DNA from: Dicyema japonicum
Taxonomy: Eukaryota; Animalia; Dicyemida
Length of the DNA stretch: 64,000 nucleotides
Assembly (NCBI GenBank): GCA_011109175.1
Contig: RDEW01000006.1
Coordinates: 1,448,133-1,512,132, forward strand
Reading direction: 5' to 3'
Shown here piece by piece: positions 1 through 64,000 of this stretch (its first letter is position 1; every line of letters begins with the position of its first letter). The position numbers were made by a program, and so were the translations under genes. The notes below the pieces were generated by a model. It was not told where the DNA came from and searched no databases. It saw only the letters and a program-made list of their open reading frames with translations.

Positions 1-975
1 AGGGGAGACTACGTTATGAAGAATCTACCAATCTTCGATATAGTACAACTCTGAGAAACATTGTTAACTCTATTAACAAAAATCAACCAGCAAATAAAGT
101 ATGGAAAGAAATAGTCGTTGCTATACAAAAAGCAGCCTGTAGTGTTTTGGGTCCTATCCCCAAACCCAGTCACAAACAAAGCAGTCCGGATATAAGACGA
201 ATTTCTGTAATACAAAAAAAGCTCAGGCTTCGATCCGAAAATACAAGTGCATCGGAAAAAATCAACGAGTTCCGCACCCAGAGAGGCAGATTCCTAATAA
301 AGAACAAACAAATACAAAAATTCTTTGCCAGAAGTGAAGCAGAAAATCAAATTTTTGAATAAAAAATTATAAAAATGGAACAATTATGTTTAATGCAATT
401 CGCTTTCTTAACAGAGGAAGGAGTTCGGCCTCGATACTGTCAACGATAACCTCGGCCGTACTGTTATTGGGGACATTAATAAAGCTAATATAATAGTTTG
501 ACCTTCTATTCAATATGCACAGCGAACCTGACAACAAAATGAAACAACTGAAACCTGACAAATACACTTTATTTCTCCAATAAACAGTTTGGTAGCTCTT
601 CAATCAAAAACTAAACACCGGAAGATTTGCAGGACCAGACAATGTCCCAGCAGAACTTTTAAAACACACCCTGGAGGAGCTAGCCAAAATGATCATCAAT
701 TTTTTGAATCGGTCTCTCCAGAAAGACAATACGTTGGAACTGGGAAATGGTGGCTAATACCTCTACAAAAACCCGGGAAAGTTAAAGGTCCCCTTTGCCA
801 CCTTAGACCAATAATTCTACTAACTTCCATACGCAAAACACTGTCTCTCATTTTTTTACACCAGATAAAAAACAAAGTGAACAAATTCCTGTCCCCCGGC
901 CAAAATGGATTTTGGACAGGCAAGGGTATATGTAGTGTGGGGAATAGATGGTATTGTGTTTTATGCCAAAAGTAT
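1..975 (+). mobile_element. Degraded non-LTR retrotransposon, RT N-terminal region (RTE-like)
   Basis: Translated pieces AGPDNVPAELLK and LIPLQKPGKVKGPLCHLRPIILLTSIRKTLS...LSPGQNGF match RT domains 0-2; frameshifted. Confidence 0.8.
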
Positions 976-984
976 AAAAATCTA

Positions 985-2010
985 TTGAAATACTTAAATA
1001 TAGTCCTTCCTTATTGGCTGTCAGCACAGCAACATTGTTTTCTCTGAGTACTCCAAGGATAATAACATCAATCTCATCATACTCTTTGGGCTCAAACTCC
1101 ACAACACATATGTAGTTATTTAGCAACAAGACAGCATATTATTTAATACTAGAAACAAACCTCTTGCATTTAGAGACGTCTTACATAATAACGCTGCTCT
1201 TCTAAGAATACCTTCAGTAATTGGTCGCTTTGTCTCAGGCATTATAAGGGATTTTGGAGTTTTGGTAACATCCAGATACATACATCCTTCGTGTTTCTCT
1301 AGGACTTTTACAAACTCGCTACATATTTGCGTGTTATCGCAGACTTTGAATAATTCAAATCTAGTACTATACTTTCAAAAAAATCCCTGGCACAGACCCC
1401 CATGGAGTAGTTCCCCGACTGTTCGAACATACATCTTCAGGTCAGCAATAAAAAGGTGATTTGTACTGAAATACCCTCACAATGAACTGGTATTTGCTCA
1501 AACCGGTCATTAAGGCGGCGAATCATGCTCCAAACAGAGAAAAAGAGCAGCGGAGACATGCAATCCCCTGAAGGATCCCCCTCTTGAGTTTTACCTCCTA
1601 TCCGGTGCTTATAGTTTAGATGAATACTCCACTTATTCATCACAGCTACTACGAAGCTGATGAACCACACAGGCATACGCACAGTACCCAACTGATTAAC
1701 GGAAAGAATGCTATTTGCTTCTACAAAGCTCCAAACCTCATTAGCCACCAATTTGGTCATCAGTTTATACATGGTTGGAGTGCAGGTCATCGGTCGATAT
1801 CTGCAGCAGACTGAGGGTTTGTCCAGTTTTGGGATCAAATAAATTGTCTCACTGCAGGTCCAATCAGGAATCGTTTCCGGGTTAGTGATGCATTTCTGTA
1901 ATACACCACACATAGACTCGTGCAGTGAAGTGCATTTTTTGATAAAGAAATTACAAACTTTATCTACCCCGGTCGTTTTCCAATCAGGGAGACACCTCAC
2001 TACCGCCTCA
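985..2010 (-). mobile_element. Degraded R4/NeSL-like non-LTR RT fragment
   Basis: PDWKTTGVDKVCNFFIKK...IPDW...YLIPK...YRPMTCTPTMYKLMT...NQLG and GDCMSPLLF. A related copy lies at 53020-53300. Confidence 0.8.
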
Positions 2011-2130
2011 AATTTATTGCGGAAATCGATTTTAAGTTTATATGTATTTTTTCTCAAATAAATTAAATAATATTTGATGGTTAACCATAAATTCATAATA
2101 AAATGTTATAAACATTCGGTAATTCATAAA

Positions 2131-2893
2131 ATGATTGGATTAATTGGTTTTTAAAAATTACTAATTAAAGGAATCGTACTATTATCTGAGCTATTCGTCA
2201 CCAACTCATATAATCATCGTCATCACAGAAACCATCATGACAATCGCCATAATAGGGACAACAATGAACACAACCAAGATCGAAACCATCATGATAATCA
2301 CCATAATAAAGACAACAATGAGCACAACCAAGATCGAGACCATCATGATAATCACCATAATAGGTACAACAATGAGAACAACCAAGATCGAGACCATCAT
2401 GACAATCACCATAATAGGGACAACAATGAGAACAACCAAGATCGAGACCATCATGACAATCACCATAATAGGGACAACAATGAGCACAACCAAGATCGAG
2501 ACCATCATGACAATCGCCATCATAATGAGCACAACGAACATAGAAACCATCACACTGATGATGCCAATAAAAATCATACTAAAGATCGGCAAAACCATAA
2601 CAATGCATATATTAGTGATTTTATTTATTTAGAACGACCACCACCATAACAATCGCAATGTATTAATGTAACTTTATTTTAGAACCACCACAATATAAAG
2701 TCAATTTTAATTAAAGTCACGTGATTATTCTTCCTGCAAATATTGCATTTACTATAAAAGCAAGGGACTCCAATATAGAGTTGTTAGTTTAATAATTCAG
2801 GCTTATTGGGCGAATGAGGATATCGACGTGAAGAGACTTGCCGAACAGTACTGCGTTAATAATGGAGAATGTCCGCCCACTTTGAACTCTTGA
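2131..2893 (+). CDS. Putative secreted His/Asn/Asp-rich repeat protein with micro-exons and a 4-Cys C-terminal tail
   Basis: ATG at 2131 plus a 24-nt GT-AG intron (2147-2170) gives the signal-like MIGLIGIVLLSELFVTNS, then HHDNHHNRDNNEHNQDRD repeats. Further introns at 2605-2632 (GC-AG), 2660-2682 (GT-AG), 2695-2716 (AT-AG) and 2780-2800 (GT-AG) give ...SRDYSSCKYCIYYKSKGLQYR/AYWANEDIDVKRLAEQYCVNNGECPPTLNS*. Confidence 0.7.
2233..2535 (+). repeat. Coding tandem repeat, 54-bp unit (18 aa), 5 full copies plus a partial
   Basis: Units begin at 2233, 2287, 2341, 2395, 2449 and 2503 (CATCATGAYAATCRCCAT...). Confidence 0.95.
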
Positions 2894-3808
2894 ATTCATT
2901 AACTTACTAATCTACTAACAGGGATTCATTGGGTTATAATAAATATTTATTGGTGATTTTCATGTCTTTAGAATATTTGGTATTTCATTATTATTACATT
3001 TTCTGAATAACTTAGTCGGTGAACCATCCTAAATGATATTTACCGATTGAATGAGTTAAAATTAATAACTTCTTCTGTGAAGGGACCAACCACTTTCGAG
3101 GTCTTTTCAGGTAAAAGGGCACAATTCTTAACCCACGTACCAACGACATGAGATGACTCAACAAAATCACATGAACCGCATTATAGTAAAGTTTGGATGT
3201 TAAAGAGAAAGTCAGGGATCACCTAATACTTTTCCTATATTGGTGATGATCAGTTATCATTTAATGACATTTGATGCACAAATTAGTTTCGTGCAATCGA
3301 CCATTAATAGTAGAGCATCTTTGTTTACATTTAATTTGTTTCATTATTCCTATGAATTTGATTTATTGTCACGTATTAGTATTTAAAAAATAATCAATAT
3401 CACCGAAAAGTGTGTACCATCAAGGACTGTTTAGGCCTATGTGCGGATGTTGAATTGAACCCATGGCAATTAACAAATGTTCAACTAAAAATCGATGGAG
3501 TCCAAACTCTGAGTTTTCTATAACATCCCAGTCAGTCCCGTTGTTTTCCTTAAGCTGGTATGTCAAATTCGACAGTTGAACTGCCACAAACAGATTTTGT
3601 AGTTAAATAAATTACTCTGGATTCTCACTGCACACAAAAAATTATTCCACTATCAAGATTTTAGCTCATAGTTAATGGAAATCCTTATGTTCTGCTTATA
3701 GATGATAATTTTTGGCATTTTTAGCCTAAAATGTCATGAGTTAAATTATATTATTTTAAGAAGACATAGATACCATTTTTTCCAGATTTCCAAATTTTTA
3801 GTTTATTT

Positions 3809-5221
3809 ATTTTTTTTTCATGATAAAAATTTATTAACAATAAAATATTATTCATTAACTATGGGGGAGAGCGGATGCTGACATCACGGAGTAAGCGTTT
3901 CCGCGAACAACTGCGATACCAATTCTTTGCCTCAGCCAGACCGCTTCCCGCACGTCTTTCTTGCGGTGGGCCAATTTTCCTCCGATTTCCTTTAGGAAAG
4001 AGGCTGTAATACTTCCGGCCGCACCAGACGTCTCGATTGCTACCGGTACAAAACGGTAGCGGTCTCTAATTTCGCCATATTTTTTAATCTTGATTTTCTC
4101 GGCCAGATCGGCTGCCGATCCAGCAGACTGCGCCGAGCTGAGCATCATCGAGTTCGAGAAAGAGTCCACAACAGTGCAGTCCCATACGAGCGATTTTCCC
4201 TCAGTGAACGGAAAGATGGATAACCCATCCGGTCTTTTCCCATCTCCGCGGTTTAAGCTCGCATGACAATGTTGTTCATAGCAGCATGGCGAGGTGCTCT
4301 GCCCGCACTCTTTTTGCACGAAAGTGGGGGCAGCCCTTTGGCATCGACGATCTCTCCACAGCGACATTGGTGTTCGACGCAAACATCAGCTCCCAGGCGT
4401 TGTGCGATCCCAATTCGAATACAGTCATCGTCCAAAAGGGTGCCCAGGAAGGAACACGGGAGTGCATCCAGCCATGCTCCGCTCCCATGGTTGGCGGCGG
4501 ACACGAGAAATGCAAGACGATGCTGGTTGGCCTCAGACTTTAGCACGTCGAAGATTTTCTTGGAGTAAATATCATCCCAGTCACGTTGCCTCGAAGGATC
4601 GTTTGGCATATCCAAACCAGTTTCACACCATTCGCAACGAGCTTCGTCGAAGCCTTTTTCCTAAAAAAGTCCGGTTGTAATACGTAGGATTTCTTGGACC
4701 AAAAGGCTTTCACTTGAAAGCGATGACACATATGCTGGATAGGCGATCTCCAGCACCTACCTGAGACTTGTTCCTCCGAGGCGTGTAGGAAGCTTGCATT
4801 GGTTCCAACTCAAAGTGGATGTTTAGAAGCAATTCAGCTGATTTTCTCAATGTCCAATCCAGTGACAGGAGGATGTCACGATGTTTAAAGCAGGGAGAAC
4901 ATCGGAGAAAACCAGTGAAGAATTGGTTCCGTAAGCGAGGAAGACAAATGGAATAAGTTCCGGGGCTCGTTTGCTTGTAGTTTCGAAAATTTGATCTCTC
5001 TTCAATGAATTGAAGGCATTGCAGATGTCCAGCTTGACCCCACTGTGTGGGTTTTGTTCGTCTTTCTGTCCAAAAAACACCTCGCAGCATCCGTTCCTTA
5101 CACCAACCCCCAGTTGGAAGGGGGAAAATTCTTCAGATATTCTCGGACAGACAATGCTGCATGCGATTTTTGCTGTCAGTCTTCTGAAATAGTTCCCGAC
5201 TGCGATGGGGCGGACCCCACC
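3809..5221 (-). mobile_element. 5'-truncated CRE-like non-LTR retrotransposon (RT + restriction-like endonuclease)
   Basis: RT motifs GGVRPIAVG...FQLGVG...KLDICNAFNS; then SGAWLDALP and a Cys/His region; RLE motifs RGDGKRPDG...LVWDCT...IKKY...FVPVAIETSG. A-rich tail. 13-bp TSD TTTTAGTTTATTT at 3796-3808 and 5222-5234. Confidence 0.9.
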
Positions 5222-5469
5222 TTTTAGTTTATTTGTTAAAAATATATTTTTGAAATTTAATACAGAATTTCTTGTTATGACGTGCGTGCTTGTTTCTACT
5301 GTTGACAAAGAAGCATTTTCAACGGATCTATCTACGAAAGATTTTGATAGAGAAACCAATTGTAACGTAGACCAAGTGGTCCATAGGCTATGTGGGACTC
5401 AAAAAAAACTACCTCCTGGTCTGGTGTCACAGCCACATTGACGTGCAAATCTCCTTTCTTTAAATGCTG

Positions 5470-6860
5470 TTATTAAGTGGATTATAAAGACAGAGTTGAA
5501 TGGACTTCTGAAGTTGTTCGAGCTACTCAAGCAATATTCAGGAGAATCATTCGTGGTAGCTGGTCGTTAATCACTCGGACTTTTAATGAAAAGTTTGGTG
5601 TGTCGATTGCAATCGATTGCAAACTTGAAGAGTTTGGCCAAGGTAAACTCGTCAAAATCCAAGCCCTCTATGAATATTAATCCTGGGAATAATGCATACA
5701 TCACAGAAATCTCTAATTTTAGAGTTTGTTCAAATGAATTTTATGTCAAAATTAATCGAGCAAAATCCATGCTTCTTGAATTACGGAAGCCTATCAAAAG
5801 TCCCCTTCCAACTTCTCAACAAAGAAATTCTCTCGGATATTAACTCTTTAATATGGCAATATATCAATTCCTACCCTCCTGCTAATTTGAATGATAATAC
5901 AAATATCATTTATGCTGGGCAGTTAACACATGATGCTCTCTCAATCTACGAGAAAGAAGAGCCAGTGGGTTGAACGCATGCAAGGAAGAAATCTAAAGTT
6001 GAATAAACATCTCAAGCAAATCTCGATGCTTGTCGAACAGAAGAAAAATAAGAGGTTCGATGACGATACGAGGGATACACTGTGCCAATATGGATATCGA
6101 AAGTCGAAGAAGGGTGAATTGGGAAGAATAGTTAGTTACATTCAGGATGAAATAAAGATTGTGGAAAAAAACTCAGATTAAATGAATCCCGAAGAAATTC
6201 AGGAAACAAAATTGTTGTTTCAAACTCAATCTGAGGTTTTTTTACAGAAAGTTAAATGTAGAAACCAGGGATGCCATATTCTGTTTTAATGAAAGTAAAT
6301 GTCTAGCATTTTGGAAAAATATTTGGTAGTATGATATCAAGGAGAACACATATCCGATGAGTAGGAGAGTTACTGGAGTAGAAGACACATTTGTAGACTG
6401 CAAGAAAGAAGATATCCTTGAAATAATTAAACTCCTGTTTAATTGGAAAGCCAGTGGGTGTGATGGGGTTCTTTCTTAAAAGATTTACTTCAATCCATGA
6501 TAAATAGATGTTAAGAAAGCATTCGATTCTGTAAATCATGACTTTTTATACAGTCTTGGACAACTCTGGATTCCCATACTGAATCGTGAGTTACATCAAG
6601 AATTTGGTAACCAAATGGAAAATCAAACTCAACTTTAATCAAAAAGAAATTGAAACGAGGGATCTTGCAAGACGATTCGTTGTTACCACAAATCTTTGTA
6701 CTTTTGTTGAATCCTCTCAGCAGGATTTTGAATGCAAAATACCCAAAGGTGACCATAGATTGCCATGATTGAGGATCTCTCGCGTATGCCACAAATCATC
6801 TACTGTTCATGGACGAATTGAAAATATTTTCCCACAAAGAGGATACAATGTTGTTTATGA
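5470..6860 (+). mobile_element. Degraded R4-like LINE (N-terminal region to RT)
   Basis: WKASGCDG, DVKKAFDSVNH and ATNHLLFMDELK in shifting frames. Confidence 0.7.
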
Positions 6861-7560
6861 TGAATGAAGTTAATATGTTCTTGGAATTTTTCGAAAGAGT
6901 CAATAATTAGACTCCCCCTCTTGTCTGCCGACAGAGTACTGAACCATTGGGGATGTTTGGCGTTGAAATCCCCACATAGTAACACATTCCGAATTTCTTG
7001 TAGTTTGTCGAGCTTCGGAACATAGTTATTAGGACAGGATCCCAGCTGTGGAATGTAAACGTTGATTAGAATAAGATGTTCTGACCCATTAATAAGATCA
7101 ATAGAAATTTGTCCCGCAGTTCTGTCATGTAGAATTAAATCATCCACTCACATCATGGATGGATAAACCGTTTTTAATAGTGGTAAGCCACCACCACGTC
7201 CAATACGGTCTTTCTGATATGTATCCAGGAAAAAGTGGGGTATCCAGGAAAAAAAGAAAGTTTTGACTCCCGGATAAGGAAAATGTCAATTTTTTGTTTC
7301 GATAATAGACATCGTAACTCCAGAATCTTTGTTTTTTATACCGTTAGCATTGAGTTGCATAATAAAAAAGGGTTTTGGTCCAGAATTTTGTTCAATATCT
7401 CCAGAAAGCAATAGAATCCAGGAGAACAAACGACATATCGAGTTTCCAGTTGAGGTATATTATCCAGGCATGCGAGGAGTCTGGATGGGGAAAAGAAAAT
7501 GGTTTATTTTGGTGAAATTCGAAACTGTGCGCCACCAGAATAGGTGAACCACATGACGCT
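6860..7560 (-). mobile_element. APE endonuclease region of an APE-RT LINE (I/Jockey-group-like) with 2A-like motif
   Basis: WILLLSGDIEQNSGP directly before MQLNANGIKNK; then LILINVYIP...LLCGDFNAKHPQW. Confidence 0.8.
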
Positions 7561-7745
7561 AAGATTTCCAAATCACTGTCTCGAAAGAAAGGCACCCTGA
7601 TAAAATTCCTCTGTAGATACAAATAAGGTACTTCCTGAGGGTAATTATGTCGCTGATGGAACACTCAAAAGAGTTTGGGAGATATTTAAAGCTGGTATCA
7701 ACTAATTATTTGGTTTAACTTTTTTTTGCTTTGTGTCTTTTTTAA
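7560..7745 (+). mobile_element. 3' end fragment of the APE-RT LINE family
   Basis: Homologous to 28151-28303; ORF ends ...AGIN* followed by a T-rich 3' UTR. Confidence 0.65.
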
Positions 7746-7779
7746 ATTCTAAGATACGTTAATTTGATCGGTCATCAGT

Positions 7780-10135
7780 TCAGATTCATGGAATTGAATG
7801 TTGTTAGCGTAGTGTCATGTGGCTCACCAAAAATGGTGTCACCCATTCCAAAAAAGAACGAAAAGAGCCAACAGCTTCTCCCCACCGTCCGGTGGTCCCC
7901 TCAACTTATGTGTCTCCAACCCTATCTGGTGTCACCTTTTGTCCAGACTTCTGATTCTTTTATGTGGAGACGTCAAAACCAATCCTGGTCCATGGAGAGA
8001 TTTGACAACTATACAACTGAATACGAATGGGATCAGGAGGAAAATCTTTGAACTCCTGGCACTCCTCCGCGAAAATGGGGCTGATCTCGCTTTAATACAG
8101 GAGTCCAAGCTATCTCCCTCTATACCAACACCTTCTTTTCCCGGATACACAGTGCTCCTTAAAGATCGTCAGGGAAGACTGCCATTCAGAAAGCTGACCA
8201 TATTTTTATTCCTGTATCGTCATACAAGAAGTTCATTCTTACCCTCAGCTCTTATACAATAAGTCTTACAATACAAAGAGACCGGTTGAAGAGATGCCAT
8301 CTGATGGACCTGGAGTCTTTGACAGCCCTCAGACAACTAAATAAAAGATCTGTCAGAGCATAAAAGAACACAAGGACAAGAGATGGCAGCATCTAGTTAA
8401 CCACCTCGACAGGAAAAGCTCATCCCGACATTTCTGGAAAACTCTTAAACAAGTCAAGTCGGAGCTGGATGATGCAGACGGAACCAGAAAGCCTTCTCCT
8501 GAACACTTATTTCATCCTAACACCCTTATTAAGTATTACGCTGAAATTAACTTCAAAACCTTTTCGAAACACCTGGACATTAGGGTGCCTGCCCATAAAC
8601 CAAAGAAAGAACCTTACCACGAACTATTCTCAGATGACCAAGTCTTGGATGTTATCACCAGATTAAAGAGCTCACGGGCGTGGGCCTGACAAAGTATCTT
8701 CTATTCACCTAAAACACCTAAGCCACTACGCAGTTGGCTACCTCACGCATATATACAACCTGTCCATTAACTATAATATTATTCCAAGATTTGGAAGAAT
8801 TCTATCATCAGACCGATATTGAAGGCTGGGAAACCAGAGACAGAACCTGCATCCTACAGGCCTATTTCCGTTACCAGCACACTGTCAAAAATTATGGAGA
8901 AACTTGTATTATCAGTCATTATTCCGTATCTTCCGCGTCCTATATTTCAACATGGTTTCCTCCGCGGTAGGTCCACCGCTACATACTTGGCAACTTTATC
9001 GCAGTTCATTGCCGACGGTTTTAACACCCATCCTCCGCCTCACAAACGCACAATCTTGGTTTCTATTGACATCAACAAAGCCTTTGACACTGTTTCGAGG
9101 AAAATCTTGGTTGGAAAAATTTTCTACTAATATTCGTCCGAATGTGAAATTATGGCTGGCCAACTTTTTGTCTGGAAGACGTGGAAGAGTAGTCAGCGGT
9201 GATCTCAGATATAGATCACGATTACTACTGAACGGGGTACCCCAGGGGTCTCCACTTTCACCAATTTTATTCAACCTTTTCCTACACGACCTACCTAATG
9301 ATGGAGACGAAGATTCCCTGCTATTATCCTACGCAGACGACGTAGTCATTGCAATACGGAACCGCTCGACGCAAGTCGCATCCCTTAAAACTCAGACAAA
9401 ATTGAACATTTTCCACGATTGGATTGTTGGCAATCGACTAACGATTTCTGCAATCAAGTCTATCTGTTCCACATTCACGTCGGACCGTCGTTCCAAGGAT
9501 GAACCGAGTCTTTCATTGGTCCCACTCGGATTCCAGTGGCAAGTCCCCCACTGTCCTTGGAGTCAAGTACGACAGTCTACTCAATTCAACTCCCACGCAA
9601 AAGACATGATTACCAGGGGCCTCCAGAAAATTAACGTTTTTCGCGCCCTTGTCCGGAGAACCCCGAGGAATATGAGCTTTTCTGTTTCTACCAACAAACA
9701 ATCGCGCCTGCCATTGAGTATGCCTCCGTTGCATGGAGATTCGGGCTATCGGAGTCTTTGGTCCAAAGAATCAACTCGATATACTGGAAAACAATCAGTA
9801 TGCTTTCCCCACGTAATGAATCAACAGTCGACCCACTACTCATGGAAGCTAAGATCCGTAGTCGTGGTTCCTGATTTCTTCGCGTTTGTGAGGAAGATGG
9901 AAACCCGCTTCGCCTGAATTTCCATGGCAAGAGAAAACCGATTGGATAGGAAATTCCCCTCCCCGATCGGATTCCTTTGCAAGACTGAGAGAAGGCTCTT
10001 CCGGAAAGTAGTGGGGTCAATGGAAGATCACAGACGTCGAATGGCACAATTGATTGCGGGACTGGGATCACCTAACTGTTTGACTCTTTTGTCTTTCTTT
10101 CTCGGTGTTCCCGGGGTTATTAAAATAAATAAATC
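7780..10135 (+). mobile_element. Near full-length degraded APE-RT LINE with N-terminal 2A-like motif
   Basis: LLILLCGDVKTNPGP, QLNTNG, LIQESKL (APE). SYRPISVTS, QHGF, DINKAFDTV, GVPQGSPLSP, YADD (RT). Ends in the family tail GGGATCACCTAA...GGGGTTATTAAAATAAATAAA. Confidence 0.9.
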
Positions 10136-11269
10136 AGTTCAGATTTTAGTTACTGTAAAACGTGCTAAAACAGATATCGTGCTATATAAGTAGTTGGGGT
10201 AAACAACTATTATAATGGTGAGCACCAAGACCGTTTGCAGAAAAGCTGAATACACTCTACTCACACGAATTCCATGTTATTCCTTATGCGATTTGGCTAA
10301 GTTCCATAAGAAGTACTTAAGACAGTTGGAAGTGCGTGAAACATCTTACAACAACTGTGCTTAAGAGAACCCTTGTGAGCGTGTTCCCCAACACACGTCG
10401 TGTGAGTCTTCTTGTGTAACCTACAGTGCAAAAATATAATAAAAAGTTGACTAAAATTTTCGCTAGAAGCGAAGACACGTGAGAGGAATTAGTGATTATA
10501 ATTCTATTGGAGTTAGTTACGAGTTGGTGTGGAAAAACTAAAAATTCTCTAATTCTGGTGTCTTCTCTTGATCTTTTGCAAAAATTTGCGCAATATCTTG
10601 GTTATTATTTTTAGTGCTCAAGGAATAAAAGACCGGGAAATCATACAACAGTGAACTCCTGATCAGCCCATACAGATAAACATTGAACACCTGTCTGTTG
10701 AACACGGAATAGAATCCTTCAGCATAAATAATTTCTGCCTAAGTTATCTTCAATACCAGTGGAATTGGTGACTTATTTAACATCCCAACACCACGGTAAA
10801 GTCAAACTAATTATCACGTGATGCATTCTAACAGCGACTTCTCGGATGAATTAAACCACAAGAAAATATAGTGTAATAAACTGAACTATAACCCGAAACC
10901 CGGTTAATTATGGCTTTGCACGCATGTGGTTATCTCATAAAAGTTTTCATTTGGTTATACCTAATTTTGTCTCAAACCACATATAACCATCAATCAGGAT
11001 CTTATAACTAAATGACAATTATTGATTAGTTGAGTACTACGATTATAAATGAACTCTATTCAATAGCTAATCCTAGATCAGTCACTTACTCTTACTCGAC
11101 AAACCAAAAAGCATTATATAACCTTCAATGGAGAGCAGTGAGATTCAAACCGGTAAACTTATGAATTTTGTCCGATTTAATAAATTAATATTAATTAATC
11201 ACTCTATGTCATGGTCGTTACAAAGCAAGTGTATCTGGAGAAACTCTTCATCTAATTCCCGTCATAAGC

Positions 11270-11470
11270 AAACTCACGTAGTCAATCCAGATCTTCTCCC
11301 TCTTTGAGGCATCTTTTAACATTTTGGCGATCCCTGGACCATAGGAGGGTAGTCCTCGGTCGTCCAAGGAATCAGGGAACTTAAGTGACGAAGATCTACA
11401 TGACTACGTTACCTGGGTGTCCAGGTCCATTCTCAGAATATGTCCAAAGAATCTCTATTTAGCTTATGTA
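11270..11470 (-). mobile_element. RTE-like LINE 3' fragment
   Basis: FFGHILRMD motif; similar to the reverse complement of 14110-14300. Confidence 0.6.
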
Positions 11471-11745
11471 ATTTCAATCGAGATTTGGAACTCTTAAGAA
11501 ATAGGTGGATCAACTAGAATTTGAGAGCATAACGGAATCACCATATAGGTAGCGATGTGTGAATCAAACCTACGTCTAATGGCGACTCTACGACAGCATT
11601 GAGGACTATGACTGTTGGTCACCGATTTTTATTATTTAACTGATTATTTCACAAAATTGTATAATTTGAGTCTTGGTAATAATATTAAATTAAATTATAA
11701 AATTAATAAATTTAATAAAATAAATATAGTTACACAATTTTGTTT

Positions 11746-12044
11746 ATGGTGAAAGAGTAAATTGGTTATAATATTGCAGGAATAATAACGTCACTATCAA
11801 ACCTGATTCCCCAGAGGATGGAATCCCAATAGATCACGCTGCTATCATTCAGCGGAGACTGAGGAGACAAAATAAATATTTCGATTCTGGGGATTACAAT
11901 ATGGCCAAGGCTAAAATACAACCTGGAAGTGACAAAGATAAGGTCTTGAAGAACTCAACTGGTCGCGTCCACCCCACCCCTTCTGATATCCCCCGTAAAC
12001 AATCCAGCTCTTCCCTTCCTCCCCCCTTTGGAGAGGACGTCTGA
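11746..12044 (+). CDS. ENSA: Alpha-endosulfine / ARPP-19 family PP2A-B55 inhibitor
   Basis: MVKE, 23-nt intron (11757-11779), then NNNVTIKPDSPEDGIPIDHAAIIQRRLRRQNKYFDSGDYNMAKAK...STGRVHPTPSDIPRKQSS...EDV*. The diagnostic FDSGDY Greatwall site is intact. Confidence 0.95.
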
Positions 12045-13004
12045 ACTGCTTTACTGATAAATGTTCTTAGTTTTATACTGTTTTCTTTATAATTGAAATA
12101 CTATCAATGGAATTTTAGTGGATTATCAGGATTAGGATTATTTTATCATTCTAGAGTAACCAACTGGGTCCTTTCCCCTTATCACAAGGTTACTACCATG
12201 ATTGTGACTCTTCTTCTTGAAGGACTCCACTGTTTTATTCATATGTCTTTGTTTGTGTAGTAAGTGGATATTGGATGTCTTGTGCATCCTGAGATCTCTT
12301 TTGCCTTTATTCCGTCTAATTATTAACTTTAAAAGGGACACATAAGTAATCAATCATGTAATCCCTAGTCATTGGTTTAATCCAAATGTAGTCTTCTCGA
12401 CAATACACTTAATTTCCGGGACATTTAGTTATTCTTCATTCGATTGACGATGTTGTTAATGGGTAGAATAATTATTAAAAATAATTTAGTCAGGGATTGT
12501 TATTAAGTCAAGAAATCACCATAAATTTATAAAAAGTCATCAGGTCTCATAAGTATCCACATCTTTTCCCGGTGTTTCTTTGGATCAACACACTTTCGAT
12601 AGTTTTGTTGTTCTCTTGATTTCCCGATTGAGATGAGCGTGATCTCCTTATAAGGAACTCTGAAAAGATTGGCCTTGTCATAACGCCGGTAATTCGATAG
12701 ATAGATTGGGTAGTTATTGAGTGAACAATGCCAAGTTTCAAAAATAAAAAGATTAAACATTTTATTAATAAACCATATAATCGTTGACCAATATTTCTCA
12801 ACCTGGGTGATATCTATTTATTATTTTTATTTATTTACCCCTAGTCCATCCGAGTTAAAGAAACTGGTGGCATCTAATTTAGAAGATTATTATTATTAGC
12901 ACTTTCACGAGAGCCATAATATTCATACATAATATTTATATATAATAATTGATTTTTATTCAATTATTAATATTTTATAAATTTAATATAATACAAAATT
13001 AGTT

Positions 13005-13260
13005 TCGGGAGAGCCGTATACATGGCTTCGTTCTGGCAAGACAAAAAATTTATAGCAGTAAAGAACAGGTATCATAACTAATTGTAGAAAGGGAATCAAC
13101 CAATGTTCTTCAATTATTTTTTTGCATGTGAATCCTAGTAGACGATCCGGTCACGCAGTGAGGTATTCACTTGTCAATCCAAGGCATCATAGATGCGTAG
13201 AACCTTAAACCGAAATTTAAAAAAATTAGAAATTTAAAGCAGTGAGATTTGAACACATAA
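13005..13260 (-). mobile_element. Degraded copy of the tRNA-derived SINE (family A)
   Basis: Aligns by eye with the reverse complement of 43963-44280. Confidence 0.7.
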
Positions 13261-13619
13261 CAATCATGATTTTGTCCGGCATCTATTCAAATCCAAAGTT
13301 TTAAATAGGGACGATTTTATTTATTTAATAACCCGAAAAGGGAACACCAAGAAAGAAGGAGTAAACCAACTAATTAAGTGATCCCTGTACGCCTCAACAA
13401 AATCGAGAAGTTTTTCCTATGTTCCTCCAGAGTACCCACGGCTTTCCTGAATAGACGACGATCATCTTTCATTAGAGTTTGAAGAGGGTGGGTTTTCCCC
13501 AAATTTCCAGCCTAGAATGGAAATAGAGACGACATACTAAATAGAGATTAATATATATCAAAAATAATAAATCTTATGAAATCTTGATTTTAATTTTTTA
13601 ATAATTAATGTCTATAATT

Positions 13620-14320
13620 TACTATGTGGACTTAGTCTCGAATGACGGGGAATCCCTCACTAATTAATGAGGGTGACATCGGAAAGACAGTCTGAATGGT
13701 TTTTTTACGTTCAACATAGACAAAACGGAGGTAACCGATCTCAAAAGAGAGGAATCAAGGACTAAAGAACTCTGATGAAAGACCAAGAAGTTAGGCACCC
13801 TTCTAGGGAACCAAGAAGACATTTCAAGGAGAAAGACGATCGCAAATGCAGCATTGAAAAAACTAAAGAAAATCTGGTTTGTACTAAAAGGGCTGGATAC
13901 GAAAACGATACTAATCTTGTACAACACGTTAATCAAGCCCGTGATTCTTTACAACGCAAGAACCTTGCCCTTCTCAGAGACCGACACAAAAAATGTTTGA
14001 TATTTTTCAACGAACTTGATTGAGCCAAATGATATTGTTCCGAGGTTACTCCAGAATACCGAACAGAACTTTGTACGAGAGGATGAAGTGTTCGCCAATT
14101 TTGACTAAAATAACGGAGGCCCTTTGGAGATGTTCTATGAAGGACTTCTTTCCCTCTGTAGTTTCCCAATCCCGTGGATGACTGAAGATCACCCTCACGA
14201 TATTCCTCGACAGTGACCTTCAAAAGATTGGGAGACTTTTAAGAGAGGGAGAAGATCTGGATAGATTACGTGAGCTTGAGTAGTACAGAGTCAAGTGGAG
14301 GAAAATGACACATGTTTTGC
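13620..14320 (+). mobile_element. RTE-like LINE RT C-terminal region
   Basis: NIDKTEV...KKLGTLLGNQEDISRRKTIANAALKKLKKIW...LYNTLIKPVILYN. Confidence 0.75.
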
Positions 14321-15599
14321 CATTACTAGGCAATTTAAAGGCTATAAATTTATTTGTTCATAATTTATGATTTATAATCTAAATAATTCAAAAAGGTAGG
14401 TCAGTAATTTCATCAATTAAAAGTACTACAACAATGAATAAATCTATGGATATCTTTCCAGAGATATCGGATGTCCTCCAGATGTTATTATTATGCACAT
14501 TCGCAATAAGAAAGTTATTTCCTTCTCATCACTTGTGCAACCCTCCTGATGATCCGGTCTGTTAGACTCATACATTGTTGATTAAAAGGTTGTATATGGC
14601 TTTCTTTTAAAAAAAGCCTTCTCAGAGGAATTATGATTCCATAATATCGTATGCAGTTACGGCATGATTCATCCGTAATATGTGCCCAAATATCGGGTCT
14701 TGGAAATAATTGTATCCGAGTGATTCGATTTACAAATGTGTATACAATGGGGCAAATAAGTCATGGCAACATTCTTGTTTTTAACTATTTTTTGTTTTTA
14801 TTACGCTCCAACAGGTAAATGGGTAAATTGATTATTCATTTAAATGATTACAATAAATTTCATTTACAATTTTTAAATGGTTAAAAATCAAAAAGATGGA
14901 ATCTCATAACTAATTTGATCAATTTAGACACATCTAAAAAGATTATTTTTTGTAGAAATCACATTTTATTTGGGATTTCTATCACTTTCCCTGTATGTCT
15001 TGGTTTTTGATAAGTACGATTTCTCCAGGGTGTGTTTTAGACATACGTGCAATTGAGACTTCACCACATCGGCCAAGAGTTGTTACCACTAGCTATTCAC
15101 CTAAATAATTTTTAGATAGTTGGTTTGCCACAGTAAAATAATATTTTGAAAAATACGACGTTGTATGTGATATAATTAGTTCTTTCAAATTTAAGGGAAT
15201 TCTAGCAACTAACGCGATCAATTCAGCACAACATCTACTCGCTAATAAAAATAGTATTAAACTATTCGACCAGTTGCTCAAAGAGTCGCAGCTGAAACTT
15301 TTAATAATAAGAGAGAAGACGGATGCATTTGTCTTTAATGACGAACGAAGACTTGCTTCGAAGATATGCGAGCCCCGCGAAGGACTCTAGTTGAGGCAGA
15401 GGCTCGTAATGGCGTTTATGTGGGAACGCCTTCGCAATCCTGGTCTCTTAACTAAAAAATCTTTACCTGTTTTCTTTTTTTCAAAAATGAAAAAAAATTT
15501 AAGTGCTATATTATTTATACATAATAATATTTTAAGAGCAATATTTTAATTTTAACTGCTATAAAAATTATCATGGCAGAGTGAAAGTGCTTAAAAATT

Positions 15600-15800
15600 T
15601 ATGCTTTTACCTCTGATGAATGCTATCTAGCATCCTGTCTCTCGTTGGTCCTTGGTGACCTTTTGGATCATTGAACCAATCCGACGGACTAGGCCGTCTG
15701 CGTGTGAGCCAAAGATTCCCGACGTCTCCACATCGAAAAAGAAAAACAAATGGTCTTCCGATTTTGGTACTTCTTTGTTGTAATCTTCGGCACACTAGTA
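15600..15800 (-). mobile_element. CRE-like LINE 3' (RLE) fragment, second subfamily
   Basis: VETSGIFGSHADGLVRRIGSMIQKVTKDQRETG; related to 61600-61780 and 57900-57990. Confidence 0.7.
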
Positions 15801-16589
15801 AGCATGATCTGGTCTTATGAAATTAAATTTATTTGACAGAATCTAACAATTAAAGAACGATTCCCTCAGATATTATTAAGTAAGCAGACAAATTGAAAGT
15901 TGGTGATATTTCTCTTAAATTGAGCCTGACACTGAAAGTTGGCTAAAAGTCATCAGTTCCAGGAAAAAACATTACTGATTACTGCATTATAGCTTTATTG
16001 TTTACAAGTAAATACATAATTTTTTTCAAAAAAATACATAAATTAGCTATAAAATTTAATAAAATTATAAAAGAGTAAATTTACTTATGGGGGATGGGAA
16101 AGACTAAGGCACTGTTGTAGACTATACCACAATTCACGGATAATTAACACGAGGAATGTCTAAAATTAATTCTAATGAGTTGAAATTAAAAGTTCTTCCA
16201 AACGAAGTCATCCATTTGCTACATCAAAATCACTCCCTTTCTTCCACCTACATTATCGGTAGTCGATGAACGTATTATTTGTCCCAGAACAAGAGAAGGG
16301 GGGTTACTAAAGACTCCATGACCGGTTCACGTTCTGCACAGTTGTTGTCAAGACAACTGGAAGTATAAGCAAGTAATCGCTATCTGGTTTCACTCAAAAG
16401 GCATCCCTGAAACTAGTGGTTCCCCCAGATGATCTCCGTTACCGGGGGTAGTATTAGTGAATGGTGTAAATAAAACGTCTACAAAACTAAATTTAAAACC
16501 ACAAAATTATCAAGCATTATATTTATTCTAAAACAACCACTATTAGTCATACATTCTGCAAAAAGTCATTCATTTCGTTAGACATTCCC

Positions 16590-17347
16590 TCAACTTTTGT
16601 CTAATAATAAATTATACTCAAACATTCTCCTTGAAATTATCAAAAGCACCAGGTATGCCCCACTTACCCCAATATTCCTCACAAGGTTCGAAGAGACCCT
16701 CATCACTTTGAGTCTATGAATTACATCCGAGATTACAGAATTACTGAAGGGCTTTCGAGGCCAAACATTTGAGAAATTATGAAAACCATAATTTGGCAAT
16801 TGACCGTCAATACTCGATTTGGAAATTTCGTGGTTAGAATGATCATACTGGATGTAGTGATTGCACGTGACTTTTCTTGGGTCATTAAAACAATTCCATG
16901 AAGTCTTGTGATATGATTTGGAATTCCTAAACAGATTATATTAACAAGGTCAAGAGAGCTATTGAACGCAAATTCTTAAAAATTCGATAAAAAACAACAA
17001 AACGACTTACATTTGCCTCACCGAAGGGAAGAACTGCTGATTCGGGATATTTATTCCAGGAATCTCAGGATTATTTACTGTGTTTCCGTAATGTTCATAC
17101 TGGTAGTCCTCAGGCAGGAGTGAGCACGGTAGTGGGATTTGCTTATATTTTCTGTAGGCACAAACTTATTGTCAAGGTTAGTCTTAAAATGCGGTTTTCG
17201 TGGTTCAATAAAAAGTGAAGCAGGCAAATCACGACATTTCATAGGGACATGAGTATGAATTTCTGTTTTAAATGTGTTAAGGTCACGGTAAAATTCATTA
17301 CATATATTCTCAGCTGAAATTTTCCTAAGCTTATTGTCCTTTAACAT
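16590..17347 (-). other. Possible lineage-specific gene or remnant, no recognisable homology
   Basis: A 90-aa ATG ORF, then GTAAGT donors, short AT-rich intron-like segments and a further open frame of about 110 codons. I could not close the model without a frameshift. Confidence 0.3.
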
Positions 17348-17989
17348 TTGGTTGAAACAAAACTTTATTTTATTGTATTTATTGGTCAGCCAGAATATAA
17401 TTTTTTAAATTTTAAATTAAAAATTATATTTACAAAAATATTCAAAAATGTTAATTATATTACTGCTAAAATTCCCACTTTCTGCAAAGAACCAGGAGAC
17501 CCATTGGGGAAGGGTTATACATGCGGAGGAATCCCGATCTGTCCTAAAGAAAGACCAATCGAGTTCCTTTACAGCAATTCAAGAAAACACTTTCACTGTG
17601 CAGTGGGATAGCTGTGGGACCACTCAATGAGAGTCTGAACTACAATAATCTGTCTGAATCACTTAAATAGTCTGCCTTAAAACCTCCTTTATTGGTGATC
17701 TTTGGTTTCTAAATAATATAAAAGTCCCCAAAACAGGTATAACTTTCACTAAACATGCAATCTCATTTGAAAAAGAGTTTTTTAGCTGCACATATAGACT
17801 ATAGTAACCCTGAGTAATATTTAGTTACTAAACAAACCAATAAATTTGTATTATTGGCAATAATGATATTTTCAATTAGAAAACCGCAATCTGCTCTTGT
17901 AAACAGCAATCTTTAACAATCAAGTAACCACCTTCCACTTAACCCATACTCCCTTAAAGTAATAATGACTGACATGTACTTCCACAAGT

Positions 17990-18240
17990 GCACCACAAAT
18001 ACTTTAGTTTAGAGTAAAAAACAGTTATAATAATTTATCGTTGAGAGGGGACATGCTCTTAACTGATTTAGTCGTGAGTGAATCCCTTAGACAGCCCGGT
18101 GATGCATTGAGGTATCACTGCTGACTGTCACTCGTCAACAAGGAATATCACAGCCTTTATCTGGAATGGAAAGGAGTAAGATTCTAACCAAAAGCACTGA
18201 ATTTTGTTAGGAGCTTATGCCACAGCGACTCGCCTAAAAA
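17990..18240 (-). mobile_element. Degraded SINE family A copy
   Basis: Shares ...CACTGCTGACTGTCACTCGTCAA... and flanking blocks with 43963-44280. Confidence 0.6.
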
Positions 18241-19341
18241 CTACCAATAAATAATTAGTAATCTATCTGCTTCTTTTGATTGCAACTGTAAAGATTTGGT
18301 GGCATAAATTAGAAACAAATTTAAACATGATAGTTATGATAATAATTACATAAATTATGTTAATACAAATAACCATCTTTGTTACAAAAATAAGGTTACT
18401 CTCAATAAAATATCTTTTCACGATTTTTCACTTTCTTTATCGCGAGTTGGTGGCAATATTTACACAGGGGTGTCTTTTTAGGGCACAAAGGGGCGCACAC
18501 TTGTTTATCCACTGAAAACTTATCCAAATTATTGAAGTGTGAACTTTCAATTGATGCTTGAGAATGGCACGTACAGTGTGTTCCCTCTTTTTCCTTAATA
18601 GATGGAATTTTGTCCATTAATGCTAGGAATTGTTAGAGTTGTGCGTGGTTTCGATTTATATAAAATAGACGATTCTTAAATTTCCTTAATCGATTAAAGC
18701 GACAAATTTACGAATAATGCTAATCGAGGCAAGTCATAAAGACTGTCAACTTGCATGAAGAATTTCCATGAGGACCCCACATAATCTGTACAGCCTCTCC
18801 CAGTAAGACTTATAACTTTAAATGGATGACTACCACAAAATTATAATTAATTTAAATTCACAAATCAATTAATCGATAAAACATATAAACTGACTTTTCA
18901 TCCTCGGATGTTCTTGACTAATGATCAACTAAAAGTGACGTCGTGCCTCTATTGCACGTAATGTCTACTTAGCTGTTTTATAAAAGCTCTCATCTTTTAT
19001 TCCTCGTGGGAAGGATGACAAAGTAAGGAAACATAAAAAACAAAATTCGGAACAAAGGAAGGAAGTGATCTTCAGACCAAAATTAAAGACATGATCACCC
19101 TACTGAAGCTGCACACATAGGATTATAGTTAATGATTTAATGTCAATAATAAAACTAAAGACTCAGATCATAAACAGTCCTTGTTAGAACTCTCTGGTAG
19201 TTAAGTAACCCTGACCTCGCCAATTTGTTCACAAGGGACTATTAAGTGGGACGGGCAAATACAGATCATCAACTGGGAAGCTTGGAAGACAAAAAGGGAA
19301 AACAAAATAAAAGGACCAAAGAGAATATATAAACAAAAGAA

Positions 19342-20431
19342 TCACTGATCATTCTTCATAATCGTTAGTCTCTGTCGTCGTTGTAGACCAGCCTCCTTTA
19401 GTGAGATATTATAGTCATCCACTTTAGTGATGTCAATTACAGGGAATGTAGTCATCACTTTGTACTCATCAATGTTGTACCCCAACTTACTAATCTTCCT
19501 CAGTAAATGCTACAATAACAAATCCCCTACCCTAATACTCCGACTGTAGTCAACAGTAATGATCTTTTCATTTTCTGGTAGAGACAATCTGTATGCAGCG
19601 TCACACACCTCATCTCCAATCACACCAAAGTCAACCTTCCTCTGATAAAACCTCGAAAAGTCTATCACTGCGTGTGGGAGTTCTTCCATTTGAGTGAACT
19701 GGGGCAGGGGACCGATCAACAAAGTCATAAAGAATACACATCACATCGTCACACGTGAACTGATTAATCTCCTTCATCAACTCCCTTGTCCTCGGGTCAA
19801 TGACCCCCACAAAGGGGTACTGTGCTTTAGTGTTGTACAAGGAATTGAGATATTTTCCTGTCCTCATCTCATCATACGTCTAATCAGCAATACAAACTAC
19901 CTGGAACAACACAAAGTAATCATTGATGAGATTCTGCATTAGTGGGTAGTTCCACACGTCCCTGTTGAGAGCATGACATGGGAATTGACTCAGACTCTGA
20001 ATATTCAATATTACCCATTTGTTGGCCTCCTTAGCAGCATTCATGACCTAATTATCAAGAAACCCACCACCTGTCTTAAATTGCCAGTAAACAAAAGGGA
20101 GGGATTCACACTAAACATCATCTTCTCGTCAAAGTAACGCGTGGTCTCTGTAATGTCATCGGAAAACTCGTATATTTCTTGGGAATGTCTACCATTAGGT
20201 AATATCATACTCAGAAGACTGTGATCCATGGCTGAGATCTGGGGACTCTCTGTGTGTTCTTTGAGTTTCGTTGAGGGTACCATCAAAATGCATTTGAATG
20301 GCCGTACCCACATCTCCATCTGCAAGTTCTAAGGCATCAACAGCCTGTAGGATGGTTAGTCCTCCCATTTATGCAATAAATATACCTGTGATCATACATA
20401 TTCTGGCAACGTCTTCGTCGTAATTAGACAT
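19342..20431 (-). CDS. UBXN7: UBX domain protein 7 (UBA-like, UAS, UBX), p97/VCP adaptor, 318 aa
   Basis: Six introns (24, 22, 23, 21, 22, 21 nt) give an intact 957-nt CDS. UBA-like: MSNYDEDVARICMITGLTILQAVDALELADGDVGTAIQMHFDG. UAS: AKEANKWVILNIQSLSQFPCHALNRDVW...YPFVGVIDPRT. UBX: RLSLPEN...MTTFPV...SLKEAGL. Confidence 0.92.
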
Positions 20432-21299
20432 ATAACAATAAACTTAAGTTAAATTTTAATTATTTTTAATTATTTTTTAAATAAATTTATATTATATTAT
20501 TTACTTTCGATAATTATTGAAATTTTACATTGCAATTTTACTTTGTCAAGGAGTTGTGGCTAAAAACTGGGGCTGGAATTAATAAATCACATAAGATCAA
20601 AATTATCCTGATAGCATTCACATGAAATGGCCCTTTGACATCATACTCGTAGGAATATGCAGTCATTGAATATTTGCGAAAGAACATTTATTCAATCTTT
20701 GATAATCGAGAAAACCTTGGATAACACGATTGTCCCACATATAAACTAAATCGATGTTTCGTAGGGAGATACAGGGTTTAATGAATGGATCAATGAGAAT
20801 TACTCTTTGTTGGATAGCGAAGATTAACACAAGAGGCTTATTGGAATGTTGAAAGTCGAATACGAGCAGGGAGCACTCCCAGTTTGCCCTAAAAGGAAAC
20901 GTCACCCTTAGAAAATATTTTAATGTGTGAATAAGTTTTAATGAATTGAAAACTTATCCTTGGTGTAACAGATTAGATACCTTAATGGATACGCTGTCAT
21001 TCTTCTGACAGTCTTCTATGGGTTAATTCTCTACTGCAGTGGTTCTCAACGAGGGGAGAATCACCCCTTTTGGACGATGCTCCTCGAGGAGCTCATTGTC
21101 ATATGAAAAATTAAATAACAATAATAACACCAGAGACCACAGTTACAAAAACTAACTAATCACGTGATCCCAGCACGCTCTAGCAGAGACTTCATCTTGG
21201 CCCGATGTTCCTCCCTCGACCCCACACAAGTACGTAACAATCAAGTGACTGTACCTTCGCAGTCACGACGGCGCGTTCCATGATTCATTCGTATCATGG

Positions 21300-22470
21300 C
21301 TTTAAGAGGCATGGATGGCTGGAACTCAATGAATTGTCCTACATTCAACGATTCTTCATCATTTTTCCATCTTTTTTTATTTCGCATTTTTTCTGCAGCT
21401 ACCAAAGTATGCCTTCGTGCAGAATCCCGTGACAAAGATAGGTCTTCATCTTCTTGATACTGTAGTAATCTATTTAAGCTTCATCAGATATTTGTGGCGG
21501 ATAGTCCACTCCATTAAATATCTTGAAAGGAGCAAGTTTGGTGGTCTCGTGATTGGTAATATTGTAGCTGAATACAATATCTCCCAGACTGGATTGATAT
21601 TTTCCCAGAGTTCCATCAGTAGAAGAAACGGATGATAACCATCTTTCAAGAGATTGATTTAACCTATACATTATCATATAAATGATACCTCTCTACCTGG
21701 CCGTGACCCACGGTGCTCTTGGTCGTCCAAAAATATGTTTAACGTTTAGCCTGTTACAAATTTCTTTGAGAAAAAAGTTTCTGAACTCCAAACCATTGTC
21801 TGTTAAAGTATAATAGGTGATCCATGGGTGTAAAAAAATTTGAAAAATCTGAGATATTTCTTCAGCTGTTTTAGTTTTAGCCATATCGACCATAGCAAAC
21901 TTCGAAAAAAATCAACCATTACAAAAATCTAAATGTGACTGAAGAAGTATTACCCAAAAATATCCGTTATTCAAACAGGAATATATTCTCAGATCTATCA
22001 AATCAGCAATATACCTATCACGCGGATATTCCGCAATGATAGCAGTAATTGTTGGCCTAATCTCAGTAAGTCATTTGGTCTGACAGTAGACACATTTCTA
22101 TACTGCAACTTCTACAAGAGTTAAATTGTAGATCTTTTTTCTTAGCAAACTAAATAAACGATCTCTCCCCATATGTGCAAAATTGTGTTCACTCTAATGA
22201 TTAACAGGCAAAAATACTATTATCAATTGTTGTTTCAGTTTTGCTTCTTCCTCACAAACAAATCGCTGAAATAAATTGTTGCCATAATCCTATTATAATC
22301 GAATTACTCAATAATAGACTATATCGTCCTCGAAAACTAGCAATGGGCTAGTCTCCAAATGCGCTGTTTACTCTTTCTTGAAAGCGATGCATCAAGATAT
22401 CCATTTTCTAGATATTCGATTATCTGACGCAACTCATCCATCTTCAACTTGAAGCTTAAAACCATGTGAA
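21300..22470 (-). mobile_element. Degraded rve (DDE) integrase element with no adjacent RT (Ginger-like or Gypsy remnant)
   Basis: KTKTAEEI...TDNGLEFRN...KHIFGRPRAPW, YNITNHETTKLAPF and an upstream H-H motif (EHNFAHMGRD). Confidence 0.75.
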
Positions 22471-22539
22471 GAAATAAAATAATTTTTTTTTATTTTTAAA
22501 TAATACCCACTTTATTTAACAAACAATAAAAAGTTAATA

Positions 22540-23400
22540 TATTTAATAATCAACAACCTTCCTCGCCTGTCTGTTCGCCAGCCTCCTCAGGCAGGTTCGA
22601 TTCTGGTTGCTGAAACAACTCTGAGAGGGCCTTGTCCAATTGAACCCTCTGCCCATATGGCATCTCAGGGTTCTGCTTCCTTTACTCCAGTGTCAGGCTC
22701 TCTAGGGTCCGCTTTAACACAGTGGACTGTAGATAGGCCTGGAGCTTCCTATCTACCGCCAACTGCTTCAGATAACCCTTGTGGTACTTTGTTGCAATTC
22801 CTTCCCACGTCATTACTATAGGAATAACGAGGACCTTGCAACCAAGCATCTGCCCCATCTCGTTTGCAAGAAAGTCATACTTCCTTTTTTCTCCACCTCC
22901 ACAGTATGCAAACTGTCTTGAGACGTGATGCCAACTTCTATGATAAGGACTTGGCCAGACTCCTTATTGTGTACCACAATGTCCGGTTTATTGTGCTCGA
23001 CTAGCACCGAGGTACGGATAACACTGTCTACCTTAATTCGGACCCTGGTGTTCTCTACTACAGATTGCACCTTATGAGTCCGCAACTTTCTGGTGTGGCG
23101 AATACCATACTTATTGCATAGTAGAAGATGAAGACTCCTTCACTACCTCGTTATGCCTCTACACATAGTCGTGGCAGAGCATGGATCCACATCTAGTGGC
23201 TAAATGATCAACCGACATGCTCCTTGACTTACAGTGGGGACATGTATTTGTTGATCGACCCCAAAAAATATTGCGGTCTTGCATATACGTGTACAGCGCC
23301 TCCGATCGAGGTGAGTTGTCACCGTATTTTAGCCATATTGTCGACGACTTAAGGTCAACATGTGGGTTGTCCAATGCTCTGAAGAGGACCTTATGAAGGC
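22540..23400 (-). mobile_element. R4-like LINE C-terminal zinc knuckle + RLE
   Basis: QDRNIFW...CPHC...VDHLATRC, HNEVV, HNKPDIVVHNK...IIEVGITSQ, EKKRKYDFLANEMG. Near-identical short copy at 54564-54705. Confidence 0.88.
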
Positions 23401-23526
23401 TTTTTAAGTTTTTTTATTTTTAAATATTAATAGAGTTTTTTTGATAATTAAGTATAATAATATATCATTAAAGTGACACTCTATTTATATTGACTGTTTT
23501 TTTGCCACTTTACGTTTTTAAAAAAT

Positions 23527-23780
23527 TTAATAACCCGGATACACCGAGAAAGAAGTTAAAGTAACCAACTAATTAAGTGTATCCAGTTTCCACTTCTACA
23601 GAAACAGAGTCCATCCGGAATCAACATAAAAGGTAAGACGTCTATTACATGCAGTTGTGGAAACCTCTCCAAGTGGAGTGGGGGAAAGCAAATGATCCTT
23701 TTCCGTGCCGGCCTGGCACTGGTCGTCACCTAGACAGGTGGATCACATAACGCCACTCTAATAAAAAGACGTACGGACGG
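23527..23780 (-). mobile_element. Non-autonomous SINE-like family B copy
   Basis: Reverse complement of 43644-43930, including the LINE-type tail. Confidence 0.7.
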
Positions 23781-24465
23781 TGACAATTTATATTAAAACT
23801 ATAACATTATTATATTTCATTTAAAATTATTAGCGTGATTTCGGATACTTTGTGATGAGTCTTGTTCAAAAATAGTTAGAACCTATAAAGAGGAATATAT
23901 TTTTTTGGATTTATTAAAATCCTCAGGATCTTCATAAACGGCATTGTTTGCAATGTGATACAGTATTTTCCAATGAGGCAATGAAGCCATTGCCCTTAAT
24001 CAAACATTCCAACTCAATGGAAAAAAATAGATTTTTTTGAATTAAAAAAGAATTATGAAAATAAAAACACTTTAATTATCTTTTTAATAAAAGTACATTT
24101 CAAAATGTTTCCGAACATTTATTCATACAAAGTTTAGAGATAATTGCAAAAACTGGTTACCTGATTTATTTTAATTTGTATGTAATCCCAATTCGAAGGC
24201 AGATAGTGTTAATCTCCTGTATTATTAACGAATATTTACAAAAAGATTCTTCAAACATACTGAAAACCATCCCATTGAGCAATGACACAATAAGAATTGA
24301 TGAAAGTCTAATGACATTGAACAATCTTTAATATTATGTCGCGCGCACAACGCACAACGATGAACAACGCGCAACAAATCATGTGTCAATCAATGTCATG
24401 TCAAAACCACGCCACGTCATTCGATAGTAGATTAGCACTTTCCGAAAATATTCGTAAATCTAAGG

Positions 24466-25560
24466 ATGCCTGCATACAGAGGTTATATAAAATGTTATGA
24501 TGAATATGAAATAATCGAACGCATTATTAAAGACCAAGTATCTCCAAGTACCAACAGGCATAATAAATTACGTCTTCTACAAAAATCAAGAAATTTCATG
24601 ATCAACGACAAAATGTATCTGAAAGATCCGAATGGAAATCACAAGCCTGTCATTTGTATGGACAATGAGATGGATGTTTTGACCTCAGCACTCCATAACC
24701 TGGCTCATCTTGGAATGAATAAAATGGAGGATCTCTCCAATGAACACTACTTCCACATTAAAAGAAGTGTAATCCGTAAAGTAATTAATTCCTGTGAAAT
24801 CTGTAAGTTTTCTACTCTTTAAAAGTTTGTTTTTTGGTAATATTTTAATAGATAAGTGAAGAACATTACATCATTGCGTTAAAACCAAATGAAAGGTTTA
24901 AACTAGATCTCATTGATCTGAAAAGATCTTATTCTGTCAACGATGAATACAAATGGATGCTCACTGTAATTTATGTATATTCAAAGATGCTTAAAATCAT
25001 ATATTTAAGTTTCAATGGAATTAAAAAGCATATTCTATGAATATGGGCCTTGTATGACAATCAGACAATGGTACAGAATTTAAAAATTCATAGAACGATT
25101 CAATCAAACCATCACACGATTCTGTCAAAAATGATGGCAAAAAACGCTGGAAAATCTTGGATTAAAATGTTACATAGTGCCACTTATATGTATAACATAA
25201 CTGTACATACGTCGAGCGGAAGAACACCTTTTGAGATGTATAGAGGCATTCCTGGTTTTAATACTGTTACACTAAATGATGATTGGTTGTATTTTTTATA
25301 ATTTGACATAGATTTGGAGAATGATATTTGCGAGTAAATACTGATGTCGTTCCGTATGATGAGTCGTTAGACGAAACAAATAATGAAGCTACAAAGTCTG
25401 CTTGTGAAATGGTTTACAAAAAATGATTTTAAATTAGAACATTTCCAACTTAAGCTCATAAAATCGAATTTGAATACACCTTATTTTAAGAGAATGAACA
25501 AAAAGATAACTGTTCATTATGGTAAATACACGTTTTTATGTGAGATCAAGTTTTTATTAA
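24466..25560 (+). mobile_element. Degraded H2C2 zinc finger + rve integrase element
   Basis: LHNLAHLGMNKM...VINSCEIC, LDLIDLK, SDNGTEFKN, YNITVHTSSGRTPFE. Confidence 0.78.
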
Positions 25561-26187
25561 ATAATTAAATGTAGGTTAGAGTTTTAAAAGATCATGGAAC
25601 TAATGGGGATAATAATTCACACATTTTCATATTCTTTGAAATCCTTCTGCAAATACTATCCACCAGATAGATGTTTATGCCCCTGTAGTAAGGTGGCGAA
25701 AGTTCATACCAAACTGGAAAGATTTTACTCAGCTCCCTAAAACATACAATATATACGAGTCGTAATCACTGATATTTACGGCAGTTGTCCTAGGAAATGA
25801 CCTGAAAACATCTAAAATGAGTTAAAATTAGATTTTCGAGAACGTTAGCTTGCGACATGGAAAAGATTGACGTCTAGTTGTGTTTTACTGCTAATGTTAT
25901 TATGGCTAACATGAATGTGTTTATTATCTTAAAGATAGGTAAAAATTACATATGTGGTAACTATTGTTTTACATCAATTCAATTTAGTATTTTTTTAAAA
26001 GGAAAAAATTTTATTATAAAATGAATAAAAATTAAATTAAGGCATCTGAATGGCCATTAGTATTGAACATTATTTTGAAGGGCGTCAACTCAGAGAGGAA
26101 GTATCTACCTCCTTAGGAAGTAACCTACTATAAGTAGAGTACTCGGTGGATCATTCAATATAAAAAATTAATTAGATTTAGTTAATT

Positions 26188-26322
26188 TAACAGTAAAATA
26201 TTATTTATTAACGATGGGGAAGAGCGGCTGCTGACATTACGGAAAAGCGTTTCCGCGACAACTGCAATCCCAATTCGTTGCCTCAGCCAGACCGCTTCCC
26301 GGATCGATATTTTTGACAAAAA
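26188..26322 (-). mobile_element. Very short CRE-like 3' end insertion
   Basis: Matches 3840-3950; 15-bp TSD TAGATTTAGTTAATT at 26173-26187 and 26323-26337. Confidence 0.8.
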
Positions 26323-27920
26323 TAGATTTAGTTAATTGTTTTTAATATTTTTAGAAAAATCTAAAGTTTTTGAAATAATCAATTTTCCCTACAAATTTAA
26401 TGTTTAAAATTAGAAAAACATTGTGGATTGGTTACTTGGCCTTAGCATGTCTGAGTTTATCAGGTTAATCGAGGGGCTTGCAGGACTGCGGATGGAAGAT
26501 CCTAGATTGTTCTATCATGAGGGTTGACTCCCATTGCGTGCTCAATATCTGAGGTCAATGAAATTATTGGCATAAAATTAAAAATGTAATGATGGATGAA
26601 TTTTTTTAAAACCAAAATGTGAGATTATTCCCATTAGTGGTTAATTATGCGGACTAGCATGATTATAAATAGTAATTAAGGTAATTAGCACAATGAGTAG
26701 ACTCTCTAATCAAGTTGATCCCTTTTATTTTTGTGATTACTCTTGGAGGAGGAATGAAATATTTTTAAAAAAACATTTCACTGACAAACCAAAATGCCAT
26801 TATGAAAAAGACAAACAGTCACTCTCACTGTATCTCGACAATATTAAGGTTCAAACTCGATAACAAGTCAAGGACTATTAGATCTGACAAAAGTAATAAA
26901 TTGGATTTGACGGTTCAAAAAACGAATGATCAGCCCAGAAAAACAAGTTTTCAGACAAAACAAAAAAACATCAGTTAATATATTCTTTCTCTCTTTTCTT
27001 TAATAAAAATTCTTTTACTGTTAAAATTTTGTGTTTTTAAACAAAATTTTACATCAAGACACTGTTAGGAGGGATCTAATTCATGACTTCAACCAAATGA
27101 CCATATGGAGATAGCATACTTTGAAAAGTAACGAACCTTTCATGGATAATTGTAATATTCATTCCTTGCTTATAAAGTGATTATCACAAATTCGTGAAGT
27201 TTAAGAAAACATTACCAAAAATCCACTCAATGACTGTAAATTTATAGTAAAATTAGGTAAAAATAAAGTGATCGTTAATAGATTACCATATTCTCAATTT
27301 ATATTATCTCTTGACAATATAAAACAAAACCGCAAATTACCACTTCGTTTGGAAAATTAAAAAAATAAATTAAAGTTATCACGGTTTTAGACCACTTGAC
27401 TGGCAATGTCCCTACAACAAATGCTTTCTTCCCATTTATCTTTCTATTTCCTACTGAACCTTTATTATGGGGGTTGGAAGCGATCAAACCACCTATTTTG
27501 AAAAATTATATTAAAATAAACAACTATACAGTATCCACCCTAACGCCCGGCTATTCCCTCTCAGGATGGCAAGATTCTCTCAAATAGCCAGCAGCGAGAT
27601 CGATTTTCTGACAAAATAGATAACTATCATGTACCTCTGGGTATCGACACTATAGAATTGGATTCACAGTTAACCAGGATCTTTACGACCATGTGATTCC
27701 TGTATCTCGGAACATATAAATTTTACGCAATTCAAGTGGGGGAAGAAACCAACTCATTTCTACATCTACACTACAGTCTCGGTTAACACCAATCCTGAGG
27801 AGCTCACGACATGCCACTAAAATAATATATGAATGTGGAGGAAGTGGATGATAAAGTAGTGACCACCATATTGTTTGGTAATCATAAATATAACAGAAGA
27901 TGCTCAAATTAACGAAAAAA

Positions 27921-28303
27921 TAAGTGCCTAAAATACCTCTGCAGACAAAATACCTCTAAAAAATAAAATACCGACAAATACCTATAAAATACCTCTGCAG
28001 ACAAAATACCTCTAAAAAATAAAATACCGACAAATACCTATAAAATACCTCTGCAGACAAAATACCTCTAAAATAAAATACCGACAAATACCTATAAAAT
28101 ACCTCTGCAGACAAAATACCTCTAAAAAATAAAATACCGACAAATACCTATAAAATACCTCTGCAGACACTAAAGAAGGCACTTCTGGAGGGGAGTTGGG
28201 TCACTGGTGGAACATTCAAAGAGAATTTGGGAGATATTGGAGGTTGGGATCACCTAATTAGTGGGTTAACCATTCTTTTTTGGTGGTCTTGTTGTTTAAA
28301 TAA
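27921..28303 (+). mobile_element. 5'-truncated APE-RT LINE 3' end carrying the minisatellite, inside one TSD
   Basis: ORF end ...ILEVGIT*; 15-bp TSD AAATTAACGAAAAAA at 27906-27920 and 28304-28318. Confidence 0.8.
27929..28168 (+). repeat. Minisatellite, about 56-bp unit x4 plus a partial
   Basis: Units start at 27929, 27985, 28041, 28095 and 28151 (TAAAATACCTCTGCAGAC...). Confidence 0.95.
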
Positions 28304-28549
28304 AAATTAACGAAAAAAACCATTAAGGAATTCAAAGCATGAAAGGACATATTACTAGAATAAGGGTATCCAGCAAACTTGAGTGCAAGTTTTGCGACCT
28401 TCCCGTATTTTTCAGCAGAAAGACCCTGGCGTCCACAGGTATTAAGGGTTTCCTTGCATCAGCACTCTTGTGTTTGACAAATTTTTAGTCCAATTCGGGT
28501 GGAGATCCCAATTCAGACTGCAATATAATAGAGATTGAGACTCCAATTA

Positions 28550-29100
28550 CAGTAAAGTCTCTCGAATCCGCCAATTATAACTAATAAATTCTATAATCCA
28601 CCATTTTTTCTAACAAAATTTCTCGAATCCGCCAGATTTTTTTAATGAATCCATGTCTCTTAATTTTAAATAATTTTTTAAATAACTTATTAACACGTTG
28701 TCATTGATTATTGTTGTTTTCATGAAACGTAACCGTACAAGATTAAAAAACAAACAAAAAATTTCAATTTTAAAGTTCATTGAATCGAATATTGAATTAC
28801 CTTCGATAAAAATTTCAGAAATTTTTTTTTCCAAAAAATATAATGCTCCTATTTCTCGTAGATTTATTGATCATCTGAGAAGTAAAAAAGGATCTGAAAA
28901 TATGTTGAATAACTTACGATCTGACATTTCTCGCAAAGAATAGTTAAAGTTTAGTGAAATCGATTATGACACGATTTCTTTGGTTAATTCAATGGATGTT
29001 AAAGGAGCCATTTTGAACGATGAAATTATTACTGAGAAAGCCAAAACATTTGCATCGAAACGAGGGATCACTGATATCAAAGGAAGATCAAAATAATAGA
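28550..29100 (+). mobile_element. Tigger/pogo-like element, 5' part (TIR + CENP-B-type HTH)
   Basis: TA|CAGTAAAGTCTCTCGAATCCGCC end with a subterminal repeat; MKRNRTRLKNKQKISILKFIE... and GAILNDEIITEKAKTFA. Confidence 0.75.
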
Positions 29101-29258
29101 ATAAAACACAATCCCTATCGAATTGTTTAATTTTGGAAACCTTTAACAATATTGTCCATTATTATTGTAGATTTAACACTTAAAAGATGATAATTAATAT
29201 CCAGGAATAATTTATTGGATATTTATTAAAATATAATTTTTATTTTAATTCTAATATA

Positions 29259-29809
29259 TCCGAAGAAGCGCCGGAAGGGGACCACGTCATGCTGCTCTGA
29301 ATGATGTGATCGTCAGAGCTCTGAAGGCTTCAGGCTTCCCAGCACAGCTTGAACCAGTGGGTCTTGATCGAGGAGATGGGAAGAGACCTGACGGGATGAC
29401 CCTTTTCCCCTTCACGTCTGGAAGATCTTTGGTCTGGGACGCAACTTGCATAGACACGTTCTCAAGCACGAACATTTTTAAATCTGTTCAGACACCTGGA
29501 GCAGCTGCTTCGACTGCGGAAAACCTAAAAATCAAGAAATATTCTTGCCTCGGGGATCGCTACCGATTTACTCCTGTTGCGACCGAATCATCGGGAGCCG
29601 TTGGTCCAATGACGGCTGAATTCTTGCAAGAACTCGGAGGATTGCTTGCCAGAAAGAAAAGGGATCAACGAGAAGGGTTATGGCTAAGACAAAGGATTGG
29701 AATAGCCATACTCCGAGGGAACTCGTTCGCAATCCATGCAGCAGGCTTCCTCAACTGACATTTGTTTAATTGTTAAAAAATTTTTTTGTTAAAAAAAATA
29801 AAAAAAAAA
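29259..29809 (+). mobile_element. Young 5'-truncated CRE-like LINE (RLE domain open)
   Basis: Open ORF RHAALNDVIVRAL...RPDG...WDAT...KKY...RGNS; A-rich tail; 12-bp TSD AATTCTAATATA at 29247-29258 and 29810-29821. Confidence 0.93.
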
Positions 29810-30027
29810 AATTCTAATATAATAAAAATTTATTAATCTCATAGCAATTGAAATGAAACATAAAATAGTGGTAGTTAAGATAAAGACTTTGAAATTTTTT
29901 TTATTATTTAAAAAATAAAATAGATGATAAATATACTCTCTAAATATTTAATATGAAATTGCAATTATTTAGAACATCTAGTTTTACAGGAAAGGATCTT
30001 ATAATAATTTCAAGCAAATAATTGCAG

Positions 30028-30424
30028 TTCTAGCCTATTGAATACCGAACCTATTGGACCAATAGCGGGTACTTCATTATAATATATTTTATTAGGATAT
30101 ACTACTTCCACAGTTACAACTAAAGGTAAAATCTCTTCTACGACCAATGATTACTTCTTTTGGTAAAACATTTTAATTCCATGATTATTCTATTCATTTG
30201 GATATTATCTTTATTCATAGAATTGATTACAACAACTTTCCTTACTACAACTGAAGGTAAAATATTTTAATTCTATATTTAATCAATTTATATTATTTTT
30301 TATTTGAAGATCCAAGCATAACAAGATAACAATTACTTTAATTTCATAGTAAGCACCCATGCCCGAAAATTTAGTACTTCGTCCGTTGTTTCCACTGGAA
30401 GTAACACTCCTCGTAATTGGATGG
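30028..30424 (+). other. Thr/Ser-rich micro-exon array (mucin-like or MEG-like gene or pseudogene, incomplete model)
   Basis: AG/GT-bounded phase-1 symmetric exons at 30096-30125 (YTTSTVTTK), 30221-30256 (LITTTFLTTTE) and 30350-30424 (STHARKFSTSSVVSTGSNTPRNWM), with repeated G|GTAAAA donors. Confidence 0.5.
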
Positions 30425-30899
30425 GTTTTAGCTGACATACTAATTTAAACTAACTGTTATCTAACTTGGTTTATTATTCCCTCATTTAAAACATATGAAT
30501 GATATAATAACAACTAAATATAGAAAATTGAGAAATTTAAAAAAATCAGTAAGAAATCATATTAACACTTCGTAGGACTTACTCATTAAGAAGTTGGTCT
30601 TTAACAATCAATTTGTGCATCAAAAAACATCCAAGAACCGGAAAAGACATGTCTATTAAGCACAAAAATCAGTCAATGGAAATCCTTAAATAATCACAGT
30701 TGTAGAAATCCTTTAAGAAATAATCCAAAGTAATAAGGAAAATTAAATGATCCTTTTGATTCTTTCTGGAATTGGATTTTACAGTAATGAAGAAACCAAG
30801 CAATGGGGAAATTAGTTGTTTTAGAATAATTATACAAATTCTATGAAATATTTCTACGTAATTATGCTAAATTAGTGAATAATATAGGCCTGAATAACG

Positions 30900-31330
30900 T
30901 GCCTAAGAAGCAGCTTCTATGTTCCTATGTTCAGAAAAACCGGGATTCTGTATGCTGCCTCAGGAGACTAAAATAAAAAATAGACTCGATGAAACACATC
31001 AAATTACAGGTACTATCGCTTCCCTCAGAATCGAGGCATTATGAACAAGGCTTTGCCATACATAAGGACTATATTCCCAGAGTATATCGTTACTGGAAAG
31101 TCAATGACAGAATCAGTGTCTTACAACTACGTAAAAGATCAAGCAGAAATTCGAGGAGACTAATCTCAATTATCAACGCACCACACAGTGGACGTATCCT
31201 AAAAAATCCGGAAGAACTTGAGCTGTTCTACGAGGAATTGGGAAGGACATTAACAGACCTCTGTTCATCATACTTTTTGTTTATTGCAGGGGACTGGAAT
31301 GCGAAAGTGGGAATTCGTAGAGGAATTGAA
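30900..31330 (+). mobile_element. RTE-like APE endonuclease fragment
   Basis: CCLQETK, VNDRISVLQL, FYEEL...FIAGDWNAKVG. Confidence 0.8.
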
Positions 31331-33002
31331 AGCTTCATTTTATTTCAGCAATCGAGCAAAGCAGAAACAAATATTTGGCTGCTTATCAAGTAAAATCATT
31401 AGATGGAATGCACTGATTTAAAATAACGTCACTTAATTTGAAATTTAATAAATGGCCAATTTGCGAGGGTCGAGTGTATATGATTCGTCCTTACGCTTCT
31501 TATTATTTGGAAGTTTATGTAGTTATTTTATTAATAACACAGATATTGGCCTTCTGGCTGAAAGTACCATCTAATGACGTAGGATGTGACTGTCGTATGT
31601 TCCAATCAGAATGATAGACTTTTCAGCAAAGGTCAATTCACGTTCAAACAGGTCACCCGTGAGGCAACGATTCCTCCTGGCACGACACAAAGTTTCGCAT
31701 TATTTGGAAATATATGTACAACTAATTTATTTAATAACCCCGGATGTATCGGAAAGAGATTGACTTAGCTTCTAAAGTATATCCATTTTTCACCGTCGGA
31801 ATAAGTAGTGTCTTTCTTTTCCAACCAACAGGTCTATTTAAATAGGCCATTGTGGGGATTTTTTTAGTTTAATGAGAAGAGAGATTTTTTTCGTAGACAT
31901 GATTTTCCTTTGTTTGATGAAAGCCAAAGACAGTGGATCGTTTAATATTAGTCAAGGATTTGTGACTGAGCAGCAATAGGTGGTGCCTGATAAAAGAGAA
32001 TTTTTGATTAATGCATAACCAGTTACAATGACGTTAATCTCTAGTAGATTCCATAACGTTATATAATATTTACAAATCTATACTATTAATGAAAACACGC
32101 ACTTAAAATCAAAACGCCGTGTTAAACCACATGTCCGGTGAATATTCCCCACTAACAATTTTCAATAGCTCATCACACAGAATATCGTGAAGGGCCTCAA
32201 ATTTCTTGACTAAAAAAACAATAAACACCATCGTAACCAGATGATTTCCAATTCGGTGAACATTCAATTATGTTCTTGATAAAGTCACGTGTTATATCCA
32301 CTGTAGACTCTTCCACTCCAGTTATACATTTTTTCGACAACGTTAAAAGATCTCTGACTTTCAGCTTTCTCCCACACGGTTTCCCAAAAAGATAAACACT
32401 CATCTTTTCTCACTTCATACACAGTATGCTGAGCATCACAGCATAATTTTAAAAATTTATTCATTCATAGATCTCAAATTTAGATATTATTGTTAAAATG
32501 TGATCATGGAAGCTACAAAGCTACCATATCGCAATAAAGAGTGAGGTATGGAAGGTCTTTCATATCGAATTAACACTTAGGCCCACCACAACCACAACAC
32601 GCTAAACATTGTGGTTGAAATCCAATTTGATTCGACAGTTTAATAGTAGACATATTATTTTTATCAAACCAAATTTGTAAAAAATTGATTTAATCAAATG
32701 GTTCTCAACCTGGGCGCTATCGCCCAATTGGGCAGTGGGATTTTTAGTCTCAACCCCAAAAAGAAGTGAAGAGCATTCTTTCCTTCTCCCTTTAAGAATA
32801 GTTATAATAACTGTTCTTTACTTAAATAAAGTGTTTCCTGGCTGAGTGGAGCTATGGCTAATATGGCTCTGCATAAAAGTGCAGTTAGTTAATTATTTAT
32901 TGAGAAGTGAGCGAAATTGAAAGTGCGAGGTGATATGCGACTTTATTTAAGTCAAATCAAGTCTGATAATGAAATGTTGAATAAAAGTAATCAAGAATCA
33001 CA

Positions 33003-33330
33003 TTATTAATAAGCACACCGCAAAACAACGTTATTAAAGTTATCTCGCTTGTGCCACCCTCTCCTGGATGCGTTTTGTTAATCGCTTCCAGTTTTCTCTG
33101 TTCTTCGATAGGTCCCTCAGGTGCTCAAGATCATCTGCCGACGTCAACCCTTTCCCAATTGAAGTTAGGTCTCGATGTAGAAGGGTTGGTAGAGTGATTC
33201 ATGGTCTTATTCGGAAAGTCGATTCCTGATGAAGAGCATAGTTGTGTTCCATTCGAGATTAGCGGAAGTATTCCTGTCCATTCTTAGGATGTGACCAAAT
33301 AAACCCCATCTTTGTTGGGTGAGGTTGGTG
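33003..33330 (-). mobile_element. RTE-like LINE 3' end
   Basis: WGLFGHILRM...RENWKRLTKRIQERVAQAR*; same family as 53818-54430. Confidence 0.8.
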
Positions 33331-33792
33331 ACGCATCTCAAATTGCACTAATGTCTTTTTCACTCTTTTCAAACTCTTTGTTCACGCTTGCATCCTTCAA
33401 CGTTCGAGGACTAAAGTCGTCGGTCACTCTGCCAGGATCTGAACAAGAATCACATTAGTTAATTATTATTGCATTTTCAATAAAACTATTCGTTACCGAG
33501 TTGAATATCCTGGACATATCCTTTCCCAACATCTCGTCCTTTCCGAGTATCCGCCATTATAGAAACCCCCAGTGGAGTAGTGAAGAAAAAGATTTTTTTG
33601 ATGACGGCCAGACATTGGACGTCCCCTGGGTTAATGGATCCAACCACGCCTCTAAATACGGAAGAGGGGGAAGGAAATCCTTAGACCAAGTAGGTAGCTG
33701 TATCTAAGTCACAACCTCGAGGACAATCCCATTAAAGCATAAATGTGTTATAATTAAAGGGAACAAATCAATAATTAGTGAATTAGTAATCC

Positions 33793-35259
33793 CTAAAAGC
33801 TCTCAAATGTATCCTTTATGATTTGTGTGGACTCCAAGAGCTCTTCCTCAGTTATTGTTAGGGCAGGAGCAAAACGGATTTTATCCACGTGGGTAGTTTT
33901 GGTCAGCAATCCATTTTCCATTAGCCTTCTACAAATATCGTCCCCATTGTATTCTTAACCATTATTTCCCACAAATAAACCCTTCTTGACGACAATTCCG
34001 TTAAAAAGTCCTTTTCCACGGATACATTCGACGTATTTTGGATTGATCTTCCTGACCTCTCGTCTAAATATCTCCCCCAAATATTCAGCACGATCTGACA
34101 ACTTTTCTTCTTCTATTACCTAATAATAAAGCTGAATGGTCACTTTAAGGGCCTCTAGTGCTACTTTCGAAGACAAGGGGTTACCACCAAATGTAGACCC
34201 ATGTGTCCCAGGTTCCATGGTCAACATAACCTCATCATCCGCCAAAACGCAGGAAATCTAGATGATTTACACAATAAACCGGTAGCAATCCCCCAGATAA
34301 TGATTTCCCGAGGATAACAATATCTGGTCGTACATTCTCGTGATCGACACACAATTTTCTAACTTTAACGAGTATTGTACCTCCCAGTTCTTCCAAGGCC
34401 TGTTTGGACCTCATCATCAATGAAGAGAACATTATTTCGTTTAGTAATCTCCCTGACGCCTGTAAGGTACCCATCCTTGGGGACTACAACTCCAGCCTCT
34501 CCTTGAATTGGTTCAACCATAAAAGCACAGACATTTGGATCCTGACAGGCTTTCTAAATGAATATTTAATAATCGAAGAACATCGAGAGCTTCAAGATCA
34601 TCGTAGTCGACCATAACTACTCCTGGGAGGTAAGGACCGTACCCATTATAGCAGGATGGGTCAGTTGATGAGGAAACTGCCGCCATTGTACGTCCCAAAA
34701 GTTATCTTTAGCGTAAATTATTTTTGCTTGATTTTGTGGGATCTTTTTGACATAGTATCCCCACTTCTTGGCAAGCTTGCAGGCAGTCTCCCCACCCTCG
34801 GCGCCTGAAGGTCACTCCACATACAACCAGTGTTCATGGGCAGAACCTTGTCATATCCAAACAGTTTAGTGATGTATTCTGTGTAGGCCTCGAATGGTTT
34901 ATTATAGAAGGCTCGTGAAGATAATGTGAGTTCTTTAGCTTGGTCAATCATAGCTTGGACGATCCTGGGATGGCAGTGACCCTGATTCACAGCACTGTAG
35001 CCACAGAGGAAGTCGTAGTACTTCTTCCCAAACGTATCCCATACATAGCAACCTAGCCGTGTGTTAATGGGTAACCTTTTCCATAATTAATGACAACTGG
35101 TTGTGCCTTATAATTATGTGCACTGAATTTGTCGACAGTCTCGATCACTTTTGTGTCCACTTTGAAGGGATACCCATTTCTGACTGATGTGGCTGTAACA
35201 AGTAATTATAAATCACAACCATTGCTAATATTCCTCACAAAATTAGATAACTTAGACAT
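33793..35259 (-). CDS. OAT: Ornithine aminotransferase, mitochondrial (about 423 aa; one apparent 1-nt deletion)
   Basis: Eight introns (27, 23, 23, 28, 22, 22, 24, 27 nt). Motifs [65 protein letters not shown]-lysine [28 protein letters not shown] needs one extra G at 34694-34696. Confidence 0.95.
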
Positions 35260-36249
35260 TAAACAGGCCTTTCACGTGTAAATAAAATATGAATTTATTT
35301 GACATAATTATGTATTAATTTTTAATTATTGTGGAAAATAAAAATTGATATTTTAATTAACAATTACCAAGATTAGCATGCCTTCTGGCTGAACGTTACG
35401 TCTTAAAATAAATAAATAAACGTTACGTCTGATGACATTGGATCTGGCAGTCGTTGGTTCGAATCCAAAAGATGGAGTTTTCCAATTCTCACCAAACTCC
35501 CTACCCGAATCCACTAGTGAAGATTACCCATTATGAAAATACAACGAAAATGGAAGATGGGAGTTATCCTTAGCATAAAGTTAATATAAGGAGGGTTAAA
35601 CCGGTATAAAGAATTCTAACCAGATAGTTAACAAAAAAGTAACTTCTATTTAATATTTTAGTCAAAAAATTATAAAAAAGAGCAAACTAATATTGCCTGG
35701 AACCAGTTCTCATGAGAGAATTTCCTTTTACCGTCAAAGTGATTAACAATCCAAACTTACTACAAGTTGACTAATTATTTATCGTCATTTTAAATAATCA
35801 TTAGTCAAAAAATATAAAATTGAATAGCAGATACACACCACGTGAAAATAATAATCTGGTTACTATAGTTTAATTCCTAAGCAATCTTTTAATGTTTTTT
35901 GTTTTAAATTCTAGATATCCGAGGGAACTCGTTTGCGATCCACGCAGCCGGTTTCTCAACTGTTTCTTTGTTGAATAATTGTTTTTTATAAAAAAAAAAT
36001 TTATAGATATCAGTAACCAACGTGGTTGATTGGTAGGAAGTTTGGGTTAAGATACCTATAATGGACGAAATGTTTACCTCTCAAACCTTGAAACATAAAA
36101 TTAATAAATCCTCTGTTTTGACTGGAAAAATAGCTCACATGAGGTGTTCTGATTACTCTTTTGAATATGTCTCTTCTTTTCTCTGCACAAAACCTACAAT
36201 AGCGCAAACCTTTCCGATGCTCATATTCGTCCTTATCGTCTACCATTAT

Positions 36250-38560
36250 TATTATTACCCCCAGGATCACTGGGTCAAAGAGAAAGAAATAAAAGTTCTC
36301 ATCTAACTACGTGATCCCAGACCGACAAGGGAGAGGACGAGTCCGGTGGTGTCGAGAATCCTGAACAGCTTTTCTCATTGGACATATGGAATATAGGGCA
36401 GCTCTGTAAACTAGCCTCCTTTAAGATTTTCCGTTGTAATTCGATTAAGAAATTTTCAATGGGCTGGATTTTGAGTTCTGGTCCAATTATCCTTATTGCG
36501 GATTCCTCGATTGCGGATAATTTCAATGAGGAGGATCGTGAAATCTGCATTGCCCATACGTCATCGTTGGTCTGATAAATTGTTCATAAATCGTGGCAAG
36601 GCCACCAGTTTGGTCTCTAAGTGTTTTTGAGAGCACTTTTAAAATTCTCATTTTCTTCAGAGCAGAAGTTACTATGTTTTCAACATGTCGGATAAAGGTG
36701 AGTCCCTGATCAAAGGTTACTCCCAAAATCTTCGGTGTTTTGTTAATAGGAATAGCTTCGTTCTTCATAAAGATTTTTGGTTCGATACAGAGCTGTCTTT
36801 TGTAAGTGGTAAACACGTGACAGAGGACTTTGTTGCTGATGTGTCGAGTCTCCGCTTCGAGAGCCATAGTTACAGCTTGTCAAGCATTTGTTGAGTGAAC
36901 TGAGTCGCTGATTGAATGTTCTGCCTTGGAAGCAAGAATGATATCGTCAGCGTTTTCATTACAGGTTTGTGGCATGTCGTTTATGAGAGATTGAAAAAAG
37001 ATGGCGATAAGAGGATCCTTGAGGAACTCCATTTGGTATGAGATGGGATTTTGACTTAATGTTGTTGCAAATCACTCACGTCTCCCACTTAAGAAGTTGG
37101 CAATCCATAGTTTTATGATTGGGTGATGCATGTATCGTAAATTTTCTCAGTAAGGAGTTTTCTTGAGACTGTGTCGAAAGCCTTTGTTATATCAACAGAG
37201 ACCAAGACTGTTCGTTGGTGTGGTTTAGTGGAATTAATCCCTCCGCAATGAACTGGCACAGAGACGTTAGCTATGTTGCTGTGGAGTGTTTAGCCCGGAA
37301 TCTATGTTGGAAATGAAAGAGCGGGTGTAGTCTTTGACATTTTCAAGAACTAATCTTTCGACTATTCGGGAAAGTGAACATAGGATCGAGATTGGTTTGT
37401 AGGAAGAGGTCATTTTCGGAATTTCCTGGCTTCAAGATTGGTTTGATGTATAATCTCTTCCAGAATAGTGTTCATATTTATTGATATTGTGAATATGCAA
37501 GCAATTAAATCTAGAGCAAGAGGTCCTAGATGCTTTAGTTACGTTGTAAAAATATTGTCTGGACCTCGGGCTTTGGAGTTTCGGGTCTTTGATATTGCCC
37601 ACTGGACGTCCTTCGCCGTAATATGGTCCACACGTATGATCTTTCGGTTTTATTCTGTTTAAGAGTACTTGGTGTTTTTGAGTGGTTTTTATGTGCTATG
37701 GAAGCATAGTATTTCATTAAGGTGTTTGGTTGTAGTAATATCCCTTTTGCGGTTCATCGAAAGACCTTTTGATAGATTTGATTTTGTTCCAGACTTTCTG
37801 TACTGACGGATTTTCTGTTAGGGCTTTTGATAGTTCTGTCCAGCGTTTCTCGTTTGTTTTACTGATATATTTGTTAATCTCCTTGTTTAGTGTACGAATT
37901 CTTATTACATCCTCCTTCGACGGTATGTTCTTTTTTTTTAAATAGTTTCTTTCTTTGACTAAATGTTTGGCTGTTGAATTGAATCGGTTCTTGTGTGAAA
38001 GTTAGGGTCGTTTAGGATGCAAAAGGTTCCCAAGTCTTTGATTAGCATGTCTTCCCGCCTGTTTGACGTCTGACCTTTCAGCCAGAGTGGGTGTTTTGTA
38101 TTTAGGTCATCCAAAGAAGAACGTTCCTTAGTGAGCTGATCGACTAAGTTTTGGGCAAGTGGCTGATGAAGGAAATAGATATGAATTGATCAGAGTAAGA
38201 CGTAACCTTGGGAGTTGGATTTTTGTGGCCAGAATTTCGATACTTTCATGGTTTTGGAGACGGTTGTAAACGTATTTGGTGATATTTTCATAAGGGATCC
38301 CGTTTCGTATGATAGTTAGTAAGCCTCCCCCAAGTTTTCCACATCTATCTCTGCGGATAACTGAGTATCCAGGAAATTTTGGAGTTGTGTTCGCACATCT
38401 GAGTTTGTATTCTTGTAATAGAAGGACGTCAATTCTATATTTTTCCATAATCTTACATTTGATCTCGATTCGACGTCCCCACACAGAGACAGTCCGCCCT
38501 TGTCAGTCCATCTGTGTAGGATAGGGGCAGTTTAAAATGTCTCCAGTTTGGTGAGTTACG
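36250..38560 (-). mobile_element. Degraded near full-length APE-RT LINE with truncated 2A-like motif
   Basis: LSLCGDVES, LLLQEYKL...RRDR...GGGLL (APE); SVDITKAFDTV, GVPQGS, PKILGVTFD (RT); family tail near 36260. Confidence 0.85.
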
Positions 38561-39004
38561 TGACATTCAACATACCACAAAGCAGGCGTTGTCTTTTATT
38601 TATTTCTTTAACTCCAAGACCACCAAGAAAGATAGGTCAAAACTAACTAATTAGGTGATTTCAGCCTCCAACAACATCCGAACTCTTTTCGTCTGGTCTT
38701 CTGATGACCCAACCGCATTCCGGAAGCGCCTTCTCTTCCTTCTGCATAGGAATTCAATCGACGTGCACTTTTTTGCAACCGACCGAAATTCCTCTGCACG
38801 GGCCACCTTTTCTTCGAATGGGTTTCCAAGTTCCTTGCAAAAACGTAGGAATAGTTTATTGAAAATAATCAAAAAAATAAAATTAAAATTATTATAATTT
38901 TAGGCGTTGTCTTCTCGTAAATTAATAGTTAATTGAAAATAAAAAATTAAATATAATAATTATAATTTAATGATATAAATAAATATATTTTGATAGCCCA
39001 AATA

Positions 39005-39211
39005 ATGGAAAATACTCCAATTCTTATATTTACAGAACAATGTCCGATTTGTGTGGTAGAGTACAATATTTAATTACAGAATGGATATTTATATGATGAC
39101 TATACCTCCTTAGGGATAATACTTGGAATTCTTTTTTTTCCATGTGGAATTATTTGCTGCGTGAATATGAAAAAACCAATTTGTTCTTCCTGTGGCTACA
39201 CTAAAAAATAA
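39005..39211 (+). CDS. BRI3: Minimal Brain protein I3 (BRI3/DUF2367) Cys-rich membrane protein, 60 aa
   Basis: MENTPILIFTEQCPICV, 24-nt intron (39056-39079), then NGYLYDDYTSLGIILGILFFPCGIICCVNMKKPICSSCGYTKK*. Fits the BRI3 pattern CPxC..G.L.D..T.LGI..I..FP.G.ICC......C..CG. Confidence 0.88.
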
Positions 39212-39849
39212 TTTAACTCAAATTTGTTGGAAATTAAATATTAGAGCTTACTTTATTGTTAAGAGTAGATAAAAATCTCCATGTCTACCTACAGTCCACA
39301 TTTAAAGCGACAATAGAAAGCCTCACAGTAGAGAACAGAGGACAGAGCATGAAAATGCAATATGAACAGCCCAGTGGATGCCCGGGATCCAAAAAGGACC
39401 CCTCTCTTCTCTACCTCACTGAAGGGATTCACACGATGACTGGTGCGGATATTTGAATAAAGTGCGTTTCACTTCAACCGTGAGAATTGTGTATGGCCTA
39501 ATTGCATTAATTAACTCTTAGAATATTTCCTTATTTTTTAGTTATATGGATGCTAGGACCGGTTTTTTCTTATAAGAGAATTATAACTAGATTGACATCA
39601 CATGGAGACCTGATACCAGTGCCGAAACAGGCACTTTGGTTTATTACAACGTTGATACTCCAAAGCCAACATAGTGGTGATAGATTGGGACTGCTATGAA
39701 AATAGGTGGCTTATCGACCTATTTTATGTAAAAGTGATGTAGGGAACGAGCATCTCCCCAAACTATGCAGTTAAGGAAATGTCCTGCCTTATTCATGAAC
39801 TCCAATACCAATAATATTGATCGGAACCATTTTCCATATTTCAGAATTT

Positions 39850-40450
39850 GGATAATATTCAGAAATGAACTATCAATCATGGAAAACATTGCTTGGTATC
39901 CTTAATGGGAAAAGATGGAACAGGAATATCTATCTACTATCACCACCACAAGCGAACTAAGGGTCATTTCATAGACCCTTTTTGAGTTTGTTAGCAATTG
40001 ATGCCCTCTGTTGGTAAGATTGAACAGCTATTAGCGGTCTCTACTCCAAATCTCTTAAAATAGTGTGTTTCGCCGCAAACTTTATCTTGACTGGCGATTT
40101 AAACTAAAAACACGTGCTACCTTAGTGCTATATGCTTTGAAATACCAAAGGCGTTAGACAGCGTATAGCATAAAGCTTTACTATCTCAGATATTCCAAAC
40201 CAAAGCCACATTGGAACTGCCACATGTGATAAATAATTTCCCATACAAGAGATATTCCTTTATGAGCCATTTGCCTTATCTGTAAGATCCATTAGAGGAG
40301 AGGATTCACAGAAAAATTAATCCTTACCCTCGTAATACTTAATATCTTATGTCGACTCTCCCAGTTAAGGAAATATCGTTGTCGCGCTCTGTATTGGATA
40401 GAGAATGGTGTCATTAAATTACGATAGGGTTGTTGATAAGAGAACTAAGA
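39850..40450 (+). mobile_element. Highly degraded APE-type LINE RT fragment
   Basis: IAWYP..GK...ISLLS and IPKALDSV.HKALL remnants. Confidence 0.45.
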
Positions 40451-41254
40451 GTTTTTTGAAAGAAAATCTAATCTTAGACGTATATATCAAAGTTCACGGA
40501 AAAGGGTTTAAATAGAACTTACAGACTAGAAAACCTCTTTCAATTTCTTGCTACTAAAATGTTGTCGATTGAATTGGATAACCGGTGCACTAAGATGTTT
40601 CCATCTCATCTTGACTGATGCCGAGTTTCCCCTTTTTGTATGTTGCACTCTGCTAGCTCATGGGAAACGTTTTTTCGGATCCATATCGATCTACAGAATT
40701 TATGAAGCAGGTATTTTAGTGCATCTACCAATGATCCATGAGTTTAACAGCCATAACAGAACCTCTTAATGTCTCTACTCTTTCTCTTATTCTGGTTATG
40801 ATTAATCTGCCTCAAGTGACCCCCAGTGCCCAGATACCAAGAAAATGAGCTTCCGACTTAATTAGACCATTCTTCATAAGGGTTCCCACAACTACAAATA
40901 CTGAATGTTTTTTTCTTTCCAAAAGTTCCGAATAGAAAAGCGTATGAAAAGTCCCAAATGTAATTTGAATGAATATTAACCTGTGAATAACATGATGAGT
41001 GTTAAAATATATTTCTCATGAGTCCTACCTGGAAACCTCATCAATCAAGTCTCGTTACTTTAGTATAGGTCATTTAGCAAGTGTTCCTACTGGGCCGCTA
41101 GATTTTGGAGTATGTCAGTTTGGATGAGAGCTATAAGATCTATATTTATCAAAAATCATTGTTTTCTTGTACTTTTCCATTTGGTGTCCCCTAACGATTA
41201 CATTTTGTTTTCAACACATTAACCTTCAGTTTCCCGAAGTTTGATTCCCTATAT

Positions 41255-42190
41255 CAGTGGTTCCCTTAAGGTGCTCGTGGAACCCTTTTTGGCTATTTTT
41301 TGAGAACCCTTCCAATTCAATAATTACAATTTTCACTTAAAACATATCGTAATAACCAAAAACAATTTAATGTGAACATTGGGGTAGCTTTTTATCATAG
41401 TTTCGTAACGTTATGATTTATTGTTGACGACTGTGTCCTCATATCAGGGAAGCAATGAGTGTATATTTTGTTTTGGTAGATGCATATATTCAAAACCCCG
41501 ACTAGCATAAGTAAGTCGTTGGAAAAAGTAATAGTGTAGGTATAACATTTTCTGATTGGAGAGGTCTTTTTAACATAATTAATAATTTTGATGCATCGTC
41601 CAAAACTTCACTCAATGAAAAGGAAATATTCTCCGACACCAGAGAATGAAGTGAAGAATGCAATGACTACTACAATTGTTTTATCCTTTGTACAACTCTT
41701 CAATAATATCGTCAAATGGGTATCTAACTAAAACCTGTCATCCTTCAACATCAGTAGACTCATCAATTTGAATGGCAAAACCATTAGAATTATTCAAACG
41801 AATTACAAACTGCGTTTCAATTTTTCCGAAAGTTCATGAATTTGCCTTGAAATAGTATTATTTGACAAAGGAACAAGATCCTTAGACATTTGTTCGCCAT
41901 AAATACACTCGATGATTTTTTGAACATGGCTTTATAAGATTTTCGGCAATTGTATGTGCCTTCCACCACGTGCTACAAGATAACTTTTTAATTAAAATAG
42001 TTCTATACTTCATAATATGCTCTGGTCATTTTACGTTGTCGTATTTCGCAAATTTGGAAGGAAATATCTTTATCCTTTAAATGCGGATTCTTCATCAATA
42101 AATGTATTGATAGTTTGGCAGGAATAGGAGATGTTCTAGGCATTATATGATGGCATATTACAAATTCTTTAGTAGCTTTCATCATATTTT
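41255..42190 (-). mobile_element. Degraded hAT (Buster/Charlie-like) transposon
   Basis: CAGTGGTTCC terminus; HTIAENLIK, VPLSNNTISRQIHE, FAIQIDESTD, FPTTYLC.SGF. Confidence 0.8.
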
Positions 42191-42343
42191 CTTTTATAAA
42201 ACTATAATTATGAAAAAAACTTTTTGTTAATAATTTTGAGATTTCTTATGAAATTATTGTTTCTTGTTAAAAATCTTATAAAATACTAATTGACTAACTA
42301 ACCTAAACAGGACATAAGCGTGACTGTTTAATATATTTTAATA

Positions 42344-43620
42344 CAGTAAACCCCCATTAATCCGAACTTCAATAATCCGAATTTTTTGATGAGTAAGCCA
42401 AATTTTACGAAGATTCCATACAAATAGGCTTCAATAAACCGAAACTTCATTATCCGCAATCCGAAAGACATTTATTAAAAATTTCGGATTAATTTATTTT
42501 GTTATACATTTAAATTAATTTACAATTTAAAATCTAACAGTCAGGATCAAGGAGTTAGTTAGTTTGGTTACCCTTGGTATTATCATAATTTAATTTTAAC
42601 GAAATCGATGACTTTGAATTTAGTAAGGCTACACAGATTTAAAAGATGATTTAATCTTTCTAAAAGTTCTTCTTGGAAATGCTAACAGCTTAACATTAAT
42701 GAAATTAATTTCAATAGACAAATATGAATAAGTTAAAAGAAGTTGACCCTGACGTATTACTAAACATGGATGAAACTGGACTCTTTTTTCAATCTTTTCC
42801 TTTAAGAACAATTTCATCTAAAATAGAAAAGGCATCAATCAAAAGTGAGGATCACTCTGTGCTAATGCAGCTGGAACAATAAAAATTAAACCTTTTGTTA
42901 CTGGGCATAGAAAAGACAAGATGTTTAATATTGTAAGTACTATGTAAATAAAATGGCTGACAACAGAACTTTTTAATGTTTTCATCAGTAATCTTAGCAA
43001 TTAATTAAAATGATAAGTTTCTTTTTACTGATTGATAATGCTCCAAGCCATGTTTTAACGAAATTCTTTGAAAATTAAAATTTATTTCTTCCAAAAACAC
43101 AACTGCTCATCTTCATCCAATATATGCAGAAATAATCAATAACTTTAAGCATTTTATAGAAAAAGGCTTATTTTGGATTTATACCCTTGATTTGGAAAAA
43201 TAATTTTTTTCGAATTTACGGAAGGCCATCATTATGGTATCTCATGCATGGAATGAAGTAAAAGAAGACACAATAAAAATTGTTTAAAAAAGACAGGCAC
43301 AATTAAATGTCTTGATTTATTTGCTAATGAAGATTCATGCAAGATCTTGTTTTGGATGTGTAACAAACAGAACTGGAAGAACTTGCTAATGAGGAAGAAA
43401 TAACTCAAACAGAACGAAATCGTCACCCTTTTTTGTGAAGATTATAATGTCTAAAAATTATTGATGCTGAAAATGAAGAGAGCAATGGAGAATTTTCACC
43501 AATACAAATATTAACATTATACAAAAATACAAAATTCAGAAATGATAGAATATGGAACATTGAAAAATTTAAATAAGTTATAATTCAATGAATAAAAGAC
43601 AGACGACGCTTTATGACTTT
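42344..43620 (+). mobile_element. Degraded Tigger/pogo DDE transposon
   Basis: TA|CAGTAAACCCCCATTAATCCG TIR with AATCCGAA subrepeats; NMDETGLFF, CANAAGT, LLIDNAPSH, GIINNFK-like motif. Confidence 0.85.
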
Positions 43621-43643
43621 ATTAAATAAAACGATTTAATGGC

Positions 43644-43930
43644 TTGGCGCCATGTGGATATTTGTTGGAAGTTTTATGTTTGTTTGTCTGTTCCTCCTAT
43701 CTCTTCCTATTAGAGTTCCGATCCACCTGTCTAGGTGGAGCCCAGCGCCTGTCTGGGACGAAAAAGGATCATTTGCTCACCCCCACTCCACTGGAGGGTT
43801 TTCCACAACTGAACGTATGGACGTCTTTTTCTTTTATGTTAATTCCGGATGGACTCTGTTTCTGTAAAAGTGGAAATTGGATACACTTGATTAGTTGTTT
43901 GCTCTAACTTCTATCTTGGTGTATTATCCA
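43644..43930 (+). mobile_element. Non-autonomous SINE-like family B with a tail borrowed from the APE-RT LINE
   Basis: Three copies in the window. The last ~60 nt read ...VEIGYT* plus 3' UTR, like the LINE ends ...GIT*. Confidence 0.7.
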
Positions 43931-43962
43931 TGGTGCATTTATTATTCACTAGCAATATTTAG

Positions 43963-44280
43963 CCGGGTGGCTTAGTGGTTAGGTGTCGGGCTTAAGTGGC
44001 TTAGGCTACGGGTTCGATCTCGCTGCTGTTCACCTGGTGGAAGGTTCCACGCATCTACGATGCAGAAAGGGTTTGACGAGTGACGCCGTCATCAGTGAAT
44101 ACTCACTGCGGAACTGGATTGTCTAGAAAGGACACTCACACAAGAAAAAGAAAAAAAAAGAAGTGAAGATCATTCCTTGTTCTACGATTAGTTAAATTAA
44201 CTGTTCTTTACTTAAATAAAGTGTGTGTCCTGCCTATGCGGAGCTATTAATACTATGGCTCTCGTGAAAGGCTTATTATT
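43963..44280 (+). mobile_element. Full-length tRNA-derived SINE (family A)
   Basis: A box TGGCTTAGTGG (43968-43978), B box GGTTCGATCTC (44011-44021), (TTA)n tail. TSD ATTATTCACTAGCAATATTTAG at 43941-43962 and 44281-44302. Confidence 0.9.
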
Positions 44281-44999
44281 ATTATTCACTAGCAATATTT
44301 AGTTTCAGGTGATAGAGTCTTATTTTGATCTCGTCGGGATCAGAGTCACCAGTAAATTTATGTTGACTTAAACACATTCTTGAGTTAGACGACTGAATAA
44401 ATAAGTTCCCTTGACATTTGTTTTGTCGTTCAGAAGTTATTCCTATTCAATGTCATTCATTTAAAAAATCATACCAGGAATCATATTTACTTGATGAATT
44501 CTTGCTAGTATGTTTTTTCTGACTCCAGAACTATCCTAATTTGATCACTACTCGTCGCAAATTTTGCGTGGCGACATGACTTTGGATTTTTGGGGAAATT
44601 TTTCTGGAAATATTTCGCGGGTGTACATCATCCCTTCAGACTGCTCTTAGGAATAGTCACGTTTGACTCGAAGAATAGGTAATTAAGGATTGTTTATACA
44701 ATTATAAATATGCTGGTTGCTGTTGCTTCAGAATGTCTGGACTTGAGTGTCGAAATAATAAAGATATCCGAAATTGAACCTCCATTGAGTTGGTGTGTAT
44801 TATTCTAACGTGGATGATTGAGAATACAGTTATCCAAGGTTTTGAGAACGCTTATTGCATTTCAAGGAACTTAGGTTACAATCTAACACTTTAAGCTCTC
44901 CTATGTTCCCAAGAATGAAAAAAACATTATTTTGGAGGACTTCATAATTGGAAATAAATAATTAACTTCATAATTGGATATCTACGTCCTTTTATGGAA

Positions 45000-45780
45000 A
45001 AAATTTATAACCAAATTTGCGCAGAGGGAAACTAATGTTGTTACTTGGTACGTTGCTGGACGAGGACATTCCAAGGATGATCCGGGTCCTACTTGCGGAC
45101 ACTGAAATACAAGTCTGGGTCGTTTCAGAGCGATCCTGTAAATTTGAGACACATATTGGCACTCCTCAAGGAGATTCTGTATCACGATTAGTATTTGTTA
45201 TCAATCTGGAAAGTGCCCTTCAGGACCTACGAGCCAAAACTGACCGACTTCAATCACAGGACTAATTTACGCGGATGACGTAGACTTTGTTTAGGAGGAC
45301 ATAAAAGAGATCAGGACTGTTCTAAATCATGCTCCCGGGAAAATGAACGACAAAGACAGAGGTCACAACTGTTAAAAATATAAATGTGCGTTTATACATT
45401 AATTACGCCAATTTTGCTATATAACTCAGTTTGAATCAAACTTGCATGATGCTTTTCACATAAAACAACTAAAAATTGGACATACGCTTTCCGAAGGTGA
45501 TCAGCAACCAGAATCTATAAACTATCTGTAAATTTGAAAGACTGGGGACCACTATAAGGAACACTTGATGGGGATTATTGGACCTGCTGCTCCAGCAAAT
45601 GACATCATGGAATCGTAATTCCTAAGCACAGGCCCATATCGGGGCAGACCACGAACAACCCTTTCACTGACCATAAATAATGACCTAAAAATGTCAAAAT
45701 GCGACTAGAAAATGACTTAGACGACCTCCGAAAATCATAATCTAAAGAGGAAAGTGGAGGCGTCTGATTGCAAAGAATAT
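45000..45780 (+). mobile_element. RTE-like RT core and 3' fragments
   Basis: THIGTPQGDSVS, YADDVDFV, GRPRTT. Confidence 0.75.
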
Positions 45781-45789
45781 TCGGTGTGC

Positions 45790-46350
45790 GACACAAGTGA
45801 CGTCAATAGGTTAACTTTCTTGTTGTAAATTTGAGACGAGCATTCCCGATCGACAATGCTAGCCAAGAAAGCTTGGACTCTATTGCAAGTACAAGGACGC
45901 TGGAAAGTGCAAAGACAAGAGCTAATCAACACCGACTGGCATGTTTCATGTCGGCTGTAAATCGTAAAAGTGGGGCTTGGCTTGAAATACCATGCTCATC
46001 TCTCAGAATACTCTTTTACGAGAATTGCCTGAGGATCGGAGTGTCACTGGGCTCGGATTGGATGTAACCAGCAACACAGATGCCTTTGTGAGGGAACGTC
46101 GACACCAAGGCTTACATCCTCTGTTTTGGCGACAGAGCGCAGAACGTGTCCAGCAGCTCATAATGACGTTGTTCTATTGGCCCTCAGAGCCACGTGGATT
46201 CTGGCTCAACTGGAACCCTTAGGCTTGGACAAAGGCAATGGGAAGAAGCCAGATGGATGTTTTGCTTAGATGAGATGCGAACACCGTGAAGGACTTTTGT
46301 TTAGAGAGAGGATCGAAATGCCGGTGATGCTTACACAATCCTGGTTAAAG
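45790..46350 (+). mobile_element. Degraded CRE-like fragment
   Basis: ANQHRLA...SGAWLEIP...CLRIGV and LEPLGLDKGNGKKPDG. Confidence 0.8.
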
Positions 46351-47126
46351 GACTTTAGTTGTTTTAAAAATATTATGCATTAAAAATTATTTGTTAAGTT
46401 CAATAATAAAATTATCAATATTTGTAATAAAACTTCAAATTAATAATTGCCGTTTAAATCCCCTCGAAAATATTGATTTCTGAATTTTTTTTTAATTGAT
46501 GTTAATTTTGTTACTTTTAATGATAAATTAACATGACGATATAATATAATTTTAGCTTCCCAGAGAGATCATAGGAATCAAAGTTGATACCTCCAAATTA
46601 TAAATAAAATTGATTATAAATTCTGCATATAATAGACGGAAAATCAATTTTAATTACTAAACATCAATGTTCCTAAGATTATAATTAAACTGAATAAATC
46701 CACAAAACTACTGAATATATCGAATTCTCTCACTGATTTTACTCAACTCTCCCCCACTATTCCAGATATCAATAATCTCAAATCTGCATGGATTTATTAC
46801 ACAACTCATTTTATGGGAAAGCTCTAGCCTTATAATTAGAGAATGGTATTGTACTAAAACTAGCAATTGATTTAAAGAGAAATAAGTCAAAAAGAAAGTT
46901 AGTCGCTGGAGGAGCTGCATGAGGATTCCACAAAAGAATCAGTCTTTACAATCATCTTTACACAGCTATCTTTATTTGTAGCACGTTTCTCTGATATTAA
47001 ACTGTTTATTTCCAACACTGGGGACTTGTTATTGGCAATACTAAATTAGCCCCAGTAAGCAAGGAACTCTCTTTGTCTTCGTGGGAAATCGAAAACAAAT
47101 TGACTCCCACCCTAAATAAGCCGTGG

Positions 47127-48259
47127 TTACTTTAGGAAATTGCAGTCTATTTTGATGCATTGTTTATCATCTACATCGAATATGGAGACGTAAAATCCTC
47201 CAGAATACGAAGCCACAGCCATCCAGTTCAATCCGCTGTGTTTCCACGCGTAAACCCTTGTGTCATATCCTTGGGAAGGGATCTTTAGCCCCATCGTATT
47301 CCTCTGAGTGATAAGGGAGACGAATAAGGTAGATATGAGATCGCAGAAGTTATGTAGCTTCCAATCACCGACCTATCGAATCATCCACCAAAATACACGT
47401 TAGCTGACATTTCAAAAATGTGGACAGTGTCCGAATCCGATGAACAAACCAAATACTTATCATCTACAAAAAAGAACGAAGTAATTTTGGCATTTTTGTA
47501 TATTCCTCTCAAAAAGTGATGGACGATATCCCCACTATCCACATTCACCACATAAATGTAGATCCCCTAGAAGTGGTTACGCGCAGTGTACATCAATCGA
47601 GGTCACAGCAAACTCATCCCCGCCTGAGTTGAACTCAATCTGAGCTATCTCCTTGTCACATGGTTTGATCACGTTGATAGTTTCCTTGAATAAACTGGAA
47701 GAGTACCAATCTAGCCTCTCCCTTTTCTACGATAACCCTGCAGACCGTGACCGAGCCAATGTTGGGGAGAGAAGGATAAGCGAATTGAGTGGTAGAAGTT
47801 TTTGTAAAAATGGCCAGAGCACTTGAAGAGGTCTCCTCATTTGTGAGAACTTTAATGACTTCATAGTTCTCTGCATTGAGCACGTGGAGTGAGTTTGTTA
47901 GACGAATCAATATCAAATTCTTGTCTATCTTAAAATTCAATATGTGCTCGTTGAATTTCAATTTCTTTATTTGTCGTCTCTGAATAAAGTTGAAGACCAC
48001 AAAATAGCAAGGTAGCCGATACTCCACAAAAAAGATCATATGGTCATGGCATTCCGCACAATAGACCTCACGATAATCTAAACTTTATGTTAGTCAGTAC
48101 TTCCACGTGAGTCGTATATAAGTTCGAGGTAGGCCACTTCGTTGAGGGAGAAAATTCGAAAGCCATCGTTATGCCGACAGTTAATGTAGTACCTATTACT
48201 GGAGGACAGGATTGAATAGAGGAGCTGAAGTGAATACTATGAATTTTAATATTGGCCAT
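47127..48259 (-). CDS. WIPI/ATG18 PROPPIN beta-propeller, divergent (1-2 apparent 1-nt deletions; C-terminus may extend to about 46900)
   Basis: TLTVG-HNDGFRIFSL; QFAYPSLPNIGSV; IKPCDKEIAQIEFNSGGDEFAVTSID/GIYIYVVNVDSGDIVHHFLRGIYKNAKITS...LVCSSDSDTVHIFEM; SYLP; MAVASYSGGFYV. Introns of 22-26 nt. Closest in layout to WIPI1/2. Confidence 0.85.
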
Positions 48260-48967
48260 TTGATCAAATTAAAATTTTATTTAAATTTTGGAGTTTGGTT
48301 TTAATATATAAAAATAAATAATAAGTTTATAATTAAAATTAATATTAATTAATTTAATCACAAAAATGTTTCTTTTTTAAAAGCCAATAAAGTCACTGTT
48401 TGGTTTTGTAAAAGGCACTCAGGAGAAACCAATCCCAGAATATGCGGGTATTAAGACATTAAGTAAAATAGTCTACTTTTATTAAAAGTAACAACCTAGG
48501 GGAATTTAATTAATTAGCTTAGACAAGGATTTATTTTAATATATTGTAAAATTGATTTTAATAGTTAATTTGAAATTCAATTTACCAAAAATACGATCGA
48601 TTCACGTTCTACCTTCCATTACTGTTTATACAACTGGAGGAATAAGTGGGAAAACGCCTCTTTTCTAAAGAATAATGGACGCCTAGCTACACTAATAAAC
48701 CACGACGCACGTGAGACTCGGTGCTTCTCCAGTTGATTTGTTGCGATCACGAGAGGTAACTCAAAGTCAATTATGTCAGTGGGACCACTTTTGATTGATT
48801 TTTGTGTTTTATTGTATAATCAGTAACAATAAAAATATTAAGTTCTAATTGTCTGATGATTATCGAGATTAATTGGAGGAGCCACTGGGTTTAAGGATGG
48901 CTTCTGAATGTGACCAGGTGCCTCAGGTTCTTGAAAAAAGACATCCTACTTATCACTCAAGTTATCT

Positions 48968-50660
48968 CAGTGGTTCTCAAACTTTTTAAAAAAAAGACAT
49001 CGCGGTCCTTCACTAAATTAGTTAATTAACATTTTAACAAAAACAAAAATTAGTGCAAAATTAAAGAATGATAATTAATGAGATGGATGCACTTGTTTGG
49101 CCATCATCAGTTTTTCTAAGTCGGGTTGTGTTTTGGACAATGCAACCCTCATGTCATTTGACACATCCAATCTATTGCGGAATTTTGTTTTGATGGTAAG
49201 TAGTGCTGAAAACGCTGTCTCACTCTCATATGTAGTTGCAAATGGAATAAGCACTTTAAGTGCCATCTTTGCCAATTCTGAATAGGAATCAGCCATTTGA
49301 ATCCAAAAATCGCTTTGAAACTTCGTTGAAAACGTGTTTTGCATATCCATCATTAAACAAATCGATGAATTGTTCCTGAATTATATGGTTTTCACAAGGA
49401 GGTCCTTAACTGAAATTGCAAATGGGTTGCTGAGAAAACGATAGTACTTATCAAATTCAGAAATATTAGGAAAATATCTAAAAATTAATAATATCGAAAA
49501 AATACCTAGAAATTTCTCTACTAATAAATAATATACGTTGTTTCATCGCATCAATGGTGTAGTTATGGAAACTTCATTTTCATCAATATATTTAGATGTG
49601 GAAATGCCGCAAAGTTGTAACTATTTAATTTCGAATTCCACCGTTCTAGTTTCATTTTGAAACCAGTAATTTTTTCATGGCAATGGAGGACTGTGGTGTC
49701 TCTTCCTTGCAGTTGTAAATTAACAAAATTCACAGATTCAAATATATCCAACAAAAATGCCAATAAAGTAAAAAAACGAGTATCAGAAAATTTTTCATGC
49801 AGTTTTGGTTTGACGTCTTTAAGAAATTCATGTATTCTTTTCGTAGTATCAATGCTCTCTTCAATACTTTTCCTTTTGAATGCCATCTCACATGTGAATG
49901 CAACAAAAGAGTTTCAAATTCAGAGTCATTTTCTTTGCATAACTAAGCAATTAGACGAGAACTAAGTGCTTTAATATAGTTTATCGTTTTATGATATTCA
50001 TGACATTTTTCAAATCGTCAGGCATGGTTTTCATCATCAATGCATGACGGTGGATCATGCAATGTATACAAATAGCATTTGGGGATTTTTCCTTGACTAA
50101 AGTTTAAAATCCGGAACGGCAACCAAACACGTCTGTGTACACACCAACTAAATTATTCCAATTGATGCGATGTACTTCAAAAAATCTGTCAAGTTTATCA
50201 AATATATCCCTGGCGGTTGTATTAGTGCTGAGAGTTTCACAAAACAAGAATTCATCTTCAAAGTGCTTGCATGTATATAACGAACATATACGCATAATTG
50301 AAATAAATTGGCGATATCAGTGCTTTCATCAATTTGGATAGCAAAAAATTGGAACATTAAATTTTTAATCATCGCGATTACAATGGACAAAATATTATCG
50401 GCGAAATCATTTATTCTTCTACTAACAGTATCATTGGAAAGTGAGATATGCTTCAGAATGTGAAGTGATCAAATCTGGAATTGATCAATCTTTGGGGTTT
50501 GAATTTGAAGAAATCAACATCCTTTTGTGTTGAACTAGGATGTTTAGATTCCATATGCCTCTTTAACTTGCTTGGATTAAGTGAAGTAGACGCCAAAACC
50601 TCTAAACACACTGTGGTTTTAATTTACCTTCAGAAGTTATCAGAGTGAATCCATATTTGA
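48968..50660 (-). mobile_element. hAT Buster/SCAND3-ZBED8-like transposase pseudogene
   Basis: CAGTGGTTCTCAAAC terminus; LNPSKLKRHME, SLSNDTVSRRI, FAIQIDESTDI, HCMIHRHAL, LIPFATTYESETAFS...VHPSH*. Confidence 0.92.
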
Positions 50661-50686
50661 TATATGTTTTTTTATTTATTTTATTT

Positions 50687-52555
50687 AACACCCAAGACCA
50701 CGGTAAAACCAAAACTAACTATCACGTGATCCCGATGCGCTCCGCCAAAATCCTCATTCTTTCCCAGTGCTCCTCCCTCGTACCCACACAAGCTCGTACA
50801 GGGCAGCTGACTGTATTTGCAGGGCCACCTTCCCGCATGCCGGAGTTTTGTTTAATGAGGGCCTCCAGAGTAGTCAGTCCGGTTCTGTGTCTTCCACAAG
50901 ACCACCGCTCCGTCATTCTGAAAGCCTTCTTTTGAACGTCCTCAATCTTCTTAGTGTTCGTCCATGATAATGAAGGTCCCCACGAAGCACACGCGTACGA
51001 GAAGCATGGTTCGATGTATTGCTTGTAAATGTTCATCAAACACTGGGTGGGTACCTGTCTTCCATATTCCAGATAAACATTTTAATACATTAATCTCTTC
51101 TCGCACTTCAGAACAATGATTGCCACGTGTGGTGACAAACATAGGTGTGTATCCAGTGTCTCGCCCAGGATCTTCTGACATTTGGTGAAGGGGATTTCAA
51201 TGTTGTCCAATTTTAACTTGGCAGTCATCTTCCCCAACCTTTTGTCCGAAGTAAACATAGACGTGACCGACTTTCTGGAATTTATCGTGAGTCGGTTCTT
51301 CATTACCCAGGCGTTGAGTCGGTCCAGGTTAATTTGTAATCTTTCTGTAGCATTTTGGATATCCCGATCACGCGAGGCCAAAACAATGTCGTCCGCGTAT
51401 GTGAGTAGAACATCGTTATTGGATTCCGGTGTCGGAGGTCGCCAGGTATAAATTGAATAAGGCGGGGATAAAGGAAATCCTTGGGGGACACCGTTTGGGA
51501 GAAGACGCAAAACTGATTTCAGTCTTCCGAGGTATACACGTCCCCTCACTTAAGAAATTTGTTATCCAAAGTTTAAGCTTCCCCGGGATCTCGGACTGGA
51601 AAATTTTCTTTGATAATATTTTTCTCGAAATAGAATCAAAGGCCTTGTTAATATCAATGGAACATAAGACTGCTTTCAAATGCCTTGGTTTGTTTGAAAA
51701 GCCATCTCTAATGAAGTTGGTTAATTTCTGTAGGTACGTTGATGTATAACAATCGCTCTTGAATCCGTGTTGAAAATCCTTTTCTGGTAAGAAAGCCTTG
51801 ATTCTCCCAAGCACAAGCCTTTCCAGGATTTTTGATATGGAACATAACAATGACACAGGTCTAAATGATGCTGGATCTTCTTAGGTTTTCCAGGTTTCAG
51901 TATAGGTCGGATGTTGGCTTGCTTCCATAACAACGGTATTACAATTAATTTTTTTTAACAATTAAACAAATGTCAGTTGAGGAAGCCTGCTGCGTGGATT
52001 GCGAACGAGTTCCCTCGGAGTATGGCTATTCCAATCTTTTGTTTTAACCCTTCTCGTTGATCCCTTTTCTTTCTGGCAAGCAATCCTCCGAGTTCTCACA
52101 AGAACTCAGCCGTCATTGGACCAACGGCTCCCGATGATTCGGTCGCAACAGGAGTAAATCGGTAGAGATCCCCGAGGCAAGAATATTTCTTGATTTTTAG
52201 GTTCTCCGTAGTCGAAGCAGCTGCTCCAGGTGTCTGAACCGATTTAAAGACATTCGTGCTTGAGAACGTGTCTATACAAGTTGCGTCCCAGACCAAAGAT
52301 CTTTCAGACGTGAAAGGGAAAAGGGTCATCCCGTCAGGTCTCAATTAATTAAATAGTTATACACCGACGTTAGAAAACCGACTCCAATATCTCCAAGGTT
52401 CTTCAATAACACTACTGGAGTGTTGTCGGGACAGGCAGAGTACATTGTTCTTGTAAAATGCAGCGCATTCTTCACGTCTTCATCCGAGAAGTAAACTGGG
52501 TTAGAATCCTTCTTCAGTTTTCTCCATGAAGAAAGAAGCACTTCCGACTTGCTTA
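50687..52555 (-). mobile_element. APE-RT family LINE (RT to 3' end) interrupted by a nested CRE-like copy
   Basis: WKQANIRPILKPGK, QHGFK, DINKAFDSI, GVPQG, YADD; ends LAERIGIT* plus tail. Confidence 0.9.
51951..52341 (-). mobile_element. Nested 5'-truncated CRE-like LINE
   Basis: Near-identical to 29384-29780; 9-bp TSD CAATTAATT at 51942-51950 and 52342-52350. Confidence 0.92.
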
Positions 52556-52679
52556 TTCATTGAATTATTTGAACAGGATATTCCTACAAGGATTAAATTG
52601 AGCACGTACTTTTTTAAATTTAACTCAAAATAATTTTAAAAATATAATATAAAAGTAGACTAATATAAATCACTAAAGA

Positions 52680-52990
52680 TTGTTCCCCGGAAAACCATAA
52701 GTGATTTATGTTATATTTGACAAAGAAGTTAACAGTAAAAAACTAATTAAGTGTATTGAGTTTCCATTGTTGCAGAAACAAACTCCTTCAACGTCACACA
52801 AGTTTACTCAAAACAAGCATAAAGGTAAAAGACATTCATTCTTTGCAGAAGTGAAATCTCCTCAAGTTATGTGAGAGCAAGTGATTTTTTCGTGCCAGTC
52901 TGTCACTGGGCGCTACATGAACCAGGTGGATCACATGACACCGCTTTAGTAAAAAGGGGAAGAGGAAGAACAGACAAAACAAACAGAAAT
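52680..52990 (-). mobile_element. SINE-like family B copy (degraded)
   Basis: Shares CAGGTGGATCAC, TTTTCGTGCC and the LINE-type tail with 23527-23780. Confidence 0.6.
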
Positions 52991-53019
52991 CTTCAACTTC
53001 AATAGAAATCTTCAGACTT

Positions 53020-53600
53020 GGAATAATTCTAATCTAGTCCTATACTCTCAAAGAATTCCCTGGGACAGACCCCCATGGAGTAGACCTCCTCTGCTATTCG
53101 AACATACATCTTCAAGTCATCGGTAAAAAGATGATTTGTACTGAAACAAACACCCTCACAATGAACTCGTATTTTCTCATACGAGTCATTGAGGCAGCGA
53201 CTCACAGGGCTGACATGCAGGTTATCGGTCGAGAATCTGTAATACAGGACACATAGACTCGTGCAATGAAGTGTATCTTTTGATAAAGAAATTCATTCCC
53301 AGTTGGTTGGAGGATTCCATTCTGCTCTTTGCATTTTTTCAATTCTTAAGAGGCATCATAGGATCCACCAGACCAAGGTAACGTCCAGTGCCTGGCCGAC
53401 ATTTCTCCAGGAGCTGGATGGACCCCACGTTGTATGTGTTCTTATCCAAGGCTACTCCTAGGTTTTTTAATTACTCTTGATAGCCAGCCAACAGCGCATT
53501 TGTCACTGATAAAGTTAAGCCATTTTTTCACTTTCTTTGAGATCGATACTCGGCTTGTCCGAGGCGAAAATGAAGGTGGTGGATATTTCTAAAATAGTAG
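53020..53600 (-). mobile_element. Internally deleted R4-like LINE fragments
   Basis: Blocks match 1345-1520, 1783-1803 and 1895-1950. Confidence 0.75.
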
Positions 53601-53817
53601 ACATCGAGTTGTTTTGACCCAAAAAGTAGTCAATCCGATAATTTACATGATTCCATAGATTAAAGTAAAGTAGCCACGTGTCATATGCAATGATTCATTA
53701 TTGGAAGTTAAGGAAGACAAGGATGCGGGAAAAACAAACATCGTCTTAAAGTAATCCACGATGTTTTGTATGAGTCATTAACAATGTGAAAATCCTAAAG
53801 CGACTCTCAACGGCTAC

Positions 53818-54430
53818 CTTATTATTATTAATAAGCACACCGCAAAACAACGTTAGTGAAGTTATCTCGCTTGTGCCACCCTCTCCTGGATGCGTTTTGT
53901 TAATCGCTTCCAGTTACTTTTGTTCCTCGATAGGTCCGTCAGATTTTCAAGGTCATCTGCCGATGCTAACTCTTTTCCAATCGAGGTTAGGTCTCGATGT
54001 AGAATGGTTGGGAACGTAATCTGTGGTCTTCCCCTGAAGGTCGATCCCGGATAGGAGCGAAGAAATGTTCCATAGCGAGATTGGCGGGAGTGTTCCTGTT
54101 CATTCATAAGATGTGACCGAATAAGCCCCAACTGTTACTTCTTATTTCTCCGTCCAATGGGTGGATATTTAATGGGAGTAAGGTATATGTTTGAGGTGTG
54201 CTTTGGCCAGAAAATTCTTAGAATGTATCTGAGCTGTATTCTATGAAAGGAGTTCAGACTTTTCATTTCAAGCGAGGTGAGTGCTAGGTAGAAGAGTTGT
54301 ACAGTAAAACCAGTTTTACGAACATATTGTATAATTTGATTTTTAAAGAGGCAGGAAATTGTTTACCTCGTAACCATACATTGTTAAGTTTTTAGAGCGA
54401 AAAATGCTAGTGATTTTCTTCGTAGTATGT
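53818..54430 (-). mobile_element. RTE-like LINE 3' end with (TAA)n tail
   Basis: IKLYNMFVK, FHRIQLR, RGRPQIT...WKRLTKRIQERVAQAR*. Confidence 0.82.
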
Positions 54431-54563
54431 CTTTTGTATCTCCTATGAGCAGTGGTTCCCATAGTGTGCCTGGAGGCACCCTAGGGTGCATCAAAAAAAT
54501 TATGATATTTAAAAAAATTAATTTAAATTAAATATTTGTTATAATATTCCACGCCTACTTCGT

Positions 54564-54705
54564 TTGCAGACTGTGGAGGTGGAGAAAAAAAGGAAGTATG
54601 ACTTTCTTGCAAACGAGATGGGGGCAGATGCTTGGTTGCAAGGTCCTCGTTATTCCTATAGTAATGACGTGGGAAGGAATCGCAACAAAGTACCACAAGG
54701 GTTAT
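54564..54705 (+). mobile_element. R4-like RLE fragment
   Basis: Near-identical reverse complement of 22775-22915. Confidence 0.85.
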
Positions 54706-54899
54706 TCGCGGATTATTTTTTTCTTGTTGGCAAAATCCATAAGCAAGATATTCTTATATATTCTATTCTAGAAGTGGAATTATAGAGGAACAGCTAGTTA
54801 TCCTCAATGACAAAAAATCACACACAGCATCAAGACCCGGAAACTCCAATACAGCTCCTGACCTCACTCTATGTTCTCAACCACTATCTTAGGCGATAT

Positions 54900-56450
54900 C
54901 CTGAAAAACTATATATGATCTCCACTCTGACCATAATTTAATTCTTATGTCAATTGAACTACTCCCGCCTATTCTTAGGCTCTGAAAACCATAATAAATT
55001 ACTAACGTGCAAAATGGGATTCATTCAGCGGAGAAACGGATAAAATTTCTATCCGAAATTTGATCGATGGTACAATTTCATCAGAATTAACCACCAAACA
55101 AAACTAAAGGATTTTTGAAGTACTTTACGTGGAATTCAGTCGAGATAAAATAGAATGGAGACAACCCACGCCACCAATATTGGTAAGAACACCACGTGAT
55201 TTTGCACATCAGGCAGATATCAAAATGGACCACTACGCAAAAGTGGGTCACATCAGCATGAACAGATGCTCCCGTCCATGCAAATTGAAAAACTTTCAAA
55301 CTCCTCAAGGAAAACCGATTGCAATCAGATTGATGTCGAAAAACTTATCAAAACGCCAAAAACTTTCCTGCCAAATGGCTTATGGAATCTGCATTCAAAG
55401 CACGTGGGAATGCAAGGACTCAAGGCAATAACAAACATAATTTCTGTGTCCGTCAACAACTGCCGAATTGTTGCGATACGGAAAAATCCAAAATAATCCC
55501 AACTTTGAAGTCCAAAAGAGATCCTTTGGATCCGGGATCTTTCAGACCAATTTCACTACTATCTGTAGTATCGAAAATTGTTGCACGTGTTGTATTAAAA
55601 CTAATTTTGGAGTATCTTCTTTTCCCAGATATTCAACATGGCCTTTGTCCACAATACTACACATCTCCCAACTCTAACTCAATATATCGCTGATGGTCTC
55701 AACAATACTCCCAACGGAATATCCTTGTCTCGATGACTTAACCAAGGCCTTTGATCGAACATCAAGGTTCTAAGCAACAAAATTCTTGCATCTAAAATTC
55801 CTCCACTTCTTCAGAATAGGCCATCAAACTTCCTCTCTGGAAGAATTGTTCAGATTGAAGTGATGTCCTGTCTATCGCACTACCTATTCCTTCCAATTGA
55901 AGTTACCCAAGGCTCAGTTTTGTTTCCTACCTCATTCAACTTGCACCTAAGTGAGATTCCATCCAATTCCAAGACACTTCTCCTATAGTATGCGGATGAC
56001 CTGATTATCGCATCTAAAAATAAATACGTTAACGAAGGATGTTCAGAACCACCTAAACACTCTTGGAGGGTGGCTTGGAGCAAATCACCTACCCCACTCT
56101 CCATCGAAATCCACCGTCGCTGTATTCACGTCCAACGTCTGCCAACTAAATTTTCAACCAATTTCAACAAGAAAAACACTCACCGTTACGACACATCCAA
56201 AAAATACTTGGAGTCATTTACGACCAACTACTAACTTTCTCGAAACCGACGTATGATGTCCTCTGTCCCTTTTGCAACCTCTACGTGTTGGCAACAAATC
56301 ACCTATCTGAATGTCATGAATTAGCACAATGTTCGTCTACAATGCCGGGACTGACCGATCTATGGGACCGATCGGCATTTGCCTTGTCCTATTTAACAGC
56401 TGACCTCCTACAAGTTAGTGAGGTCGGAATTACTTAACTAATCAACATAG
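54900..56450 (+). mobile_element. Degraded APE-RT LINE (APE end, RT, C-terminal Cys/His knuckle)
   Basis: SDHNLI, SFRPISLLSVVSKI, QHG, KAFD, VTQGSVL, YADDLII, CPFC......HL.EC. Confidence 0.8.
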
Positions 56451-56519
56451 TGAAAATACACTATGAATTTATTATCCAAAATTAATAATCTAATTTGGTA
56501 CGTATTTATATAAGGTTAG

Positions 56520-56855
56520 CCACTTTTCAGCATATACTACACTTTACCAAGAGCCATTTTAGTCATTGCTCTTCACAGCAAGACACACACTTTATTTAAG
56601 TAAGGAACGTTATCATAACTAATCGATGAGGAGAACTAAGGAATGCTCTTCACTTCTTTTTTTCTTTTTGTCGGGTGTGAGTCATTTTGTAGACGATCCG
56701 GTTCCCCAGTGAAATGTCCACTGTTGACGGCATCACTCGTCAAGACAAAGTATCGTAGATGCGTGGGACCTTCAGCCGGAATGTACAGTAGCTTGATTTA
56801 AACTAGGAGTCATCAGGCCTTCTGCCCGGCACTCGTTACATCGTGCCACCCTGCC
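56520..56855 (-). mobile_element. SINE family A copy
   Basis: Colinear with the reverse complement of 43963-44280. Confidence 0.8.
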
Positions 56856-57799
56856 AGAATAAGGAAATAAGAAAAATAAATGAATGACCACAAGGCCCTG
56901 CGTTATCCGTATATAGTAAACCACAAAATAACAAAATAAATAATATTTATTACGACTCGCAGAGATCTTCGCTTTCACGTCGAGTCCAGGAAAAAGCAAA
57001 GAGATCTTGAAATTAACTTCCATCAAGAGATATTCTGCTTTCACCCAGTGGCGCTTGAGTTCCACTCTGACATTCTTAGGGAGCAGAGATTCTGAAACGC
57101 TAATATTAAGAGGTATGGGTTACAATATTTTGCTGTCTTTAAGGCCCACGTGGCACGAGTAGACACAATGTCGTTTATTTTTCATAAATATGATTAGAGA
57201 ATCTTTAGTTGGAGATAAATACTGAGGATATATAGTCATATCCTTGACCAAGGTCACCAAGGATCTGCGTCAGACAGGATGGCTTCGAGAGCCTCGCAAA
57301 TCGATAGCTATCGTCAGAGTTTTCGTCTAATTCAGTGATCTGGTATCTGCGCCTCTCCTCACATTTCGGTGTTGTCTATATTCCTTTATAATCCCCCAGA
57401 AAGGGGAAGGTTTCTTTACAAGTGTATATGCATACTCCGAGTAGGCATTAATCTCTTCTTTGAGTGGATCTTTTGCTGAGCCTTTTGTGGGACAGGGGGT
57501 GTATCCATGGTGGACATGCGTGTTCGGTAGTTGGAAAGATATACTGTTTGTATAAAAATTCGAGGAAAGGAATGTAAGAAATCGGGGATCTGGCAAAGGT
57601 CTTGAAAATCCCAATTTTATTTTGCACGTGATGTGTGAATGTGAACAGTGGGTCTAATGTGATTCCATAAATGTGAGTTTGGTTCAAAGTCTCATGTGTC
57701 CTTGTATTGTTTTTTCTGGACCCCGATGTATTGCTGAGACTATAAGATCGTCTTACGCTAATGGTCAGAACCCGATTTTGTACGCTACGTGTGTTTATA

Positions 57800-58500
57800 C
57801 GTACTCTCAGAAAAATTTGGCTGCTTCAGTCTCGGACCCAGGTCACGCTTTTAAACAATCCCAGGATCAGAAGAGGAGGAAATACTGAAGAATTTCGGAG
57901 GATCACTTGTTTGTCCCATTTTGTTGTTGAGACGTCAGGAATCTTTGGTCCACAAGCTGACGATCTAGTCCGTCGGACAAGATAGACCAAGTTAGTGACG
58001 ACACTCCAAGATAGACCAAGTTAGCGACGTCTTCATGATCCTCAAACTGCACTTTTGTTGGTTGAATCCTCGAAAGTCAGATCCACAGAGCGTTAGTTAT
58101 CTCCGTCAAAAAGATCTAACCTCAAGAGATACATTAATGGCTAGTATTTTGCAGAGACGGAAAACGACCAGATTGGATGATAATCTTCTCTTTTAAAGCC
58201 GGGAAACCTCTCGTCTGGGACGCCACTTGCACCGACATGTCTACCCCTTGTAACCTACTCAAAGTACCTCTGGAGCCTGTTCTGCGCTGAGAGGCCGAGA
58301 GGTTGAAGCGGGCAAAGTACACGGTCCTACCACATGATTTTTTGTTCGCTCCAATCCCCATTGAGAAGTCTGGTTCTCTTGCGTCTGCGATGCTGGAATT
58401 CTTGAGTCATCTAGGGAATCGATCAGGAGACCCCCGTGAGGGCTGCTAGTTATATGAGCGAATCTCACTCGCCATCTTGAAAGGTAATAGCCAGGTAAAT
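57800..58500 (+). mobile_element. Two degraded CRE-like RLE fragments
   Basis: FVVETSGIFGPQADDLVRR; DGKRPD...PLVWDATC...AKY...AILKGNS. Confidence 0.75.
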
Positions 58501-58679
58501 GTGTTTCTTTAACTGTTAAATTGCCTCTGTGGTGATAATTGAATTTTAATTAACCACTAGGAGTTAAAAAATAAATCGTAAGGTTAAATTTTTTTAACTT
58601 TATTTTTTTAATTATTTCAACAAATTATTATTTATGAAAGATCTAAGAACTCAAGGGAACTTTTGTTTCCAACATTTTT

Positions 58680-59320
58680 GACGACGGGGATGGAAGTGAA
58701 CTTAGAGGCAGACTTGGTTCTAAACTGACTGCGGTCTGTTGTGAAGGGGTAAAAGACGACTTGGCTGGTCAAGAGCTGAGAAGATTGAAGTACAACCAGG
58801 AGAAAATATTATTTAGACGCCCTTGAAAAAGAGAGAGGCGGTGGTACATCAAAATAGCATGAAGCAATCCCGATTTCATCAGGTACTTTAGAAAATCCAT
58901 TATGTGGAGTGTATTCGGGTTTATCGGTAAGCTAGATAGCTGTTTCATCCGAGTTCTTCCTTCATCCATGCCCTGAAATCCACTCACCAAAGATCTGGCT
59001 CTTCACAGGCCGAAACTTTTAAAAAAGAAATTCGAGAACCTTGGAGGACTATTCATCTTCAAATGGTGTCGCCAAAAAGGACCATTATCATCTCCCAATC
59101 CACTACTCAAAATTCGCTTGGTCATTTCCCTTTATTAGTAAAACTTCACAAATATAAGAAATTGTTTTTAAGACATGTTTTTATCAGTTGAGCCACCTGA
59201 AACATTACACACGAACAATGGAAAAGAGTTTTGTAACTTTAAAGTATCAGCATTATTATGTGATTGGGGGATAACGGCGATTCATGGTAGACCAAATGAG
59301 ATTAAGGAGATTTTGATGGC
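58680..59320 (+). mobile_element. Degraded rve integrase fragment
   Basis: YSKFAW, PPETLHTNNGKEFCN, IHGRP. Confidence 0.65.
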
Positions 59321-60429
59321 CATATGAGAGAAAAAACAGAAATTAACATACAACTAAATCATACCTGTATTATTTTAAACAAAAAGTTTTATTTGATCTT
59401 AAAAGGATAATTCTAATTAAAATGTTCTCTATCCAATTCGTTTCCTCTTCGAGCAACTATGGGAGTAAACCCAATTGTCACAGTCCTTTTTTTCGCTCAC
59501 ACTCTTCTCTTGAATTTTTTCATAGGGCGAGTTACAGAAGCATCAATTCCAGAAAGAGGCTGGACTAACTCGATGGCAATTGTATTTATTTCCACGAATA
59601 GAGAAAGATGACTAAAGAAGGACAAACAAGTTTCGAATAGGTCAATAAGAGTTTGGGAATCACTACTGAGTTAGGTAAAATGTGAGCAAATCCCATAAGT
59701 TAGAAAGTACTGCCGGTTCTGAGAAAAAGAAAACTGCACTGTTAGTGATTTGTAAGGATTCTCAGTTTAGTAGATGTGGCCTAAAATTCTTTGTTTTTCA
59801 GTCAATTCAGGCCATTTAAGAATTCATCATGTAATCTTCTACATAGTAAACTTGGTAGCCTTTGCTTGAGTGGTTGATTAACTCTAATGTTTTTCATGCC
59901 TCTATCGTACTCTCAGTCTGTCTATTCTACCCGTTTACAATTGCAACTTTCAACATCAGTAGACTCACTTTGGACACTAAACAGGATACCTTGTGCATGG
60001 ATTTGGAACGATACAAAATTAACGTGGCCTGCCTACAGAGGTGGAATATGCAACAAAATTATACTATCACCGCCGATTTACGTCACTATGAAATGGGCTT
60101 CGCAGTTCATCTATCACTTGTGACTCGGATACTCAAGAGTTACTGACCGAATCGCTATCTTTCCACTAGACATTGGATCACGTAAAAAGAACTCGATTAT
60201 GTCTGCATAAATGTCGAGACATGCGAAGAGGAAATGGATTTTGTTACATGAGACATGCGAGGAGGTAAGTTACTTGGAGATAACGGATAGTGAAGAACCT
60301 AAGTATTAATACGCTTATGGGCAACATGGAACTGCATTAACAAACTTAACTAATTGTAGTTTTTTGCGATTAAAGGAATAAGTATTTGACAAAACGAGAA
60401 AACGTGAAATCCAGCAATAAGTCAACTAA

Positions 60430-61270
60430 CTACTGAATTGGCTTCATTACAAACAATCCTTGAAACGAATAATTCTCATCTGAGGATGGTTCATAATAAT
60501 AATAAGAATCAGGTCCCTTATCAAAGCATTCGACAAAATATGACGAAAGACCGAACATTCCAATTTCATTCAGATTCTTTCCTATTACATACTGTCCCCC
60601 AGTATCCTGATTTAGATATTGGTGCCAGTTGTTTCCAAAGTTTCTACCATATCTGGCATACACGACAGTTTTGTTGTTAAATTGCATTGAAAGCATTTGT
60701 GGGGGCAACTCTCCTGGCTTTGATGACTTCAGAAAGGGAGTGAGGGACAACCCAATCAAGGCTACAAATAAACATGAACTCTACCAAGCAAAATAAATCC
60801 AATTGACATGAATTTTGTTACTGGAGTAAAGGTGGATGGGATTTTTTCATTCGTCGTGAGCGTTTGAGTGGTAGAGAGGGTAGTAGAGGGGGAAGTAGAA
60901 GAAGTAGTAGGTTTCGGGGTCTTTTTAGGTTTCGAGACTTTATTCTGTTGATAAAAATTATAGTTATTACAGTTGTTGTAAGAATCGTCTCCGATAGGGT
61001 TTGAACAAGTTTCGATTTTATATCACTTTTTATGGATTTTTAATATCGTTGTACTGGTCCTTATTTATATATTTTCCATCCACACAGACATCGGTATCCA
61101 TGTTCACACCAACACTTTCTGTAAGGTTAAAATCCAACTTTACCTGTAAAGATAAGTGCTCGCTTAGGTTTGTCCAAGTTTTCTATGAGGTTTTTGTAGA
61201 CTTCGTTTGTATCGGAGAAATTTCATCAGATGTGTGCAATAATTTGTACAGCCATATGTGGAGCAATTTA
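60430..61270 (-). pseudogene. EGF-like / Ser-Thr stalk / single-TM membrane protein, frameshifted in its 5' part
   Basis: Cys pieces CSTYGCTNYCTH, CWCEHGYR, TCSNPIG. Stalk KPKKTPKPTTSSTSPSTTLSTTQT. A 23-nt intron (60762-60784) joins the TM segment FMSIGFILL/ALIGLSLTPF to a tail of about 100 aa. Confidence 0.5.
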
Positions 61271-61354
61271 GTTAAAGCATTGGCTAATGAAGAATTTTAA
61301 TTTATAGTTGTTTTTTTTAATTAATTATAAAATTGGTTTCTTTTAATTTGACCC

Positions 61355-61538
61355 TTTACAAAGTTATTAAGTATTTTGACAAAGTTATTAAACATTTTGA
61401 CAAAGTTATTAAATATTTTGACAAATTATTAAACATTTTGACAAAGTTATTAATATTTTGACAAAATTATTAAATTTTATGACAAAGTTATTAAATTTTT
61501 TGACAAAGTTATTAAATTTTATGACAAAGTTATTAAAT
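61355..61538. repeat. AT-rich minisatellite, about 21-bp unit x ~9
   Basis: TTTGACAAAGTTATTAAAYAT repeated with small indels. Confidence 0.93.
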
Positions 61539-61599
61539 AAATCGGAAAACCCTGTATTATTTTTAATTTTTTAAATTAATTAATTTATTAAAAAATAAA

Positions 61600-61780
61600 T
61601 TAAAAGTTAGAGTTTTAATGGCTATGCTGATTCCTCTGACGATAGCTACCGAGATAAGCTCTTGTAACAATCCAGTCTCATGTGGATCCTTGGTGACCCT
61701 TTGGATTGTTGAGCCGATCCGACTGACTAGATCGTCAGCTTTTGAGTCAAGGATTTTTGACGTCTCTACAGCACTTGTCC
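61600..61780 (-). mobile_element. CRE-like 3' fragment, second subfamily
   Basis: AVETSKILDSKADDLVSRIG...ISVAIVRG. Confidence 0.7.
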
Positions 61781-64000
61781 AACAACGAGGGAGCATTCTC
61801 TTCCATAAAATTACCTTCTCAGTTGACCATCAAAAGATAGTTGGAGCCATCCAAACCATATCCTCAATAGACTTGCAGGTTTGTTTATATTCTTAAAAAG
61901 ATTATAAATTTTTAATTAAAATCAGACAGAGAAATCAAGCTCGCCGACTATTGTCTCGACATCATCAATGAAGGTACGCTTGAAGCACGTGTCTTTTCAC
62001 TTTTGAAATGCCAGCCCAAAAATAATGATGGAACTAATTGAGGTAGTCTTAGTTTTTCACTAAGAACGCTTTTCCGAACGCCATGCTTAAACAACGTCAT
62101 TTTCCTTGGATGGGTGAACGTTGATGAATGTGACGAGGACACGTGTTTCCTTTCAAATGGTGATAAAATTGAGGCCACTACAGTAGCTCTTCTACGAGAC
62201 ATTCAATCATTTAAGAACTCTCTCGACGCCTCCGTGCTTCTGATTAAACAGAAGTTTACCACTTAAAAGCAAGTATTAAACTAATCTGTAGTAAAGTGAG
62301 TTATTTTTCTTGACACATGGAGCAGCTTTTAAACGTGTGTGTCAAAAGAGGAGACTGATTTGACGCCTGCTAGAGTGAGCCAATTGGTTATTATGAGGTA
62401 TCAGTCGGACTGGCACCACAAGTATGTGAAGAACATCTCAAGGACTCACACGACTGCGACAACTACCAAGATGCTGCATATTCTGGCCCAGAAGGAGTTT
62501 AAACCTATGAAGTATTTCTTGATCGACCGTGTATTCAGCAATGAATTAGTGGATGCCACACATTTGGCAGAATTCAACCAAATTGAAGAATCTGATCGAT
62601 TATGATATGTCTCTGGTTTGATGGGTTTAGTGACCCCGTTTTCTTTAATAAGTTGGGTTGGTGAGTTTGAGTGAGTTTAGGGATCACGGATCTGCTGTTC
62701 AAGGTTGCCTATAATCCATATATGGAACCAAGCATGGAGATATTCCACGACCATAAACGTTAGTGGTGTTGTTATTGTAGAATTAAACAAGTTAATGGAG
62801 ATATGGAACAGTGGAGTAATCAGAAGGGAGGTATTGTCACCAATGGGATTCCCCGATAATGTGAATTGTATTGCATGGGAGATTTCATTTGAGAGACCAA
62901 CCATGATTTTTTATGAAATGACTAATATACGGATTTGGTGGGACGCCGTGTTGGAGTTAAAAATTTAAGGAGTTTTTTGTCAACGGAATTTTAAACACGT
63001 TTACTCTAAGTGAGTTCATTCCCTCTGCAAACACCTGCTATTTGGAAGTTCTATTCCCTCAATTCAAACTCGGATTCAGAAGTCTTTGTTTTGATTGCTA
63101 TTCTTTTCTTTTGATGATTTTCCAAGCCAGAATATCCAGAAATTGGAACAAAGGCTTCCGTAGGAATCTCCACGTCTTCCTTGCCTTGGTTTTGCCTCCC
63201 CATTCCTCGCTTGAGTCTTCTGTGAGAATCAACAAACACAGAACAGTTTAAATGGAAGACTCTTTGAGGTACTCTTCGACATGTCAGATTCAGCACTCTT
63301 CCTGTTCAGTTTTTGTACAGAGGATAAGGAAGGACATTGAAGAAAATGGATTTCCGTATTTGGGGAGGAATTGTGATTATCTCACTCCAATTACTGGTAA
63401 TTAACTATTTTATTTACATATTGTAATTAACTTAATTCATTTGAGGCCACGTGCTTGAGCTCATCATATGAGCAATAATATTGTACTTAGTTCTTTTTAA
63501 ATAACGTGGTTGAATTATGTGATTAGATTATTAAGTTTTGTAGCACAAACTGACTATTCAATAACGACCACATGCTCAAGCTAACTCAATGGCCAATGCT
63601 CGTCTCACATAGATTTTGCAAGTCACGTAATATTTATGTAAAGAATAATGCAATTAAAAAAGTTTTCAGGTTAAAAATTTTGGTCTTTAGATAATAATTT
63701 TACAATTATAAAAATCTTTACTGAATAGATTAGGAGATTTCTTCAAAGAGCCGTATATGTATAGACAATTATGAAGAGCCATATTAGCTATAGTTCTTCC
63801 TAGGCAGAACACACACTCTATATGCATGTAAAAACTCAAAAATAGCTTCTGTCAAGTTTAATTTTTTAATCTTTTTAATTGGTTACAAGTGTTACTAATC
63901 ATTTTATCTCAAGAAGTTCTGAACTCGGAGGTTGATGTCCAAGAGGAACCAGGAGAAACAGCTGTCTTGTCTAGTGATTCGCTTTCTCAAGTTGTATATG

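What the first reader, a model, noticed from the sequence alone, without database searches (positions are those of the whole stretch)
2605..2716. Symmetric micro-exons (27 nt, 12 nt) with non-canonical GC-AG and AT-AG mini-introns
Seen: 2633-2659 (NDHHHNNRN) and 2683-2694 (NHHN) continue the His/Asn composition. They are separated by 28-, 23- and 22-nt AT-rich spacers ending in AG, all phase 0. The donors are GC (2605), GT (2660) and AT (2695). A canonical GT-AG route 2660-2716 skips the 12-nt exon in frame, and retaining 2605-2632 ends the protein at ...LERPPP*. Inference: a micro-exon-gene (MEG)-like system that varies repeat length and Cys-tail inclusion through weak donors.
Basis: partly seen in the sequence, partly recalled or inferred. 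Interest (0 to 1): 0.72.

Follow-up and report, generated by a model that had tools for sequence, protein, structure and literature searches.

The report
Polymorphic splice sites, His-rich parasite gene
In a likely tiny-intron animal parasite, a predicted secreted His/Asn-rich protein gene has a 28-base GC-AG intron that is cleanly absent from a likely RNA contig, while its odd 'AT' donor is a DNA variant that other copies carry as normal GT, so the variety likely comes from different gene versions rather than from weak-donor exon shuffling.

Summary
The coordinates, phases and donors are as described. Introns of 21-28 nt are this genome's norm: 7 of 7 frame-defined OAT introns are GT-AG, 22-28 nt. 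The organism is likely a dicyemid.

Public runs settle most of it. The GC at 2605 is in every listed contig that covers it. One contig of a likely RNA run lacks 2605-2632 exactly, so the GC-AG intron is real.

The A at 2695 is also real, but polymorphic: about 34-46% of depth has A, the rest a normal GT. Another version has a genomic 20-nt deletion (2663-2682) that removes the middle intron and fuses the two micro-exons. The one spliced contig matches that GT/deletion version and includes both micro-exons and the Cys tail. No AT-AG splicing, skipping or retention was seen.

Micro-exons are 6% of the coding sequence, so this is not a MEG. It is an orphan, likely secreted repeat protein whose splice architecture varies at DNA level; A-copies likely retain the intron and lose the tail.

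The parts
2131..2146 (+). Predicted exon 1, ATG at 2131; start of a hydrophobic signal-peptide-like N-terminus
   Evidence: Model; hydropathy above 2 over the first seven 9-residue windows; inferred, no RNA laid here
2147..2170 (+).
   Evidence: candidate list; retention stops the ORF at 7 aa
2171..2604 (+). Large exon 2: end of signal peptide plus His/Asn/Asp/Arg-rich repeat region (434 of 645 coding nt)
   Evidence: Open frame; exon lengths
2231..2524 (+). 54-nt (18-aa) tandem array, 5.4 copies, 93% matches, inside exon 2
2605..2632 (+). 28-nt GC-AG intron, phase 0; GC in all listed covering contigs; spliced
   Evidence: DNA pieces; the X5 contig joins the 2604-equivalent to 2633 with no possible shift (tables 7 and 8)
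2633..2659 (+). 27-nt micro-exon (NDHHHNNRN), included
   Evidence: X5 contig, 0 other letters over 2633-2662
2660..2682 (+). 23-nt GT-AG intron, present in some versions only; splicing inferred, not seen
   Evidence: Pieces 2635-2694 in X1-X3
2663..2682 (+). 20 nt deleted in another genomic version; the three bases 2660-2662 stay as one extra codon and the two micro-exons fuse in frame
   Evidence: Loose ends behind 2662 and before 2683 in X1-X3, and the same join in X5; frame checked
2683..2694 (+). 12-nt micro-exon (NHHN), included in the spliced contig
   Evidence: table 5c; the 12-mer is unique in the window
2695..2716 (+). 22-nt intron with polymorphic donor: AT in the window and about 34-46% of depth, GT in the rest; spliced in the GT version
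2717..2779 (+). Tail exon 1 with CxxC
   Evidence: X5 contig covers 2717-2775 and ends at 2780; synonymous differences
2780..2800 (+).
   Evidence: Candidate; all laid DNA contigs of X1-X3 read GTA at its start (2782 T>A); X5 contig ends at 2780, where spliced and retained paths would part; inferred
2801..2893 (+). Tail exon 2 with C-x5-C and stop codon
   Evidence: 2 of 3 listed differences synonymous
2938..2943 (+). Candidate poly(A) hexamer 45 nt after the stop
   Evidence: motif recalled, untested

Best explanation
This is a gene for a predicted secreted, roughly 214-aa His/Asn-rich repeat protein with a small four-cysteine tail, likely spliced by the ordinary short-intron machinery of a likely dicyemid, and its odd donors are one GC-AG intron seen spliced plus a G>A DNA variant at 2695 that likely disables that intron in some gene versions.

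Shown: GC-AG splicing; GT-AG splicing of 2695-2716 in the G version; coexistence of A, G and 20-nt-deletion versions in DNA.

Inferred: the locus diversifies its linker and tail at DNA level (alleles or paralogues). The versions are (i) G with the middle intron, two micro-exons plus tail; (ii) G with the deletion, one fused 42-nt exon with one extra codon plus tail; (iii) A, as in the window; (iv) repeat joined to 3075-3078, no tail. Under intron definition the intact 23-nt intron would be cut first, so A versions likely retain 2695-2716 and end at 172 aa without the cysteines. Skipping the 12-nt exon through 2660-2716 (210 aa, tail kept) is the second most likely outcome.

The protein likely acts as a disordered, metal-binding secreted matrix or adhesive component with a disulfide-bonded tail. 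That function is inferred from composition only.
For: The spliced X5 contig: 89 upstream letters + 2633-2662 + the 12 letters of 2683-2694 + 2717-2775, depth 662, 1 of 1 laid. Neither laying showed such a joint in X1-X4.

G after the 12-mer in loose ends of X1, X2 and X3, agreement 1. A in pieces with 0 differences. Depths into and out of the branch balance: 534/537, 52.4/53.0, 65.7/65.1.

Control introns: 7 of 7 in OAT are GT-AG, 22-28 nt. Tail frame: 4 of 5 listed exonic differences are synonymous against 19% expected, P=0.006; 1 of 5 in each other frame. Micro-exons are 39 of 645 coding nt.

Intron definition in short-intron genomes: PMC5014332 passages; retention linked to it: PMC1831480 abstract start.
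Against: Everything on splicing rests on one contig of one run that the tool labels 'DNA?'; that it is RNA is my inference. Contigs drop rare variants, so minor skipped or retained isoforms and transcripts from A versions could be hidden. No transcript from an A version was seen, so their fate is untested.

Two of the three tail differences peculiar to the window are synonymous, a weak hint that the window's tail is still translated, which retention would not allow. Depth is a per-contig mean and not a copy number: in X3 the deletion-bearing record has depth 44.8 while the remainder calculation gives about 31. G at 2695 in the intron-bearing version is inferred from contig break points, not printed. 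Alleles and paralogues could not be told apart.
Confidence: 0.72

Rival explanations
1. MEG-like regulated alternative splicing: weak GC and AT donors let one gene version make a pool of isoforms that differ in linker length and tail inclusion.
For: Both micro-exons are symmetric phase 0, and all three skip routes stay in frame (210, 205, 201 aa). Signal-peptide-like start; likely parasite. The X5 contig ends at 2780, compatible with mixed splicing of the last intron.
Against: The X5 contig runs unbroken across both donors as one form. All variants seen are genomic. Only 2 micro-exons, 6% of the coding sequence, with 21-28-nt introns, against 10-20 micro-exons and 0.1-5 kb introns in MEGs (PMC10526429 passages).
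Confidence: 0.12
2. True AT-AG splicing: the reduced spliceosome measures a 22-nt intron from its AG and cuts it even without the +1 G, so A versions still make the full protein.
For: A2695 is common (34-46% of depth in three runs). Donor signal in these animals is reduced to GTa (PMC13644364). A GC donor matching only 4 of 9 positions of the recalled U1 consensus is spliced here. The tail looks constrained.
Against: The only spliced contig matches the G version. The +1 G is near-invariant (established knowledge). The donor does not look U12-type (recalled consensus). 7 of 7 control introns are GT.
Confidence: 0.08
3. The window's copy is a silent or decaying paralogue, and only the G/deletion copy is expressed.
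For: X5 shows only the deletion-type form. The locus lies among retroelement remains. Another version lacks the tail altogether (loose ends before 3075/3078).
Against: The window's frame is intact from ATG through the repeat. X5 is from another sample, which may simply lack A versions. The differences in the tail are mostly synonymous.
Confidence: 0.08

Closest known systems
Ultra-short spliceosomal introns of dicyemids and myxobolid myxozoans (PMC13644364, main text read; PMC6543705 and PMC6736024, passages)
   Same: 21-28-nt AT-rich introns, donor reduced to about GTa, acceptor to AG. Window GC 36.6% against 36.7% reported for Dicyema japonicum; LINE-rich; OAT with at least 7 introns.
   Different: 'GC-AG' had 0 occurrences in that paper's one supplementary file, and I saw no mention in its main text. 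Here a 28-nt GC-AG intron is seen spliced. Taxon is inferred from these features, not from a tree.
U2-type GC-AG introns (PMC7072748, passages: under 1% of introns, mostly major spliceosome)
   Same: GC..AG ends, precise removal.
   Different: Only 28 nt long, and without the strong compensating U1 match usual for GC donors (recalled); 4 of 9 matches.
Imprecise intron loss and intron presence-absence polymorphism (PMC4443532 abstract start and reference list; Llopart et al. 2002 Drosophila case seen as a reference title only)
   Same: Genomic deletion of most of an intron, leaving in-frame residual bases; both forms coexist.
   Different: Sits between two micro-exons and next to a donor SNP in the following intron. 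Direction (loss versus insertion) is not polarised: no outgroup.
Schistosome micro-exon genes, MEGs (PMC4350168 and PMC10526429, passages)
   Same: Signal peptide, small symmetric exons, no known domain, parasite.
   Different: 2 micro-exons rather than 10-20; 6% of the coding sequence rather than most; tiny introns; no splice variants seen; no homology; the variation seen is genomic.
His-rich low-complexity secreted proteins such as Plasmodium HRP2 or squid-beak His-rich proteins (recalled, no call)
   Same: Signal peptide plus His-rich tandem repeat.
   Different: Compositional likeness only; Asn/Asp/Arg-rich with a four-Cys tail; no homologue found.

Membership tests
Micro-exon gene (MEG) | Most of the coding region in very small symmetric exons (10-20 of them) | tested here: not met
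   2 micro-exons, 39 of 645 nt (6%); 16% if the 63-nt exon is counted; definition
Micro-exon gene (MEG) | Long introns (0.1-5 kb) between micro-exons | tested here: not met
   21-28 nt
Micro-exon gene (MEG) | Signal peptide | tested here: met
   Hydrophobic N-terminus once 2147-2170 is removed; hydropathy only, no dedicated predictor
Micro-exon gene (MEG) | Pool of isoforms by exon skipping | tested here: inconclusive
   One form in 1 of 1 contig; contigs drop rare variants
Micro-exon gene (MEG) | Sequence relationship to platyhelminth MEG families | tested here: inconclusive
   No homologue for the tail; the repeat exon was searched against Pfam only
GC-AG spliceosomal intron | Genomic GC..AG ends | tested here: met
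GC-AG spliceosomal intron | Precise removal in RNA | tested here: met
   X5 contig, junction cannot be shifted; RNA nature of X5 inferred
AT-AG non-canonical intron | Removal from a transcript whose gene has AT at the donor | tested here: inconclusive
   The spliced contig matches the G version; no A-version transcript seen
AT-AG non-canonical intron | AT fixed in the species rather than a variant of GT | tested here: not met
   G in the same runs
Intron presence-absence polymorphism by imprecise deletion | Both genomic forms present, reading frame kept | tested here: met
Intron presence-absence polymorphism by imprecise deletion | Forms are alleles of one locus, and loss is the derived state | not testable with these tools
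   No genome held; contigs too short to phase; no outgroup

The most novel reading that the evidence does not exclude
The minimal spliceosome of this animal excises the 22-nt intron at 2695-2716 even when its +1 G is an A, measuring from the AG. A common donor variant then acts as a dial between tailed and tail-less forms of a host-facing secreted protein, on top of DNA-level variation in three neighbouring splice units.
Probability: 0.1. Interest if true: 0.72.

Novelty: new member of a known kind. Interest (0 to 1): 0.36.

Why it matters
It gives a read-supported case of a 28-nt GC-AG intron with a poor U1 match in one of the few animal groups with ultra-short introns. It also gives a natural experiment: the same 22-nt intron occurs with GT and with AT, and its neighbour is present or deleted. 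Counting junction reads per version would directly test whether such spliceosomes respond to a dead donor by retention, skipping, cryptic use (GT at 2700, 17 nt) or tolerance. The gene itself is an orphan, variable, likely secreted protein of a parasite. None of this is a new kind of system.

Tried and rejected
No whole genome is held, so copy number and paralogues could not be checked. No Rfam match in the window. No RNA holder was listed as such.

Assembly error as the source of C2606 or A2695: rejected, both are in public contigs. A non-canonical TT..AG splice at 2663-2682, as the tool labelled the X5 joint: rejected, because DNA-like runs carry the same join followed by the unspliced next intron. 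Origin of the micro-exons by tandem duplication of exon+intron units: not supported, since none of 10 intron pairs beat shuffles (lowest p 0.10).

Homologues of the tail: 0 Pfam families; 2 candidates, none at E<=1, longer proteins only; atlas best hit 0.79, a lead at most; 4 hits at E<=0.001 among 1.84 billion, all long repetitive proteins that look like summed weak matches. Single-sequence fold of 2717-2890 had pLDDT 54, so no fold search was run.

Taxon by homologue: OAT and endosulfine searches gave no close named relative. X4 has no cover at 2655-2966; a hole proves nothing. No earlier findings of the scan.

Paper searches listed nothing on this gene or on GC-AG or AT-AG introns in dicyemids. 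Ogino et al. 2010 was seen only as a reference and may report such donors. Supplements were searched only for PMC13644364.

Full report
Observation. Spacers of 28, 23 and 22 nt begin GC, GT and AT and end AG around exons of 27 and 12 nt. Retention of the first spacer ends the protein at 164 aa, and the route 2660-2716 is in frame. By sequence alone the AT..AG stretch is unremarkable: such AT-rich stretches occur 4.9 times per kb in this window, against 0.97 for GT and 0.19 for GC.

Context. The window is eukaryotic, 36.6% GC, with many retroelement remains. An ornithine aminotransferase gene on the minus strand has 7 frame-defined introns, all GT-AG and 22-28 nt, and an endosulfine gene has a 23-nt GT-AG candidate. 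Mini-introns are therefore the norm here. Among animals such introns are reported for myxobolid myxozoans and dicyemids, with a donor reduced to GTa (PMC13644364, main text read). The GC content and intron density fit a dicyemid (PMC6736024 and PMC6543705 passages). This is inferred; homologue searches gave no close named relative, and a myxobolid is not excluded.

Gene model. Adding a 24-nt GT-AG intron at 2147-2170 links an ATG at 2131 to the long frame and gives a hydrophobic N-terminus; without it the frame stops at 7 aa. Exon 2 holds a 54-nt array of 5.4 copies. A 21-nt stop-free GT-AG candidate lies at 2780-2800 in the tail. The fully spliced model is 214 aa: 50 Asn, 40 His, 26 Asp, 19 Arg, and 4 Cys, all four in the tail. 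The tail frame is supported by variation: 4 of 5 listed exonic differences between window and reads are synonymous, against 19% expected (P=0.006) and 1 of 5 in each other frame. At least one further difference near contig ends was not listed by the tool and is not counted. The tail has no credible homologue.

DNA evidence. Five runs hold the stretch. X1-X4 are one sample; they cover introns and flanks and show no splice-like joint, so I read them as DNA. C2606 is present in every listed piece that covers it. A2695 is present in pieces 2666-2725 with 0 other letters, at depth 409, 38.5 and 44.7 in X1-X3, against 1216, 85 and 96 for the tail. The same runs hold contigs in which 2662 is followed directly by the 12-nt exon and then by GT: a 20-nt genomic deletion of 2663-2682 with a canonical donor at 2695. 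A third class keeps the middle intron and has one difference that contig break points place at 2695, inferred to be G. Depth into and out of the branch balances (534/537, 52.4/53.0, 65.7/65.1). Rough shares are A 34/45/46%, G with intron 11/17/21%, and deletion as remainder 56/39/32%. These are rough: depth is a contig mean, and the X3 deletion record itself has depth 44.8. Other versions carry an insertion just upstream of 2602, and one joins the repeat straight to 3075-3078 with a stop, so it has no tail. The window differs from all laid contigs at 2555, 2782, 2810, 2875, 2887 and 2963, so its exact version is not in that sample.

RNA evidence. X5, from a second study, is labelled 'DNA?' by guess. 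Its 1 laid contig (195 nt, depth 662) consists of 89 upstream letters, 2633-2662, the 12 letters of 2683-2694 and 2717-2775. Its upstream end matches the insertion version seen in DNA, where 2602-2662 is identical to the window including GC. So 2605-2632 is removed exactly, at a junction that cannot be shifted. 2695-2716 is also removed. The contig keeps 2660-2662, which marks it as the deletion version, and that version reads G at 2695 in all listed DNA loose ends. Two precisely missing introns, not seen missing in X1-X4, and a small contig set (11.9 million letters) make RNA the likely source. The contig ends at 2780, exactly where spliced and retained paths of the 2780-2800 candidate would part; in X1-X3 a single contig runs through that point.

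Mechanism. Shown: GC-AG splicing, GT-AG splicing of the third intron, inclusion of both micro-exons and the start of the tail in the one spliced form, and at least three genomic versions of the micro-exon region. Inferred: with introns this short, splice sites are likely paired across the intron (PMC5014332 passages), so a dead donor tends to give retention. A versions would then make a 172-aa protein without the cysteines. Skipping the 12-nt exon (210 aa) or the cryptic GT at 2700 (17 nt, frameshift, 195 aa) are alternatives. Against retention, 2 of 3 tail differences peculiar to the window are synonymous, which is weak. No A-version transcript was seen, so AT-AG splicing is neither shown nor excluded.

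Comparison. MEGs have most of their coding region in 10-20 tiny symmetric exons with 0.1-5 kb introns, and make isoform pools (PMC4350168 and PMC10526429 passages). Here 2 micro-exons make up 6% of the coding sequence, introns are tiny, and one isoform is seen. It is not a MEG, though it shares the secreted, variable, orphan character. GC-AG is the commonest non-canonical class, under 1% of introns (PMC7072748 passages). Imprecise intron loss and presence-absence polymorphism are known (listing, reference). Searches listed nothing on this gene or on GC-AG introns in dicyemids; Ogino et al. 2010 was not read.

Verdict. The feature is real, and half of the oddity is explained. One true GC-AG mini-intron, one donor polymorphism and one intron-deletion polymorphism lie in a variable orphan gene. 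It is a new member of known kinds, interest 0.36, and a useful natural test of minimal splice signals.

Noticed in passing
window 33790-35240 (-): Ornithine aminotransferase gene with 7 GT-AG introns of 22-28 nt and a frameshift at a T/G homopolymer near 34694-34700, likely a long-read assembly error; a sign that the window holds residual indels.
   Followed up: partly
window 3075-3078: Contigs of X1, X2 and X4 join the His/Asn repeat directly to this point with a stop codon: a tail-less version or paralogue of the gene.
   Followed up: partly
window 2981-3025: Contigs of X2-X4 jump back from 3025 to 2981 with 17 letters between: a local tandem duplication downstream of the gene in some versions.
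   Followed up: no
window 11745-12044 (+): Endosulfine/ARPP19-family gene with a 23-nt GT-AG intron candidate at 11757-11779.
   Followed up: partly
window 62300-62970 (+): Phenylalanyl-tRNA synthetase alpha-like sequence with frameshifts and degraded motifs, likely a pseudogene.
   Followed up: partly
window 47659-48084 (-): Weak PROPPIN (WIPI/Atg18-like) match, below the Pfam cut-off.
   Followed up: no
window 3858-5398 (-) and 29255-29755 (+): Two related broken non-LTR retroelement copies with a zinc-knuckle and endonuclease-like C-terminus (family recalled as CRE-like, not tested). Other RT remains near 8823-9914 and 51085-51880, a hAT fragment at 49078-49380 and an integrase zinc finger at 24436-24819.
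   Followed up: no
window 27929-28169 and 61358-61539: Tandem arrays of 56 nt x4.3 and 21 nt x8.8.
   Followed up: no
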